Under the pieces are notes generated by a model. The model saw nothing but the letters and a program-made list of their open reading frames with translations. It searched no databases and was not told the DNA's origin. Source: Candidatus Terraquivivens tengchongensis (lineage in GTDB: Archaea > Thermoproteota > Nitrososphaeria_A > Caldarchaeales > Wolframiiraptoraceae). From it: 64,000 bases of DNA. The stretch is from NCBI GenBank assembly GCA_023261845.1, contig JALNJZ010000002.1, positions 1 to 64,000 on the forward strand, written 5' to 3'. Positions 1 to 64,000 of the stretch are shown here, piece by piece. A program made the position numbers and the translations under genes. The first letter of the stretch is position 1, and each line of letters starts with the position of its first letter.

Positions 1-94
1 GTTATGTTTAAAGTTTTTTTTCTCAAACTGATTTTGCCCGTAACTATAAATGTTATATAGAGTTGTCAACCTTAATTGAAACAGCTGGTCTGAG

Positions 95-946
95 TTGAAA
101 GCTGTGCTACCTGCCGCCGGGTTGGGCACGCGTCTTTTGCCTATAACTAAAGAATTGCCTAAAGAGATGTTGCCAATTTTTGTTAGAAGCGTAGACGATG
201 GACTTTGTCTGAAGCCAATGATTCAAGCTATCTTTGAGCAACTTTATGACTTTGGCTTCCGGGAGTTTGTGATAATAGTCGGCAGGGGCAAGAGGGCTAT
301 AGAGGACCACTTCACGCCTGACAAAGGGTTTATAGAGTTACTCAAGATGAAGAACAAGCATAGCATGGCCGTTGAACTTGAGTCGTTTTACAATAAAATA
401 TTAACTTCCAACATAGTGTTTGTTAACCAACCAGAACCACGCGGCTTTGGTGATGCCGTACTAGCCGCAAGGTCCGTGGTTAATGATCCTTTCCTTCTTC
501 ACGCTGGGGATACATACATAATTTCTAAGAATGATGAACATCTCAAAAGGTTATTTGATGTCCATAAGAAATTCGGCGCTGATACGACAATCCTTATACA
601 AGAGATTGAGGATCCAAGAGCTTATGGTGTTATAGAAGGTAAAGAAGTTTCTGAAGGGGTTATCTTGGTTGAGAGTCTTGAGGAAAAACCTGAAAAGCCG
701 AGGACGAATTTGGCTATAATGCCCGTATACATTTTCGATCCAGTAATATTTAAGGCACTGGAAATAATCAAGCCTGGTAAGGGTGGAGAAATACAACTTA
801 CAGACGCTATTCAAAAGCTCGTCGATTGGGGCCTTAAAGTTTATGCAGTAAAGCTCAAACAAGATGAACAGAGGTTGGATATAGGAACGCCACAAACGTG
901 CTGGGAGTCTTTAATGCTCTCTTACAATTACTTCAAGAAGGAATAA
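95..946 (+). CDS. galU: UTP--glucose-1-phosphate uridylyltransferase (GalU-like)
   Basis: N-terminal PAAGLGTRLLPITKELPKEMLP motif, EKP and GEIQLTDA motifs; TTG start. Confidence 0.85.
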   Translation: MKAVLPAAGLGTRLLPITKELPKEMLPIFVRSVDDGLCLKPMIQAIFEQLYDFGFREFVIIVGRGKRAIEDHFTPDKGFIELLKMKNKHSMAVELESFYNKILTSNIVFVNQPEPRGFGDAVLAARSVVNDPFLLHAGDTYIISKNDEHLKRLFDVHKKFGADTTILIQEIEDPRAYGVIEGKEVSEGVILVESLEEKPEKPRTNLAIMPVYIFDPVIFKALEIIKPGKGGEIQLTDAIQKLVDWGLKVYAVKLKQDEQRLDIGTPQTCWESLMLSYNYFKKE

Positions 947-949
947 AAT

Positions 950-1981
950 ATGTTGGATAAAATAATCTCTGAAGATGTAGACTCGATAGTTGTTAGGATT
1001 GGAAAAATTGGCGAAGTTCTGGAGACCTGTAAGATACTCGTGACAGGCGGTGCCGGATTCTTAGGCAGCTACGTTTGCGATGTCCTAAATAGATTAGGAG
1101 CGAGTGTTGTGTGCGTTGATGATTTATCTAGCGGTAAATTGGATAACATAGACCACTTACTTGAAAATGAAAAGTTTGTTTTTATAAGGGCAGATGTGTC
1201 AAACTTTGAATCGGATGAGAAGTTTAATTATGTTCTACATATGGCCAGTCCGGCGGTTCCGGAGGAGTACAAGTCTAGACCCGTTGATACCATGAAGGCT
1301 AACTCGGTCGGTACATTAAACATGCTAGAGATCGCAAGAAAAAGTGATGCAAAAATACTCTTTACATCTACGAGCGAAGTTTATGGTGATGCAAAAATTT
1401 TGCCAACACCAGAAACTTATTGGGGCAATGTAAATCCGATAGGACTTAGGAGCTGCTACGACGAAGGTAAAAGGTTCAGCGAGGCTCTCATCATGGCTTA
1501 CATACGACAATATGGGTTAGATGCAAGGATCGTGAGAATATTCAATAGCTTCGGCCCACGTATGAGGGCCGATGGTGTGTACGGCAGGGTCGTATCGAGG
1601 TTCATAGACCAAGCATTATCCGGAAGGCCTATAACGGTTTATGGTACAGGGAGACAAACCAGATCTTTCTGCTACGTTTCTGATACCATAACAGGCATAA
1701 TGTTGACTTTACTTAGCGACAGGGCTAAGGGCGAGGTTATAAACATAGGCAACCCACGTGAAACAACTATACTACAACTCGCGAAGCTCGTTAAGTGCAT
1801 GACCAACAGCAACTCGAAGATAGTGTTTAAGAAGTTGCCTCAGGATGATCCTAGGAGGCGTGTACCAAACATAAGGAAGGCAAGAAGGTTACTCGGCTGG
1901 AGACCACTCATAAAATTAGAAGATGGACTAAAAAGAACAATCGAGTGGTTTAAGTTAAGGGAGGGAGTGTCTACCCGATGA
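950..1981 (+). CDS. UDP-glucuronate decarboxylase (UDP-xylose synthase) family SDR
   Basis: TGGAGFLG, STSEVYGD, ETYWGNVNPIGLRSCYDEGKR, DDPRRR motifs. Confidence 0.85.
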   Translation: MLDKIISEDVDSIVVRIGKIGEVLETCKILVTGGAGFLGSYVCDVLNRLGASVVCVDDLSSGKLDNIDHLLENEKFVFIRADVSNFESDEKFNYVLHMASPAVPEEYKSRPVDTMKANSVGTLNMLEIARKSDAKILFTSTSEVYGDAKILPTPETYWGNVNPIGLRSCYDEGKRFSEALIMAYIRQYGLDARIVRIFNSFGPRMRADGVYGRVVSRFIDQALSGRPITVYGTGRQTRSFCYVSDTITGIMLTLLSDRAKGEVINIGNPRETTILQLAKLVKCMTNSNSKIVFKKLPQDDPRRRVPNIRKARRLLGWRPLIKLEDGLKRTIEWFKLREGVSTR

Positions 1982-2472
1982 TGCTCCCGGGTATTAGGAT
2001 AAAGGATATCAATAAACTGCCGGATGAAAGGGGCTTCTTCGCTGAGGTGTTTAGGGACGACTGGCAGGAGTTACTAGAAGGTGACAGAATCGTTCAAGCC
2101 AATGTTTCACTAACATACCCTGGCGTGATTAGGGCATGGCACAGACATTCGAGAGGACAAGTAGATTACTTCATAGTCTTGCGTGGAGCGCTGAAAGTTG
2201 CAGCATATGACGATGAGGAGGAGTCACCTACAAAAGGGCAACTTTGCGAGGTAATCTTGAGTAATGAAAGGTTTCAACTACTCCGCATACCGGGACGTTA
2301 CTGGCATGGCTTTAAGGCGATATCACCAGAGCCTACGCTTACACTTTATTTTACGAACAGACTTTACGACTATTCAAAACCAGATGAAGAAAGGAGACCT
2401 TGGAATGACCAGAGGATAATAGATCCAAGGACCGGGAAGCCTTACGATTGGAATGCACCACCGCATAGGTGA
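1978..2472 (+). CDS. rmlC: dTDP-4-dehydrorhamnose 3,5-epimerase
   Basis: DERGFF, RAWHRH, WHGF cupin motifs; in rml operon. Confidence 0.85.
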   Translation: MMLPGIRIKDINKLPDERGFFAEVFRDDWQELLEGDRIVQANVSLTYPGVIRAWHRHSRGQVDYFIVLRGALKVAAYDDEEESPTKGQLCEVILSNERFQLLRIPGRYWHGFKAISPEPTLTLYFTNRLYDYSKPDEERRPWNDQRIIDPRTGKPYDWNAPPHR

Positions 2473-3479
2473 AGCGCATGAGGGTTCTCTTAACAGGCGG
2501 TTTGGGATTCATAGGGAGCCACTTGGTGAGGAAGTTTGTCGCTAGCGATTGGTGTACTAATCTGATAAACTTGGATAACATGAGCTTCGGTTCAAACTTA
2601 AATAACGTTAAAGATGTCGAGACAAACAAAAAATATACCTTTGTTTATGGTGACATAAGAGATCCTGAATTAGTATCTAAATTGATTAAGGATGTAGATG
2701 TTGTCGTTAATGTTGCGGCGGAGACGCATGTTGACAGGAGCATATCGAACCCTAGACCTTTTGTGGAAACGAATATAGTGGGCACTTTTAACCTGCTTGA
2801 GGCGTGCAGACACAATGATGTTAGACTCTTCATGCAGATTTCAACCGATGAGATCTATGGCGATGCAGTAGATGGTAAATCATTCAACGAGAATGATGCC
2901 TTCAGACCCAGCAGCCCATACTCAGCAACGAAGGCGGCGGCCGACTGTCTAGTGATGGCATACAACAGAACTTATGGACTTAATACGATAATTACTAGGT
3001 CTACTAACAACTTTGGCCCTTATCAGCATCCGGAAAAGCTCATACCGAAGACGATAATCAGAGCAGCCCTAGGTCTAAAGATACCTATCTATGGTACCGG
3101 TAAACAGGTCAGGGATTGGATATATGTCGAAGACCATGTAGAAGCGGTGGAGTTGGCTCTTCTGAAAGCAAAAGGTGGGAAGATATACAACATTTCAGCA
3201 GGCAACGAAGTTAGCAATTTAGAGATTGTAAAGCAAATTCTAAATATAATGGATAAACCAATAAGCCTTATCGAGCATGTTGAAGATAGACCTGGACACG
3301 ACATAAGGTATTCACTCGATTCTTCACTCATAAGGTGTGAGTTAGGATGGGCACCGAGGCACAATCTTTTCGAGGCCCTAAAGAAGACTGTGAAATGGTA
3401 CATGGAGAATGAATGGTGGTGGAGACCTTTAACGGATGAGAGAACACTCCACCCAACACCTTGGAAGATTAAGTGGTAA
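2469..3479 (+). CDS. rmlB: dTDP-glucose 4,6-dehydratase
   Basis: AAETHVDRSI, STDEIYG, PSSPYSATKA, DRPGHDIRY. Confidence 0.92.
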   Translation: MKRMRVLLTGGLGFIGSHLVRKFVASDWCTNLINLDNMSFGSNLNNVKDVETNKKYTFVYGDIRDPELVSKLIKDVDVVVNVAAETHVDRSISNPRPFVETNIVGTFNLLEACRHNDVRLFMQISTDEIYGDAVDGKSFNENDAFRPSSPYSATKAAADCLVMAYNRTYGLNTIITRSTNNFGPYQHPEKLIPKTIIRAALGLKIPIYGTGKQVRDWIYVEDHVEAVELALLKAKGGKIYNISAGNEVSNLEIVKQILNIMDKPISLIEHVEDRPGHDIRYSLDSSLIRCELGWAPRHNLFEALKKTVKWYMENEWWWRPLTDERTLHPTPWKIKW

Positions 3480-4381
3480 GCTTGAGGCTACTTGTAACTG
3501 GTGGTTCAGGTCTGATAGGCAGGCAACTCTGCCTAGAGGCTGTTAGGAGGGGGTATGAGGTTTATGTAGCTGAGCATGAAGTAAGCGTTGATGTTGGCAT
3601 TCCCGTGAAGCTCGACCTACTCAACCCATTAAGCATAGAGTCGGCTTATGAGGAGTCAAGGCCTGATGTTGTTATCCATGCTGCAGCGTTAACAGATGTG
3701 GATTTATGTGAAAGGAATGCAGAATTAGCATTTAGAATAAACTATAATGCGACGGCGCAAATAGCATTACAAGCGAAAAGGAACAACGCGTTTCTCATAT
3801 ACATCTCAACAGACTATGTGTTTAACGGAGCAAAAGGGATGTATAAGGAGACGGATGAACCAGAACCGATAAACGTCTATGGTTTGTCTAAGCTAAAAGG
3901 TGAAGTTGCTGTAAAGGAATTTGCTGGCGAGTGGTGTATCGTAAGGCTCAGCACACCCTACGGTATTCATAATAAGAAAAAGACGTTTCCTGAATATGTG
4001 ATAACTAAGCTCGCAAAGGGCGAAAGAGTTAAAGTTGCATACGACCAATTCACTTCACCCACATACGTCCCAAATTTCTGCAAGATGCTCCTAGAAGTTG
4101 CAGAACGGGGTATTCAAGGCATACTACACTTATCGGGTAGCACGAGGGCGTCCAGACTAGATGTGGCTGTAAAGGTGGCCGAGTTGCTTGATCTAGATAA
4201 AACTTTGATAGAGCCAACATCCATTTCAGAACTTAAACTAGATGCGAAAAGACCGATGGATTCTTCGCTTGACGTTTCAAAAGCTTTGCAAATTCTAAAG
4301 GAAAAACCCATGACGTTAGAAGTTGGTCTTAATGAATTTGTCCGCAACCTTTATAGAGTAAAAACTTCGGGGAACTATTAG
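3473..4381 (+). CDS. rmlD: dTDP-4-dehydrorhamnose reductase
   Basis: TGGSGLIG, STDYVFNG, YGLSKLKGE, DQFTSPT. Confidence 0.9.
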   Translation: MVSLRLLVTGGSGLIGRQLCLEAVRRGYEVYVAEHEVSVDVGIPVKLDLLNPLSIESAYEESRPDVVIHAAALTDVDLCERNAELAFRINYNATAQIALQAKRNNAFLIYISTDYVFNGAKGMYKETDEPEPINVYGLSKLKGEVAVKEFAGEWCIVRLSTPYGIHNKKKTFPEYVITKLAKGERVKVAYDQFTSPTYVPNFCKMLLEVAERGIQGILHLSGSTRASRLDVAVKVAELLDLDKTLIEPTSISELKLDAKRPMDSSLDVSKALQILKEKPMTLEVGLNEFVRNLYRVKTSGNY

Positions 4382-5449
4382 ATGAAGGGTCTACTCTTAG
4401 CAGGGGGGCATGGAACTAGGCTGAGGCCTCTTACGTTTACCGGCAACAAGCACCTTCTCCCTGTTGCCAATAAGCCGATACTCTTCTACGGACTTGAAAA
4501 CTTGGCTAGGGCAGGTATAGAGGAGGTTGGAATAATACTTGGACCGATAAAAGAAGGCATCGTAGAAGCTGTGGGTGATGGGGCAAAGTTTGGTCTAAAA
4601 GTTACATACATACATCAACCGGAGCCACTCGGCATAGCTCACGCCATTATGATATCTGAAGAGTTCCTCCGTGGTGAGCCTTTTGTTGTGTATCTCGGTG
4701 ATAACTTGCTCAAGAACGGGATTGAATCTTTTATAAAACTTTTCGAAGAAAAGCAGAGTGATGCCGTGATAGGCGTGACACCTACAAAGGAGCCGCAGAG
4801 ATTCGGCGTTGTGGAAATGGAAAATGGAAAGATTGTCAGACTTGTGGAAAAGCCAAAACAGCCGAAGAGTAATCTCGCATTGGTTGGAGTTTACGTTTTT
4901 AACGACTCCATATTTGAAGCGTGTAAGAAGATTAAACCATCTTGGAGAGGTGAGTTGGAGATAACTGATGCCATACAAACGCTTATCAACATGAACAAAA
5001 AAGTGGATGTCAATTTTGTTGAAGGTTGGTGGAAAGATACAGGCAAACCAGAAGACTTACTTGAGGCTAATCAGTTAGTTCTTCAAGAGCTCGAGCCTTA
5101 TAATAAGGGAAGCTTAGAGGATGGAGTGATAATAACGGGTAACGTCGTTATCGAAGAAGGGACTGTAATACATAGGGACAGCACCATAAGAGGGCCCGCC
5201 ATAATAGGCCGTAATTGTGAAATAGGGCCAAATGTATACATAGGCCCATACACATCTATAGGTGACGGAACGAAGATAGTCGGTGCAGAGATAGAAAACA
5301 GCATAATAATGAACAACGTCTTCATAGAATGTAACAGGAGAATAGTTGATAGTATAATCGGCAATTACTCTACGATAATAGAGCATGAAAAAAATAGACC
5401 GAAAGGTTTTAAGTTCATCCTTGGAGAAAGGACGTTTGCTAGCATATAG
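4382..5449 (+). CDS. rmlA: Glucose-1-phosphate thymidylyltransferase, long form
   Basis: GGHGTRLRPLT, PSWRGELEITDA, WKDTG and C-terminal hexapeptide repeats. Confidence 0.9.
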   Translation: MKGLLLAGGHGTRLRPLTFTGNKHLLPVANKPILFYGLENLARAGIEEVGIILGPIKEGIVEAVGDGAKFGLKVTYIHQPEPLGIAHAIMISEEFLRGEPFVVYLGDNLLKNGIESFIKLFEEKQSDAVIGVTPTKEPQRFGVVEMENGKIVRLVEKPKQPKSNLALVGVYVFNDSIFEACKKIKPSWRGELEITDAIQTLINMNKKVDVNFVEGWWKDTGKPEDLLEANQLVLQELEPYNKGSLEDGVIITGNVVIEEGTVIHRDSTIRGPAIIGRNCEIGPNVYIGPYTSIGDGTKIVGAEIENSIIMNNVFIECNRRIVDSIIGNYSTIIEHEKNRPKGFKFILGERTFASI

Positions 5450-5521
5450 ATTAGCACATCCATGTTATTGAGGAAAGATATTCGTATTAGCTCAATCTGA
5501 TTTTTATTCCTTCTTTCTTAG
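5421..5521 (+). repeat. Diverged direct repeat, copy 1 (intact rmlA 3' end + relic of argG 3' end)
   Basis: Aligns to 8679-8782; shares TTTGCTAGCATATA, CATGTTATTG and an identical 22-mer ATTTTTATTCCTTCTTTCTTAG (5500-5521). Confidence 0.85.
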
Positions 5522-5896
5522 TACCTGGCGTTCTCCGGGACGATATTTTCAGCTCACAACCGCTACGTTTCTTTTACACTAGCCCTATCCTTATGTTCAC
5601 CCTTCTACACAATTAATGTACCTATGTCATATTTTACCCGTGTTCATGATGGTAGTCAGCCGTAACACCTCAGATAATTTATATTGAGCGTAAGATCGTA
5701 GACGAATTTTCCGAGAAGTGTCAAACTTGAGAGGTTATCAGTTTTTGTATAGAACTCAACTACACGTGAGTTTACAAAGCTAGCATCGCTCATTGTCATT
5801 TCTATCATAATGTGTTAATTAAAATATTTGTGCAACCATTCTTTAGAAATTAAACATTTAAATAACACACAGTTTCTTTATGGGTCGCTAAGAGTT

Positions 5897-6568
5897 ATGA
5901 ATAGTGCTACCTATGGATTTGAGCTTGGTGAGTTTCTTAGAGCGTTAAGCGCCGGCTTTTTTGAATGGGCACCTAGACTACTATTTTTCATCGTTATATT
6001 GCTAATCGGTTGGATAATCGGTAGGCTACTTTATTCTATTGTCTCTAGGATCGTCGGGAGGATGGGCTGGGAGCACTATATGCGTAAGACAGCAATTGGT
6101 AGAGCAATACTTAGTTCAGGCTACACCGCAGGCACATTCTCAGCATCTCTCGTTAAATGGTTAGTTTACTTCATTGCTATACTTTATTCATTCTACACAC
6201 TGAATATACCAGAACTGTCTGCAGGAGTTTCACAAATACTTGCGTACCTTCCGAGTCTTGTTGCTGGTGTAATAATCCTCATTGTGGGATTAATACTTGC
6301 TGATTGGACCGCCGAGCTCATCAAGCAAGGTCAGTCTAAGAGCGGGTTATCAATGTTGGCTTCAGATGTTATCAGGGTATTTTTGTATTTCATTGTAATC
6401 ACGGTGGCACTTGCAAACATGCGTATTGACATTACAATAATCTACATATTCGCTACACCTATAGCATGGGCCGTAGCAATAATACTAGGAATAATTGTTG
6501 GTTGGATTCTGAAAGACAGGGTTAAAGAGTTTATTGAGAATGTGCTAAAGGAAGGCGAGAGGCGATGA
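5897..6568 (+). CDS. MscS-associated TM-helix repeat membrane protein (CmpX/MSC-like)
   Basis: Two repeats of the Y/WxPxLxxxIxILxIGWIIx helix pattern; ORF track starts at 5828, ATG at 5897 more plausible. Confidence 0.7.
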   Translation: MNSATYGFELGEFLRALSAGFFEWAPRLLFFIVILLIGWIIGRLLYSIVSRIVGRMGWEHYMRKTAIGRAILSSGYTAGTFSASLVKWLVYFIAILYSFYTLNIPELSAGVSQILAYLPSLVAGVIILIVGLILADWTAELIKQGQSKSGLSMLASDVIRVFLYFIVITVALANMRIDITIIYIFATPIAWAVAIILGIIVGWILKDRVKEFIENVLKEGERR

Positions 6569-7323
6569 GGTTGTCCGGGATATTCGCAGACTATGACGGA
6601 ACACTGGCCCCAAAAAACATTACACGTGTAGAATCAAAACCCTTAGAAGGAATTAAGGACAGTATTGATGGAGTTAGGAATTATGGAAAGTTCATCGTGA
6701 TAAGCACGAAGGACTACTGGTTTCTTGTAAGTAGATTGCCAAATTTAGATGCGATAGGGTGCATAGGTGGAATAGAGGCCGTTATAGGAGATAGAGCTTG
6801 GATAAAGAAAGGCATAGCGCAAAAGCTTAAAGTAATTAGTAAACTATTGAATGCCTCGTTTCGAATAGTTGTAGATCCTGACGTTGTTTTTGAGATAAAG
6901 GCCTTAAGGAATAGGAAAGTTGCTGGTTTGTGTATTGATTGGCGCTATGGAAGGGTTCCTACCAAGAATCTTGTGGAAAAAATAAAAGAAATAGCGAGAA
7001 AGCTTAATCTTTATGTTGAAGAATACGAGTGCGAACCATTCCTAGACATCTTCCCAGTTAAACCAGATAAGGGAGTTGTTGTATCTTTCATAAAAGACGT
7101 CCTTGGTATAAATGGACCCATAATGTATATAGGAGATAGTAAAATGGATAATCCCGCTTTCAAGGTTGCTAATATCTCTGTGGGCGTGCTCCACGGGCAT
7201 AGCGCTCCGGAGCTGGAGTGTCAATATTTTATTAAGTTTGAAAATGTCCCAAAACTTCTTTCAGAACTTGTTAACCTCAAATTGAATTTTGACCCGAGTC
7301 GCCTACCGTTTTGCAGAGTTTAA
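6565..7323 (+). CDS. HAD-IIB phosphatase, trehalose-6-phosphate phosphatase-like
   Basis: DYDGTLAP motif I, DKG, YIGDSKMDNPAF motif IV. Confidence 0.75.
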   Translation: MRLSGIFADYDGTLAPKNITRVESKPLEGIKDSIDGVRNYGKFIVISTKDYWFLVSRLPNLDAIGCIGGIEAVIGDRAWIKKGIAQKLKVISKLLNASFRIVVDPDVVFEIKALRNRKVAGLCIDWRYGRVPTKNLVEKIKEIARKLNLYVEEYECEPFLDIFPVKPDKGVVVSFIKDVLGINGPIMYIGDSKMDNPAFKVANISVGVLHGHSAPELECQYFIKFENVPKLLSELVNLKLNFDPSRLPFCRV

Positions 7324-7335
7324 GGGTGCAGAGTA

Positions 7336-8556
7336 TTGAAGATTGCCGTCTTGATGTACCAGACTAGCCTGACTAAGGGCCAGGAACTTGTTGCACTTCG
7401 AATGGTGAAAGGGCTACGTAAGCAGAGAAAAGATGCCTTTCTTTTGTCTACTTTGTTCCATGATGGGAAGCGCGTTCCTTGGTACGAGCAAGTGTTAAAG
7501 AGTGTGAGGGGCTACGTGGTTAAAGAAGAATTTGGTGTTCCTGTGATAAGGATGGATGGCTACATATCTAGCTGGCCTCCAAGGAGAATCATGCTTAGGG
7601 ATGCACAATCAACATTCAGATATATTGTTGAGGACTTAGGAGTGGAATGCTTTATAGTCCATAGCACGCTATGGAACGGCCCGGAGGAACTCACCCGTTT
7701 CAAACTATGGAGTGACATGATGCTCAAGGAGGAGTTGAGCGATAGAAGGTTGATAGCATGCTTCATGCCACACTACCAACCTCCGAGTCCTATACATTAC
7801 CCACCAATTGAAAGGCTGTATAGAGAGGCATGGAACAGCACGGTATTTCCTATAATATTCAAGACGGCAGACCTGATACTTTGCACAACACCTGTTGAGA
7901 TTGATCAAATGATCGAACTAGGCGCAGATGCCAATAAGTGTCTCCTTTATCCTGGAGGGATTGATGAGGAGGCGTTCAACAATCTAGGTAAAGTAGATGC
8001 ATATTCAAGATTCAACATACCTAATGACGTTAAGATGATAACTTTTATAGGAACTGTGGAAAAGCGAAAGAATCCAGCCGCCATAGTTAAAATTGCTAAC
8101 AACTTACGTAACAGAAAAGACGTAATCTTCATCGTAGCCGGTTCACCATCCGATCAGGCTGATATTTTAATTAAAGCTACTCGAGTTCTTCCAAATTTCA
8201 GATACATTGGTGAAATTAGCGAGGATGAGAAGATCTCGTTGATAAGAGCGTCGTATGCTAACATCATCATGAGCAGGATGGAGGCTTTAGGACTAACGCA
8301 ACTAGAATTCATGTACGCCGGCAAACCCGTAATAACTTCAGCGATTGGTGGCCAACGTTGGCTGATCAGGAATGAAATCGATGGTATCCATGTTAACGGT
8401 CCGGAAGACATAGAAGGTGCGACAAAAGCTGTCTTGAGATTGATTGATAACGAGGAGCTTGCGAGTGATATGGGAAAGAACGCGGCAAAAAGGGCCGCAG
8501 AATTTACATTAAGCAGGATTACAGAGAATTTAATTAAACGTTTGGAAAGTTTGTAA
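7336..8556 (+). CDS. Glycosyltransferase family 4 (GT-B)
   Basis: EKRKNP and EALGLTQLEFMYAGKPVI (EX7E) motifs. Confidence 0.8.
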   Translation: MKIAVLMYQTSLTKGQELVALRMVKGLRKQRKDAFLLSTLFHDGKRVPWYEQVLKSVRGYVVKEEFGVPVIRMDGYISSWPPRRIMLRDAQSTFRYIVEDLGVECFIVHSTLWNGPEELTRFKLWSDMMLKEELSDRRLIACFMPHYQPPSPIHYPPIERLYREAWNSTVFPIIFKTADLILCTTPVEIDQMIELGADANKCLLYPGGIDEEAFNNLGKVDAYSRFNIPNDVKMITFIGTVEKRKNPAAIVKIANNLRNRKDVIFIVAGSPSDQADILIKATRVLPNFRYIGEISEDEKISLIRASYANIIMSRMEALGLTQLEFMYAGKPVITSAIGGQRWLIRNEIDGIHVNGPEDIEGATKAVLRLIDNEELASDMGKNAAKRAAEFTLSRITENLIKRLESL

Positions 8557-8678
8557 AGCTATTTTTAATTTAGAACAAGATTTTAAAAGTTTTAATTATT
8601 CAATAGCGAGGCATTGTTATCTACTATAAATGAAGTAAATTTCATGTTGATGTTAAACCATGCGCCCAAAGCTTTTCT

Positions 8679-8782
8679 TTGGATAAAAGATGTTTGCTAG
8701 CATATAAATTAGCATAATTCATGTTATTGGAAGACACGTATTTGTGCCATTCCAATACGAATTTTTATTCCTTCTTTCTTAG
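8679..8782 (+). repeat. Diverged direct repeat, copy 2 (relic of rmlA 3' end + intact argG 3' end)
   Basis: Aligns to 5421-5521; identical 22-mer at 8761-8782 contains the argG stop. Confidence 0.85.
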
Positions 8783-9955
8783 CGCCGCCCGGCCTAGGAC
8801 TGTCTCCAACCCCCATATCCTCACGAAGCCCTCAGCCATTTTTTGATCAAAAGCACTTTCACGTGAATACGTTGCCATGGCCATTGAGTACACAGGTCTC
8901 TCTGCCCTTCTTCCAACAATCCTAGCAGAACCCTTATACAGTTTTATCCTTACCTCACCGGTTACGTTCTCTTGTGATTTATCTATGAAAGCATTGAGCG
9001 AATCCATTAAAGGATCGACCCATAAGCCAGCGTAAACCATATAGCACCATTGCCTGTCGATCAATTGTTTAAACATCAGATGCCTTCCGCCTAAGGTCAT
9101 CTTCTCCAAATCGGCGTGGGCCTTGATTAACATGAGTGCAGCCGGAACTTCGTACACCTCCCTCGACTTTATTCCTACAACCCTATCTTCCACGTGATCC
9201 ACTATGCCAAAACCATGCTTTCCACCGATTTGGTTTAGACACTTTATTATCTCAGTCAAAGGTAATTCTTCACCATTTAGTGAAACTGGTACACCTTTTT
9301 CGAAACCTATTGTGATCTCTTCTGCTTCGTCCGGAGTATTCTCTAAAGGTGCAACAAACTTAAAGGCCTCTTGTGGAGGCTCTACCCATGGGTCTTCTAA
9401 CTCTGCTGCTTCTATCGACCTGCCCCATAAATTCTCGTCAATGCTGAACCTGCTCTTCTTAGGATGTATCGGTAGCTTTCTGGACAAGGCGTACTCTATT
9501 TCTTCATCCCTGCTCATGTTCCACTCCCTTACAGGTGCGAGTATCTTTATTCCAGGTGCTAGTGCCGCGAATGTTACCTCGAACCTTACCTGGTCGTTAC
9601 CCTTTCCAGTACATCCATGGGCTACGGCATCGGCGTTCTCCTTTAACGCCACCTTAACCGTTTCCTCAGCTATTAAGGGCCTACTAAGAGCAGCGGTTAG
9701 TGGGTACTCACCCTCATACAGAGCGTTAGCCTTGATGGCCCTTGCCACAAACTCTTTTGCAAACCTCTCTTTTGCATCCACGTAATAGTGTTTCACTGCA
9801 CCGCTCAACTTTGCACGTTCCGCTATCGCCGCAAAATCTTCCTCTTGACCAACGTCCACTGTTACAGTTATAACCTCTGCACCGTACTTCTCCTGAAGCC
9901 ACTTAATTATTACGGTCGTATCAAGGCCGCCGCTATATGCTAATGCCACCCTCAT
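8765..9955 (-). CDS. argG: Argininosuccinate synthase
   Basis: LAYSGGLDT, HGCTGKGNDQVRFE, SIDENLWGRSIE, KSREVYE. Confidence 0.97.
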   Translation of the reverse strand: MRVALAYSGGLDTTVIIKWLQEKYGAEVITVTVDVGQEEDFAAIAERAKLSGAVKHYYVDAKERFAKEFVARAIKANALYEGEYPLTAALSRPLIAEETVKVALKENADAVAHGCTGKGNDQVRFEVTFAALAPGIKILAPVREWNMSRDEEIEYALSRKLPIHPKKSRFSIDENLWGRSIEAAELEDPWVEPPQEAFKFVAPLENTPDEAEEITIGFEKGVPVSLNGEELPLTEIIKCLNQIGGKHGFGIVDHVEDRVVGIKSREVYEVPAALMLIKAHADLEKMTLGGRHLMFKQLIDRQWCYMVYAGLWVDPLMDSLNAFIDKSQENVTGEVRIKLYKGSARIVGRRAERPVYSMAMATYSRESAFDQKMAEGFVRIWGLETVLGRAALRKKE

Positions 9956-10080
9956 CGCGCATCCTTTAAAGGAAAAAAGCGTCTTATATAAAAAGACTGT
10001 TTAGAATTTTTATTATTCTTAAATTAGTTTTCAAGATTTTTTAGTAATGGTTTCCGTAAAGTATTTAACGAACGCCGTTA

Positions 10081-10509
10081 ATGAAAATACTTGCTATGGA
10101 CGAAATTGATAATAAAATAATCGAGATATTGAAAAAAGATGCAAGGAAACCTTTTGTGGAAATAGGCAAAGAATTGGGGCTCTCGGAAGGTGCCGTCAGA
10201 CGTCGTGTAAAAAACTTGATAAAGAATAACGTGATAACGAGGTTCACTATAGAAGTCGAGAAAGGGCATGCCGTAAGGGCAATAACGTTTATCACGATAG
10301 ACCCTGGGGTGCCGACACCGTTTGTGAGCGAGAAACTCGCTACCTTAGATGGTGTTGAGGGTGTTTACGAGTTGACTGGTGAATACGATGTGGCTGCCAT
10401 AGTCTCCGCCAACAACGTAGCTGGGTTAAATAGGTGCATCGAAGAGATAAGGAAAATAGAAGGTGTGAAGAACACGAACACCGTCTTAGTGCTAAGGGTC
10501 GTTAGATGA
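10081..10509 (+). CDS. Lrp/AsnC family regulator (LysM-like), divergent from argG
   Basis: DEIDNKIIEILKKDARKPFVEIGKELGLSEGAVRRRV HTH plus RAM domain. Confidence 0.88.
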   Translation: MKILAMDEIDNKIIEILKKDARKPFVEIGKELGLSEGAVRRRVKNLIKNNVITRFTIEVEKGHAVRAITFITIDPGVPTPFVSEKLATLDGVEGVYELTGEYDVAAIVSANNVAGLNRCIEEIRKIEGVKNTNTVLVLRVVR

Positions 10510-11020
10510 CCTTTCGCCATACTTTTGAGTTGTCAAGGTTCATGAGCTCTTCTATAACACCTTCATTAGACATGAGTAGCGTCAATTCATCATACTTGCC
10601 GTCTATCTCGTTAACACAGGCATCTGGAAAAGACAGGTCTATGGGTATTCTAGTCTTCCAGTAATAGCCATCCTTTACGTTAAGTCTCGTAAAAGTTCCA
10701 ACAAGGTTCTTTTTTAGGGGGAAGTTGAGTACGTTTATTATGAATTCAACAAAACAAATTCTGTACGCTTTTTCGTAAACATCTCCATAAAACGTATTAA
10801 AATAAACGTATAACGGACTGTCTCTAGAATAAGTTTCCCATGTTGTGAATTGCGTATATAAAGGGATCCAGCCTTCGTCCCTTAGCACCATATCCTCAAA
10901 ACTTTGCGGTCTTTTCCAATTACTAACCATGAAACCCCTTTCTTCTAAAGCAGGTATCACATAACGGTGGAGGATGCCTTGCCTGAGCATCTCTATCCTT
11001 TCCTTTAAACTAATTGGCAT
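10502..11020 (-). CDS. Hypothetical protein
   Basis: 172-aa ORF with ATG start filling the gap; no family recognised. Confidence 0.6.
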   Translation of the reverse strand: MPISLKERIEMLRQGILHRYVIPALEERGFMVSNWKRPQSFEDMVLRDEGWIPLYTQFTTWETYSRDSPLYVYFNTFYGDVYEKAYRICFVEFIINVLNFPLKKNLVGTFTRLNVKDGYYWKTRIPIDLSFPDACVNEIDGKYDELTLLMSNEGVIEELMNLDNSKVWRKVI

Positions 11021-11215
11021 ACCATCGATCTCTCCTAAGCTTCAATAATGTTCAGCCTTCCGTCTGCCCTTTATACTAGCCTAAAAAAGTGGTTAACGGG
11101 AGGTAAAAACATTTACTTTGTAGGAGAGCCCTCATGAACGTAAAAACAAGGGCAGGTTTGAGTCTGGTTAACATTTTATACAACCATAAACATTCAATAC
11201 AATGAAGGTGGGACC

Positions 11216-11494
11216 ATGCCGTTCAAGCGTAAGAGCAGGGGTAGGGCTAAAGGCGCAAAAGGCAAAGAACCGATGGTGCAATGCGACAACTGTGGTGCTT
11301 ATGTACCTAGGAGTAAGATTCAGAGAATTACGAAGAGGGTCTCGCTCGTAGGCAAAGATCTTGCGAAGGAGTTAAAGCAACAAGGTGCGTACCTTGCCGA
11401 GAACGTAATAACAAAGAATCTTTGCATTAGTTGTGCGATACATTACGGTGTCCTGAAGGTAAGGGCAAGAGAAGAGAGAAAAGTCGCACATTAA
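11216..11494 (+). CDS. rps26e: 30S ribosomal protein S26e
   Basis: MPFKRKSRGRAKG, CDNC...CISCAIHYG zinc finger. Confidence 0.95.
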   Translation: MPFKRKSRGRAKGAKGKEPMVQCDNCGAYVPRSKIQRITKRVSLVGKDLAKELKQQGAYLAENVITKNLCISCAIHYGVLKVRAREERKVAH

Positions 11495-11601
11495 ACCAAT
11501 ATATTTGTATGTAAGAACGAAAACTGTGTGGAAAATTTCATAAAATATGGAAAAAGTTTTTTAGATAGTCTCACCTTGCTTAAAGACTGGGTAGATTTTC
11601 T

Positions 11602-12564
11602 ATGCTATCAAGGGCAAAAATGTCACTTATACAACTGAGGCTCGCGATGTTGGGTACGCTGGCGGCTATAATCGGTTCAGCAACGCTTGTTCTGATGGTG
11701 ATTTTAAGTTGGCTTGGGGCCTCGCTTAGCATATATACAATAGTCGGCATAGTGGTTGCGTTCCACATACTGCAGTGGTTGATCGCACCCTACATTATTA
11801 ACGCCATATATAGGGTCAGACCTATTAAACCGCACGAATACCCTTGGCTTCATGAAGCCGTATCGAGAATCTCGGCGACAAGTGGGCTTAATGCTAAGCC
11901 GAGGCTTATGCTGGCAGAGATAGATTTACCCAATGCCTTCGCTTACGGTAACCCGATTACAGGCAACTTCGTAGCAGTTACTAGAGGTCTCTTATCTACA
12001 CTGCCTCGCGAAGAAGTCGAGGCAGTCATTGGACACGAGGTGGGTCATATAAAGCATAAAGACGTCATGTTCATGATGGTAATAAGCATAATACCCGCGC
12101 TCATATATTATCTTGGACACATACTTTACTACTCTGGTTGGCTCGGCAACATGTCTAGGGATCAAAGAGGGGGTGGCGGTGCACTATTGGTGCTCATCGG
12201 ATTGGGTCTAATGGTTCTGAGCTTCATCTTCAACCTCTTCGTATTCTACTTTAGCAGGTTAAGGGAGTACTATGCTGACTCACATGCCGCGATTTACGTG
12301 CAGAACGGTGCAAAGAATCTCCAAAGGGGCCTAGTCAGAATAATGAGTGCTTCAAAGAAGATTCGTAAGGAAAAAATCGCCTCTTACACCCAAATGAAAG
12401 CACTATTCATCACAGACCCTGAGGTTACCATTAGAGGTTATGATGATATAGACTCCCTTGTAGAAAGAATTAAAGCAGAAAAACCGAGCATTTTGATGGA
12501 ACTATTTAGCACTCATCCGCACCCTGCCAAGAGGCTCCGTCATCTGGATGCTTACATAGCCTGA
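11602..12564 (+). CDS. htpX: Zinc metalloprotease HtpX (M48)
   Basis: PNAFAYG, HEVGH, SRLREYYAD, FSTHP. Confidence 0.93.
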   Translation: MLSRAKMSLIQLRLAMLGTLAAIIGSATLVLMVILSWLGASLSIYTIVGIVVAFHILQWLIAPYIINAIYRVRPIKPHEYPWLHEAVSRISATSGLNAKPRLMLAEIDLPNAFAYGNPITGNFVAVTRGLLSTLPREEVEAVIGHEVGHIKHKDVMFMMVISIIPALIYYLGHILYYSGWLGNMSRDQRGGGGALLVLIGLGLMVLSFIFNLFVFYFSRLREYYADSHAAIYVQNGAKNLQRGLVRIMSASKKIRKEKIASYTQMKALFITDPEVTIRGYDDIDSLVERIKAEKPSILMELFSTHPHPAKRLRHLDAYIA

Positions 12565-12566
12565 GG

Positions 12567-14006
12567 TCAGTAGGCTTTAGCAACATAGACGACTTCTTGG
12601 GCCTTTTCACCGCAGACTATACAATTTCTTTGCGGTACTTCTACGATGTCAAACCTACTGCCCCTTATCTCGCCGCCGGCATGCTCTTTGAGCTTCAGGG
12701 CACAATCCTCCTTGCCGCACCATTCAATCCTTGCTATCTTTCTTTCTGATAAAGCCTTTTTTACCTCGTCCGGGCTGTAGGCGTCAACCACCATCTGCTC
12801 CATTATTCTGGCGCTCCTTTCCTTCAACGATGTGAAAATTTTTGTCATGAGTTCTTCAACGCGCATCTCAACATCGTTTAGATCTGCTTCGGTTCTTTCT
12901 AACGTATCCCTCCTAAAGAGCGTAACCTTACTGCTCGAAACCTCTTTTGGTCCTATCTCAACCCTCACCGGCACACCAAACATTTCCCAATGGTAAAATT
13001 TTTCGCCAGGCGTAACATCCTCTCTGTCGTCCAACACGCATCTGTATATTCGTTTTAATCTCTCATGGATTTTTTTGCAATATGACGTTATGAGCTCTTC
13101 GTATCCTTTGAACGGTATAGGCACTATAACTACTTGAACTGGTGCGATGCTAGGAGGAAATACACAACCCCTATCATCACCATGTTGCGCAATAACGGCA
13201 GCCAGAACTCTGCTGAGGCCGAAGCCATAGCAGAGTTGATACACTAAAGCCCTACTACCATCCTTCTGCTCAAACTCTATCTCGAATACCTTTGAGAAAT
13301 TTCTACCAAGGTTGTGAACCGTAGCCACCTGATTGACCCTACCATCCGGATTCCAAGCATCAAAGGCTATCGAGTACTTTGCACCAGCAAATTTATCGAA
13401 ATCCGGTCTCTTCAGTAGAAGATAGCTTATGCCAAGCTCCTTAAGAACTTTAGAGTATATTTCTATTGCCTCCCTTACTTGCTCCTCGGCATCTGCAGCA
13501 GTAGCATGTGCCGTGTGTGCTTCGTTCCACGGAAATTCCCTTGCCCTATACAAGGGTCGCGTTGCTTTTGTTTCATACCTGTAAACATTTACTGTTTGGT
13601 GAACTTTAAATGGAAGGTCTGCATGCGACCGTATCCATAATTTAAACATGGGGTACATTATTGTCTCGGATGTAGGACGTATTATCAACTTCTTCTCTAA
13701 CGGCTTATTGCCAGCTTTCTCTATGACAAAAACTTCAGAAAGGAAGCCCTTTATGTGTTCCGCCTCTTTGGCAAAAAGCTCATCGGTAGTTACGAGAGGG
13801 AACATCATGGTCTTATGTCCGGTCTCGACAAGGAGCTCTTCCAACCTCCTCCTTATCATTTCAAGGATGAACATGCCGTTCTCAAGATAAACTATAAAGC
13901 CCTTGACCGGGAACCTACTATCGACTATTCTTGCCTGAAATATCAGCTCATCAAACCAGCTGCTAAAGTTTGTGAACTTATTAATTGCACTCGCTATGAC
14001 GGACAT
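12567..14006 (-). CDS. proS: Proline--tRNA ligase (archaeal/eukaryotic type)
   Basis: KEAEHIKGF, RPTSET, YRYETK, PGEKFYHWE, C-terminal Zn site. Confidence 0.95.
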   Translation of the reverse strand: MSVIASAINKFTNFSSWFDELIFQARIVDSRFPVKGFIVYLENGMFILEMIRRRLEELLVETGHKTMMFPLVTTDELFAKEAEHIKGFLSEVFVIEKAGNKPLEKKLIIRPTSETIMYPMFKLWIRSHADLPFKVHQTVNVYRYETKATRPLYRAREFPWNEAHTAHATAADAEEQVREAIEIYSKVLKELGISYLLLKRPDFDKFAGAKYSIAFDAWNPDGRVNQVATVHNLGRNFSKVFEIEFEQKDGSRALVYQLCYGFGLSRVLAAVIAQHGDDRGCVFPPSIAPVQVVIVPIPFKGYEELITSYCKKIHERLKRIYRCVLDDREDVTPGEKFYHWEMFGVPVRVEIGPKEVSSSKVTLFRRDTLERTEADLNDVEMRVEELMTKIFTSLKERSARIMEQMVVDAYSPDEVKKALSERKIARIEWCGKEDCALKLKEHAGGEIRGSRFDIVEVPQRNCIVCGEKAQEVVYVAKAY

Positions 14007-14084
14007 ATCATCTTCCTCCAGCCCTAAACCTATGCATGAGGGTTAAGGATTTTAAAATCCTTTAACCTATAAAGCTAGCGGTTT

Positions 14085-14465
14085 ATGAAGAAGGTAGTAC
14101 TTAAAAATGACGTCCTGGTAGCCCTTTTAGAGATTTCTAAACACCTTCATCCAAAGGAGGCCATAGTCCTCCTTCGGGGGAAGGAGACTAAGCAGGATAT
14201 AGTCCTAGAGGAGGTCCTCCTAGCACCCGGGTCGGTGTATGGCAAGGGGTTTTCTGAATTTCGTCTAGACATGTTGCCCATGGACTTCTCCATAATCGGT
14301 GTAGCCCATTCCCACCCATCAGGAATACCCATACCTTCAGTCGAGGACCTTAACAACATGATAGGCAGAGTGCTGGTTATAGTTGTGGCACCATATCTAA
14401 GCGAAAAACACATTGTCGCGTACAACAGCAAGGGCGAGCCTATGCAAGTGATTGTAGAGCGTTAG
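14085..14465 (+). CDS. JAB/MPN+ (JAMM) metalloprotease
   Basis: E...HSHPSGIPIPSVED JAMM motif. Confidence 0.85.
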   Translation: MKKVVLKNDVLVALLEISKHLHPKEAIVLLRGKETKQDIVLEEVLLAPGSVYGKGFSEFRLDMLPMDFSIIGVAHSHPSGIPIPSVEDLNNMIGRVLVIVVAPYLSEKHIVAYNSKGEPMQVIVER

Positions 14466-15166
14466 CGAGAGCTAAGCACCGCTTCGGCCATCTCTTTTAT
14501 TACAGCCCTTGGGTCCTTTGCCTTTACGACGCCGCTAGCTAATAAGACACCATCGGAGCCCAATTCGATTGCCCTACGGACGTCGTCTCCCCTAGTTATA
14601 CCGGCTCCGCAGAGGATTTTTATCTCCCTATTTATGCTACGTATTCGTTGAACGCTTTCCGATACTATCTCAGGTCTTGCTTTCGAGACAGGTATACCGG
14701 TTCCAATCAGTTCAGGGGGTTCAACCGCAAGCATCGTCGGGCTTAATGCGGCAACGGCCATGGCAGGCTCGACATCTTCGGCGCATACTAAAGAAAACAT
14801 GCCAGCATTTTTTAGCATCTTTACAGCGGCAAATATGCTTGCTAACTGTAGCTTCTTTTCAGAATGATTAAGGATCGAACCAATTGCGCCTGCGTCCTTG
14901 ATAGCTTCGACGGATATCGAGCCAGTGTAACTACCTGGCGGGTATGGGTCAACATGCTGAGCAAAGACCGGGATGCTGACCGCATTGGCTATGCTTTTGA
15001 TGTCTGTAAACTGTGGCGCTACGCATATGCATACGCCAGTTTCATTGGAAACACTTTCTGCATCCTTCGCGATCCTCATACCCCTATCGCCCAACGACTC
15101 GAGGTATGTTTTGAAATTGATGACTATTATCGGAAAGTCTAGCAGTTTTGGCAAGTTCTTCGCCAC
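14462..15166 (-). CDS. tpiA: Triosephosphate isomerase, archaeal type
   Basis: INFKTY, NHSE, EPPELIGTG, GAGI, LLASGVVKA. Confidence 0.96.
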   Translation of the reverse strand: MAKNLPKLLDFPIIVINFKTYLESLGDRGMRIAKDAESVSNETGVCICVAPQFTDIKSIANAVSIPVFAQHVDPYPPGSYTGSISVEAIKDAGAIGSILNHSEKKLQLASIFAAVKMLKNAGMFSLVCAEDVEPAMAVAALSPTMLAVEPPELIGTGIPVSKARPEIVSESVQRIRSINREIKILCGAGITRGDDVRRAIELGSDGVLLASGVVKAKDPRAVIKEMAEAVLSSR

Positions 15167-15268
15167 AAGCGTACGATCGTTATCAATACTTATACTTTTA
15201 CGATACTCTCACGTCAGACCAGTAAACGATAAAAGCACGCTTAACTTCTTAGATTGTGAGGCTGCACA

Positions 15269-15988
15269 GTGATTGAGATAAATGCAAATACTCAGAAGAC
15301 ATTTGGTGAAATAACGGAGACTTGGAACCCAGTCATAGGATGCAACCATCAGTGCGCCTATTGCTGGGCTGTAAGATTGGCAAGGAAGCTTGCGTCAATG
15401 GGTGTAGAACCCTACTCAAGCAACGGATTTAGACCCACGCTCCTTCCTCAAAGGCTTAACAAGCGGTTTAGGAGGGGTTCCACGGTATTCGTGTGCGATA
15501 TGGGTGATCTTTTCGGTGATTGGGTTCCAGAAGAATGGATACGGAGCATCATAGATGTGGTTAGAGGGCAGCCGCATGTACGCTTTATGTTTCTTACAAA
15601 GAATCCTAATCGGTACTTACGGTTTGGGAACGAGTTTCCAATGAACGTTGTACTCGCTGCGACTATAGAATCTAACCGCGACTACGGACTATCACGGGCT
15701 CCAAAACCTTCCGAAAGGATCGAGGCCATGAAGGCACTGAAGCATCCATACAAGGGAGTGGTCGTGGAACCCATTATAGATTTTGATGATTATTTTATAC
15801 GGGCTTTGATGGACATAAGGCCGATTTTCGTGTATGTTGGATACGACAACTATGGATGCAGGCTTCCGGAGCCTCCGCTCAGCAAAACCATGATTCTTAT
15901 GGCGACGTTGCGGGAATTTACTGATGTAAGGACGGGTACGTTAAGGATGGCACGGTATGAGTTCCGGGACCGTGACTCATTTAGATAA
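15269..15988 (+). CDS. DUF5131 (phage Gp37/Gp68) family radical-SAM-like protein
   Basis: TWNPVIGCNHQCAYCWA (CxxxCxxC), FVCDMGDLF, LTKNP. Confidence 0.8.
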   Translation: MIEINANTQKTFGEITETWNPVIGCNHQCAYCWAVRLARKLASMGVEPYSSNGFRPTLLPQRLNKRFRRGSTVFVCDMGDLFGDWVPEEWIRSIIDVVRGQPHVRFMFLTKNPNRYLRFGNEFPMNVVLAATIESNRDYGLSRAPKPSERIEAMKALKHPYKGVVVEPIIDFDDYFIRALMDIRPIFVYVGYDNYGCRLPEPPLSKTMILMATLREFTDVRTGTLRMARYEFRDRDSFR

Positions 15989-15999
15989 CCTTTTTAATC

Positions 16000-16590
16000 T
16001 TGATGCGAAGGTTATTACTGATGCAACGTTCGCAGAGGAGGGGAGCCGGACCGAGGGTCTGTTTCCTCGACGTTGAGGCCACATCACTAGAGGCGGACGT
16101 AGGGACGATTGTCGGAGCTGGCATCATGGAAGATGATGGAAAGTTCAGCTACATATCTGTGGACAGACCGGAGCTAGAGAAGAATAAGTTGGAGGATCTG
16201 TTGAAAAAGCTCGAGCAATACCATATAGTGATCACTTGGAATGGGAAGAGCTTTGACATACCGTTTCTTATATCAAGGGCGATAAAGCATAACTTAAAAG
16301 CAGAATCTCTACTCTCTATTTACCATCTCGACATGGCAGAGCTCGTCAGGAACAACCTCAAGCTCAGCAGGACGGACCTATTCCATGTGTCAAAATTTCT
16401 CGGAATAAAGAAGGATGTTAAGACATTGGGTCAGGATGTTCCCACACTTTATGTTAAGGCTATGAAGGGCGATAAAGTGGCACTCAGGATTATAAAGAAT
16501 CACTGCAAGGATGACCTGAACGTCCTTCGCCTGGTATTCTCAAAGCTCAGACCGCTGGTTAAGGCACTCAAGCCAGAATTACCGATATGA
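16000..16590 (+). CDS. RNase H-like DEDD 3'-5' exonuclease (YprB/RNase_H_2 family)
   Basis: FLDVEAT, TWNGKSFDIPFL, HCKDD; true start may be ATG 16021. Confidence 0.8.
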   Translation: MMRRLLLMQRSQRRGAGPRVCFLDVEATSLEADVGTIVGAGIMEDDGKFSYISVDRPELEKNKLEDLLKKLEQYHIVITWNGKSFDIPFLISRAIKHNLKAESLLSIYHLDMAELVRNNLKLSRTDLFHVSKFLGIKKDVKTLGQDVPTLYVKAMKGDKVALRIIKNHCKDDLNVLRLVFSKLRPLVKALKPELPI

Positions 16591-16594
16591 TGCC

Positions 16595-16786
16595 CTAGTC
16601 TACTTCTATGCCATGCTTTTTCAAGGCAGCCTTTATCCTTATGATTTCGGCCTTAAGTGCTTGAACTTCCTTTATGAGTAACTCAATATCTGATGAAAGT
16701 ACTGGTCTTGGTTGAATTTGTCCAAACACAGGCACATCCCCGAGTCTTTCACGCAACATGTCCTCGGGTCTTCTTATTCCACTCAT
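16595..16786 (-). CDS. Small hypothetical coiled-coil protein
   Basis: 63-aa ORF with heptad-like C-terminus. Confidence 0.5.
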   Translation of the reverse strand: MSGIRRPEDMLRERLGDVPVFGQIQPRPVLSSDIELLIKEVQALKAEIIRIKAALKKHGIEVD

Positions 16787-16879
16787 ACCATACCATACCT
16801 TTTGGCGGAGGATTATATGTGTTTAACAATGCTTGGTAAGCTTTTTATCGGATTTAAACGTGAATACATAGGAGGCGAG

Positions 16880-18313
16880 TTGCAGAAACCCGAGGACTTG
16901 GAAGTCTACCTCTATTCATACGGGCCTAGGAGCGAGGTGTTAATAGATCAAAGAAAATTAATTTTGGAGCCGGATGTTTTTATCGCGTTAGAGGGCACTG
17001 GGACTTTTGAAGGAATATCGCTTGAGGAAAGGTTGAAAAACTTTCTTGAGAAGGGAAAGGATCTAGAAAAGTTCGCTTCGAAGATGCATAGTGAATCAAC
17101 AAGAAGGGGCCATGCATCGCTATCAACCAGCGTTTCCATTCAATTCGAGGTTAAGGGATGCAGCAGGATAGGTTCCATGCTACTCGTAGCGTCACGTTTT
17201 GGCTCTTATCTCCAGGAATCGCAGAGAAGGAAAAAGGTTGATCCATCCTACTTTTTATGTCCTGAAGAGTTAAACGTAAAGGGCTTAAGCGACACGTATC
17301 AACATTCTGCTAAAGCATGCTTTGATGTTTATTCACAGCTTTGTGATGAAGGAATACCGATTGAGGATGCACGTTATGTTTTACCGCTTGGTGTCAAGAC
17401 ATCTCTCTTCGTCAGCACAACCCTTGAATCTATGATTCCATTAATCAGGCTCGGTCTTGAGGCAAAATCGTCCAAATTCATACCAAACGAGGTTGCAGTT
17501 CTCGCGAACAAGATAAGCAATATGCTCGAGAAAGTATCTCCAGCACTCTTTAGGGCAAGAATGAAATTTAATGGCGAATCAGTTGCGTACCCTTTGTCGA
17601 ACCCATTTAAGGATGAGGACATGATTACTAAGATCGCTGCAGAGAATGGCTTACCATCTGAGCCCAAGCTGCTCGACTTTAGAATAATAGGAGGCGAGAA
17701 TGTTCTTTCGTACGTAAGTGGTCGCATAACGACGGAAAGCTTGGGACAGCTCAGCCATCTAGTGTATGCGAGTATGCTAGAGCCTATGTCACTTGTGTCA
17801 TACCATCAAGCAATCAGGCACAGAACCGTGCCTACGGTTGTCGAGTCCATATACGCGGCCGTGCACAGGGCTTCAAGGGACGTCGAGAAATGGACAGCAG
17901 TTCCACCGACCATCAATAGGAATTCCAGCTTGCGAAAGCAATTCTTAGATGTTATCAGCATGGCGTTACAGACTTATGCCGAGCTTATCGCTTTAGGCGC
18001 TTCACCTGCGTCTGCCGTATACATCGTTCCCCAAGCCGTAAAGATCTATGTTGTTAGAATATACGATGGTTTTAACCTTCTTTACCCTATCGGGTTTGTT
18101 GCAACAAGGACGTGCAGTTACGCCCAGCACGAGGAAAGGGGTATAGCATACAAGCTTTGGTTTGCTGTATCAAAAACTAATGAGCTCATAGGTTCGATGA
18201 TGGGCGAGAAGTGCAAGCTTCTAGGTTACTGTCCAGAAAAGGATTGGTGTCCTATTATCTTAAAATATCGAGAGTATAACGACGAGATTCATCAAAAGTT
18301 TTCTAACATTTAA
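16880..18313 (+). CDS. thyX: FAD-dependent thymidylate synthase, tandem-domain archaeal form
   Basis: RRGHASL, SYLQESQRR, EDARYVLP, second-domain HQAIRHR; TTG start at 16880 behind GGAGG (ORF track starts 16712). Confidence 0.8.
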   Translation: MQKPEDLEVYLYSYGPRSEVLIDQRKLILEPDVFIALEGTGTFEGISLEERLKNFLEKGKDLEKFASKMHSESTRRGHASLSTSVSIQFEVKGCSRIGSMLLVASRFGSYLQESQRRKKVDPSYFLCPEELNVKGLSDTYQHSAKACFDVYSQLCDEGIPIEDARYVLPLGVKTSLFVSTTLESMIPLIRLGLEAKSSKFIPNEVAVLANKISNMLEKVSPALFRARMKFNGESVAYPLSNPFKDEDMITKIAAENGLPSEPKLLDFRIIGGENVLSYVSGRITTESLGQLSHLVYASMLEPMSLVSYHQAIRHRTVPTVVESIYAAVHRASRDVEKWTAVPPTINRNSSLRKQFLDVISMALQTYAELIALGASPASAVYIVPQAVKIYVVRIYDGFNLLYPIGFVATRTCSYAQHEERGIAYKLWFAVSKTNELIGSMMGEKCKLLGYCPEKDWCPIILKYREYNDEIHQKFSNI

Positions 18314-18364
18314 TAGAAGATGATAAATACTTCCACGTACATTTAAGAAACGTGGTGATGTAAT

Positions 18365-19489
18365 CTGCCAAAGGTAACGGTATCGGTTATAAAAGCTGAC
18401 GTTGGGAGTGTCGTGGGTCACTACAAGCCACATACTGCCATGATAGAGTATGCACAACGAAAGCTCCTTAATGCGGAAGAAGAGGGGCTAATAAACAGCG
18501 GCTACGCAACCCATTGTGGTGATGACATAATACTCGTTATGACCCACAATAAGGGTCCGAACAATCCAAAGATACACGGTCTCGCATGGGATACGTTCCG
18601 TGAGGTAACCGAAAAGATCTCGAGGCCCATGAAATTATACGCTGCAGGACAAGACCTTTTGAGCGACGCTTTCAGCGGTAACATTAAAGGCCTAGGTCCA
18701 GGGGTTGCAGAGATGGAGTTCGAAGAGAGGAAGTCAGAGCCCATAATAGTCTTCGCCGCAGATAAGACAGAGCCCGGTGCTTGGAACATACCGTTGTACA
18801 GGATATTCGCATCACCAGACAATACGGCAGGTTTGGTTATTGACCCAAGCATGCATGGCGGGTTCATCTTTGAGGTGCTGGACCTCATCGAGTCAAAGTC
18901 TGTCGAGTTAAAGACGCCAGAAGAGTTGTACGATTTGATCGGTTTGATCGGAACAACGAACCATTATGTTATCGCGAAGGTTTTAAGAGCAAACGATAGA
19001 GAACCTGCGGCAGCTACCAGTACGACAAAACTAAGCCTCATAGCCGGGAGGTACGTGGGTAAGGATGATCCCGTTATGATAGTCAGGTGTCAAGCAGGAT
19101 TACCTGCCGTCGGCGAAGTGCTCAGCGCCTTTGCGGTTCCGACGCTTGTGAGCGGTTGGATGCGCGGCTCGCATATAGGACCGCTCATGCCAGTATCGTT
19201 CAAGAAAGGACAGAACGTAGTATCGTATTTTGACGGGCCACCTAGAGTGATAGCCATGGGTTGGCAAATCTCTAACGGAAAGCTCGTTGGAGTTGACGGA
19301 AAAGAACCGGCAGACCTATTTGAAGATCCATTCTTTGACTACTCACGAAGGTTTGCGTCAGAGATCGCTATTTATCTCAGGACGATGGGCGAATTCCAAC
19401 CATCAAGGCTCCAAGAATCTGAGATGGAGTACACGACGTTGCCATCAATCTTAGAGAAACTAAAGTCGAGGTTCAGGCCGGTGGAATAG
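18365..19489 (+). CDS. fbp: Fructose-1,6-bisphosphate aldolase/phosphatase; probable CTG start
   Basis: KADVGS..GH, YAAGQDLL, DKTEPGAWN, YVGKDDP, GWMRGSH, MEYTT; conserved N-terminus lies upstream of the ORF-track start 18413. Confidence 0.93.
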   Translation: MPKVTVSVIKADVGSVVGHYKPHTAMIEYAQRKLLNAEEEGLINSGYATHCGDDIILVMTHNKGPNNPKIHGLAWDTFREVTEKISRPMKLYAAGQDLLSDAFSGNIKGLGPGVAEMEFEERKSEPIIVFAADKTEPGAWNIPLYRIFASPDNTAGLVIDPSMHGGFIFEVLDLIESKSVELKTPEELYDLIGLIGTTNHYVIAKVLRANDREPAAATSTTKLSLIAGRYVGKDDPVMIVRCQAGLPAVGEVLSAFAVPTLVSGWMRGSHIGPLMPVSFKKGQNVVSYFDGPPRVIAMGWQISNGKLVGVDGKEPADLFEDPFFDYSRRFASEIAIYLRTMGEFQPSRLQESEMEYTTLPSILEKLKSRFRPVE

Positions 19490-19630
19490 TTTAGAAAGCT
19501 GACCACTAACGATTCTGACTAAACATCCCTAAGAGTCTCATCTAACGGATTAAATGAAAAAATACTAGGGATATAACCGACTAACTTTTTGGACTTTTAT
19601 GACGGGATTGTCGAGGCATTGGTTTATCGC

Positions 19631-19807
19631 TCAGAAGTCTTCTTTTATCAGCGTCTTGCGACCGTTAGCCTGGCATCTTTCAACCGCCTTTTTGATTATT
19701 TCTCTGACTATCTGGTCAAGTCCTTCGAGAGCGTCTGATGCGAGCCTTATGCCCTCCGGTAGTAGTTGCCTTACTTTTGATTCAACTATTACGAGTTCTC
19801 TAGCCAT
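19631..19807 (-). CDS. Short histone-fold protein (face-to-face/bacterial-type histone-like)
   Basis: LVIVESKVR...AVERCQANGRKTLIKEDF with RxTxxxxD motif; 58 aa. Confidence 0.8.
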   Translation of the reverse strand: MARELVIVESKVRQLLPEGIRLASDALEGLDQIVREIIKKAVERCQANGRKTLIKEDF

Positions 19808-19915
19808 TTCCACTCGATAATGCTGATTCAGAGGCAGTAAAAGAGCGTTTCTCAGCCCAAAGCCCCCGTATTACGTTTGGTAATATACGCCACAGGTTAT
19901 GGGTATTACGTTTTG

Positions 19916-21364
19916 TTAAACGATGATTTCATGAGATTTTGGGGGATCTATAACTTTGGAGCCTATTCCTTGCTTTTCAAGCAGCCCTTTAAACATTTCA
20001 GGATGTTCTGTGTGTACAGGGATCACCATCTTTGGTGACATCCTTTCAATCGTGCCGATTATCTCACCTTGTGATGCATGACCTGAGGCGTGTACATGCA
20101 CAGGTCGCATACCAAGAAGTTCTAACCAATTGATTACCTTCTCCCGCTCTATTTCTTGCTCTTCATTGTGGGGCTCGCTGGATGAAAATAGAAATATCGA
20201 GCCTGGCTCTGGTCTGATCGAGACAAGCTCAGGCAAATCCTCACTTTGGCATAACGTCAGGATGTACCTGTCTTTCTGCTTAGCCAATTCTTCTGGAGTT
20301 ACGAGGTGCACACCAACATCTTGACATTCTTCTAAGAACTTTCTCAACCAGCCGCGGTAATTTTTTTCAGGTTCGTATCCGCCAGAGCCGCTCGGTTCTA
20401 AGTAAACTGATAGCATATCGTTTGTGAGTTTTGGTACTTGGATGTTTGTTGCTCTTTTTTCGAGACAGTTGATGACGTAGGCTAACTTTGGTGAGAGTGC
20501 TAACTTTCTGTCCGCATATTCGGCAGCGGAAATCAGACTTTTTAGTCTGTCAAAGTCGAGAAGACCTATTAGAGCTACTGCGGCCTTTCCTTGAGTGTCC
20601 TTCAAAGAGTTCTTCATGCTGAGCAGAACACTTTCTTCAGAATGGATTGAAGGGTCGCTTATCCTTGTACCCTCAATTATCAGCACATCTACATCATCCG
20701 CTGATGCATGCTCTATGAAGTCCTCGGTCATTTTACGCATAGGACCGTGTAAGCGGAAATCGCTGGTATACACAACACGAACGTTATCCAACTCGAGTAT
20801 GAGTCCGTAGGACGAGGGGGTCGAGTGGTCCACATGTATAGGGGTCACATTTATGTTTTCTATATTGAGTTTCTTACCAGTTGAAAACGTCTCCATCTGC
20901 CTTTTGAATATCCTTCCATCTCTGTAATCCTTTACCTTGATTATCTGATCTTCTGGTTCTTTGCTTGTCTTAGTTTCTTCCCTTGCCTCCAGCAAAATGG
21001 CTGCTGTTGCTCCAACGTAGAATTTGATATCTGGTCTAAGCAATGAGATGTGTCCACAATGGTCTAGGTGGGCATGCGTGATTATACATGCATCAACAGA
21101 TGGAACGTCGCTCCTCAAGTGATTTAGGTTTCCAAGCAAATCTTCCCGGTATATGCCGGGTAGCTCTGGAAGCATTCCCGTTAAGATATATTCTTCAAGT
21201 ATCCTGAACCTCTTCGCCTTAATAAAACCACCATAAAACTTCCTCTTCGTCGTAAAGCTCGTACCAAAGTCTAGGAAAACTTTTGTCTCATTCGTACTCA
21301 CAAGTATCTTATTGCCGCCTATCTCACCAGCTCCACCATGAACCTTTATGCTAACCAAGGCCAT
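19916..21364 (-). CDS. MBL-fold beta-CASP nuclease (RNase J-like)
   Basis: GEIGGNKI, THAHLDH, DFRLHG, HASGH, PVHTEH. Confidence 0.85.
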   Translation of the reverse strand: MALVSIKVHGGAGEIGGNKILVSTNETKVFLDFGTSFTTKRKFYGGFIKAKRFRILEEYILTGMLPELPGIYREDLLGNLNHLRSDVPSVDACIITHAHLDHCGHISLLRPDIKFYVGATAAILLEAREETKTSKEPEDQIIKVKDYRDGRIFKRQMETFSTGKKLNIENINVTPIHVDHSTPSSYGLILELDNVRVVYTSDFRLHGPMRKMTEDFIEHASADDVDVLIIEGTRISDPSIHSEESVLLSMKNSLKDTQGKAAVALIGLLDFDRLKSLISAAEYADRKLALSPKLAYVINCLEKRATNIQVPKLTNDMLSVYLEPSGSGGYEPEKNYRGWLRKFLEECQDVGVHLVTPEELAKQKDRYILTLCQSEDLPELVSIRPEPGSIFLFSSSEPHNEEQEIEREKVINWLELLGMRPVHVHASGHASQGEIIGTIERMSPKMVIPVHTEHPEMFKGLLEKQGIGSKVIDPPKSHEIIV

Positions 21365-21407
21365 TTAAAACGGGGAGGCAATAATAATTATTTTTTGAGT
21401 CGTTATG

Positions 21408-21666
21408 TTACTCGCTGATCACAAGCATCGTGAGCGTGCTCCTGACCTTATCCAACCTTCTTATCTTCCATGAGACTATTTCCTTAAGCTTGTCCATACT
21501 ATCTGCTTCAACCTTTACTATTACGTCATAAACACCATATACAATAAACACTTCCTTAACCGCGTCTATCTTTCTCAGCTCATTAACCACTTCTTCTTCA
21601 GAACCTTTTGAGCCCCTTATTTTATCGGGGTATCTCAGTGTTCACCAATACAAATGCTTTTGGCAT
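21408..21666 (-). CDS. Stand-alone Lrp/AsnC RAM-domain protein, 77 aa after removal of a 25-nt intron (exons 21666-21632 and 21606-21408)
   Basis: Spliced product MPKAFVLVNTEIGSEEEVVNELRKIDAVKEVFIVYGVYDVIVKVEAD...VRSTLTMLVISE is a complete RAM domain; 35+199=234 nt, in frame. Confidence 0.88.
21607..21631 (-). other. Bulge-helix-bulge intron in an mRNA (25 nt)
   Basis: GAACAC-UGAG-[AU^A]-CCCC-loop-GGGG-CUCA-[AA^A]-GGUUC; contains an in-frame UAA. Confidence 0.85.
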
Positions 21667-21711
21667 ATTTGCTCACGTTATATTTTTTAGTTTTGATGTT
21701 TATAAACGTTT

Positions 21712-22449
21712 TCAAAGCAAGCCGCATGAAGGGCACTCAGGATTCCTTTCGACCTTTACCTCGTAAAACATCATCTCAAGAGCGTCGTATATTAACATCC
21801 TTCCAACGTAGAGCTTTCCTATACCGAGTACGATTTTAATCGCTTCTGTAGCCTGTAACGTAGAGATTGTTCCTGGAACCGTGCCGAGGACTGGGAAACC
21901 CCCTTCTTCTGGTGGCGGTACGGGCACGATGCACCTATAGCACGGCCCTTTGCCCGGTAAAATCGTCATCAGCCTACCCTCATACGCATGCACGGAGGCA
22001 TGAACGAACGGTATTCTCTGAATAATACATGCATCATTTAACGCGTATCTAGTCTTGTAATTATCTTGACCGTCCACCACGACGTTGCATCCTTTTATAA
22101 TCTCGGACACATTCTCCTCGTTTATCTCAACCATTAGAGCCTCTATCGATATCTCAGGGTTTAAGGAGCTCAACCTCTCAGCCGCGACCTTTGCTTTTGG
22201 TTTTCCTAAATCGTTTGTAGTGTACAAAATTTGACGGTTTAGGTTACTGAGCTCGACAACTTCTTTGTCAACCAGCATAAGTCTACCTACACCCGCTGCT
22301 GCCAAGTAAAGAGCCGCTGCGGTGCCGAGGCCTCCAACCCCCGCGACAAGAACCTTCGCGGTCTTCAGTTTCCTTTGACCTTCCACACCGAAGTTAGGTA
22401 ACCTAATTTGTCTGTCGTACCTTTCCAACTCCCTTTCTGTAAACACCAT
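21712..22449 (-). CDS. MoeB/ThiF (E1-like, UbaA) adenylyltransferase
   Basis: RYDRQI, GVGGLG, SNLNRQ, CYRC...CPSC. Confidence 0.92.
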   Translation of the reverse strand: MVFTERELERYDRQIRLPNFGVEGQRKLKTAKVLVAGVGGLGTAAALYLAAAGVGRLMLVDKEVVELSNLNRQILYTTNDLGKPKAKVAAERLSSLNPEISIEALMVEINEENVSEIIKGCNVVVDGQDNYKTRYALNDACIIQRIPFVHASVHAYEGRLMTILPGKGPCYRCIVPVPPPEEGGFPVLGTVPGTISTLQATEAIKIVLGIGKLYVGRMLIYDALEMMFYEVKVERNPECPSCGLL

Positions 22450-22496
22450 ACCAGACCCTTTACGCTTGCTTTAAATATACTTTAATACAACTGCGT

Positions 22497-22922
22497 GTGA
22501 AGGTGCCAACGGTTTTGCAGGAATTAAAAGGGAAGCATGCGAGCTTTCTTAAGAAACAGAGGGTCGGAAGATTAGGAACGATATCTGAAGATGGGACAGT
22601 CCATTTAGTTCCCGTATGCTATGCGTTCGATGGTAAAGCAATATACATAGGTACTGATGCTAACTCTAAAAAGGTTAAGAACTTAAAGAGGAATCCATCA
22701 GCTACGCTACTCGTTGACGTATACTATGAAAATTGGAATCGGCTAAAAAGCCTCATGATCCAAGGCATGGCTGAAATTTACGAAGGTGGTGAAGAGTTTG
22801 CATATGGAAGACGCCTACTTTATAGGAAGTACAAACAATACAAAAAGACGGTTCCCATAGAAGAGGGCGAATCCGTCATAATAAAGCTCGTACCTAAGAA
22901 AGTTATAGCATCGAACGTATGA
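22497..22922 (+). CDS. Pyridoxamine 5'-phosphate oxidase-like (PPOX class) flavin/F420-binding protein
   Basis: RVGRLGT..DG.VHLVPVCYA, KVKNLKRNP. Confidence 0.82.
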   Translation: MKVPTVLQELKGKHASFLKKQRVGRLGTISEDGTVHLVPVCYAFDGKAIYIGTDANSKKVKNLKRNPSATLLVDVYYENWNRLKSLMIQGMAEIYEGGEEFAYGRRLLYRKYKQYKKTVPIEEGESVIIKLVPKKVIASNV

Positions 22923-22991
22923 AATACAAAACGACGGTAGAGAGTAGATTGAGGTAGTAACAACCAAACTTTATTTTTTAAGCTTAACGAG

Positions 22992-23035
22992 TTAGTTCAG
23001 CATAGAAGAAAAAATTTTCGCGAATGCTGAACTAA
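22992..23035. repeat. Perfect 12-bp inverted repeat between convergent genes (possible terminator hairpin)
   Basis: TTAGTTCAGCAT (22992-23003) / ATGCTGAACTAA (23024-23035). Confidence 0.6.
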
Positions 23036-23129
23036 TTGGGACATTGCGGCTTTTGGTTCCATGTTATTCGGACACATTACCAGCAAGGTTTCCGTGTTTT
23101 GTACACCGAGCGAAGAGTAATTGTTCGCT

Positions 23130-23801
23130 TTAGGTCTGGAGGTTAGCGCTCTTCTCTTTCTGGTACTCAAAGTACGAGTAGACTATCGTATAGACTGCGG
23201 CGAACATTACTAGAGCGATGAATAGGATGATCGCATATTCATGGATTAGCATCCCGAAGATTGTAAATATTCCGATCACCTTGAAAAGCTTCCCTCCGAG
23301 CCTATGTGTCTTCTTCCAGACCCTGTCGCTACTCAATGTCCACGGCGTCCTTATCCCGATAAACCAGTTCCTTTTTGAGTTCGTGCACAAGATCCCGATG
23401 TAAAAGAACAACAACCCGATGCTTATCGATATGGTAACCGTCGGGCTCACCTGCACACCGATGTTCCAAAGCATCACCTGTAGATGTACAGAAAGGAGGA
23501 ATATTGAGAAGAGTATGAGGAAGCCGTCATAGTACTTTCTGAATGCCTCGATGTTCTCCTTCAATGGATCTATTCTTGGTATTGCGATAAGGAGCAGGGC
23601 AATTACAGTAAACACGAAAGGAACAAGGAATAGGCCCCAGAACTTCGGGAGGTAACCGTCAACTTCGCCTTTAATGTTCCAGTGACTGGCGACCTTCTCC
23701 GGAATCCACGGGTATAAACAAACACTAACACAGAACGACAGAACAATTAAAGCTAAGACAATTATCTCACTCTTTCTAATACTCATAGGTTTCCCTCCCA
23801 A
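23130..23801 (-). CDS. sdpI: SdpI family immunity membrane protein (DUF1648 + SdpI)
   Basis: PEKVASHWNIKGEVDGY, NWFIGIRTPWTLSSDRVWKKTHRLGG. Confidence 0.88.
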   Translation of the reverse strand: MGGKPMSIRKSEIIVLALIVLSFCVSVCLYPWIPEKVASHWNIKGEVDGYLPKFWGLFLVPFVFTVIALLLIAIPRIDPLKENIEAFRKYYDGFLILFSIFLLSVHLQVMLWNIGVQVSPTVTISISIGLLFFYIGILCTNSKRNWFIGIRTPWTLSSDRVWKKTHRLGGKLFKVIGIFTIFGMLIHEYAIILFIALVMFAAVYTIVYSYFEYQKEKSANLQT

Positions 23802-23955
23802 ACATCCATTAATAAAATTTGGAGAAAAGACGCCAGTAATTAAATGCTCTCCTCAAAGAGTATGAAATGCACTTTTTTCTATGAACTTGACAAGGTTCTT
23901 CTCATAATTATCTGGGTTAAAACTTGCAGTCAATTATCTTTTCTCTATGTTGTCT

Positions 23956-24792
23956 TCATTTCATCGCTTTGCTCTCCATGGTTCTTGGCTTTAGGTTCTC
24001 GGATTCATGGAAGAAGATGGCTAGAAGATAGAAGAAGATGAACCAGCTGATGAATAGGCTTATGTTCAGGATCAATTCGCTTGTATAAATGGATAGGAAC
24101 GTATAGGCAGTCATTATACCTCCATGTAGTGAAGCTGAAACATAAATGTCTGATGCCTCTCTTAGAGCCCCGGCTAAGCATCCGAAGGCGAATGTTCCTA
24201 GGATGTGTATGGGCATCCACCAAGCTGGCTCCCACCTTGATGTAATCGGGTTCCAGTAATTGACTATATGTATCAGGGCGAAAATTACGGAGGTTAGAAG
24301 TAGACCTATTCCATAATCGACCTTCCAAGCCTTAAAGACAAGTCTCCGCCAGCGCCTATCAAAGACTTCGTTGAACCTAGACTGGACGTAACCCCTAAAA
24401 TAAGCCTCCTCAACAAGCCCGATGAAGATCATGTTGAAGATCACGTTTAGAACTATGCCGAGCGGCGACAGCCCAGCAGGCTTAGCCATGCCCAGAGCCG
24501 CTGACATCCCAATTGAGATCACTGTAGGTAGGATAAATGCCGCTATAAATGCTGAGCTCCACTTCAATGTGAAGCGCGGGCTTCTGGGTAGGAAGCCGTA
24601 AATCCTAAAACTCCTCCTGGATAAGGTGATGGCGAGTAGGGTTATGAATATTATAATAAATTTTGGGAGACCAAAATGCCAGAACATACTACACTTTAAG
24701 TAAACTTCGTAGAACCACAAAACAAAAGTTAGAATTAGTGAGACTAGGCAGACCTCAAGTAAAGCCACATACTGCTTACCTAAGGGGGCCAC
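23956..24792 (-). CDS. CPBP (CAAX/Abi) intramembrane metalloprotease
   Basis: EEAYFRG, FALIH, LHGG motifs, multiple TM helices. Confidence 0.85.
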   Translation of the reverse strand: MAPLGKQYVALLEVCLVSLILTFVLWFYEVYLKCSMFWHFGLPKFIIIFITLLAITLSRRSFRIYGFLPRSPRFTLKWSSAFIAAFILPTVISIGMSAALGMAKPAGLSPLGIVLNVIFNMIFIGLVEEAYFRGYVQSRFNEVFDRRWRRLVFKAWKVDYGIGLLLTSVIFALIHIVNYWNPITSRWEPAWWMPIHILGTFAFGCLAGALREASDIYVSASLHGGIMTAYTFLSIYTSELILNISLFISWFIFFYLLAIFFHESENLKPRTMESKAMK

Positions 24793-24827
24793 ATTAACTA
24801 TATCCTAATTTAATTCTTTTTTCTTTT

Positions 24828-25664
24828 TTAATTTTTCTGTGAGATCTGGACCGTCCCAAAGCCGTTAGCCCTGCTCGCTCCTACACCAAGCGTTCTTGCC
24901 ACCATTAGTATCCTCGCCAATGTTTCCATCCTTTCTTGATCAGAACATAAGACGATGTACTTTGCCCTAAAGTGTAACGCGGGCTCCCTCCTTCCGTCGT
25001 ATAGGACATGCATCACCTTTGCCAGCGACGAGTAGTGTTCTACGAAAGAAGTCTCTAACAATTTAACAGCTTTGTATACGAGGTCCTCTGTAACAGTATA
25101 TGTTTGTTGCGAGATTAAATACGGAACCCATAAAAGTATAGCAGGAGTTATCGTAAATCTTCTTACCTGCTGGGTTGCCACGTATGGTGTTGGTAGAAGG
25201 GCTGGACTGATAGACTTAATAATTACATATTTACCTAAGGCCATGTTGGGGCTTTCTACTGCAACATCTTCAATCGTATACTCAATGACCGTGTTTTCAA
25301 ACTTAAGCCTCGTTCTAATGCCCTGGACCTTATTAAACTTGCTAAATATACGTGAAACGTTATCGGAAGTCGAACCAACCTCAAACGTGTAATTACCGGA
25401 AAGTAAGAGCGGTCTCAGCTCGTAAACGATTTTTCCATTTATACGCTTAGTCTCAAAGAATGGCGTGGTTACAGAACCGTCTTTGATGAGTGGGCTTACC
25501 CTAATAATCTTAAAGAATCCTTTAACTGGTCTGAATACTGTTTGTAGCTCGGGGACCTCGGTTAGTAGGATCGCTTTTGTTACCTTACCTGTATAATTAT
25601 AAATAAAGTCTGTTGATGAAGCGGTAACTTTTACCTTAAGAATCTCAAAACCAGAATCACTCAT
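24828..25664 (-). CDS. cas6: CRISPR endoribonuclease Cas6
   Basis: C-terminal GVGASRANGFG glycine-rich loop; next to cas operon. Confidence 0.85.
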   Translation of the reverse strand: MSDSGFEILKVKVTASSTDFIYNYTGKVTKAILLTEVPELQTVFRPVKGFFKIIRVSPLIKDGSVTTPFFETKRINGKIVYELRPLLLSGNYTFEVGSTSDNVSRIFSKFNKVQGIRTRLKFENTVIEYTIEDVAVESPNMALGKYVIIKSISPALLPTPYVATQQVRRFTITPAILLWVPYLISQQTYTVTEDLVYKAVKLLETSFVEHYSSLAKVMHVLYDGRREPALHFRAKYIVLCSDQERMETLARILMVARTLGVGASRANGFGTVQISQKN

Positions 25665-26218
25665 ACGTCCCCAACCTCTAGTAGCATAGCTAAAGCTTCA
25701 CCTATAAATGCTAAACTATAGCTGTCCGTCCAAACCTTTCGACGAGTCCATGGTTAATCAATGAGGAAAGTGTCTTGTAAAAGTCCATTTTTGAGATCTT
25801 AATCGTCTTAGACAATTCGTTTATACCCACAATTTTCCATTCAGCAAGAAAAAGCAAAGTATTTTTGAAGCGGACCAGATCTACCATCGAGATAGATATA
25901 TCCATACTATGGTATATTCATGCAGGATTTTGATTAAAAGTACGCTAGGCATCCCAGACCCGTAACCATTTCCATATACGCCTCGCCTAGTCTCAGCTTG
26001 TCAAGTAAACGTATTAAGCCGGCGAATCCGCGCCCATCAGGCTTAATACGATGTTCATAAAATCCTGCGCTAATACCGTTACACATAACCCTTAAAATTT
26101 ATATTATCTAAATAGACGCCAGACGCCAATAACAGCAGATCATGACAGGTATGTATTAAAAACCCTTCGCGATTTCTGTTGTCACCCCAAAAGAAATAAC
26201 TGTTAATCATCCTGTCAT
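25661..26218 (-). pseudogene. csa3: Degraded Csa3-like (CARF + wHTH) CRISPR regulator
   Basis: Fragments in shifting frames: MTG*LTVISFGVTTEIAKG, MEMVTGLG, wHTH ORF 25711-25905, out-of-frame tail SYSLAFIGEALAMLL ending in an ATGA overlap with cas6. Confidence 0.6.
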
Positions 26219-26291
26219 GTTGATATTGACATTTTTCTTTTTAGTTTAGACAAAAGATTTTAATTTTTCTATTATACTACGTTAACTAACA

Positions 26292-28055
26292 ATGGTTAGG
26301 AAAGAACTATATAAAGCCGCCTACCAGGTTTTTCATCCTTTTGTCGGCCTGGTCAGCTGGAAAAAGCGTGGCGTTGTGTCAGCCTTTCAGCACTCTTTGA
26401 ACACTGCAGCAATTGCCGGCGGTATTGCCGGCATATTGACTGATGACCAGGATATTGTGGATGTGGCTACGTATTGCGGGCTTTTGCATGATGTATACCA
26501 AAAAGCTGAAGCTACAGATAAGTCGTTAACAAAGGATAAATTCAAAGAAGTTATTTTCCACACATTAGAGAACATAGGTCTTGAAAAAAATCTAAAAAGT
26601 AAGGTACTCGATGGGTGTCAATATAATGTGGCTGAAAACCCTGGAATATGGTTGGACAAGTACAGCATAGCTGCAAAAAGTGTTTGGCTTGCAGACTTCA
26701 TAACCAGCGCTGAAAGTGCTTTTGATATTATTGTAAAGATGCGTGATGAGATGATTAAAGAGAAAATTAAGGAAATTCGTGACCGCTTAAAGTTGTATGT
26801 TGTATCAATGTTTGTCCCACAAGTGATGCTTCGTTCACTAATTTACCAAATGATTATAGAACATGTCCAAAAACAGTTAAGGGAAACCGGTCTGGATAAA
26901 ACTCATGTCCTCTTTATCTTAACCAGAAACGGCCTCCTCATGATTTTGAGAAATGAGTTGAACATAACATGGCCAATAGAGATCGATTACATGAAATTAA
27001 AGAAAAGAATTGGTGCAACCTCTGACGAAATCTCTGATGTTATCAGAAAGGGAAGCAAAACGGAGCCTAAAAAGTGGATCGACATTGGCAAGTTTACAGT
27101 AGACTCGAACAAGACTATAAAGTTAGACAGTTCCATTGAGTCTTCCTTATTTGGTGTAAAGTTGCTTAGCATTGATTATGAAAACGGAGAGAACAGCTGC
27201 ATAATATGTGGGTCCCGTGTTGCTGATCCAATCCGTCCAACAATATACGGGCGACTAAAATATAACGAGGCATCCACAGAAAGATGGTCTCCCAGATACC
27301 CTGGATGCATAAACATGAACGTTCTTCTCCAAAATTGGGAAAGGAATAAGATCTTCATTTGTCCGCTTTGCGTCCTTGAAGCACTCACTCAACGGAAGGT
27401 AGTTATAGGATATGAGCAGAAGTTTAGGAGCGTTGATTATATAATTCAACTTTTTTTCGCTAAACCAACGCACTACGAAGTTGCGCACGATTTATCTGCT
27501 TTAGCCCACAGAATTATAGTAGCAATCGATGGAAAAGAAAAACCTATAGAAACAGAGGAGCTTATTCAAAGACCTTGGAGCATTGTGGAGAGAGTAGGAA
27601 CGGACGAAAAAAGCATGATATTGCTTGACTTTACATGGGCATTACACCTTACACCTATAAGTGGTAGTAAAAAGGAACTTGAAGATTTTGCAGAAATCTT
27701 ACCCGATCTATCTAAAGCCATAATTTCAACAGGAATCTATCCTGCTAAATTTTCACACATCCCAGATCCGACGGTTGAAAGAAGAGTTATAATGCCAGTC
27801 CATCCTTTATACAATTATGACGTAAACGATGATAGGTATGGCCGCCTCATCCCGCTAACGTTATTTATGATGACTTTGCTCCATAAGTTGGATGGTAGTA
27901 TAATACGTAAAGAGAGGATCAGATCTACACTAAAATATCTGGACTATCCCTTCTGGATTGTTGAGGACCTTTTAATGAAGCACAGTGTTGGAAGGGAAGT
28001 ATTGCATGCCTATGACATGTATATCAAAGACCCGTATAGATTCACATTCGAGTAA
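26292..28055 (+). CDS. cas10d: Type I-D large subunit Cas10d (N-terminal HD nuclease), short form
   Basis: QHSLN...GLLHD...LAD HD domain, CIICG...CPLC zinc finger; precedes csc2/csc1 and an HD-less cas3. Confidence 0.75.
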   Translation: MVRKELYKAAYQVFHPFVGLVSWKKRGVVSAFQHSLNTAAIAGGIAGILTDDQDIVDVATYCGLLHDVYQKAEATDKSLTKDKFKEVIFHTLENIGLEKNLKSKVLDGCQYNVAENPGIWLDKYSIAAKSVWLADFITSAESAFDIIVKMRDEMIKEKIKEIRDRLKLYVVSMFVPQVMLRSLIYQMIIEHVQKQLRETGLDKTHVLFILTRNGLLMILRNELNITWPIEIDYMKLKKRIGATSDEISDVIRKGSKTEPKKWIDIGKFTVDSNKTIKLDSSIESSLFGVKLLSIDYENGENSCIICGSRVADPIRPTIYGRLKYNEASTERWSPRYPGCINMNVLLQNWERNKIFICPLCVLEALTQRKVVIGYEQKFRSVDYIIQLFFAKPTHYEVAHDLSALAHRIIVAIDGKEKPIETEELIQRPWSIVERVGTDEKSMILLDFTWALHLTPISGSKKELEDFAEILPDLSKAIISTGIYPAKFSHIPDPTVERRVIMPVHPLYNYDVNDDRYGRLIPLTLFMMTLLHKLDGSIIRKERIRSTLKYLDYPFWIVEDLLMKHSVGREVLHAYDMYIKDPYRFTFE

Positions 28056-28117
28056 AAGATTAAAGGTGACCTTTTCATACATTTATCAATGTGATATAAG
28101 GAGTAAGTGTATGAAAT

Positions 28118-28579
28118 ATGGAAAGGGTTGTAGATGAGAAGGTAAAAAAAGTGTTAGAAGCTATTGATGTAGAGAATGTTGATAACCTAACACGATCTAA
28201 ATGCATAAGAGCCTTGGGAAGACTCTTAGCAGTAAAGGTGCGCGGAGCAAAACCATCTACATATGAGGTTACGAAAGAAGTTAGAAGGGCCCTTAGATTG
28301 CTGTTAAGGAGCCCACTCGGAAAAAATGTCGAAAACGTTATTGAATCAGCAATATTTATGGATGCGCCGTTTGATAGTCCGACCTTAAACGCGACATATA
28401 GGTTATTACTAGAACGTTTGCTAACAGCAACTCTCGATGAAATTAAGGAGCTGACACCGATGTGGAGGATTAGGTTATTAAACCTAATGATAGAGAACAT
28501 TTACAACGTAACAACGACTGAGGGCAGAAGTTATATAGGTAAAATCTTGGAGACTTTGAAGGAGAGTGATGTTGGTTGA
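28118..28579 (+). CDS. Putative small subunit (Cas11d-like), separately encoded
   Basis: 153-aa helical basic protein between cas10d and cas7; positional inference. Confidence 0.6.
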   Translation: MERVVDEKVKKVLEAIDVENVDNLTRSKCIRALGRLLAVKVRGAKPSTYEVTKEVRRALRLLLRSPLGKNVENVIESAIFMDAPFDSPTLNATYRLLLERLLTATLDEIKELTPMWRIRLLNLMIENIYNVTTTEGRSYIGKILETLKESDVG

Positions 28580-29691
28580 AGAGTCTAATGAACAATGTAA
28601 AAAAATTCCTTGAAGCAAACTGCGAATTCCTTAGAGACCAAAATGAACCTAATAGAATCTTTACAAAGGGCTATAAAATAGAGGGAATTTATTTATTGAT
28701 ATCCAAAGGTATTCCGCTATTTAGGACCGAAGGTGTTGGGGATATAACGCTTTTTACCATAAAAGGTGATAGAGTAGAGTATTTGCTTCCTGCAATACTG
28801 CCAGAAAAAATACAAGCAAAAATAAGGAGACGGATGCTTGAAATCTTGAGAGGAAGTTTCACAGACGACCTAAAACGATTGATGAAAGAAAAGTATGAAA
28901 AGCTGCACTACAAGAAGATCGGAGATAATGGTTCATGGAACTGTTATATTGCTCCTCCGTTAAGTGAAGGCGGAACCGATATAGGCATGTGCGGTTTTTG
29001 TCCAGCATGTACAATACTTGGATCGATGATAACTGATAACGAACTCGAAGATGCAAAGACGTCTTATGGATTAAAAAGCAGGGTACATCATGACATAGCT
29101 TTCGCAACCACTGCATATGAAAAGGCTGTTAGTGAGATGACCCACAACAAGGTTGGTGACGGTGTAAGCTATACAGGCATGGCACTTTTTGAAGAACAAC
29201 ACGTCTTACCTGGAGTGTGCTTCATTGGTAAAGTCGTGCTTAATGATGTAACGATGATGGAAGCAAAGCTCGTGCTAAGCTCCCTAACGACGATAACTAG
29301 GATGGGTGCTGGAGAGACTAAGTTCGGTTCGGTCCAAACGATCTTGCTCGGCCTAAAGGCAGGGAAATATGAAACCATAAGTTCTTATGATGTTGTCAGA
29401 AAAGTACTTGATCAGAGCAAAGGAGAACTCATACCTCCAGAAGATGTTCTAACACATGTCTTGAGGTACATAAAGGAGAAAGGTTTCACACCGTTACTCG
29501 AAGATTCAAACATAAACATAGGTGATGCTGATTTAACAGTTGAGATGAGTAATGACGAAATAAAGACTCTTTGGGATAAGGACAACTATTTTTACGCTGA
29601 ACAAGTAGTAAAATACATAGAAAGAACGAAGAAAGCCGGTGGTAAAGAAGGAAGTCGTGAAAGAAAGGCAAAAGAAGGCGAAGAAGAGTGA
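28576..29691 (+). CDS. csc2: Type I-D Cas7 (Csc2)
   Basis: LFRTEG, CGFCPAC, KSRV, TRMGAGETKFG. Confidence 0.85.
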   Translation: MKSLMNNVKKFLEANCEFLRDQNEPNRIFTKGYKIEGIYLLISKGIPLFRTEGVGDITLFTIKGDRVEYLLPAILPEKIQAKIRRRMLEILRGSFTDDLKRLMKEKYEKLHYKKIGDNGSWNCYIAPPLSEGGTDIGMCGFCPACTILGSMITDNELEDAKTSYGLKSRVHHDIAFATTAYEKAVSEMTHNKVGDGVSYTGMALFEEQHVLPGVCFIGKVVLNDVTMMEAKLVLSSLTTITRMGAGETKFGSVQTILLGLKAGKYETISSYDVVRKVLDQSKGELIPPEDVLTHVLRYIKEKGFTPLLEDSNINIGDADLTVEMSNDEIKTLWDKDNYFYAEQVVKYIERTKKAGGKEGSRERKAKEGEEE

Positions 29692-30389
29692 AGGAAGAAG
29701 CCTATGAAGTTGAGGACTTGAACTATTATATAGTCACCTTAGAACTTCATGGTATGTCATTATTTTCCAGTCAAAGCCATCCATATCCAACGGGTTTTGT
29801 TCAAACACAACTTCCAGTAATACATAACTATCCGTTGCTTTTAGCAGCAAAGGGTCAGGCATGTGAAGAATCGTACGTAGTGGGTTATAACATGTTAAAG
29901 AAGGCAGATAATCCAGCCAACACATTTGATGATGTTGGAATTTACGCATATCCAGCAATTGTCGAAAGAGCGTATTACAAGAAGATATTGATGAGCATGT
30001 CTGAAACCGAATATGTTGTTTATAAGCCAAGGACGAGAACCTGCGTGCCGTTGATGGTTCATCACAACATGCTTGCTCCTGGCTCTCTAGCAAAGACCGT
30101 TATAATATCCAGAGATGAAATTTCAAGAGAACTTTACCTTAGACTTGGTGTTAAAAGGTTTGGTATATGGAAGGCAACACTCAAGGAAGCAAGTGTAGAG
30201 ATAAAAAATGGTGTTGTTGACATAGAGTTTCCATTCAACGTATCGGACGTCAAAAATGTGATTGAGTATGCGTTGATAATGAAGCATTATGCTGGTGATA
30301 TAGCAATATCTGGGAGGGCGAGTAAAGCATTTGTGCTTAGGTCAGGAACAGATTCTCTTATAATTCCAATTCCCCTCTTTATTTCTTAG
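29688..30389 (+). CDS. csc1: Type I-D Cas5 (Csc1)
   Basis: IHNYPL and YLRLG motifs; follows csc2. Confidence 0.8.
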   Translation: MKEEAYEVEDLNYYIVTLELHGMSLFSSQSHPYPTGFVQTQLPVIHNYPLLLAAKGQACEESYVVGYNMLKKADNPANTFDDVGIYAYPAIVERAYYKKILMSMSETEYVVYKPRTRTCVPLMVHHNMLAPGSLAKTVIISRDEISRELYLRLGVKRFGIWKATLKEASVEIKNGVVDIEFPFNVSDVKNVIEYALIMKHYAGDIAISGRASKAFVLRSGTDSLIIPIPLFIS

Positions 30390-30400
30390 CATGATACAAT

Positions 30401-32542
30401 ATGGTCCTCGAGTGTATTGAGGTTACACTAAAATCAGTTTACATGGAGCAGGCAAATGAATTTCTTGGTAAGGCTAGACTTAGGAGTTTTCAAAAAGAGA
30501 TTGCCGACATTCAGGATGGAGCAATCGTTCTTACTGCACCCACAGGTTCTGGTAAAACCGTCACCCTACTGAGTGATGTTAGTAGGATGGTTTCAGTAGG
30601 TTTTTACCCAAACAATGAGCTTTTGCTCAGCCAAATAGCTGGCTTACACAATTTCATAACTAGCTATTTAGGAATGAAGTCTATCGAAAGTCCCCTCTTA
30701 GATTACGCTATAAAACCCGAGGAGATGATGAACACGAGTTATGCTCCGTATAACCTTTACAGCGGAGATTGTGTAGAGATTTTTGGGCGACGTGTAAAAA
30801 GGCTTTGGATTCTTGGCTTAAGCGGTAGAATAATCAAAAGATTTGGTGAGGGGGGCAAGCTCGATACTTTGAAGGAGACTGTTGAAAGACTTGTGAGACT
30901 TGAGGATGCTTATGGAGTCGTCGTGGCGACACCAGATACGTACTTTTTGCTGTCACTCTATGCCTACAGAGATTTTTGTGCCGTAAGCAGATTGATATCA
31001 ACAATACTTAGCATGCCGCCCAATGTTGATGTCAAATATATAGACGATGTTCTTAGGATGGGTGGTTTAGCTCCTAGAGAGAAATTGACTGAGATAATTA
31101 GCGTCTTTATTCCGATAAAGAATGCAACAATTTTTATCGATGAGTATCACTTATATGACCTCTATGATATCTACTCATTCAAGGTCTTGTTATATCTCTT
31201 AAAAGAAGTACATGCATGGGATGGTAGACTTATATTCTCTTCAGCCACACCAAACATCAAATTAGCTAAGATTATTGCTGATGAAGCTGACTTGCAGCTT
31301 AAGGAGTTAAACGCGATAGAAAGGGTTAGAGAGAAAGGTGATATGGATGCCCTCGTAAGAGGAGAAATAGAGTTGACCTTTTTTGGTGTAGATACTGAGA
31401 GAAAGTCTAGAATAGGGAAAGCGTACGGAGCGAGTGAAAAAGCAATCGACCTTCTGAGGGAAAGAAAATTCGAAAAATTCATCGAGTCGTACAAAGGCGG
31501 TATTGGAAGAGGAATGATTATTCTTGAAAAGGTTTCTCACGCAGACGTGTTCGCAGAAGGACTGTACAGGATTTATGGTGTTAAACCAGTTTGTCTCTTC
31601 TCGACGGCACCGTCAACTTTCCCAACAATGGTTTCAGAGTCAGCTCGAGATGAAGGGGGGCTCCTCATAGTTGGGACGGGTGCGAGGATAGGACAAGGTG
31701 TCGAGTTTAGGAATATAACTTTTGGGATTGTAGCGCGAGCGATAGCGTATGACTATCTACAATCATTAAGCAGAATAGGTAGAAGATATCCTGGGAGGAG
31801 CACTATACTAACACCTGTTGATATAAGCCAAATGGACAAATTGAGGAAAGAGATTGATACAATGATGACTTACGGAGATTTGGTAAGATGGATTGAGGAG
31901 ACTAAAGTTTTCTTACATAGTAAGGTAGAAGAACCGGGCGTGTACAAGAACTTCGTCAGTATACGTGAATGTCTCCTAAAGTTATTAGGCATAAGCCTCT
32001 TTTACAGACACACTGGAACATGGACCGATGAGATAAGGAAAGTATCAGATATTGCTCGTAACTTAGAGCTGTGTGTTCTATCACCACCTGATGAAATCTA
32101 CGGGATAACGATGTTCAGATCTACAGGTCCGGAGGTAAAGTTCTACAGGGATAAGGACGATGGTGTTGAAAGGAGCGACAACCTCGGCACAATAATCAGA
32201 AACTATGTTGTGGATATAGATGCTAACGGTAAATTGGTACTCGTAAAAAGCGGACGGAGCGAACTATTAGTGAAGTGTGGCGAAAGGGGGCTTAACATGT
32301 TAAAGAGGATGGGACAAAATCGATTAAAACCTGTACTAGTCAGTTGGAGTTTTCTTCAGGATGTACTTAAATGTGAGATAGTTGATTCGCATAAGCTTGA
32401 CACGGCAGGTTTTGAAGGTCAACTCTTCATGGTCGTCGATACGAATGATAGTGAGATAGCCGAGTTTCTTGCGGCGACCGGTCGTGGCTTAAGGGTTGAT
32501 ACGGGTATGGAAAAGAAAACGCTTGTGTTGATCTTTGTATAA
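30401..32542 (+). CDS. cas3: Cas3' helicase (no HD domain)
   Basis: APTGSGKT, YPNNELL..Q, DEYH, SAT, QSLSRIGR. Confidence 0.88.
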   Translation: MVLECIEVTLKSVYMEQANEFLGKARLRSFQKEIADIQDGAIVLTAPTGSGKTVTLLSDVSRMVSVGFYPNNELLLSQIAGLHNFITSYLGMKSIESPLLDYAIKPEEMMNTSYAPYNLYSGDCVEIFGRRVKRLWILGLSGRIIKRFGEGGKLDTLKETVERLVRLEDAYGVVVATPDTYFLLSLYAYRDFCAVSRLISTILSMPPNVDVKYIDDVLRMGGLAPREKLTEIISVFIPIKNATIFIDEYHLYDLYDIYSFKVLLYLLKEVHAWDGRLIFSSATPNIKLAKIIADEADLQLKELNAIERVREKGDMDALVRGEIELTFFGVDTERKSRIGKAYGASEKAIDLLRERKFEKFIESYKGGIGRGMIILEKVSHADVFAEGLYRIYGVKPVCLFSTAPSTFPTMVSESARDEGGLLIVGTGARIGQGVEFRNITFGIVARAIAYDYLQSLSRIGRRYPGRSTILTPVDISQMDKLRKEIDTMMTYGDLVRWIEETKVFLHSKVEEPGVYKNFVSIRECLLKLLGISLFYRHTGTWTDEIRKVSDIARNLELCVLSPPDEIYGITMFRSTGPEVKFYRDKDDGVERSDNLGTIIRNYVVDIDANGKLVLVKSGRSELLVKCGERGLNMLKRMGQNRLKPVLVSWSFLQDVLKCEIVDSHKLDTAGFEGQLFMVVDTNDSEIAEFLAATGRGLRVDTGMEKKTLVLIFV

Positions 32543-32553
32543 GTGGTGACAAA

Positions 32554-32835
32554 ATGTATGTCATCGTTGCCTTCGACATTTCGGAAGAAAGCAATAGAGA
32601 AGTTGTACGTAGATACCTCAGGTCTCTCGGTTTATCGATGGTTAACAGAAGCGTCTATGCAGGAGTTGGAGGACAAAGTATCGCAGAGAAAATTTCAGAG
32701 AAAGTTAGAGAGATCGTTGGAGAACGTGATCACGTTTTTATTATTCTTGTACAAGAATCAGAATATTTACGGGCGATTGTATGTACCAAGGAGTATTGTA
32801 GGAGGGTCGAGGACGAGAAGTTCGAGGTCATCTGA
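32554..32835 (+). CDS. cas2: Cas2
   Basis: MYVIVAFDIS...LRSLGLSMVNRSVYAG. Confidence 0.9.
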   Translation: MYVIVAFDISEESNREVVRRYLRSLGLSMVNRSVYAGVGGQSIAEKISEKVREIVGERDHVFIILVQESEYLRAIVCTKEYCRRVEDEKFEVI

Positions 32836-33511
32836 ACCAAAGATATTCGCGACAATGTTGTCATGGATGGCCAAGTGTCCTATCGCAAGAAACATAGTGC
32901 TAACGAGTGGAGGAGGTATGTCTTACACAACTCCAATATTCGTGAGCAAGTTAGCTAATAAACATGATGACCTAAAAAACATCGCAGTGGATGCATTTGA
33001 AGAAGTCTTAAAAAGTTATCCGACCACAGACGTTATGTATATGGAGCTCGCACCAGAGGAGACCACGGTTATAATTAATGCCGATTCTACGAATAAGTAT
33101 GTTGTTAGCGGTCGACCAGACGTTCTTATGTGGATTACTGGTGAGAGCCTAGAGCAACGCCATTTAGTGCTTGCATGTGAGCTAACCCTAATGTCGGCAA
33201 TAAGACACTTGATCTATGGTGAGATGACCTTCTACATCACGTCTTTATACATTAATTATGGGTTTGAGGTAGCGGGCCTCCTCATCAATCCGAAATATAT
33301 CTACTTAATTCTCCCAAAGATACCGACAGACCGTGCAAAGCTTAAGGAGTATTTTAAGAAAGAGGGGGTGCCGATACTTCTGCTAAAATTATTCAGACAG
33401 ATTGATGAGGAGCGTGCAACGAAGTATGCTGAGGAATTAAGAAGCAAAAAACCATGGATCTGCACTCTGTGCGATCTTAGGAACTTATGCCCAATTAGTG
33501 GTGAGATATGA
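32777..33511 (+). CDS. cas4: Cas4-like protein (start uncertain; frame is open from 32543)
   Basis: N-terminal CP, SGRPD, C-terminal CTLCDLRNLC Fe-S cysteines; between cas2 and cas1. Confidence 0.75.
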   Translation: MYVPRSIVGGSRTRSSRSSEPKIFATMLSWMAKCPIARNIVLTSGGGMSYTTPIFVSKLANKHDDLKNIAVDAFEEVLKSYPTTDVMYMELAPEETTVIINADSTNKYVVSGRPDVLMWITGESLEQRHLVLACELTLMSAIRHLIYGEMTFYITSLYINYGFEVAGLLINPKYIYLILPKIPTDRAKLKEYFKKEGVPILLLKLFRQIDEERATKYAEELRSKKPWICTLCDLRNLCPISGEI

Positions 33512-34479
33512 AGGTAATATTCGTCAAGAATGCAGAGAGAATATCAAGAAAGAGCAGGTCCGGAATACTTGTACATTTTGGCGAAAATAAGTATAAGGAG
33601 ATCAACATTAGAGATATCGAGGCTCTGTTTATCCTAGGTTCGAAGGTTCTTATAGAGTCATGCGCAATCTCACTCCTTTCATCGTTTAACATCCCAGTAG
33701 CGATAATCTCTAAGCTTGGCGTTTCATTGCTGTCCACCCACATGTTAACATACTATAATGATGTTAGACGTGCGCAATATGCCATGAACGATGAAGAACG
33801 TCAAAAGATAATGCTCGAAATACTGCTTGCGAAATTTAGAGGCTTCTCCAACATCATTAAGTATTATGGTAAAGACGAACCTGACATACACTATACGGAA
33901 GATCTGGAAAAGGGCAATATTTCGCTACTGTTGTGGGAGGCGCTTAATAGCAAAGCCTATTGGGAGAAAGTGTTAGGGATTTTGCCGGGTGACATTCTTG
34001 ATACTTTAAAGGCCAGATATGGTTTCGAGGGTAGGAAGCCTAGGGCTAAAGATCCGTTCAACAAGAGCATATCCTTACTATATGCTCTGCTTTACGCTAT
34101 GTCGTTACGTGCGCTTGTAGCTAGCGGCTTAGACCCAACTGAGGGGCTGCATCATAAGACTAGATACTCAACACCTTTGGTCTTCGACTACGTTGAAATG
34201 TATAAGCCGATAGCGGTACATGCTGTCTTGAAAACGTTTAAAAGCAAAAGCGAGAAGATAAACATCAACAAGGATGGTAACCTGACGAAGGACTCGATAG
34301 AGATCTTAGCGAAAGAATTCTTCTTGATAATGCGGGCACGGATAAGGAATACACGAATGACACCTTATAGGGCCGTTTATATTAACACCTATAGGCTTGC
34401 GCGGAGGATAAGGGGTGATGAGAAGGTAAGGTACACCTTCACGTACAACCCAAAGAAGCTCATCCTACACGACTTTTAG
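33508..34479 (+). CDS. cas1: Cas1 integrase
   Basis: EA...AYW, DPFN...Y, GLDP..GLHH, LVFDYVEMYKP. Confidence 0.92.
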   Translation: MKVIFVKNAERISRKSRSGILVHFGENKYKEINIRDIEALFILGSKVLIESCAISLLSSFNIPVAIISKLGVSLLSTHMLTYYNDVRRAQYAMNDEERQKIMLEILLAKFRGFSNIIKYYGKDEPDIHYTEDLEKGNISLLLWEALNSKAYWEKVLGILPGDILDTLKARYGFEGRKPRAKDPFNKSISLLYALLYAMSLRALVASGLDPTEGLHHKTRYSTPLVFDYVEMYKPIAVHAVLKTFKSKSEKININKDGNLTKDSIEILAKEFFLIMRARIRNTRMTPYRAVYINTYRLARRIRGDEKVRYTFTYNPKKLILHDF

Positions 34480-34496
34480 TTTCTTGTTGCTTAGAG
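34473..34496 (-). repeat. Orphan CRISPR repeat, inverted relative to the array, overlapping the cas1 stop
   Basis: Minus strand CTCTAAGCAACAAGAAACTAAAAG, 20/24 identical to CTCTAAATAACAAAGAACTAAAAG. Confidence 0.8.
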
Positions 34497-34674
34497 GACA
34501 AGAATTTTTAAACTTTTCGGAGAAAGAAGTTATAAAGAAAATCAGGGAGAAGCAAGAATTTCACCCAGGAAGCTTAAGTTATCAGAGAGAAGTTTTATAT
34601 ACGAAAATCTTCAAAAATAGAGCCGAAACTAAAAGAAAAATAGGCGAATAAAAGTATAACCAGTTGAGAGTGTC
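34497..34674 (+). promoter_or_regulatory. CRISPR leader
   Basis: AT-rich non-coding stretch between cas1 and the first repeat with TATA-like elements; the block of variant repeats is at the opposite end of the array. Confidence 0.8.
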
Positions 34675-37600
34675 GTCTAAATAACAAAGAACTAAAAGAA
34701 AGCATTTCAGGAACGCTTACTTTTTGTCCGAACCTGGTCTAAATAACAAAGAACTAAAAGCGTTAAAAGCGTGATGCCGAAGGTGGTGTTGAAAAAACAA
34801 GTCTAAATAACAAAGAACTAAAAGTCTTCGAGACGATTGTGATGTTCTCTGCGAGTCTAAATAACAAAGAACTAAAAGATTATAGTGAAAATGTGACAAC
34901 TCGCCCAATTTTTGTCTAAATAACAAAGAACTAAAAGCTGAAATTCATCAATCGTCAGGTCATATTTGGAATGCATGGAGTCTAAATAACAAAGAACTAA
35001 AAGACATTTATGACAGGACTATTCTGGACTTTCCTTGAGCGTCTAAATAACAAAGAACTAAAAGATCCACGACTGAATTTGTGCACAAAAAACATTATAA
35101 GTCTAAATAACAAAGAACTAAAAGTAAAAAGAATTCCCGCCACGTCTCCACAACCGAGTCTAAATAACAAAGAACTAAAAGTGGATTTAAACCATTCGAC
35201 TACCAAATAAAATTATTACGGTCTAAATAACAAAGAACTAAAAGACTTTATAAAAGAATTCGTTATACAAACGCTTGATCTAAATAACAAAGAACTAAAA
35301 GAGGTATGCCAAACTAATAAGTGCTGGTTCAACATTTCTGTCTAAATAACAAAGAACTAAAAGTGTTTTGCACCTCAGCTAGTACTAAAACTTAGGTCTA
35401 AATAACAAAGAACTAAAAGTTTAAATTTTCGTCCATCAGCTCGCTTGGCCGTTTTCCCAGTCTAAATAACAAAGAACTAAAAGCTTGATCTTCCACTCGA
35501 AAGGCTCATCACAATTATGTTGGTCTAAATAACAAAGAACTAAAAGTACAAAATCAGATCCGAGTATGCCGTGAACCAGCACGTGTCTAAATAACAAAGA
35601 ACTAAAAGGCATTCGATTGCAACTCTAGCCCATCCTTTACTGGTCTAAATAACAAAGAACTAAAAGAGGTTCTGGTGAATTCATATTATCAAAAATAAGT
35701 CTAAATAACAAAGAACTAAAAGCGTGAAAAATTCGGCCTATAGATGACCCTAGTCTAAATAACAAAGAACTAAAAGTCAAAGTGTAGATGCGCCAGCTGA
35801 ATTGCTGAGTCTAAATAACAAAGAACTAAAAGGATGTTCCAAGTAGTTCCAGAAAAGTCCCGTCATAAAGTCTAAATAACAAAGAACTAAAAGCTTTTAG
35901 TTTTTCCCCTTCTTCAATTATGAACTCGCGTCTAAATAACAAAGAACTAAAAGCAACACCACTTTTTTCATCGCCGCCATGATGAATCGGTGTTAAGTCT
36001 AAATAACAAAGAACTAAAAGACTTTAACCTCACCGCCCCCTACATCATAATCGTCTAAATAACAAAGAACTAAAAGTTACGGTGGCGGAAAAACATCCGA
36101 GGACGCTCTAACCGCGGGTCTAAATAACAAAGAACTAAAAGCTCATACTTACACCTCAACCAGTACTGAAACTAGTCTAAATAACAAAGAACTAAAAGTA
36201 AAGCGCTTGCACTCACTGCCGCTTACACATTCTTGCATCAGGTCTAAATAACAAAGAACTAAAAGTAACCAAGCCAACTTGGCTCACAGCTTGCCCAGTC
36301 TAAATAACAAAGAACTAAAAGGAAATAAAAACAACTCGTGTAGCCACTCACTCTTGTCTAAATAACAAAGAACTAAAAGATATGTGCTTCTGCAAGAGAC
36401 AGATCAGCTGGCGGCCTCGTGTCTAAATAACAAAGAACTAAAAGCTATAATTTTCTCAATTGTCGGATACCAATTATGTCTAAATAACAAAGAACTAAAA
36501 GATAATCCCAACGATTGGAATGCCTGTTTTCGTCAGTCTAAATAACAAAGAACTAAAAGCGACTTCCTCAAGAACGCCGCCGCTGAAAAACATATATCTA
36601 AATAACAAAGAACTAAAAGACAGTGGCATTACATTTAGCGCTGAGGGTTAAAAAGTCTAAATAACAAAGAACTAAAAGTGAACACAAAGTTGACATTCAT
36701 AACTTGCTAGAAACACAAGTCTAAATAACAAAGAACTAAAAGTGTTCTGTCCACCATCCCACCTCGAAGGGCAGATAATCTAAATAACAAAGAACTAAAA
36801 GTATAATGAAAACGAAAAAAGGCTCAAACTAAGTGTCTAAATAACAAAGAACTAAAAGATTTGAACACAGCTTTAAATTTTGTGTTGATAGCAGGGTCTA
36901 AATAACAAAGAACTAAAAGTAGAATCGAGCGGCGGGATCCGCACGCAGAGCAAGACCACCGGTCTAAATAACAAAGAACTAAAAGCTTAATTATGGCCCC
37001 GGCTTTCGTGCCGGTATCATATAGTCTAAATAACAAAGAACTAAAAGCTTCACTTTCAGAAACGTTTGCGCAAACATAGCTAGTCTAAATAACAAAGAAC
37101 TAAAAGCTGTCAATATATATTCGCGGCAGATCCGTCTCGATCTCCGTCTAAATAACAAAGAACTAAAAGGCGCACTTCTAATGAGCTCATTCGAAAAGTC
37201 ATCCCGTGTCTAAATAACAAAGAACTAAAAGTATGCCTGGATGAGCATTTGCCACAGCCAGTAAGTCTCGTCTAAATAACAAAGAACTAAAAGACCAAGT
37301 GATGCAACATTTTCTTTCATGGTCGAAAAAGTCTAAATAACAAAGAACTAAAAGAGGCGTGAAGACCCCGAAGCGTTCCAACTCTTTTTGTCTAAATAAC
37401 AAAGAACTAAAAGGTGAAGGTTATTGTTGTGGCGGACGATGAGTATGTCTAAATAACAAAGAACTAAAAGTCAACAAGCTGAAGGATTGGGGTGAGGAGG
37501 AAGAAGTCTAAATAACAAAGAACTAAAAGCGGGATTTTAAGTATTCAAGCCGACTTATGAGAAAGTCTAAATAACAAAGAACTAAAAGTTAGCAAAATTT

Positions 37601-38755
37601 TTTTACCTACCCAATTAGCTGTTTCGTCACCAATCTAAATAACAAAGAACTAAAAGATACTTTTCAAACAGGACTCTTTTCGAGATTCATGTCTAAATAA
37701 CAAAGAACTAAAAGCTGAAAACTTGTGAACAGAGGTCGAGTGTGGTAAGGTCTAAATAACAAAGAACTAAAAGATGGTAATGTCTAAGGTCTCGCCGAGA
37801 TATAATAATATTTTATGGTCTAAATAACAAAGAACTAAAAGTTGTTGATGGCCCTAATTGTTCTTCCGGTCGCTGTCTAAATAACAAAGAACTAAAAGTC
37901 GTTCTTGTAGATGTGTCGCCACTAACATCGCCAAGTCTAAATAACAAAGAACTAAAAGCAGTCATCTGGCTGTCACCATCGCACTCATACTCCTCAGGTC
38001 TAAATAACAAAGAACTAAAAGCTGTTTCGAGGTCAACCCCAATCTCATTTCTGCACTTTTGTCTAAATAACAAAGAACTAAAAGTTATCTCCTGGCTCAT
38101 TTCGTCTTCGTGTTTCTCATGGTCTAAATAACAAAGAACTAAAAGTTTGGTGCATATTTTTGTGCCATTTTTTGCCATGTCTAAATAACAAAGAACTAAA
38201 AGTGATGATTTTCTAAAGCTACCGCCAGAGCCTGAGACTCTAAATAACAAAGAACTAAAAGATGGTAATGTCTAGGGTTTCTCCTAACATCAACGTTATT
38301 TTACTCTAAATAACAAAGAACTAAAAGTTGACTACGTAAAACTCCCCGACGGAAGACGAATCTCTAAATAACAAAGAACTAAAAGATGTTTTTTCTGACT
38401 TCTTTCGGAGGCTTACCGAATTTTATCTCTAAATAACAAAGAACTAAAAGACCTCTCCCGGGGTTGCACCAGTTCCGCCTCTACTCTAAATAACAAAGAA
38501 CTAAAAGGTTTCAGGTAACTTGTTTTCTTGGTACGCTGGACGTATTCCTGCCTCTCTAAATAACAAAGAACTAAAAGCATTCGAAAGTGGGCATCAAGCG
38601 ATGGCTCGGGCTCTAAATAACAAAGAACTAAAAGTTTTCATCAGCGTACCCAAAAAGTTTTAAAAGTGCCACTCTAAATAACAAAGAACTAAAAGTGACA
38701 ACGTACGCCGGGAATTTGGCAAAAAGGTCGGCTCTAAATAACAAAGAACTAAAAG
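34675..38755 (+). CRISPR. CRISPR array, 24-bp repeat GTCTAAATAACAAAGAACTAAAAG, about 68 repeats / 67 spacers of about 30-46 nt
   Basis: Repeats counted by eye; last nine begin with C, four internal ones begin with A. Confidence 0.98.
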
Positions 38756-38929
38756 AGCTGTCCTAGTAATCCATTATACGTCGAACATACTGGTAATCTA
38801 TGTCAACCTTTACATTAATTTGTTTCCAAGAAAGATAAATGAGTTATCAAGAATAGGATCAACTATCTTAAACATACAGTTGAGTAGAAGATGTTGATAG
38901 CTATCTTGTACCGATCACGCTTTCTTCGT

Positions 38930-39410
38930 GAAAGGGATATTATAATGTATTTGACCCCTCGCATAATACTTCGAGATCAGGTCGAGGAAAAATTTGAACA
39001 ATTCTTTAAAATATTTAAAGAAAAGCCTCCAACATTTGGGGAGGGGGAAGTTTTGAAATAAAAAATCTTAAAGAGGATGTAGTAAACCTTCCTCAATAAT
39101 TTATTTAAACATGAGACAGGCGAATGAAATATCAATCTTAATAGTTACACCTAATGGACTTCATAACTTCTTAAAACAATATAAAAGCGTTGATGAGTTG
39201 AATAACGCGAGCAGAATTAAGTTAATCTTGCTTGATGAAGTTCACAGAGTTTATTTCGGTCCAGAAATTTTAAAAAGCATTAGCATGCTTATTAATGGTA
39301 TAGCTCTTAAAAATGCATCTATAATTGGACTTTCAGCTACACCTATAAGACAGGCAATAGAATACATAGGTCCCATTCTTTATTCTTTAAGTTCTCTTCA
39401 GGCGATGGAA
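38930..39410 (+). pseudogene. SF2 (DEAD/DEAH, restriction-type) helicase fragment
   Basis: IMYLTPRIILRDQ (motif Ia), LLDEVHR, GLSATP in broken frames; no Walker A or C-terminal half; boundaries approximate. Confidence 0.7.
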
Positions 39411-39460
39411 GAACCGCTTTTGCGTTATTTAATGCTAGCAGCATTTGAACCCAATTTAAG

Positions 39461-39535
39461 AGCCCCGGGCGGGATTCGAACCCGCGACATGCCGCTTACG
39501 AGGCGGCCGCTCCGACCGGGCTGAGCTACCGGGGC
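39461..39535 (-). tRNA. tRNA-Thr(CGU)
   Basis: GCCCCGG acceptor, GCCGC-CT-CGT-AA-GCGGC anticodon arm, GGTTCGAATCC. Confidence 0.95.
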
Positions 39536-40090
39536 AGTGGATGTTCAAGCTTTTATATACTCATTCGCTCGAACGAGTGTGATGGAGGCAAGCGGCATCA
39601 CGGATGACAAGCTTGTAATTGATTATATAAACTTACAGCCTGAAAGCTTTCGTAAACACAGACGAGCTTTACCCCCTTTTGAAAACGCTAAGTATTTTTT
39701 CTAAAGAATTCAGGGTTCAAATTGGTAAGCAAGGCTATAAAAGCGTATAGCAATAGCTTTTGGTCTTTAAGGAGGTGCCGTCCTCTAACCTATATCAGAA
39801 GGCATGGTCATTAATCATTTGGCCTTCTTTGCGATGACTATCCCCATAATTCCATGCTTCATCGGCCAGGGGCATGGAAGAATAAGGAGCTTTAACCCAT
39901 CTGGTTATGCTTGATGCATTTATGAGTTGCTCATTAAGGTAGTATAATGAAAGGGGTAAAGGTGTTGTAAGGTTTCTTGCGAGACAAAGTATCTAGCCCT
40001 AACGGGCAAAAAGTCAAAGAAAATATACTTAGTAATTAAAAGCTAGCTTTTGTCCATCAAGACTTAGAAGCCATGGTCAAATAGTTAGAG

Positions 40091-40453
40091 TTATGTTTCT
40101 GAAGTGTCCAACTTAATTTCTATGCCAAACTCTTGCAACTTTTTGAATTCCTTATCTAATGTGAGCAGCAATAGGTTCTTTGCTTTTGCCGATGCTGCTA
40201 TGAGTAGATCTGCGTCCGGGATTTTCTGGCCCCTCCTCTTTAAGGCTTCGTAAATGCTGCAGTACTCGAGGATGACCTCATTATCTAAAGGTATGACATC
40301 GTAGACCTTTTCTAGAGTTGTTTTAACCTCGCTACGTTTTTCAGCTGGAATTCCCCTCAGGACCTCAATTAATGATATTACGCTGATATAACCTTCTCTA
40401 AATTCTCCCTTTCTTAGCCAGTTTATTAAAACGCTCGTGTCCACCAGCATCAT
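40091..40453 (-). CDS. vapC: PIN-domain toxin VapC
   Basis: VDTSVLI, E, DADLLIAASA, TLD acidic tetrad. Confidence 0.9.
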   Translation of the reverse strand: MMLVDTSVLINWLRKGEFREGYISVISLIEVLRGIPAEKRSEVKTTLEKVYDVIPLDNEVILEYCSIYEALKRRGQKIPDADLLIAASAKAKNLLLLTLDKEFKKLQEFGIEIKLDTSET

Positions 40454-40677
40454 TCTATTGTAAACTCCTTTCTAAAGGTCTCAGATTCCTCCAATATCCT
40501 TTTGAGGTCTTCCTCTGAGAGAATCTTTCTAAGTTTTTCGAAAGCTTCCCGTCTTCGCTTTTCACTTGCCTCTCTATACAACTTCATGAGGTACTCGCCC
40601 CAATCGCTTTCTCCCTTGTCTTTTTCAAGGATCTCCTTAACTTTCTTTGGTAATGATATAGTTGAATAATTACTCAA
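40450..40677 (-). CDS. vapB: Antitoxin VapB-like
   Basis: 75 aa, STISLPKKVKEIL ribbon-helix-like start, ATGA overlap with vapC. Confidence 0.8.
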   Translation of the reverse strand: MSNYSTISLPKKVKEILEKDKGESDWGEYLMKLYREASEKRRREAFEKLRKILSEEDLKRILEESETFRKEFTIE

Positions 40678-40997
40678 TTACATCACTAATAAATTATAAA
40701 TAACGCTATAATATAAAGTTTTTCTACAAAGATGAAGCTTATATGTCATTTTCAACCTCTCGCATTTTCGCATATACTTTAACCTCCCCTTGGGTCTCTT
40801 TTTATACAGGGGAGAAATCGTAGACAGATAAGATATTTTTGGAAAACCTGGAAGAAATATACCATTCGGGCTTCTCTCAATTTTGAGCGAGGAATTAGTT
40901 GGTGTCGGAAGGTGACGAGTATGTTGTCGCTTCTACATTTCAACTATTAGGCAAAAACCCATCGTTAGAAAGATTGAGCAGCTATTTTTCGAGGGTG

Positions 40998-41020
40998 TCC
41001 GACCGGGTTAGCTACTGGGC
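40998..41020 (-). repeat. Degenerate copy of the tRNA-Thr 5' end
   Basis: TCCGACCGGGTTAGCTACTGGGC versus TCCGACCGGGCTGAGCTACCGGGGC at 39511-39535. Confidence 0.55.
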
Positions 41021-41114
41021 TCGTCTAATTTGCTTAATATGGAAGCTTATTAATCTACGGCGGTTTTTATTACGTTGCTCGAATGGGTAAAGTACCCATT
41101 AAAGCTTAAGATCG

Positions 41115-41882
41115 GTGGTCGTGGTAGGCTTGAAAAAACGAAGCCTCGCAGTGGTCATACCAACTTACAATGAGGCGGAGAACATAGGCACCGTATTAGA
41201 ATTAACCTCCATGGTGATGTCGAGCAAAAACATGGACGGGTGGATAATAGTAGTTGACGACGACAGCCCGGACGGTACGGCGGATGTCGCTGAATCTTTC
41301 AAAGAAAAGTACGGCAAAATTGTGGTCATAAGAAGGTCTGGAAAACTAGGGCTTGGTTCTGCTTACAGAGATGGTTTCGCTCTAGCTCTAGAAAAGTTGG
41401 ACGTTGAATATATAGCAGAGATGGATGCTGACGGGTCGCATCCGCCGGAAAAGTTGCCCATTATGCTTGACTTATTGGTAGAGAGCCAAGCTGACTGTGT
41501 CATAGCATCGAGGTATGTGGAGGGTGGAGGTTGGGGATGGGAGTCACTCAGCAGGACCATAATAAGCAAGGGCGCTAACTTGCTGGCGAAGTTAGCGACG
41601 GGTGTTAAGCTGAAGGACATGACGTCCGGTTATAGAGTATACAGGGCTGACGCGCTGAGGTCCATTAAGCTTGAATGTTTAGATTCTGGTTACCTTTTTC
41701 AAGTACAGATAATTTATGAACTGGTAAAGAATGGTTTCAGAATCATAGAGAGCCCGTTTGTATTCATGCCGAGGCTAAAGGGAAAGTCCAAGCTTGGTAT
41801 TGCTGAGTTTTGGAGGTTCTTCAAGTGGTGCATCAAAATAATGCTGGCGAGATTATTTAAAATTGAAAAATCAACGTTATAA
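41115..41882 (+). CDS. Polyprenol-phosphate mannosyltransferase-like GT2 (DPM1 family)
   Basis: PTYNEAEN, VDDDSPDGT, GLGSAY, MDADGSH, DMTSGYR. Confidence 0.88.
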   Translation: MVVVGLKKRSLAVVIPTYNEAENIGTVLELTSMVMSSKNMDGWIIVVDDDSPDGTADVAESFKEKYGKIVVIRRSGKLGLGSAYRDGFALALEKLDVEYIAEMDADGSHPPEKLPIMLDLLVESQADCVIASRYVEGGGWGWESLSRTIISKGANLLAKLATGVKLKDMTSGYRVYRADALRSIKLECLDSGYLFQVQIIYELVKNGFRIIESPFVFMPRLKGKSKLGIAEFWRFFKWCIKIMLARLFKIEKSTL

Positions 41883-41918
41883 TGAACTTGATGGAGCTTT
41901 TTTACGGTTGATTCGAGT

Positions 41919-42887
41919 TTGTCCAAAATGCTTCACGACATCGGGGAGAAGGGTCTTGTTGAACGAATACTTTCGAGAATAACATTAGGTCCGCGACACG
42001 TACTTCCAAAAGGTGACGATGCCGTAGCAATCGAGTTCATGGGAAAGCTTGTTGTGTCTACCGACATGCTGGTAGAATCAACAGACGTACCACCCGGCAT
42101 GAATATGGAGAGCGTTGGTTGGAAAGCTCTTACAATGGTTGTAAGCGACCTTGCATCCAAAGGTGCGATACCCATACTTTACTTGATTTCTCTCGGTCTT
42201 CCAAGGAGCATGACCCTTGAGCAGTTTGAGGCATTTTGGGATGGTTTAGAAAAAGCCGCACGTTGTTATGGCGGCACAATAGCTGGTGGCGATACTAACG
42301 AGGCTCAAGAAGTCGTTGTATCTTGTGTCGGCATAGGTTCCGCGGAGAGGGTCGTGCCTAGGAGTGGTGCACGTGTAGGAGATGTTTTGGCGACGACTGG
42401 GCTGTTCGGCAGATCTGCGGCCGGTCTCAACGCTTTACTTAGGGGCGTTGAAGATGTTGACGAATCGCTAAAGCGTGCGGTTCTAAAACCCATGGCCAGA
42501 TTTAGGGAAGGTGTGATTTTAGCGAAGTACGCAACATCATGCATAGATTCAAGTGACGGGCTAGCTGTATCCCTTCACGAGTTAGCAAAGCAAAGCGGCG
42601 TAGGCTTCGAGGTAACTATGCCACCAGTTGATGTGGTTGCCAAAAAATTTGCTGAAAAATATGGACTGGATGTATTCGATTTGGTATTCTACGGCGGCGA
42701 GGAGTATGAATTAGTGTTTACGATTGGTCGCAACGATCTCGAAGCTGTTAGAAAGGCGTTAGCCTTGGTCAACGGAGAGCTGATAGAAATCGGTAGAGTG
42801 GTCCCTAGGTCAGAGGGCATAACTGTATTCTGGGATGGAGAGCGCATACCGCTCGAGTGTAAAGGATGGGACCACTTTAAGAAGTGA
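41919..42887 (+). CDS. thiL: Thiamine-monophosphate kinase
   Basis: GDDA, SDLA.KGA.P, GGDT, DSSDGL, GGEEYEL. Confidence 0.92.
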   Translation: MSKMLHDIGEKGLVERILSRITLGPRHVLPKGDDAVAIEFMGKLVVSTDMLVESTDVPPGMNMESVGWKALTMVVSDLASKGAIPILYLISLGLPRSMTLEQFEAFWDGLEKAARCYGGTIAGGDTNEAQEVVVSCVGIGSAERVVPRSGARVGDVLATTGLFGRSAAGLNALLRGVEDVDESLKRAVLKPMARFREGVILAKYATSCIDSSDGLAVSLHELAKQSGVGFEVTMPPVDVVAKKFAEKYGLDVFDLVFYGGEEYELVFTIGRNDLEAVRKALALVNGELIEIGRVVPRSEGITVFWDGERIPLECKGWDHFKK

Positions 42888-43416
42888 GCCTCTTCAGTAG
42901 CATTATACCCGCAACCGTTTTTGCATCTTCTATCTCCCCTTTCATTATCATACTTACAACATCATCCATCTTCAAAATCACTGTCCTTATTTTTTCGTCG
43001 GGTTCAGGCTTCTGGCCTACCTTTTTCAGGTCGGAGGCCATATAAAGGTGGACCTTTTCCGTACTGTAACCGGGCGCCAAGTATAACGTCGCCACTTTCT
43101 CCATTCGGCCTGCGATGAAGCCTGTCTCTTCTTCTAGCTCCCTGCGTGCGCATCTTTCAGGATCTTCTCCAACCTCCAGCGTTCCGGCTGGCAACTCTAG
43201 AAGGACCTTTCCCACGGCATGCCTATATTGGCTGACCAGAACGAGTGACTCCTTATCGAGGAGCGGAATTATAACAACTGCACCTGGATGTTCTACTATT
43301 TCCCTGACGGTTAACCTACCCCACGAGGTCAGAACTTTGTCAACCCTTACATTAAACAGCCTGCCTTTATAGACGGTGTTGCTTTCTATAATTTTCTCAT
43401 AAACTTCGTCGCTCAT
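42877..43416 (-). CDS. Nudix hydrolase (ADP-ribose pyrophosphatase-like)
   Basis: ELPAGTLEVGEDPERCARRELEEETG Nudix box. Confidence 0.9.
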   Translation of the reverse strand: MSDEVYEKIIESNTVYKGRLFNVRVDKVLTSWGRLTVREIVEHPGAVVIIPLLDKESLVLVSQYRHAVGKVLLELPAGTLEVGEDPERCARRELEEETGFIAGRMEKVATLYLAPGYSTEKVHLYMASDLKKVGQKPEPDEKIRTVILKMDDVVSMIMKGEIEDAKTVAGIMLLKRLTS

Positions 43417-43805
43417 CTATCTTCACGCAGCATTACAACCTTTACGGGCGTTCCGCTCTTTACCTTCTTAAGAATCTCAATACCCCCGACGACTTTACCT
43501 ATAGGGTTGCAGGGACTGTATGCGCGTGGTTCACCAGACTGGCTTATGGGTGTCGGGCCGAAGAATACCGCTATGGCCCTTCCTGGCGGCCAGTACGCCA
43601 GCTCGCCGACGTCCATAATTGTTTTTGTGTTCTCTTCGCCAACGGATACGGGCGTCTCGAAGTACACCTCATCCCCCCATCTCATCGCCTTGGATTCTAT
43701 GGGCAACACTTTCAAGATGGCTGCGACGGTCTTAGGGTTCAAAGATTTAACAAGCTCGGCCTTAACGCTGCCGAGGTCTTTAAAATCGAGTAGGACCAGC
43801 ACCAT
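43413..43805 (-). CDS. Cyclophilin-like fold protein (DUF369 type)
   Basis: WGDEVYF, GELAYWPPG.A..FFGPTP. Confidence 0.8.
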   Translation of the reverse strand: MVLVLLDFKDLGSVKAELVKSLNPKTVAAILKVLPIESKAMRWGDEVYFETPVSVGEENTKTIMDVGELAYWPPGRAIAVFFGPTPISQSGEPRAYSPCNPIGKVVGGIEILKKVKSGTPVKVVMLREDR

Positions 43806-43896
43806 ACATGCTCAGCCACAAGACCAAGAAAAGCAGTATATACATTTTAGATGGTCGGATAAGTTTATAATTGAGGTATTTAGAACACCAGAGCTG

Positions 43897-44002
43897 GGGC
43901 CCGTAGCTCAGCCAGGTAGGGGGTTCCGCCTAGAGCGGTGGGCTCTTAGGTTTGTTAAACGGAGTAACCCATAGGTCGTGGGTTCGAATCCCACCGGGCC
44001 CG
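43897..44002 (+). tRNA. tRNA-Lys(CUU) with two introns (43920-43933 in D-arm; 43949-43966 at 37/38)
   Basis: Cloverleaf restored after removing 14-nt and 18-nt inserts, each with a 4-bp central helix and 3-nt bulges. Confidence 0.92.
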
Positions 44003-44058
44003 TCAATCGCTTTCCCATAAAACAGGGCAATATTAAAAAGGGAACATGATATAGAGGG

Positions 44059-45627
44059 TTGAACGGTTTGAGTGAGCAAAGGCTGATACCAAAAACTATG
44101 TCAACACAACATCCCGATAACGCCTCCATTCCTCCTTGGTGCGACTCGGACGTAATAGAAGGTGAGAAGGAGGTCTATGAAGCATACTATGCCTACAGTA
44201 CCTTAGGTTGTCACGAGGTTATGTGGGACTCTGAAGGAAAGGACATAGACCCCCATGTCGTCAGGAAGCTTCTGACGGGTTATCCCAGTTTCTTTAAGGA
44301 AAAGGTCCTTGGTAGAGACATATTCCTCACATATAGAATTCCAAATCCGATGCTAGAAAAGGTAGAGAAGAAAGTATTCCTCGAAACCCTTCAGGCCATA
44401 CCCAAGCATTTTGATGTGGCCAAACAGTTTTATGGAAACGGAGATTATGCACCAGTCTTTGAGGTCATACTGCCCTTCACCAGCAGCCATAAAGATGTCG
44501 TGAGGGTGTTGAGAGCATATTCCGAGGCCGTGGTCGGCATAGAGAAGGTGAGAATTGACTTTCCAGACGTTACGCTGGTAGAATTAGTAGGAGAGATTCA
44601 GCCAAAATCCATAAACGTGATACCTTTATTCGAAGAGTGGACGAGCTTAGTAAGTTTGGACAATTTGCTTTTTAAACTTTTGGAGACAATTTCTCCAAAA
44701 TATTTACGCGTATTTCTTGCAAGGTCCGACCCGGCCCTTCATTATGGACTTGTACCCTCCGTAATTCTGGTAAAGATCGCGCTCTCTAAAATTGGGAAGC
44801 TTGTCGAAAGAGAGAAAGTAGATATCTATCCTATAATAGGTGTCGGCAGTCTACCCTTCAGAGGTCATCTTTCACCTAGTAATCTAGCAAACTTTGTTAG
44901 GGAGTATAAAGGTGTGAATACCGTTACCATACAATGCGGATTCAAGTACGATTATCCCGAAAGGGACGTTAAGATGGTCGTAGATTATTTGAACAGAAAC
45001 CTACCAAAAGGTGAGGCTGAGGATTTCTCACAGACAGAGCAGATGCTTCTATCTATTGCATCTAAGTTTAGAGATGCATACTATGAGTTTCTGCTACATG
45101 CTGCGAAACTCATTGAAAAAATATCGAAGCTTGTACCAGCAAGAAGGGCCAGAAGGTTGCACATTGGTTTATTTGGCTATCATAGAACAGTAGGTGATGT
45201 AGTTTTACCAAGGGCCATACCATTTACGGCCTCCTTCTACTCCTTAGGTCTACCGCCTGAATTCATAGGTTTAAGAGTTTTTGGAACGTTAAAAGAGGAG
45301 GAGCAACATGTGCTTTTGGATGCGTACAAGAACCTAAAGGAAGATCTGAAAGTTGCAGCAGAATTTTTCTCGTGGAGAAATTTGGAGACCATCCGTGAAA
45401 GTGGAACGTTCGATAAAGAGTTCATAGAATTTGCGCTCCCATTGTTGATTGAAGATATTAAAGTAGCAGAGGAGATTATGGGTTTAAGAATAGGTCCAAG
45501 CAGCTCTGTTGCGAAAAGGCACGAGAACTATACGAACGATTTCATAATTTTATTCTCAGAAGGGAAAATAGAGGAGGCGAAGCAAGCATTGGTTACGGCT
45601 GCTAAGCTCAGACGTAGTCTCGGTTAA
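44059..45627 (+). CDS. ppcA: Phosphoenolpyruvate carboxylase, archaeal type
   Basis: MSTQHPDN, MWDSEGK, RVFLARSDPA, PFRG, LPRAI.F. Confidence 0.95.
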   Translation: MNGLSEQRLIPKTMSTQHPDNASIPPWCDSDVIEGEKEVYEAYYAYSTLGCHEVMWDSEGKDIDPHVVRKLLTGYPSFFKEKVLGRDIFLTYRIPNPMLEKVEKKVFLETLQAIPKHFDVAKQFYGNGDYAPVFEVILPFTSSHKDVVRVLRAYSEAVVGIEKVRIDFPDVTLVELVGEIQPKSINVIPLFEEWTSLVSLDNLLFKLLETISPKYLRVFLARSDPALHYGLVPSVILVKIALSKIGKLVEREKVDIYPIIGVGSLPFRGHLSPSNLANFVREYKGVNTVTIQCGFKYDYPERDVKMVVDYLNRNLPKGEAEDFSQTEQMLLSIASKFRDAYYEFLLHAAKLIEKISKLVPARRARRLHIGLFGYHRTVGDVVLPRAIPFTASFYSLGLPPEFIGLRVFGTLKEEEQHVLLDAYKNLKEDLKVAAEFFSWRNLETIRESGTFDKEFIEFALPLLIEDIKVAEEIMGLRIGPSSSVAKRHENYTNDFIILFSEGKIEEAKQALVTAAKLRRSLG

Positions 45628-45661
45628 AATATAACGGTATGTAAAAAGTTGGTGAATAATA

Positions 45662-46411
45662 TTGCAGATTGAGCTAATACAGTTGGGAATTTTGGCGAGC
45701 CTAGTTGTTGGTCTAGCGACCGGAATAGGCGCCGTGCCCGTGTTATTTTTCAAAAATGTATCGCATAAGATAACTGATTCAGCATTGGGTTTTGCCGGCG
45801 GCGTTATGATAGCGGCTTCAATATTCAGCCTACTCATACCTGCGATAGATACAGGCGGCACGTTCATTGCCGTAATAGGCTTTGTTTTTGGGAGCATATT
45901 TGTTTATGTCTTAGACAGACACGTGCCTCACACTCATATCCTAAAGGGCATAGAAGGGCCGAAGAGTACGCTCTCTACGGTGAGTCTTATGATGCTTGCT
46001 GTAACTATACATAACTTCCCAGAAGGACTTGCGGTCGGTGTTGGTTTCGGCGCAGGTGACTTAGCGCTGGCAACGACGATAGCCATGGCCATAGCCCTGC
46101 AGAACATACCTGAGGGCATGGCGATAGCCTTTCCGTTAATTGGAGTAGGTTTAAAGAAGGCAAAAGCATCCTTATACGCACTGCTTACCGGTTTAGCTGA
46201 ACCTATTGGAGGCGTTATAGGTGTTCTAACAGTTACTTTCGTGAGTCAGGCCCTTCCGTTTGCTTTGGCCTTCGCAGCGGGTGCTATGGTTTACGTGGTG
46301 AGCGACGAGATGATTCCAGAGAGTCATAGACGGGGCCATGAGTTAGAGGCAACGTTCGGCTTTCTTATAGGCTTCATTGTGATGATGATACTCGACACCA
46401 TATTTTTGTGA
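45662..46411 (+). CDS. ZIP (GufA/ZupT) metal transporter
   Basis: HNFPEGLAVG, QNIPEG, EMIPESH. Confidence 0.9.
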   Translation: MQIELIQLGILASLVVGLATGIGAVPVLFFKNVSHKITDSALGFAGGVMIAASIFSLLIPAIDTGGTFIAVIGFVFGSIFVYVLDRHVPHTHILKGIEGPKSTLSTVSLMMLAVTIHNFPEGLAVGVGFGAGDLALATTIAMAIALQNIPEGMAIAFPLIGVGLKKAKASLYALLTGLAEPIGGVIGVLTVTFVSQALPFALAFAAGAMVYVVSDEMIPESHRRGHELEATFGFLIGFIVMMILDTIFL

Positions 46412-46461
46412 CAGAATTCAAGTTTAGGCTATAAAGCACCTTTTACGTTATTTACCACTAG

Positions 46462-47583
46462 ATGCGTGTCTGTATAATATCTCATGAGGGAGAGCTTGGT
46501 CCTCAGATGATACAGTTTGCTAGACGCATGGTTAAACAGGGCATCGAGGTTCATGCAATAATTAGGTCTTATCCCCTTCAGATGAGGGAATTCTCAAAGA
46601 GGGATGGTGTTAAGAGACACATAGCGCCTGTAGTGCCGATAAGAAGGTTGATGTTCCTCTCGTACTTCTTGAGTGCATTCCTCATCGCATTGTCCATCAG
46701 GGGTGCCATAACAATTTGTAGAGAACCATTCACAGGGTTAATCGGAGCGGCAGTCAAACTCCTCACAGGCAGAAAGTCAGTTATATACGTCGTAGATTCT
46801 TCGACTGAGCTTAAGTTAGAGCGAGGGGCATGGAGAAGCCGCTGGCTTGTAAAGCTTGGGAGGTTACTCGAAAAGCTAGCGATATCCGCCAGCGACCTTA
46901 TAATCGCTTTGGATTCTTCCTTAACGCCTTATCTCAAGACAATGGGTGCAAGACGTATCGCCGTAGTACCTTACGGTGCAAACCGCGAGATATTCAAGAA
47001 TGGTGATCCTGTGAAAGTTTTGAAGAAGTTAGGATTGGACGGTAAGAAAGTTGTGGTGTATGCTGGAAGCATGGAATCCTACCATGGAGCGCAATACCTT
47101 GCAAAGGCCGCGCCGATTATAAAACGGAACGTTCCAGAGGCCGTCGTGTTGTTTCTTGGAAACGGTCCATTAAGGAGGCTCATGGAAAAAGAGGCAGGCG
47201 ATGCCGGAATTTTTCTCGGTACGGTTCCGTATGAAGAGTTACGTGATTATCTTGCGGTTGCTAAAGTCGCGGTTGCACCACCAGCACCCAACTCGCCCTA
47301 CGTGAGTGTCCTTACGACGAAGATTTTTGATTACATAGCCGCTGGAAAGCCTGTTGTTGCAACGGATGTTGGAGGAATTAAGCGGGCTTTCGGCGACGCG
47401 GCGATAATCGTCAAACCAAGAGACCATGTAGGGCTTGCGGAGGCAATAATTCGATTACTGAAAGATGAGGAGCTTAGGTCAAGATTGGAACAAAATGCGA
47501 TTAAGCTGGCAGAAGAGGCGTATAATTGGGAAGAGTTGACGAAGAAGTTTGTTGCTGCTCTAAAAGAAATACATTCGGCATAA
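46462..47583 (+). CDS. Glycosyltransferase family 4
   Basis: VVVYAGS, KIFDYIAAGKPVVATDVGG. Confidence 0.85.
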   Translation: MRVCIISHEGELGPQMIQFARRMVKQGIEVHAIIRSYPLQMREFSKRDGVKRHIAPVVPIRRLMFLSYFLSAFLIALSIRGAITICREPFTGLIGAAVKLLTGRKSVIYVVDSSTELKLERGAWRSRWLVKLGRLLEKLAISASDLIIALDSSLTPYLKTMGARRIAVVPYGANREIFKNGDPVKVLKKLGLDGKKVVVYAGSMESYHGAQYLAKAAPIIKRNVPEAVVLFLGNGPLRRLMEKEAGDAGIFLGTVPYEELRDYLAVAKVAVAPPAPNSPYVSVLTTKIFDYIAAGKPVVATDVGGIKRAFGDAAIIVKPRDHVGLAEAIIRLLKDEELRSRLEQNAIKLAEEAYNWEELTKKFVAALKEIHSA

Positions 47584-47586
47584 AGT

Positions 47587-49644
47587 TCACTTTATCCTTA
47601 TGTCTACGTACGTAGTCTCAGACCTTAGACCTTTAAAGGGTTTGCCATTACCTTCGAAGAATTTCGTAAAGAACTCATAGAGGTGGAGCCTTAGGGATTG
47701 TATGAAGACTATCAGGCCCTCTAAGGCCATTATGCCCAAGTTTCCAATTATGAGTATTGGTAAAGACAACATCCCAAGCGCGTACCAAACGTTGTTCAGA
47801 AGCATCAATAGGGCAATATGAACGAGCAGCAGTATCGTTAGCCTAGCGTAAGATATCGTGTTTGATAGGAAGTGAATTATATTCTCCAAAACCTCGAGTA
47901 GGCCCATACCAGCAGCAACCACGAAGCCATTACCTTTTCGGGTTAACAAGTTTGCAACGGGTCTTCCCAAAATTAAGACAAAAATGCTCGCAATGCCTCC
48001 CACCATACCAATAGTTCCAACGAGTGAGGACGGAAGACCTATGAAAGGTGCTGGGTTTTGGGATGTTAACATTTGCGAGATGCCTCCAGCACCAAAAAAT
48101 GCGAGAGCAAAAAGCACACCAAAGATGTACATAGCTATCGTTGGAATTTTGGACGTTAAAGCCTCTAAGTATTCTCGGTTCTTAATGTGCTTATATGCGC
48201 TGAGAGAATAACCGAGGGTGAGGTGCGCAATCCCGAGCATTATCGTAAACTGCAGAAGCCTCTGGACTGCCGCCAAGTTAAGCTCCTTGGAGCCAGCACG
48301 TTCCTCCACCAAGTGCACAAGTTCCGGCGAAGCTATACCCCAGTTGGATAGTTTGAAGCCGAAGCACTTACCTAGCAGAAAGCCAGCGATGCTGGATGAT
48401 ATGCCGAGTACGGCTAGAAGCGTACCCCAATCCCTTAGCCTACCTTTGGTCCTCATCCTCATGAAGAGACCGAAGATCGCGAGCACAAGCCCCTGGCCGA
48501 AGTCTGCGAACATTATTCCGTAAAAGATTGAGAAGAAGGGCGTGACGAAGGGCGTCGGGTCTATTTCGCCATGGCCCGGCAATCCTTGTATATTCGTAAC
48601 GTTCTCGAACGCCTTTATGATACCTTTATTGTGGAGTAACGTAGGCAGACTTTCAGTATGTGTTGTGCCGTGTTCACCCGCATGCATCGCTTCCACTTCT
48701 GAAACGAAAATGGGATATTTCCCATCGAGCCTTTTGACCAATTCATCACTTTTCTCATAAGGCACATAACCCTCTATTATGGCAAGTCTCCTCAGGCTGC
48801 CTGTAGCCTTTAACCTTTCTAACGACTCTTTGAGAATGTTCGCACCTTCTTTTAGTGATAGAATCTTTCCTTTTGAAGTTTCCAGTATTAAGTTCAACTT
48901 TTGCCTAACGCTAGACAGCTCTGCGTTGAGTTCAGCCAACTTAGATTCAACGGTTGCGTAAGCTTCAGGGATGGTCTCTGGTAACCACTCCGGGATTGCG
49001 AAGGGTTTTACGCCGAAGCCCTTAAGAACCCTTTCGACCCTTTCTGCATCCTTGTAAGGTGCCACAAAAAGGGCGGCGCTTAATGTCTTGGTTAATGTGA
49101 TGTGAAGTATTGCTGCCTCTGGAAGACTCTTTTTTATCTCTTGAATATCCCTAATCGGTATAACGGCAAAGACCGCATACATTTTCCTCAAAGCTGAAAG
49201 AGATTGTGGCGCTATACGCAAATCTTTCAATAGTTGTAAGGTCGCAAGGAGTGTTTCATTCTTCTGTATATCTTTCGTTATTGAGTCAATCTTTGACGAT
49301 AATTCTTTCAGCTCCATTATGATTGGCTCTGCCTCAGATTCTAATGCGTCTACAAGTCCATTTATGTCCTCAGCTTCAATTCTATGCCGCTCGACTTTAA
49401 CACCTTTTATTATAGAGTCGATGATGCCGATCTCCGACTTTATACCAAAATCGCTTATTATAACATCAAGCGCTGAATCGATTCTTTTGACCCTGTCTAA
49501 CATCTTCTCCAAATTTTTGTCAGCGGATTCATGTTCTCGTTCCACTGGATGAAAATCTCCAAACTTGAATAGTTCCTTGATAACATCTTCGACTTCTGCC
49601 TTCGGTGCTATTATTGAGACCTTAGCCAGCTTTGCCAGACCCAT
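47587..49644 (-). CDS. atpI: A/V-type ATP synthase subunit I
   Basis: EIDPT, GIMFADFG, SYARL, LRLHLYEFFTKF. Confidence 0.93.
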   Translation of the reverse strand: MGLAKLAKVSIIAPKAEVEDVIKELFKFGDFHPVEREHESADKNLEKMLDRVKRIDSALDVIISDFGIKSEIGIIDSIIKGVKVERHRIEAEDINGLVDALESEAEPIIMELKELSSKIDSITKDIQKNETLLATLQLLKDLRIAPQSLSALRKMYAVFAVIPIRDIQEIKKSLPEAAILHITLTKTLSAALFVAPYKDAERVERVLKGFGVKPFAIPEWLPETIPEAYATVESKLAELNAELSSVRQKLNLILETSKGKILSLKEGANILKESLERLKATGSLRRLAIIEGYVPYEKSDELVKRLDGKYPIFVSEVEAMHAGEHGTTHTESLPTLLHNKGIIKAFENVTNIQGLPGHGEIDPTPFVTPFFSIFYGIMFADFGQGLVLAIFGLFMRMRTKGRLRDWGTLLAVLGISSSIAGFLLGKCFGFKLSNWGIASPELVHLVEERAGSKELNLAAVQRLLQFTIMLGIAHLTLGYSLSAYKHIKNREYLEALTSKIPTIAMYIFGVLFALAFFGAGGISQMLTSQNPAPFIGLPSSLVGTIGMVGGIASIFVLILGRPVANLLTRKGNGFVVAAGMGLLEVLENIIHFLSNTISYARLTILLLVHIALLMLLNNVWYALGMLSLPILIIGNLGIMALEGLIVFIQSLRLHLYEFFTKFFEGNGKPFKGLRSETTYVDIRIK

Positions 49645-49679
49645 CGCTGGTAGTTTACAATTTTTCCATAAATATAGCT

Positions 49680-50756
49680 TTAGCGCACAGATATGGCAAT
49701 ATCCAACGCGACCACGACCTTCCTCGGAGCTACTTCCTTCAGTTCTTTAGCCCAGAAGAATTTGGCATCGAAGCCTAACGAACGTATGATTGAACTGACG
49801 TTAACCTTGACAGCCTCTACTGCATCATCATCTTCTGTAGCACCATAGAAATGTATAACTGCACCAGATGGTTTAGCAATCTTTGTCGCCACATCAAGAT
49901 ATTTCTCCGCGGAAAACGGGAGGTTCATTATTAATCTGTCGGCCTTTCCTTCCAAAATCCCATAGTTGTGCCTAACATCTCCGAATATCGCCGTGACTCT
50001 ATCTTCGACTTTGTTCAATCTGATATTTTCTTCAAGGAACTTATAGGCTGCAGGATTTATCTCGAAAGCGTAGACTTTACAACTGGGTTGCATCTTAGCA
50101 ATCGTTATTGAAAAGGGGCCAACACCTGCAAACATATCCGCCACATATTCATTAGGCCTAACTTGAGACGCTACCCTCAACCTTTCGCCAGAAAGTCTTG
50201 GTGTGAAGAACACCTCCTTTACATCGAGTCTGTATCTACATCCATGCTCTCTATGTTCTGTTAGCGTTTTTCCGGAACCAGCTATAACATCATACTGTCT
50301 AATCCTGTATTCTCCGGTGGATGGGCCTGCCTTTAATAGTACGGTATCAACATGCTTATGGACGAGTTTCAGCGCGGATGCGATATCCTTAGCAAACGGT
50401 CTTAACCTTTCGTCCAGCTCTATGATCGCTACGTTGCCTATAATGTCAAAAGATCTCGGAAGAAGGCCTATGAGTTTCTCATCTAAAACACCCATCATGG
50501 CCTCTTTCAGAGTCTTCGGCTTAGTTGTTAGTTTGTTGAAATTAGCTTCTTGGATTATCGCATTGCCCATTATCAGCTCCGGCAGTTCGTCAGGATTCGG
50601 TGACCTATTTACTGGAAAGTAAACGTATTCGTCATCTGAAAATACTTTCATGGATGTTCTTAGAATTCCAAGGGATAAAAGTCTACGCCTGACTTCCTCA
50701 GCCTTATGCTTCTTAACAGCGACGGCCAACGAAGTTTCGCTCATCGAAGCACCCAT
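49680..50756 (-). CDS. trm5: tRNA m1G37 methyltransferase Trm5 (Met-10+ family)
   Basis: FDIIG, EHGCRY..D, DMFAGVGPF, MNLP. Confidence 0.88.
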   Translation of the reverse strand: MGASMSETSLAVAVKKHKAEEVRRRLLSLGILRTSMKVFSDDEYVYFPVNRSPNPDELPELIMGNAIIQEANFNKLTTKPKTLKEAMMGVLDEKLIGLLPRSFDIIGNVAIIELDERLRPFAKDIASALKLVHKHVDTVLLKAGPSTGEYRIRQYDVIAGSGKTLTEHREHGCRYRLDVKEVFFTPRLSGERLRVASQVRPNEYVADMFAGVGPFSITIAKMQPSCKVYAFEINPAAYKFLEENIRLNKVEDRVTAIFGDVRHNYGILEGKADRLIMNLPFSAEKYLDVATKIAKPSGAVIHFYGATEDDDAVEAVKVNVSSIIRSLGFDAKFFWAKELKEVAPRKVVVALDIAISVR

Positions 50757-50935
50757 GATCTTCTTAACCTTTAGCTTTTATGCCGTACTCCGTATTCAGT
50801 TTTTGAGCTGGATTAGATCGAGTAGTTTTGTAAAAAACTTAGAAATGATGAAGAAAATCACGTGTTTAAACTTAAAATTATGCAGTAATCGGAAATTTTT
50901 GAGACATCAAGAACGTTACAAAACAATAAAAGCTA

Positions 50936-52231
50936 TTATATTAAAAATTTACCTTTTACGACGCCGGCTTTACTTCGTTCCTGTTCAGTAAGTTTGAATA
51001 CTTTCCTGAGCATATCCTCATATGTCCTGGATAGTTGAACGTTCCTGCGGCGCATCATCCTCCGAGCAGTCTCTATCGCCGATTCGAGGTAGATTTCAGT
51101 CGGCTTGGCGCCTAATGTCTTAGCATAAGCTGTGAAGGATGGGACGTCCTCCGATACTATGCCGTATAAGTGGCTGGAAACTCCTATCTTCTTTCCACTG
51201 AATATGTACGTACCAATGGCGGTTTTCACATGATCTCCGACGAATGTACCAACGAATATGTTACCAGTGTCATGTGTTCTTCCTCCAACGTCCATTTTTA
51301 TTGTCCCGTATGTGTTCTTTAGGTCCGAGTTGCTTGTCCCAGCACCGAGATTTACCCACTCGCCTATGTAAGAGTGGCCTATAAAACCGTAATGTCTCTT
51401 GTTAGAGTATCCATGAAATATTGACCCCTCGACCTCGCCGCCTATCCTGCAGACGTTGCCTATACTACAACCTTCTCTGATTTGTCCTCCGAATATTATG
51501 CAGTTCCTACCTATGTATACAGGGCCGGATATTCGTGTAGGTGATTGAATATAGGTATTCTCGCCGATGTATATTGGTCCATTCCTTGTGTCAAGAATCG
51601 TTCCGGCCTCAAGGAAAGCATCTTCAGCCACAAACACGCTCTCCTTACTTCCGTATACCGTTACAGAAGGGTCCAGCCTATCTTTCAGCTCCTTATCTTT
51701 GATTTCCTTAAGCTCAGCTGCAATTAGCTTGGGGTTGAGCTCTATCAGCTCCCATGGATATTCTAAAAGGGTGATTTTGTCAGCGTTTAATTTTTCCGGC
51801 ACGAGCCTCAGAATAATCTCTGTCAAGTTCTCAACTGAGCTCATTGCTGTTTGGATTTCTGGTCGTTCAAAAAAATCACGTTTAACATGGGCCGCCACAA
51901 CCCTTCCCTTTTGTACGATAACCATACCCGTTTTTGAAAGCTTTTGTAAAACACTATTCAAGTACCCGTTCGTTATGACCGAACCATTAACCAGAAGAAC
52001 GCTATCATCTACTGCTGAAAAATCGTTTACATAACTGTTTGGTAACCTCTCCTTCAGAACATCCTCAAGATAATCTCTACAAAAAAAGACTGCTTCCCCA
52101 GAGTTCGCAACGTTCTTGAGTGTCTTTTCTCTAATAGTTGATGTGCCGATCATTAACTCGTATATAGGTCTCGTTAATGTTAAGGGAAAGAAATTCCGAT
52201 ATGCTTCATCTTCAAATATGGCTATACGCAA
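50936..52231 (-). CDS. GlmU-like sugar nucleotidyl/acyltransferase
   Basis: PLTLTRP, hexapeptide repeats, SNKRHYGFIGHSYIGEWVNLGAGT. Confidence 0.82.
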   Translation of the reverse strand: MRIAIFEDEAYRNFFPLTLTRPIYELMIGTSTIREKTLKNVANSGEAVFFCRDYLEDVLKERLPNSYVNDFSAVDDSVLLVNGSVITNGYLNSVLQKLSKTGMVIVQKGRVVAAHVKRDFFERPEIQTAMSSVENLTEIILRLVPEKLNADKITLLEYPWELIELNPKLIAAELKEIKDKELKDRLDPSVTVYGSKESVFVAEDAFLEAGTILDTRNGPIYIGENTYIQSPTRISGPVYIGRNCIIFGGQIREGCSIGNVCRIGGEVEGSIFHGYSNKRHYGFIGHSYIGEWVNLGAGTSNSDLKNTYGTIKMDVGGRTHDTGNIFVGTFVGDHVKTAIGTYIFSGKKIGVSSHLYGIVSEDVPSFTAYAKTLGAKPTEIYLESAIETARRMMRRRNVQLSRTYEDMLRKVFKLTEQERSKAGVVKGKFLI

Positions 52232-52458
52232 CTTCCACCACCTTTATCCTAAACGATGCATATTATTGATACATTAATGACCGATAAAAGGATTGAAGTT
52301 ACTTGTAGGAACGTGTTTATTAAAGGTCTGAGTAAAATTGAAATATATTTTTATCAGGTATTGATACAGTAATAAAGCAGGGCTCATGAAGTTACAAAAA
52401 AGAGTGCATAAGCTTACACTAACAGGTGCTTTATTAAAAAAGGCTCTGCAGGTGATCA

Positions 52459-53856
52459 TTGTTGAGAGTTTGTCTTATTTCTCCACCCTATGCGTCAGCT
52501 GTCAAGTCTGTCGTTGGTATTAGTTCTCCACCATTAGGGCTTGCTTACTTGGCTTCTATGATTAAGGATGAGCATGAGGTTAAGATCATTGATTCAAATG
52601 TTCTTAACTACGGTTTTGAGGATATTAAAAAAGAGCTGAAAAATTTTGGTCCAGATATTGTTGGTATAACTTCCACGACGCCGTCAATTTACGAAGCCTA
52701 CAAGGTTGCTGATATTGCTAAAAAAGTGAATGAGAATTGTATCGTTGTAATAGGCGGCCCACACGTAACTTTTCTCCCAGAGGAAGTCCTTATGGAATGC
52801 AAAAGCATCGACATAGTTGTTTTAGGCGAGGGAGAAGAAACCTTCCGAGAACTTGTTAATGCAGTAGAGCGCGGGCTTCCGTTAGAAGATGTAAAAGGCA
52901 TAACGTTTAGAAAGCATGAGAAAATAGTTGTCACGAAGCCAAGGCCCCCTATCAAAGATTTGGATGAAATCCCTTTTCCAAGTTTAGACATCCTGCCTGT
53001 GGAGAAGTACGAACTCCAAGGAGTCAAATATATGCCGATAATGAGTAGCAGGGGTTGCCCGTTTAGATGTTATTTTTGCGCATCATCACGCATCTTTGGA
53101 GGATGCTGGCGTTGCAGAAGTCCTAAATTGTGGATGATACCTTTACATTAAGTGAAAGAAGAGTCGAAGAATGTAGTAGAAGAGATTGAACTCATACACG
53201 ACAAATTCGGAATAAGAAATATCGAGTAAATTTGCAAGGAAATCTTAAAGGAGCGCCTCGATATTTCTTGGGGTGCCTCTTCAAGGGTTGATTCCATTAA
53301 CAGAGAATTGGCTGAGAAAATGAGAAAAGCCGGATGCTGGATAGTATACTTAGGGATAGAGTCGGCGTCCCAAGAAATTCTGAACAAAACGGGTAAAAGA
53401 ATAACTGTAGACCAAGTTATAAAGGCTGTTAAGACGTTGAAGGAGGCGGGCATAAAAGTTTTGGGGTCATTCATATTAGGCTTTCCTGAAGAAACCGTCA
53501 AAACAGCTGAACAGACGATAGCTTTAGCTAAAAAACTTGATTTGGACTATGCATAGTTCTCGATCTTAACGCCTTATCCGGGAACATCTCTCTATGAGTA
53601 TGCAAAGAAGAACGACATGCTACTTACAAGAGATTGGTCCAAATTTAATGCCATAGAGCCAGTAATGAAGTTGAAGAACATAACTCCAGGACAACTTCGA
53701 TCCCTACTTGAGAAGGCCTATCTAACATTCTATATGAGACCAAAAATATTTTGGAGATTTATTAAGCAGAAACAGTTCCACATTATAAAACGCACAATCA
53801 AGACTGTGATAAAATACCTAAGAACTTACGTATTATCCCTCCAATCATTGTCTTAA
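52459..53856 (+). pseudogene. B12-binding radical SAM protein, disrupted by an internal block swap and a nonsense codon
   Basis: PPLGLAYLA, GGPH, SRGCPFRCYFC; blocks 53128-53169 and 53170-53227 swapped; TAG at 53554-53556 in DYA*FS. Confidence 0.88.
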
Positions 53857-53933
53857 GCATACTTACTAACTCCGAAATGCCGGTTAAGACATTATTGCAG
53901 AAAGTTCTCTCTACAACACTACAAACTGAAAAG

Positions 53934-54011
53934 TGGCGGGCCCGCTGGGATTCGAACCCAGGCATACTGGCTCCGGAGGCCAGCGCCCTATCCTTGCTAG
54001 GCTACGGGCCC
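53934..54011 (-). tRNA. tRNA-Arg(CCG) with encoded CCA
   Basis: GGGCCCG acceptor, CTGGC-CT-CCG-GA-GCCAG, GGTTCGAATCC. Confidence 0.95.
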
Positions 54012-54119
54012 ATTGAATAATACATCGGCCCGTGCATGTATATTTTATGGTGACAAACATGATTTCCGAAGATTTTTGGTTTAAAAGTTTAAAATTATGC
54101 CGTACGACACCTTAAACCG

Positions 54120-55016
54120 TTGGGTGAATTTATGATAATAGACGTGCATTCCCATGTAGGTGAGTTTCCTAATCAGTGGAGTCGAGAATGGTTCGATTCA
54201 TATGCGCATCTTGTGGGTGACCCTCTGAAGTCAGTTTTACAATATTTCCCTATCGAGGAGAAAATTTTAGCGGATATGGATGAGGCGGGCGTTAATATAT
54301 CTGTTGTCATGGGGTTTGTGCATTACTCGACATCAACACTTGTGCCCGACGAGCACGTTTACAATTTTGTTAAGAAAAATCCGGATAGGCTCATAGGCTT
54401 TTCTTGTGTGCAACCAGTGGACAGCAGGAACGAGTTTAACGCAAAGGGCCTCTTGGAATTTGAGAAAGCCGTTACCGAATATGGGTTCAGGGGGTTAAAG
54501 CTCCTACCAGTTTACAACTTCTTCTTCCCTAACGACAGAAGGGTGTATCCTTTTTACGAGAAAGCGCTGGAGCTGGATGTTCCTGTGATGTTTCATTCGG
54601 CAGCAGTCGGGAGTACCGCGGCGCGCATGAAATACGGTCACCCTATATACTTAGAAGATGTTGTGATGGATTTTCCCAAGTTAAAGATATGCATATCTCA
54701 TATGGCATTCCCGTGGACGGAAGAGGCGTTGCTGTTAGTGCGAAAGGCGCCAAACATGTACATGGATATAAGCGCAGTAGTTAGACCAACGATCCTTGCA
54801 TGGAACCTTGTTAAAGCAAAGGAATATGGCGTTATGCATAAGTTAATGTTCGGTAGCGATTATCCCCTCTTCGGTCCTCGGAAGAACCTAGTGGAGCTCA
54901 TTAGAAACAAAGTAAATCAGATCGCGGAAAGAGCAGGATGGCCAACGCTAACCAATGAGGAAATCGAAGGAATATTGTGGAAAAACGCCGCAAGGTTCTT
55001 GGAGCTGAAATTATAA
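54120..55016 (+). CDS. Amidohydrolase_2 family metal-dependent hydrolase
   Basis: IDVHSH, GLKL, MFH, SH, FGSDYP. Confidence 0.85.
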   Translation: MGEFMIIDVHSHVGEFPNQWSREWFDSYAHLVGDPLKSVLQYFPIEEKILADMDEAGVNISVVMGFVHYSTSTLVPDEHVYNFVKKNPDRLIGFSCVQPVDSRNEFNAKGLLEFEKAVTEYGFRGLKLLPVYNFFFPNDRRVYPFYEKALELDVPVMFHSAAVGSTAARMKYGHPIYLEDVVMDFPKLKICISHMAFPWTEEALLLVRKAPNMYMDISAVVRPTILAWNLVKAKEYGVMHKLMFGSDYPLFGPRKNLVELIRNKVNQIAERAGWPTLTNEEIEGILWKNAARFLELKL

Positions 55017-55019
55017 CTT

Positions 55020-56312
55020 TCAGAAAAAATCTTCTAGTCTTTTGCTGATATGCTTTCGTTCCTCCATCTTTTCTTCTGTACCGAAAATTATCCGACCGTA
55101 TACACCGTCAAACCCTGGAATTATCTTGATTTTGTTTTGCCTTACGGCCATAATGAGATTTACTAGCTGAGGTGTCATTGCATTCCTAAGCTCCTCTTCC
55201 GATACTTCGAACATTATTCTGAACTCATCGCCTAAGGCGGATATTATCCTGGCATACTCTTTCCAGATTTTACCGGACATGAGCTTATGTTCAGATTCTA
55301 AGCTCACACCTTCTGAGACAGCTATGAGTTCTTGAAGGGGTATGGCATATTTGAAGCCTATGGAGCCTTCTGGGATATAATTTGGGGGCCTGTCCGCGAG
55401 TTCGTTAACCCTATCATCAACACCTTTCGTTAATTTTTTACCACAAACGCTACACTTGTATCCTATACTCTTAGCCTCTTCCGGCGATAGAGGACCGACG
55501 TTACAATTCCTGTGTCCTGACCAATGATACTTGCCATAGGCTGGCGGAACCTCTACCGTCATGATTATCCTATTCCTGTCCTTCTTTCTGATAGCATCCG
55601 TAACTTCTTCATAAGTAAGCCTGTCTAATTCGAATGCAACAGCCTCTCTTCCAAGCCTAAATGGATAAGGACTATGTGCGTCGCTAGCGCTTACTAACGT
55701 GAGCCTATCCAAGCTGCTAACCCTCCAGTTCATGGGGGGGTCGCTGCTAAGCCCAGTTTCTAAAGCGTGAATGTCCTTAACCCTATCTTCATAAGCTTCC
55801 TCTAAAGAATCCACACCGCTGAAGCTTCCGAATACTGACCACCATGGTGTCCAAGCATGTGCTGGAAATATCAAGCATCTCTTTTCGGTTTCTAGGATTA
55901 TGTCAACGAGTTCCGCAGGGGTTATTGTGAGGACAGGCCTACCGTCGGATGCCAAGTCGCCGTAAGTTGAAAGCCTGTCCGCAAGCTGCACGGATACATC
56001 TTTCGATGGCATGAGGATGACATGATGTATTCTCCTAAACTTTTCTCTGTACTGGTGTACGGTAGCTACCTCGGTCTGGAAGATGAAGTATGCGGAACTT
56101 TCGGAGGATTTTACCCTATAAATTCCCGTATCATCTATCTCCTCTAGGCGTTCGTTCAGCTCCTTGAACCATCCTGGATGAAGGGCGTCGCCCGTTCCCA
56201 GTAACCCTAGACCTTTTATCGCAGCATATCGTGTAATCTCTTCCAAGTTCATGTTCCTTGAGGTTGCACCGGAGTAATGGCTGTGAATGTGCAAGTCAGC
56301 ATATATTCTCAA
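55020..56312 (-). CDS. Endonuclease Q family (PHP domain)
   Basis: DLHIHSHYS, GTGD..HP, PAHAWTPW, ETGLSSD, SDAHS, GKYH, C..C. Confidence 0.88.
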   Translation of the reverse strand: MRIYADLHIHSHYSGATSRNMNLEEITRYAAIKGLGLLGTGDALHPGWFKELNERLEEIDDTGIYRVKSSESSAYFIFQTEVATVHQYREKFRRIHHVILMPSKDVSVQLADRLSTYGDLASDGRPVLTITPAELVDIILETEKRCLIFPAHAWTPWWSVFGSFSGVDSLEEAYEDRVKDIHALETGLSSDPPMNWRVSSLDRLTLVSASDAHSPYPFRLGREAVAFELDRLTYEEVTDAIRKKDRNRIIMTVEVPPAYGKYHWSGHRNCNVGPLSPEEAKSIGYKCSVCGKKLTKGVDDRVNELADRPPNYIPEGSIGFKYAIPLQELIAVSEGVSLESEHKLMSGKIWKEYARIISALGDEFRIMFEVSEEELRNAMTPQLVNLIMAVRQNKIKIIPGFDGVYGRIIFGTEEKMEERKHISKRLEDFF

Positions 56313-56346
56313 GCTCTGCCCTTCTCCGACCCGCGGGCTCCGCCCA

Positions 56347-56946
56347 TTATATCTCCCATTTCCATCTTATCATTTCTGTCGCTTTGTGCGGAAGCTTGAA
56401 TATCATAGATGGGTCTATGTTCCTCCATTCAAGTATTTCTTCGAATAAACTAGACGATTCGATTTTTACGCCCATGCTAAGTAACTCAGCCAGAATATCC
56501 GTCATTATGGATTCAACTTCTTCTTTTGACCTAACCCTCTTAAAGCTACCATCAGCTATCATACCAAATATTGCTTTGAATTCCAGCTTACCATCTTCGA
56601 GTATGCGTTTTGTGTGTTTGGTTGCACCATATCTTGTGGCCAGGTGTTCGAGGGTTTTTAAAACCTCATTAAGTTTTTCGCCAATAGAAAGTGTAAGGGA
56701 AATTCCAAATGTTTTTTCATAAACGATAAAATATCCCAAATAAATCTGAAGCGCTCCTTCGAAATCGGGCCTAAACCTACTCATTCCTAACATCACGAAT
56801 TCTTGTCCTTCCTTTAGAAGGAACCTTTGAAGCAACTCAGCAGGAATTGTTATCGCTAAACTGTTTCCGCTTCGCCTTATCATGCCCCTAAAAACCACAC
56901 TATCCTCAATCCATTCGGGCGCGTCCTTCTTTTGAGCTTGCGACAT
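56347..56946 (-). CDS. AbrB/SpoVT-like domain protein with unknown C-terminal domain
   Basis: IRRSGNSLAITIPAELLQRFLLKEGQE swapped-hairpin pattern. Confidence 0.65.
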   Translation of the reverse strand: MSQAQKKDAPEWIEDSVVFRGMIRRSGNSLAITIPAELLQRFLLKEGQEFVMLGMSRFRPDFEGALQIYLGYFIVYEKTFGISLTLSIGEKLNEVLKTLEHLATRYGATKHTKRILEDGKLEFKAIFGMIADGSFKRVRSKEEVESIMTDILAELLSMGVKIESSSLFEEILEWRNIDPSMIFKLPHKATEMIRWKWEI

Positions 56947-57140
56947 CTTTACCCAGTATTTAGTACATACGTAATGCTTTAAGTATATCTGCGTAGTATT
57001 CTGGTCCGATTCGTTTTTCTTGGAATTGGGGGGACTTATGCCTTAAAAGTGCCTGGGGCACGCTTAACTTACACGAAAACAACCCAACCATTTATATTAA
57101 TGCACCTAACCTTAATCTGAATATGCGGGGGCACTAAACA

Positions 57141-58049
57141 GTGGAAGAAGACGTAATGTGGCTCCTTAGGCACAAAAATAGGCGCAGGATAATCTTGGCC
57201 ATAGGCGAGGCAGGTAAGATAGGAGCCACAGCCCTTCGTGATAAGTTAGGGATAAGCACCGGTTCACTCTACTACAACCTGCGCCAGCTAGGGGGGCTGG
57301 TCCAACAAGACCAAAAAAGAAACTATACGTTGACTCCTGAGGGGCAGAGAATTTACAAGGCCTTAATAGAGCGGATGGAGCCTGAAGAATTGTTAAGTAA
57401 AGAGCCACCCAGCAGAATAGTTTCTGTGCTTTCAAGCATATTCTTTCCAGTTAGCCTTTTCACTCCAATCTACGAGAACGTTGCGATGAGGATCTTCCTT
57501 CCTTTACTTTCAACCTCCGTTATCAGTGCCTTAATGATCTATACGAAATTTATTCCGTTCATACTCCATGTATTAGAGAGGCCACGCTTTACCGTTCTGG
57601 AATTTGGGACAAACTTTCTTCTCAGCATTCTTATTATTTATATTTACGCTTCGGTCATGAGTTGGATCGCGACAGGCAATGTGAAAACTTTTAGAGCAAC
57701 TAGTGGAAAAGGGATTTTATCCAATATAAAAGATTGGTTCAAGAACAACTACGCAGAGCATGTTAAGTTCTTATTATGTCTGCTGCTCTCACTTCTACCT
57801 CTTGCAATACTTCCAGGAATTGTAACGATAGATAGGCTTTTCAAGTTTAACATAATGCCGCCTTCAGGTACTGCTAACTATTTTATAACTAGGGATGTAC
57901 TCCTATTAGTATCGCAAGGCATAACTATCATTTTGATGACTGCAGGCATATCTTATGCTAAAAACATTAAGTGGCAGAGTGCTGCGATGGTTAGCTTCTC
58001 GCTACTTTACTTTTCATTCTTCGTAAATAAAGTTATGGGATTTGTTTGA
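57141..58049 (+). CDS. ArsR-like wHTH fused to a multi-TM domain
   Basis: HKNRRRII...LGISTGSLYYNL..L...YTLTPEG then several hydrophobic helices. Confidence 0.75.
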   Translation: MEEDVMWLLRHKNRRRIILAIGEAGKIGATALRDKLGISTGSLYYNLRQLGGLVQQDQKRNYTLTPEGQRIYKALIERMEPEELLSKEPPSRIVSVLSSIFFPVSLFTPIYENVAMRIFLPLLSTSVISALMIYTKFIPFILHVLERPRFTVLEFGTNFLLSILIIYIYASVMSWIATGNVKTFRATSGKGILSNIKDWFKNNYAEHVKFLLCLLLSLLPLAILPGIVTIDRLFKFNIMPPSGTANYFITRDVLLLVSQGITIILMTAGISYAKNIKWQSAAMVSFSLLYFSFFVNKVMGFV

Positions 58050-58051
58050 TT

Positions 58052-58363
58052 TTATTTGACAGTCATTTCAACACTTACTTCATCTGGTATCTGTATCCTC
58101 ATTATCTGCCGAAGAACTCTCTGGTCGCTTATGCTCATGTCTATCAATCTTCTGTAAATCCTCATCTCGTGCTTACGCCAAGTCTTTGTTCCTTCGCCGC
58201 ATGGAGATTTCCTGACCGGAAGGACGAGTCTTTTCCTAGGCAGGGGCATAGGGCCAGAAATCTTCGTACCCGTCTTGTCTGCTATGTCTTTTATCTCCTT
58301 ACAAACCCTCTCCAGTTTTTCTAAGTCTGTGCTGGTGAGCTTAACGCGTATCATCTGAGGCAT
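58052..58363 (-). CDS. rps10: 30S ribosomal protein S10
   Basis: GPMPLP, RKSPCGEGTKTW, MRIYRRLID. Confidence 0.97.
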   Translation of the reverse strand: MPQMIRVKLTSTDLEKLERVCKEIKDIADKTGTKISGPMPLPRKRLVLPVRKSPCGEGTKTWRKHEMRIYRRLIDMSISDQRVLRQIMRIQIPDEVSVEMTVK

Positions 58364-58394
58364 CGAGGATACTGCCCCTAATCATTTTGGATTG

Positions 58395-59690
58395 TTAAGC
58401 CTTCTGTGTTATCTCTTTGACGATCCCGGCGGCTATTGTCATACCGCTATCTCTGATTGCGAACCTACCTAACTCGGGAAACTGAGAGTATGGTTCGAGT
58501 GCCGTCGGTTGTAATGGCATAAGTCTCACGAGTGCTATGTCTCCTGTCTTCAGGAACTGGGGGTTCTTTTCTACAACCTGTCCAGTCCTTGGATCCATCT
58601 TTGATATTAGCTCGACAAACTTTACGGCTACTTGTGCTGTATGTATGTGCATGACTGGCGTATAACCAGCCGCTATAGCCGTTGGGTGGTATATCACTAC
58701 TATCTGGCCGATGAACTCCTTCGCTACGCTACATGGATTGTCTGGATGGCTGACAACCATACCTCTTGCAAGTTGTGTTCTTTCTACACCCTTCAGGTTA
58801 AAGCCTATGTTATCGCCAGGAATTGCTTGTTGCAAAGGCTGGTGATGCATCTCTATGCTCTTGACTTCAGCCTTTATGTTGGGTGGCATTATGACAACGG
58901 TATCACCGGGCTTCAGAACACCTGTCTCAACCCTTCCAACAGGTACTGTTCCTACACCTTTAATGGAGTAGACTGCCTGTATCGGTATTCTCAAAGGCTT
59001 GTCGATGGGTTTTGACGGTTCCTGAAACATATCCAGAGCTTCCAGTAAAGTCGGTCCGTTGTACCATGGAAGGTTCTTGCTTCTTTCTACTAAGTTGTCA
59101 CCTAACCATCCAGAGATTGGTATGAAGTGTATCTTAGAGACGTCGTAGCCAACACGTTTTAGCAGGTCCTGTACACCTTGCTTTACCTCATTGTATCTTT
59201 CTTGGGACCAGTTGACAGTACTATCGTCCATCTTGTTGATTGCGACGACCAACTGCCTTATGCCTAGCATGAATGCTAGGAAGGCATGTTCTCTTGTCTG
59301 TCCACCAGGCGCTATTCCTACTTCGTATTCGCCCTTTTTCGCAGAAACGACTAAGATTGCGGCATCGGCTTGACTTGCTCCGGTTATCATGTTTTTTACG
59401 AAGTCCCTGTGACCGGGAGCATCAATCAGCGTGAAATAGTATTTCTTAGTCTCGAATTTTTGGAACGCAAGGTCTATCGTAAGCCCTCTTTCTCGTTCTT
59501 CTTTAATCCTGTCAAGTACCCATGCATACTTGAACGTCTCCTTTCTGAGTTTCTTCGCCTCTTCCTCATATGTCTGGATTGTTCTCTCGTCAATAGCACC
59601 TAGTTTATACAGTAAATGACCCATTGTCGTCGATTTCCCATGGTCTACATGCCCAATGACTATCAGGTTTAGGTGTGGTTTTGTGGACAT
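58395..59690 (-). CDS. tuf: Elongation factor 1-alpha
   Basis: GHVDHGKST, DAPGHRDF, NKMD, LGRFAIRD. Confidence 0.98.
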   Translation of the reverse strand: MSTKPHLNLIVIGHVDHGKSTTMGHLLYKLGAIDERTIQTYEEEAKKLRKETFKYAWVLDRIKEERERGLTIDLAFQKFETKKYYFTLIDAPGHRDFVKNMITGASQADAAILVVSAKKGEYEVGIAPGGQTREHAFLAFMLGIRQLVVAINKMDDSTVNWSQERYNEVKQGVQDLLKRVGYDVSKIHFIPISGWLGDNLVERSKNLPWYNGPTLLEALDMFQEPSKPIDKPLRIPIQAVYSIKGVGTVPVGRVETGVLKPGDTVVIMPPNIKAEVKSIEMHHQPLQQAIPGDNIGFNLKGVERTQLARGMVVSHPDNPCSVAKEFIGQIVVIYHPTAIAAGYTPVMHIHTAQVAVKFVELISKMDPRTGQVVEKNPQFLKTGDIALVRLMPLQPTALEPYSQFPELGRFAIRDSGMTIAAGIVKEITQKA

Positions 59691-59795
59691 CCTACTTCCA
59701 CCGCTTACTATTTACGTTCAACGTTTCTGGATTGGGTATATATAAGCTTGTAGGGGAACTCTTTCTAAAACTTTTTATGTTTGATGCGATGGGGC

Positions 59796-60365
59796 CTACC
59801 TTGACGCTAGGGCTATCCTTTCCAGCTCGAGCTTCTTCTTTATGGCATAACTCTTACTATCGTTTTGCGAGGCCAATATTATCTCATCCGCCAAGCATTC
59901 ATCTACGGTTTTCCTGCTCCTGAAACTAGCTTCGCGAGCGGCCGTTGTTATATATCTGAGTGCCAGGTCCAACCTTCTCTGGGGCGATATGTCAACTGCC
60001 TTAAAGTACACTATCCCTCCATAACTGAGCCTCGTCACGTCCTCCCTTGGCGCAGCATTCTCAAGCGCCCTCACCAAAACCTCAATAGGATTCGCACCAG
60101 TTCTCAGGTGTATTATTTCTAGAGCGTTGCGCACGATTTTGAGAGCTTTAGATTTTTTCCCACCATTCCTCCCGGGCCTCATGAGCATGTTTGCTAAGCG
60201 TTCAACCACACTGACGTTAGCTTTTCCAAACCTCCTGTGTTCATGTCTTCCGCCGGAATGCACCATCGGTTTAAGGCAAATATAACGTTGCAGACCGGGG
60301 TCCCTTATCTCGATGCCTTCCGTGCTCCATTTATCGAATATTTTAAATTCCACCAAGAATGTCAC
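59796..60365 (-). CDS. rps7: 30S ribosomal protein S7
   Basis: [21 protein letters not shown]. Confidence 0.97.
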
Positions 60366-60790
60366 CTCTTAGGTTTTTTGACTTTGCCAGTAATTAGCAG
60401 ATTAAGCGGCACACCGTTCACCAGCTCTACCTTGTATCTAACACCCGGAAGGTCACCATAGCTTTTGCCCATGGAACCGCCTATACCGCTGATTATCACC
60501 TCATCGTGTTCATCAACGACGTTTAGGGCACCATCTCCAGGTAAGAATGCCGTGACAACCTTACCATTCTTAATCAACTGAACCCTGACGGCCTTCCTGA
60601 CGGCTGAGTTGGGTTGTCTGGATTCTATCCCAATTTTCTGCAGAACTATACCGCGGGCCATGGGCGCACCCTCAAGCGGGTCGGTCTTCAGTTTAAGCTG
60701 GAGCATTCTGATGCGGTATTTTCGCTGACTCCACTTAAACTTCTTCCTGTTCTGGATTAGTTTCCTCGCTGCGAATAGCCCATTACCCAT
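60362..60790 (-). CDS. rps12: 30S ribosomal protein S12
   Basis: [18 protein letters not shown]. Confidence 0.97.
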
Positions 60791-60976
60791 GGCCCATCCT
60801 CGGCTAGAAATGGGGATCTGGCAAGCGACTTAAAAACTCTTCTCTTTTCTCAGACCTTGTTAAGTGCTAAATTAATTTTGGCCGCTTCTATCTCAGATAT
60901 AGGCACGCATATTCTTAAATGCATTAAGAAAAACATTTATTAAAAGGTAACGCTGTTAAAAGAGGAGAGAAGAAGT

Positions 60977-61519
60977 ATGAGTGAAAGTAAATGGACCTCT
61001 AGATTCATTATTGCGGCGATATTTCAAGGCGCTTTAGCAACGGCGTTGACCATATACATCGTATTAGGCCAAATATTCTGGCTGAAGCCTGAGGTGTCAA
61101 GAGTCATAGCTCTTGGTAGTGCTGGCAACTGGTTTACGTTGGGTTACGTGACATACCTCATAGTGGGAGTGATTGGGGTGGCGGTAACGGCGCTATTCTA
61201 TCACTACATAGAGTCTACACTCGGAAAGTCTTACACAGGTGCGGCCAACATACTCGCATGGCTACATCTCATTCTGATGAATGTCGGAATCATAGGTACC
61301 ACGTGGCTGTTAATGATCAGCGGATATCTGGGAGGGGCTGCGATGCTTCCGCCAGAAGTAGGTGGTAAAGGCTGGAATGCCGGTCAAGTGCATGTAAATG
61401 TGTTTTACGGAATTCCTCTTGGTTATCCGACTTGGATTTCGTTTTTCATAATAATCCTTGCGGTTGGTGTATTTCTAGGCGGCCTGGGATACCTAATCAC
61501 GTGGACCAAGAAGACCTAA
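60977..61519 (+). CDS. Hypothetical 4-TM membrane protein
   Basis: Hydrophobic 180-aa ORF; shares G.WF.LGY..YL.VG with the 62524 ORF. Confidence 0.7.
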   Translation: MSESKWTSRFIIAAIFQGALATALTIYIVLGQIFWLKPEVSRVIALGSAGNWFTLGYVTYLIVGVIGVAVTALFYHYIESTLGKSYTGAANILAWLHLILMNVGIIGTTWLLMISGYLGGAAMLPPEVGGKGWNAGQVHVNVFYGIPLGYPTWISFFIIILAVGVFLGGLGYLITWTKKT

Positions 61520-61596
61520 CCTTCTTTTTTATTTTGAGGACATATTAAGCGATAAAAAGGTATAAAGCTGTAACTAAATGAAATCTGAAGACCTCG

Positions 61597-62535
61597 ATGG
61601 GTATCAGCTCACCAGCACTCATCATATGGTTAGCATTTGTAAGCTTAAGCATCTTCATAAGCATCGTTCCGATAAGTTCATCGACCTCCGCTTCATGGGA
61701 TGTTCCAGAAACAGGGCATAGCTGGGGCTTGGCCTAATAGTCCCGGATGGAAGTCCACTAGATGATGGTTCAATAGTTCGCTGGGATAAAGTTAACAATG
61801 TAACAGTCATCGTGACACTACCTAGGATAAATCAAACGGATGGAACAATCTACGCCATCTTGAGTGCTACGACAAAATCAGGAAACATCATTCAGGTTGC
61901 TGCTGGACTTTATCCCGAAGAGAGTCTGTGGTTTGTCTACAGTATGTACGTAACGGGAGTTACTTCAACTGAAAAAGATACGTCCCAATTTCCATTAGGG
62001 ATGAGCCAGCTATGAAACCGGGCGATACAATATCCATGTCTCAAACAATACTGGGTCGGATACTATATGGCTGGGGAATGGTCTGCAACCTTAACACAGA
62101 AGAGTGCGGAAGGGCCGATATACTTAACGACGGTAGCGCTGTTTTCATGTCAGGTGAGCATGAAATAATCGCCCTAGAATCTTACACAACGGCTGAGAAT
62201 GTGTTCAAGCGTATAGAAAACATGACACTTCATACTATACTAGTTGATGGTGTCCGCGTGCTAGTGGATACTACATTAGCGACGGGATGGTATTTGACCG
62301 GAACCCTTTGTTCCAAGTCGGGGGAATAGCACGTGTTCCTTCTTATATCTCGATGTATTTTACGCCCGACGGGAAAGCTGTATAGTATTACTCACATAGC
62401 TGGGAACGTGGGGGTAGCTCCCTTAACGACGTAAACGTACTCGTAGTTTTCATAATAGCGTTGTTGGCATCATCAATTGGCCTACTCATGATCATGATTA
62501 TCTTGAAATCATTTAAAAAAGATTCATATTGTTAA
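61597..62535 (+). pseudogene. Frameshifted secreted/membrane-anchored protein
   Basis: Signal-peptide-like N-terminus, consecutive fragments in shifting frames (61812, 62012 ORFs), C-terminal TM helix. Confidence 0.6.
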
Positions 62536-63017
62536 GTTTTCTTTTGAAAGATAGAGTGCAGTTATCCCGGAGAGCACTCCTACGATAGCCACAATCGACA
62601 GTATTCGGATAGGGTTAACAAACGGTTCTAGGATTAAACGTACTTCTTCAGACGGTGAGTGGAGTATCGTTGATACGTAACCACCCAATATACCAGCAAT
62701 AGCCAACGCAAAATTAGCTCCTGTTATCCCAACATACATCGCGAGTATGTTTAACCATACTAACAGCCTGTTGAGTTTTCTACCCTCAATTTTTTCAGCG
62801 AGGTAGTAAAGGTATGAGAAACCAAGATGCCCAGTGAATCCAACAGCTAGGTATAAGATGTAGCCTAGTATGAACCACGTCCCCGGACCACCACCAACGA
62901 TTATTCTCAGAATCATAAGGAATGGCTGTATGGGGAGGACTATAATGAGTGTGTAAAACACGCTACTATCATATTTATGAGTGTAAGCTTCTTAAGGATG
63001 GCATACCATGTTAACAT
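62524..63017 (-). pseudogene. Membrane protein homologous to 60977-61519, with an apparent 1-nt frameshift near 62962
   Basis: MLTWYAILKKLTLINMIVA from ATG 63017 continues in another frame as VFYTLIIV; alternatively a GTG start at 62961. Confidence 0.55.
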
Positions 63018-63151
63018 TTGTTTTGCTTAGGTTAAACGCGAACTTAAAAAGTCTTTTTAGGCATAACTCTTATCAAAAGCTTAAGTTTTAACTCTAAGAC
63101 TGTAAAACAAAGCATCAGCTGACGAGGTTCCGATGACGTGTTGTGACCGCC

Positions 63152-63607
63152 TTACTGGACGGTAACATGGTCTATGCTATAATGCCTCTTGGCTAGAAGT
63201 CTAACTAGCTCTATGGTCTTGCCGTTCTTGCCGATGGCAAGCCCCTTGTCCTTTGGTTCTACTGAGGCTATAGCTATTTTTTTACCATCAGGTCTTGAGG
63301 CTATCCTGACGGGGCCAGAAAGCCTAGCCGGCATAAGAGCGTTTTTGACAAATTTACTGGGATCATCCGAGAGCTCAATAACCTTGACGCGTTTTTTAAG
63401 TATCTTAGAGAATTCTTGTATTTTGCTACCACCCTTACTTAGGACCTTCTTTAGGTCGCCCTCCCTTACGAGGAACACCATTAAGTCACCGCTCTCGACG
63501 CAATCTACGGCCGCTACGCCTGTTGCTGCCTCAAATAACGATATGTATTTCATCTCTTTTTCTGTAAGCTTGAACCCTTCACTCAACTTCTGGTGCAACC
63601 TCCTCAA
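63152..63607 (-). CDS. nusA: Archaeal NusA
   Basis: YISLFEAATG..AVDC, KGLAIGKNG KH motif; true start probably slightly downstream. Confidence 0.92.
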   Translation of the reverse strand: MRRLHQKLSEGFKLTEKEMKYISLFEAATGVAAVDCVESGDLMVFLVREGDLKKVLSKGGSKIQEFSKILKKRVKVIELSDDPSKFVKNALMPARLSGPVRIASRPDGKKIAIASVEPKDKGLAIGKNGKTIELVRLLAKRHYSIDHVTVQ

Positions 63608-63896
63608 GTATGTTTGAGCTGCCAGGGTCTAGGACGGCAAGCGTTGATACCCTAAACGGTTTTCCGAGGATGTACCCGATCTCGTTCGAGCTTAGTTCTG
63701 TCTTTATTATCGGCACACCTACCATCTTAGAAGCCATGTAGATTCTCTTTTCTATATTTGATGGGCAGTTCTTTGCTAGTAGAACAAGTTTTGACTTACC
63801 GTTTAACAGTGACAAATAAGATTGTCTGAATCCGAGGGTCACTTTTCCTGTCCTACTTATTACCTCAAGCTCCTTCCTTATGTTCATCCCTATCAC
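63579..63896 (-). CDS. rpl30e: 50S ribosomal protein L30e
   Basis: TGKVTLG, GKPFRVSTLAVLDPGSSNI. Confidence 0.95.
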   Translation of the reverse strand: MIGMNIRKELEVISRTGKVTLGFRQSYLSLLNGKSKLVLLAKNCPSNIEKRIYMASKMVGVPIIKTELSSNEIGYILGKPFRVSTLAVLDPGSSNILEEVAPEVE

Positions 63897-64000
63897 CTAC
63901 CTCGTTATTCAACGAATTCGCTTGATGGAGCATTAGCAACGATACCATGCCCGTACCTACGGGTATCTCCTTTCCCATAAGTATCCTTTCAACGTTTCCT
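63865..64000 (-). CDS. RNA polymerase largest subunit C-terminus (A''/Rpo1C region), partial
   Basis: Manual translation GNVERILMGKEIPVGTGMVSLL...*; directly upstream of rpl30e. Confidence 0.85.
   Translation of the reverse strand, partial: GNVERILMGKEIPVGTGMVSLLMLHQANSLNNEVGDRDEHKEGA

Follow-up and report, generated by a model that had tools for sequence, protein, structure and literature searches.

The window, a 64,000-nucleotide stretch of the genome of Candidatus Terraquivivens tengchongensis, carries at 21408-21666 on its minus strand a small, highly conserved gene whose coding frame is broken by a 25-nt insert, and which yields a 77-aa product once this insert is removed. On the same strand, a ThiF-family gene (21712-22449) precedes it and a metallo-beta-lactamase/RMMBL (beta-CASP-like) gene (19916-21364) follows. 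Its parts, in the direction of transcription, are as follows.

21699..21706, minus strand: TATA-like box TTTATAAA, about 33 nt 5' of the ATG, with an A-rich stretch upstream (read from the sequence)
21632..21666, minus strand: exon 1, 35 nt in all, with the ATG at 21666; encodes MPKAFVLVNTE plus the opening two letters of an Ile codon
21607..21631, minus strand: predicted bulge-helix-bulge (BHB) intron, 25 nt, lying within codon 12 and holding an in-frame TAA
21408..21606, minus strand: exon 2, which completes the Ile codon with its third letter and runs on for 65 codons to the TAA stop; encodes the remainder of the RAM domain
21410-21408, minus strand: stop codon of the gene (read from the sequence)

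Read in frame after exon 1, the insert gives ATA CCC CGA TAA with later codons shifted by +1, and the unspliced frame halts after 14 codons. For the downstream part, the list of open reading frames (ORFs) holds only a 60-aa ORF at 21408-21590 that starts with a GTG at 21590. An earlier description of the locus, made from the letters alone (the sequence-only reading), had quoted the minus-strand sequence, the 25-nt insert, the frame shift and the in-frame TAA, all of which were found as described when the sequence was re-read. Because an A stands on both sides, the 25-nt deletion may equally be assigned to 21607-21631 or to 21606-21630, with an identical product. The TATA-like box TTTATAAA is kept in all seven members of the genus and is the probable archaeal promoter of the gene. 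A search of Rfam with 21300-21800 at E values up to 1 gave no family match, and a scan for bacterial-type promoters and terminators, which does not reach archaeal promoters, returned nothing.

The 60-aa ORF matches PF01037, the Lrp/AsnC ligand-binding (RAM) profile, with an E value of 1.1e-13 from position 16 only (16-73 of 73), and therefore lacks the first strand of the domain. In an uninterrupted 79-aa orthologue, PF01037 spans residues 6-76 and profile positions 1-72 of 73; besides one related RAM model, no other domain was found in this protein, and no HTH. NCBIfam regulator models match by their C-terminal halves only, far below cut-off. Since PF01037 is the only domain found and the protein is too short to hold an HTH, the gene product is a stand-alone RAM domain without a DNA-binding domain rather than an HTH regulator. 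Lrp/AsnC regulators join an N-terminal HTH to a C-terminal RAM domain, whereas the product here has no HTH; its likeness to the Lrp/AsnC family and to stand-alone RAM proteins lies in the match to PF01037 over its whole length. The label of Lrp/AsnC regulator given by the sequence-only reading thus fails in its usual sense of a transcription regulator, PF01037 being present and an HTH domain absent, while the intact 77-aa RAM-domain protein that it foresaw after excision is given by seven of seven genus genomes under the BHB cut rule.

Comparison across genomes defines the insert independently of any RNA motif. It is present at the same site in all seven genomes of the genus Ca. Terraquivivens, which represent seven species with 84-92% DNA identity, and measures 25 nt in five of them and 27 nt in two. 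The length difference and most substitutions fall in the loop of the predicted intron fold, the helices are conserved, and every copy contains an in-frame stop; exon 1 differs among the seven members mostly by synonymous changes. No interruption is present in any of the 16 orthologues examined, which come from another genus of the same family (g5) and from families f2, f3 and f4. Their DNA at the junction reads ...ACTGAGATAGG..., identical to the predicted splice junction, and encodes ...FVLINTEIGAEEE..., with exon 1 aligning with residues 1-12 of these intron-less proteins. A class-wide sample of 76 genomes agrees with this pattern of presence and absence. Moreover, in the spliced frame the 21 genome pairs show 12-32 synonymous versus 0-4.5 non-synonymous differences (pN/pS 0.00-0.07), which amounts to strong purifying selection. 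Such low pN/pS across the spliced frame means that exon 1 is translated in frame with exon 2 and that the gene is not a pseudogene.

RNA folding places the ends of the insert within a BHB motif with the following elements.

21601..21643, minus strand: whole BHB motif (RNAfold and pair counts)
21643-21638 with 21605-21601, minus strand: outer helix, with one bulged A at 21639
21637-21634 with 21612-21609, minus strand: central 4-bp helix UGAG/CUCA (fold)
21633-21631, minus strand: 5' bulge AUA (fold)
21630-21627 with 21616-21613, minus strand: inner helix CCCC/GGGG, four G-C pairs
21626-21617, minus strand: loop of 10 nt (fold)
21608-21606, minus strand: 3' bulge AAA (fold)

The predicted intron thus consists of the third base of the 5' bulge (A), the inner helix and loop, CUCA, and bases one and two of the 3' bulge. 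In the canonical BHB geometry, the inner side of the central helix bears the 5' bulge, and its outer side the 3' bulge. The two 3-nt bulges sit here on opposite strands of a 4-bp helix with this canonical handedness, a rule with which the cbf5 intron of the same genome (see below) agrees, and cuts placed behind the second base of each bulge give back the gene in its uninterrupted form. The fold put forward by the sequence-only reading was recovered in most of its parts: the minimum free energy structure (MFE) of a 56-nt segment (-12.7 kcal/mol) contains GAAC/GUUC, UGAG/CUCA, the 3-nt AUA bulge and CCCC/GGGG, but not the closing C-G pair of the outer helix, where the 3' side forms a 4-nt loop instead. 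The same local fold is retained in a 141-nt context. Its energy is unremarkable: for the 56-nt segment z = -1.72, a value that 10 of 200 shuffles equal or better, and for the 141-nt segment z = -0.33. The four G-C pairs of the inner helix are invariant in all seven genus genomes; the outer helix is composed of one base pair, a bulged A and four base pairs. Because this outer helix is imperfect, unclosed in the MFE and mismatched in two of the seven genomes, the motif is of the relaxed kind accepted by heteromeric enzymes.

Base changes within the genus are in keeping with this pairing. Five genomes have UGAG/CUCA as their central helix and two have CGAG/CUCG, a compensatory change from U-A to C-G whose exon side is synonymous (ACT to ACC). 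Over the 13 pairs and seven sequences, the paired share of cells is 97.8%, and it drops to 13-58% once the 3' partner is slid. The covariation is thin, consisting of one double change common to two sister genomes, with 22 of 500 shuffles reaching the observed score. Of the two lines of orthologue evidence that the sequence-only reading had called for, presence and absence stands at 7 of 7 versus 0 of 16, and covariation amounts to this single compensatory event.

How far the motif itself can carry the argument was gauged by a relaxed BHB scan of both strands of the whole genome (14 contigs, 1,221,916 bp, 99.4% complete). Sites qualified if they had two 3-nt bulges flanking a 4-bp central helix with no more than one G-U pair, inner and outer helices of 3 bp or longer, the outer one tolerating a single bulged base, and an intron of 14-150 nt; decoys had a mirrored geometry that the enzyme should not recognise. 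It returned 17,385 sites versus 17,592 decoys, hence no excess. Filtering for sites whose excision restores an ORF left 91 real versus 135 decoy sites, and further demanding that both exons be coding-like in codon usage left 37 versus 35, so that neither filter separated the two sets. The site in the RAM gene is present in the genome-wide list and does not stand out in it. The genome-wide scan, which the sequence-only reading had proposed for frameshifted coding sequences as a check, consequently stays at chance level, and motif scanning was given up as a discovery tool, canonical and decoy counts being alike with or without filters. What does go beyond chance is that the BHB cut sites fall on the ends of an insert that orthologue alignment fixes without reference to the motif: the motif rate of about 5e-5 per site and length is the chance that cut sites fall at insert ends fixed in this way. 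With the motif alone at chance, it is the comparative and RNA evidence that decides the case.

Public sequencing runs that hold the stretch or part of it number 19, from 10 studies, and one of them is on record as RNA. Four runs were compared over 21300-21800, namely the RNA runs X15 and X21 and the DNA runs X1 and X7. Metatranscriptome run X15 yields one contig of 690 nt (mean word depth 17.2, with three other letters) that covers 21300-21669 and omits 25 letters behind 21606, that is, 21607-21631, precisely the predicted intron. The DNA contigs keep the 25 nt, both in X1 (63 kb, identical, and possibly the source of the assembly) and in X7 (15 kb, from another study). X21 does not cover the region and is no evidence either way. 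The insert is hence removed at the RNA level while the DNA keeps it, as seen in a single contig from a single run. The junction ...TEI-GSEEE... predicted by the sequence-only reading matches both the intron-less orthologues and this RNA contig, and its search for spliced RNA finds an answer in the same contig; DNA lacking the insert, which would have spoken against it, was found neither in the X1 and X7 contigs nor in any of the seven assemblies. Being one assembled contig from one run and not reads, the RNA evidence gives no ratio of spliced to unspliced molecules: the joined form is present in the X15 library and is the dominant one in its assembly graph, whatever the completeness of splicing.

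The X15 contig has a second peculiarity. Beyond 21669 it continues with 30 letters that match 20811-20840 exactly. In the RNA sense, position 20811 within the downstream gene thus runs into 21669, which lies 3 nt ahead of the ATG, in a head-to-tail junction. Since 30 letters equal k-1 of the assembler, the contig ends at a branch. An 834-nt circular RNA would be expected to give such a junction, as would a tandem copy or a template switch; neither a helix nor a long-range BHB that could join the two ends (20811/21669) was found. Because the contig ends in this way, the X15 molecule may be unusual or partly artefactual.

The host also encodes, judging by profile matches, the enzymes that splicing of this kind would call for. 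Two paralogues of the splicing endonuclease EndA (PF01974) were detected in the genome, with 105.3 and 61.5 bits and ORFs of 189 and 183 aa, the former having a Tyr/His/Lys-containing segment, along with the ligase RtcB (578.8 bits); the two endonuclease genes lie at C2:162.3-162.9 kb and C1:8.7-9.3 kb. Additionally, ARAGORN models introns in 12 of 35 tRNA genes. Two EndA paralogues are the arrangement of heteromeric enzymes with broad specificity, to which the pair would probably belong. Portions of PMC10485636 and PMC2738675 link heteromeric EndA to relaxed motifs and to cbf5 splicing.

Taken together, the RAM gene at 21408-21666 is very probably interrupted by a 25-nt archaeal BHB intron that is spliced out of its mRNA. 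In the proposed mechanism, UGAG of exon 1 would pair in the pre-mRNA with CUCA at the 3' end of the intron, the helix being flanked by 3-nt bulges on opposite strands; the splicing endonuclease, built from the two paralogous subunits, would then cut after the second base of each bulge, and RtcB would join the exons. The full domain would arise solely from spliced mRNA, with unspliced mRNA stopping after 14 codons. We infer the identity of the enzymes, a circular fate of the intron and a constitutive rather than regulated course of splicing.

The sequence-only reading had suspected more such introns in the lineage, and this was borne out by aEF-2, by cbf5 and by two further sites in the RAM gene itself. 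A motif-blind comparison by tblastn of all stop-to-stop frames of an intron-less relative (G010, 1.439 Mb) with the genome studied here examined 2,470 HSPs and flagged six places, three of which are short inserts: 25 nt in the RAM gene, 31 nt in aEF-2 and 20 nt in cbf5. The genome accordingly holds at least three coding-sequence introns of BHB type, the RAM intron being one. Searches for second copies of the three introns gave chance-level matches only; the cbf5 intron has a 17-nt match at C2:220846, which is inside a coding region and was set aside as coincidence. Among the other signals, matches on contig C10 involve non-coding frames of a stretch that is 88% identical over 3.1 kb and is probably 23S rRNA, a flag near C12:85900 reflects a variable linker or a frameshift in a permease-like gene and not a BHB, and four flags in G010 are due to low complexity or to the same rRNA-like stretch. 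A 252-nt in-frame insert was also flagged near C14:10555 in this comparison.

In cbf5, the insert, flanked by C8:80369 and C8:80390, forms a textbook hBHBh' motif with a 7-bp outer helix, and the cut rule puts the boundary within the catalytic Asp codon, separating its first letter from its second, the same codon position as in the published crenarchaeal intron as given in part of PMC2738675. It is present in 7 of 7 Ca. Terraquivivens genomes, 2 of 2 from f3 and 6 of 6 from f4, and absent from 12 loci of genera g2-g5 and from G010; a search with the motif pattern did not find it in three loci of f2. We take the cbf5 intron as an internal positive control, both of the cut rule and of the splicing of mRNA in this lineage. 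The aEF-2 insert, flanked by C2:83980 and C2:83948, splits the GTP-binding loop (P-loop codons) between ...IIAH and VDHGKTT.... Its fold combines an 8-bp inner helix and a central helix GCCC/GGGU with a 5' bulge AUA; the outer helix is weak and falls short of the threshold of the relaxed scan. It occurs in six of seven members of the genus, at 30-33 nt, and is precisely absent from the seventh, G006. At the same site it is found in all four f3 genomes, three of which have a compensatory GCGC/GCGU central helix, and it is absent from the other 19 loci examined. In an EF-2 tree, which is of a single gene and has weak deep support, g2-g4 group together and the intron-less aEF-2 of G006 sits inside Ca. 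Terraquivivens.

Furthermore, the RAM gene has inserts at other sites in other lineages. In the three sister genera g2, g3 and g4, the codon-12 site is uninterrupted and an insert of 29-39 nt separates ...SWRI from RRLDKVRS.... Its fold comprises a central helix GAGG/CCUC, a G+C-rich inner helix of 6-7 bp and an outer helix that, as at the first site, has one bulged base; the 5' bulge is AUA and the 3' bulge A-N-A. All ten fetched loci carry it (29, 29, 30, 30, 30, 30, 31, 31, 33 and 39 nt), each with in-frame stops; 98.2% of cells are paired, with one inner pair being U-A, U-G or C-G according to genus, and excision gives intact proteins of 77-79 aa in the eight complete loci. The signature of this interruption was seen in 17 genomes of g2-g4 in the class-wide protein search of 76 genomes, where 'stops inside' eight paralogue rows proved to be the genes' own stop codons. 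At a third site, between ...DRLK and EIVSW..., one genome of genus g10 (G035) has a 29-nt insert with a 7-bp inner helix and three of four central pairs, which we tentatively regard as a BHB intron. The 5' bulge AUA, cut after AU, is common to three of the four best-defined introns. It is possible, and to us somewhat doubtful, that the RAM gene is a true hot spot with independent BHB gains at codon 12 (Ca. Terraquivivens), around codon 60 (g2-g4) and around codon 52 (the g10 genome), an impression biased by the fact that the RAM gene alone was surveyed in all 76 genomes. Conceivable causes include selection for dependence on splicing as a post-transcriptional gate tied to EndA/RtcB activity, or a preference for this mRNA by some hypothetical mechanism of intron insertion, for example reversed cleavage-ligation followed by reverse transcription.

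Other accounts of the locus are less compatible with these data. Were the insert disabling, the gene would be a pseudogene or would express only the 60-aa GTG-started ORF at 21408-21590, which is indeed all that standard ORF calling yields; the insert also shifts the frame and holds a stop. Such a lesion would hardly be kept in seven species at 84-92% DNA identity with exon 1 in frame and showing near-only synonymous changes; profile positions 1-15 of the domain are missing from the 60-aa ORF, and the X15 RNA contig lacks the insert, which leaves this explanation with next to no plausibility. Only slightly more credible, and still very improbable, is that the RNA contig does not record splicing, having arisen from an intron-less DNA allele that contaminated the library or from a reverse transcriptase that skipped the hairpin, and that the protein is made in another way, such as the ribosomal bypass of phage T4 gene 60. 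This account draws on the evidence being a single contig from a single run, on the DNA that RNA libraries can contain, on the second, non-collinear junction of the X15 contig, and on the existence of a precise intron-less aEF-2 allele in G006. Against it, both DNA runs (X1, X7) and all seven assemblies keep the insert, and the match of the X15 contig ends 3 nt upstream of the ATG, where DNA would run on into the promoter. The deletion, moreover, starts and stops where the BHB cut sites and the orthologue junction lie, and a jump of the reverse transcriptase would have just 1 nt of microhomology to use.

A different matter is whether the intron is spliced and also acts as a regulatory gate, as the sequence-only reading had supposed, with splicing varying with conditions or with EndA/RtcB activity and thereby switching synthesis of the RAM protein, in the manner of IRE1-HAC1/XBP1. 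The shared features are a short mRNA intron excised by a protein endonuclease without a spliceosome, RtcB as the ligase (in metazoa), and a removal that changes the reading frame. IRE1, however, acts as a sensor nuclease switched on by stress and recognises twin stem-loops, whereas EndA is a constitutive tRNA enzyme; the nuclease here would presumably be this enzyme recognising a BHB, so that the likeness is one of logic only and no sensor nuclease is implied. In favor of a gate, the same 77-codon gene bears inserts at three sites in three lineages, a recurrence that suggests something special about it when the motif-blind comparison of two genomes yields only two other coding-sequence introns, and the protein cannot be made from unspliced RNA. 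Nevertheless, introns of the same kind in the housekeeping genes aEF-2 and cbf5 mean that a BHB intron does not by itself indicate regulation, which weakens the case for regulator-specific gating, and the impression of a hot spot comes from a 76-genome survey biased towards the RAM gene. We therefore consider gating unlikely, and retain splicing of the BHB intron, in a presumably constitutive form, as the preferred reading.

The precedent for such splicing is the cbf5 pre-mRNA intron of Crenarchaeota, which was reportedly described by Watanabe in 2002 and Yoshinari in 2006. In portions of PMC7714728 and PMC10485636, cbf5 is the sole archaeal coding sequence given with a BHB intron, with HVO_1309 added as a 5'-UTR case, and the latter source, a 2023 review, deems it likely in its relevant part that more archaeal mRNA BHB introns will be found. 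The cbf5 intron as treated in part of Yokobori 2009 (PMC2738675) resembles the RAM intron in being a short BHB or relaxed-BHB intron in a coding sequence that disrupts the frame or a key codon, in a host with heteromeric EndA and with lineage-specific gain and loss; in addition, the genome studied here carries the cbf5 intron at its published site. It differs in that the host gene here is a stand-alone RAM domain, that the lineage is Ca. Wolframiiraptoraceae (Nitrososphaerota in NCBI), and that the RAM gene has inserts at three sites across lineages, which that part of PMC2738675 does not describe for cbf5. The HVO_1309 intron of Haloferax volcanii, in portions of Schwarz 2020 (PMC7714728) and PMC10485636, is likewise an mRNA substrate of the tRNA splicing endonuclease, with spliced RNA seen in RNA-seq; however, it lies in a 5' UTR and its host has a homodimeric enzyme, whereas the RAM intron is inside the frame and has to be spliced for the frame to be restored. 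With the BHB introns of archaeal tRNA and rRNA, the RAM intron shares motif geometry, cut rule and presumably enzymes, and it is within the range of 11-175 nt quoted for tRNA introns in part of PMC2738675. Unlike them, its substrate is an mRNA without a tRNA body that aids recognition, and its helix is constrained by coding because it is built partly from codons. For the related Caldiarchaeum, tRNA and rRNA introns and a heterotetrameric endonuclease are described, with no mention of an intron in a protein gene (PMC3082918). In PMC9246946, on the family Ca. Wolframiiraptoraceae, the words 'intron', 'frameshift' and 'Lrp' do not occur. Literature searches, with partial coverage, turned up no description of such an intron for either an Lrp/RAM gene or aEF-2, in line with the statement of the sequence-only reading that no mRNA intron was known in an Lrp-family gene.

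BHB splicing of mRNA has so far been documented for very few archaeal protein genes, and the host considered here is a hot-spring archaeon. The RAM gene would be a second archaeal coding target of this process, with RNA evidence, and aEF-2, broken in the codons of its GTP-binding loop, a third by sequence, while the cbf5 intron is now placed in a lineage outside Crenarchaeota. There are practical consequences for annotation, as gene callers would truncate such genes or flag frameshifts, giving a 60-aa ORF in place of 77 aa here and a split aEF-2. As part of PMC9246946 has it, Ca. Wolframiiraptoraceae includes a cultivated member. The origin and spread of introns in archaeal protein genes becomes directly testable, including what may be recurrent intron gain in one tiny gene. 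If the hot spot is true, the RAM family would offer a natural system in which to watch mRNA introns being born in Archaea.

Besides the 25-nt BHB intron in codon 12 (site 1), the RAM-domain gene carries inserts at further positions in related genera, both located by sequence comparison:

L103-L112 (fetched loci), e.g. L111:127-188: second intron site of the RAM-domain gene, genera g2-g4 of the same family
L271:330-365 approx. (contig C42 of G035, a genome of genus g10): third insert site of the RAM-domain gene, 29 nt

The second-site insert measures 29-39 nt, lies between ...SWRI and RRLDKVRS, and is present in all ten RAM-domain gene loci fetched from g2-g4, with its signature found in 17 genomes of these genera. 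At the third site, seen in the single genome G035, the insert is flanked by ...DRLK and EIVSW, and its fold combines an inner helix of 7 bp with a central helix in which only three of four positions pair.

The 690-nt RNA contig from metatranscriptome run X15, which lacks the 25-nt intron, also contains a non-collinear junction:

Window 20811-20840 joined to 21669: non-collinear RNA junction, X15 RNA contig

Here, position 21669 connects back to 20811-20840, which in the sense of the RNA is a head-to-tail junction. A circular RNA of 834 nt that takes in the spliced RAM-domain gene, together with the beginning of the beta-CASP-like gene downstream of it, would be expected to show such a junction; alternatively, it may be an artefact.

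One tRNA gene model within the window likewise contains an intron:

Window 43897-44002, plus strand: ARAGORN tRNA gene model; intron of 22 nt, odd anticodon call

It belongs to the 12 of 35 tRNA genes with intron-bearing ARAGORN models, and the odd anticodon call suggests that its intron probably occupies a non-standard position.

Two other places in the genome containing the window (G000) attracted attention. On contig C12 (about 85,880-85,930, plus strand), a permease-like gene switches frame close to a C/A-rich run, beside a TAG; no BHB is present at this frame change, which is put down to a frameshift or sequencing error, or else to a variable linker. On contig C14 (about 10,555-10,810, plus strand), a gene encoding a protein of ~1,140 aa has a 252-nt in-frame insert relative to its orthologue in G010, an intron-less relative.

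Among protein-coding genes of G000 outside the window, cbf5 and aEF-2 are also interrupted:

L177:171-190 (contig C8:80370-80389), plus strand: cbf5 intron, canonical hBHBh', 20 nt (sequence and motif)
L176:150-180 (contig C2:83949-83979), minus strand: BHB-type insert in aEF-2, 31 nt (sequence comparison)

The cbf5 intron splits the catalytic Asp codon between its first and second letters, at the site published for Crenarchaeota; it occurs in all seven genomes of genus g1, to which G000 belongs, and in families f3 (2/2) and f4 (6/6), and is absent from the g2-g5 loci. The aEF-2 insert, a predicted intron of BHB type, separates the codons for ...IIAH from those for VDHGKTT (GTP-binding loop). 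It is absent from 19 other loci examined; six of the seven g1 members possess it, G006 showing its precise absence, and all four f3 genomes carry it at the same site.
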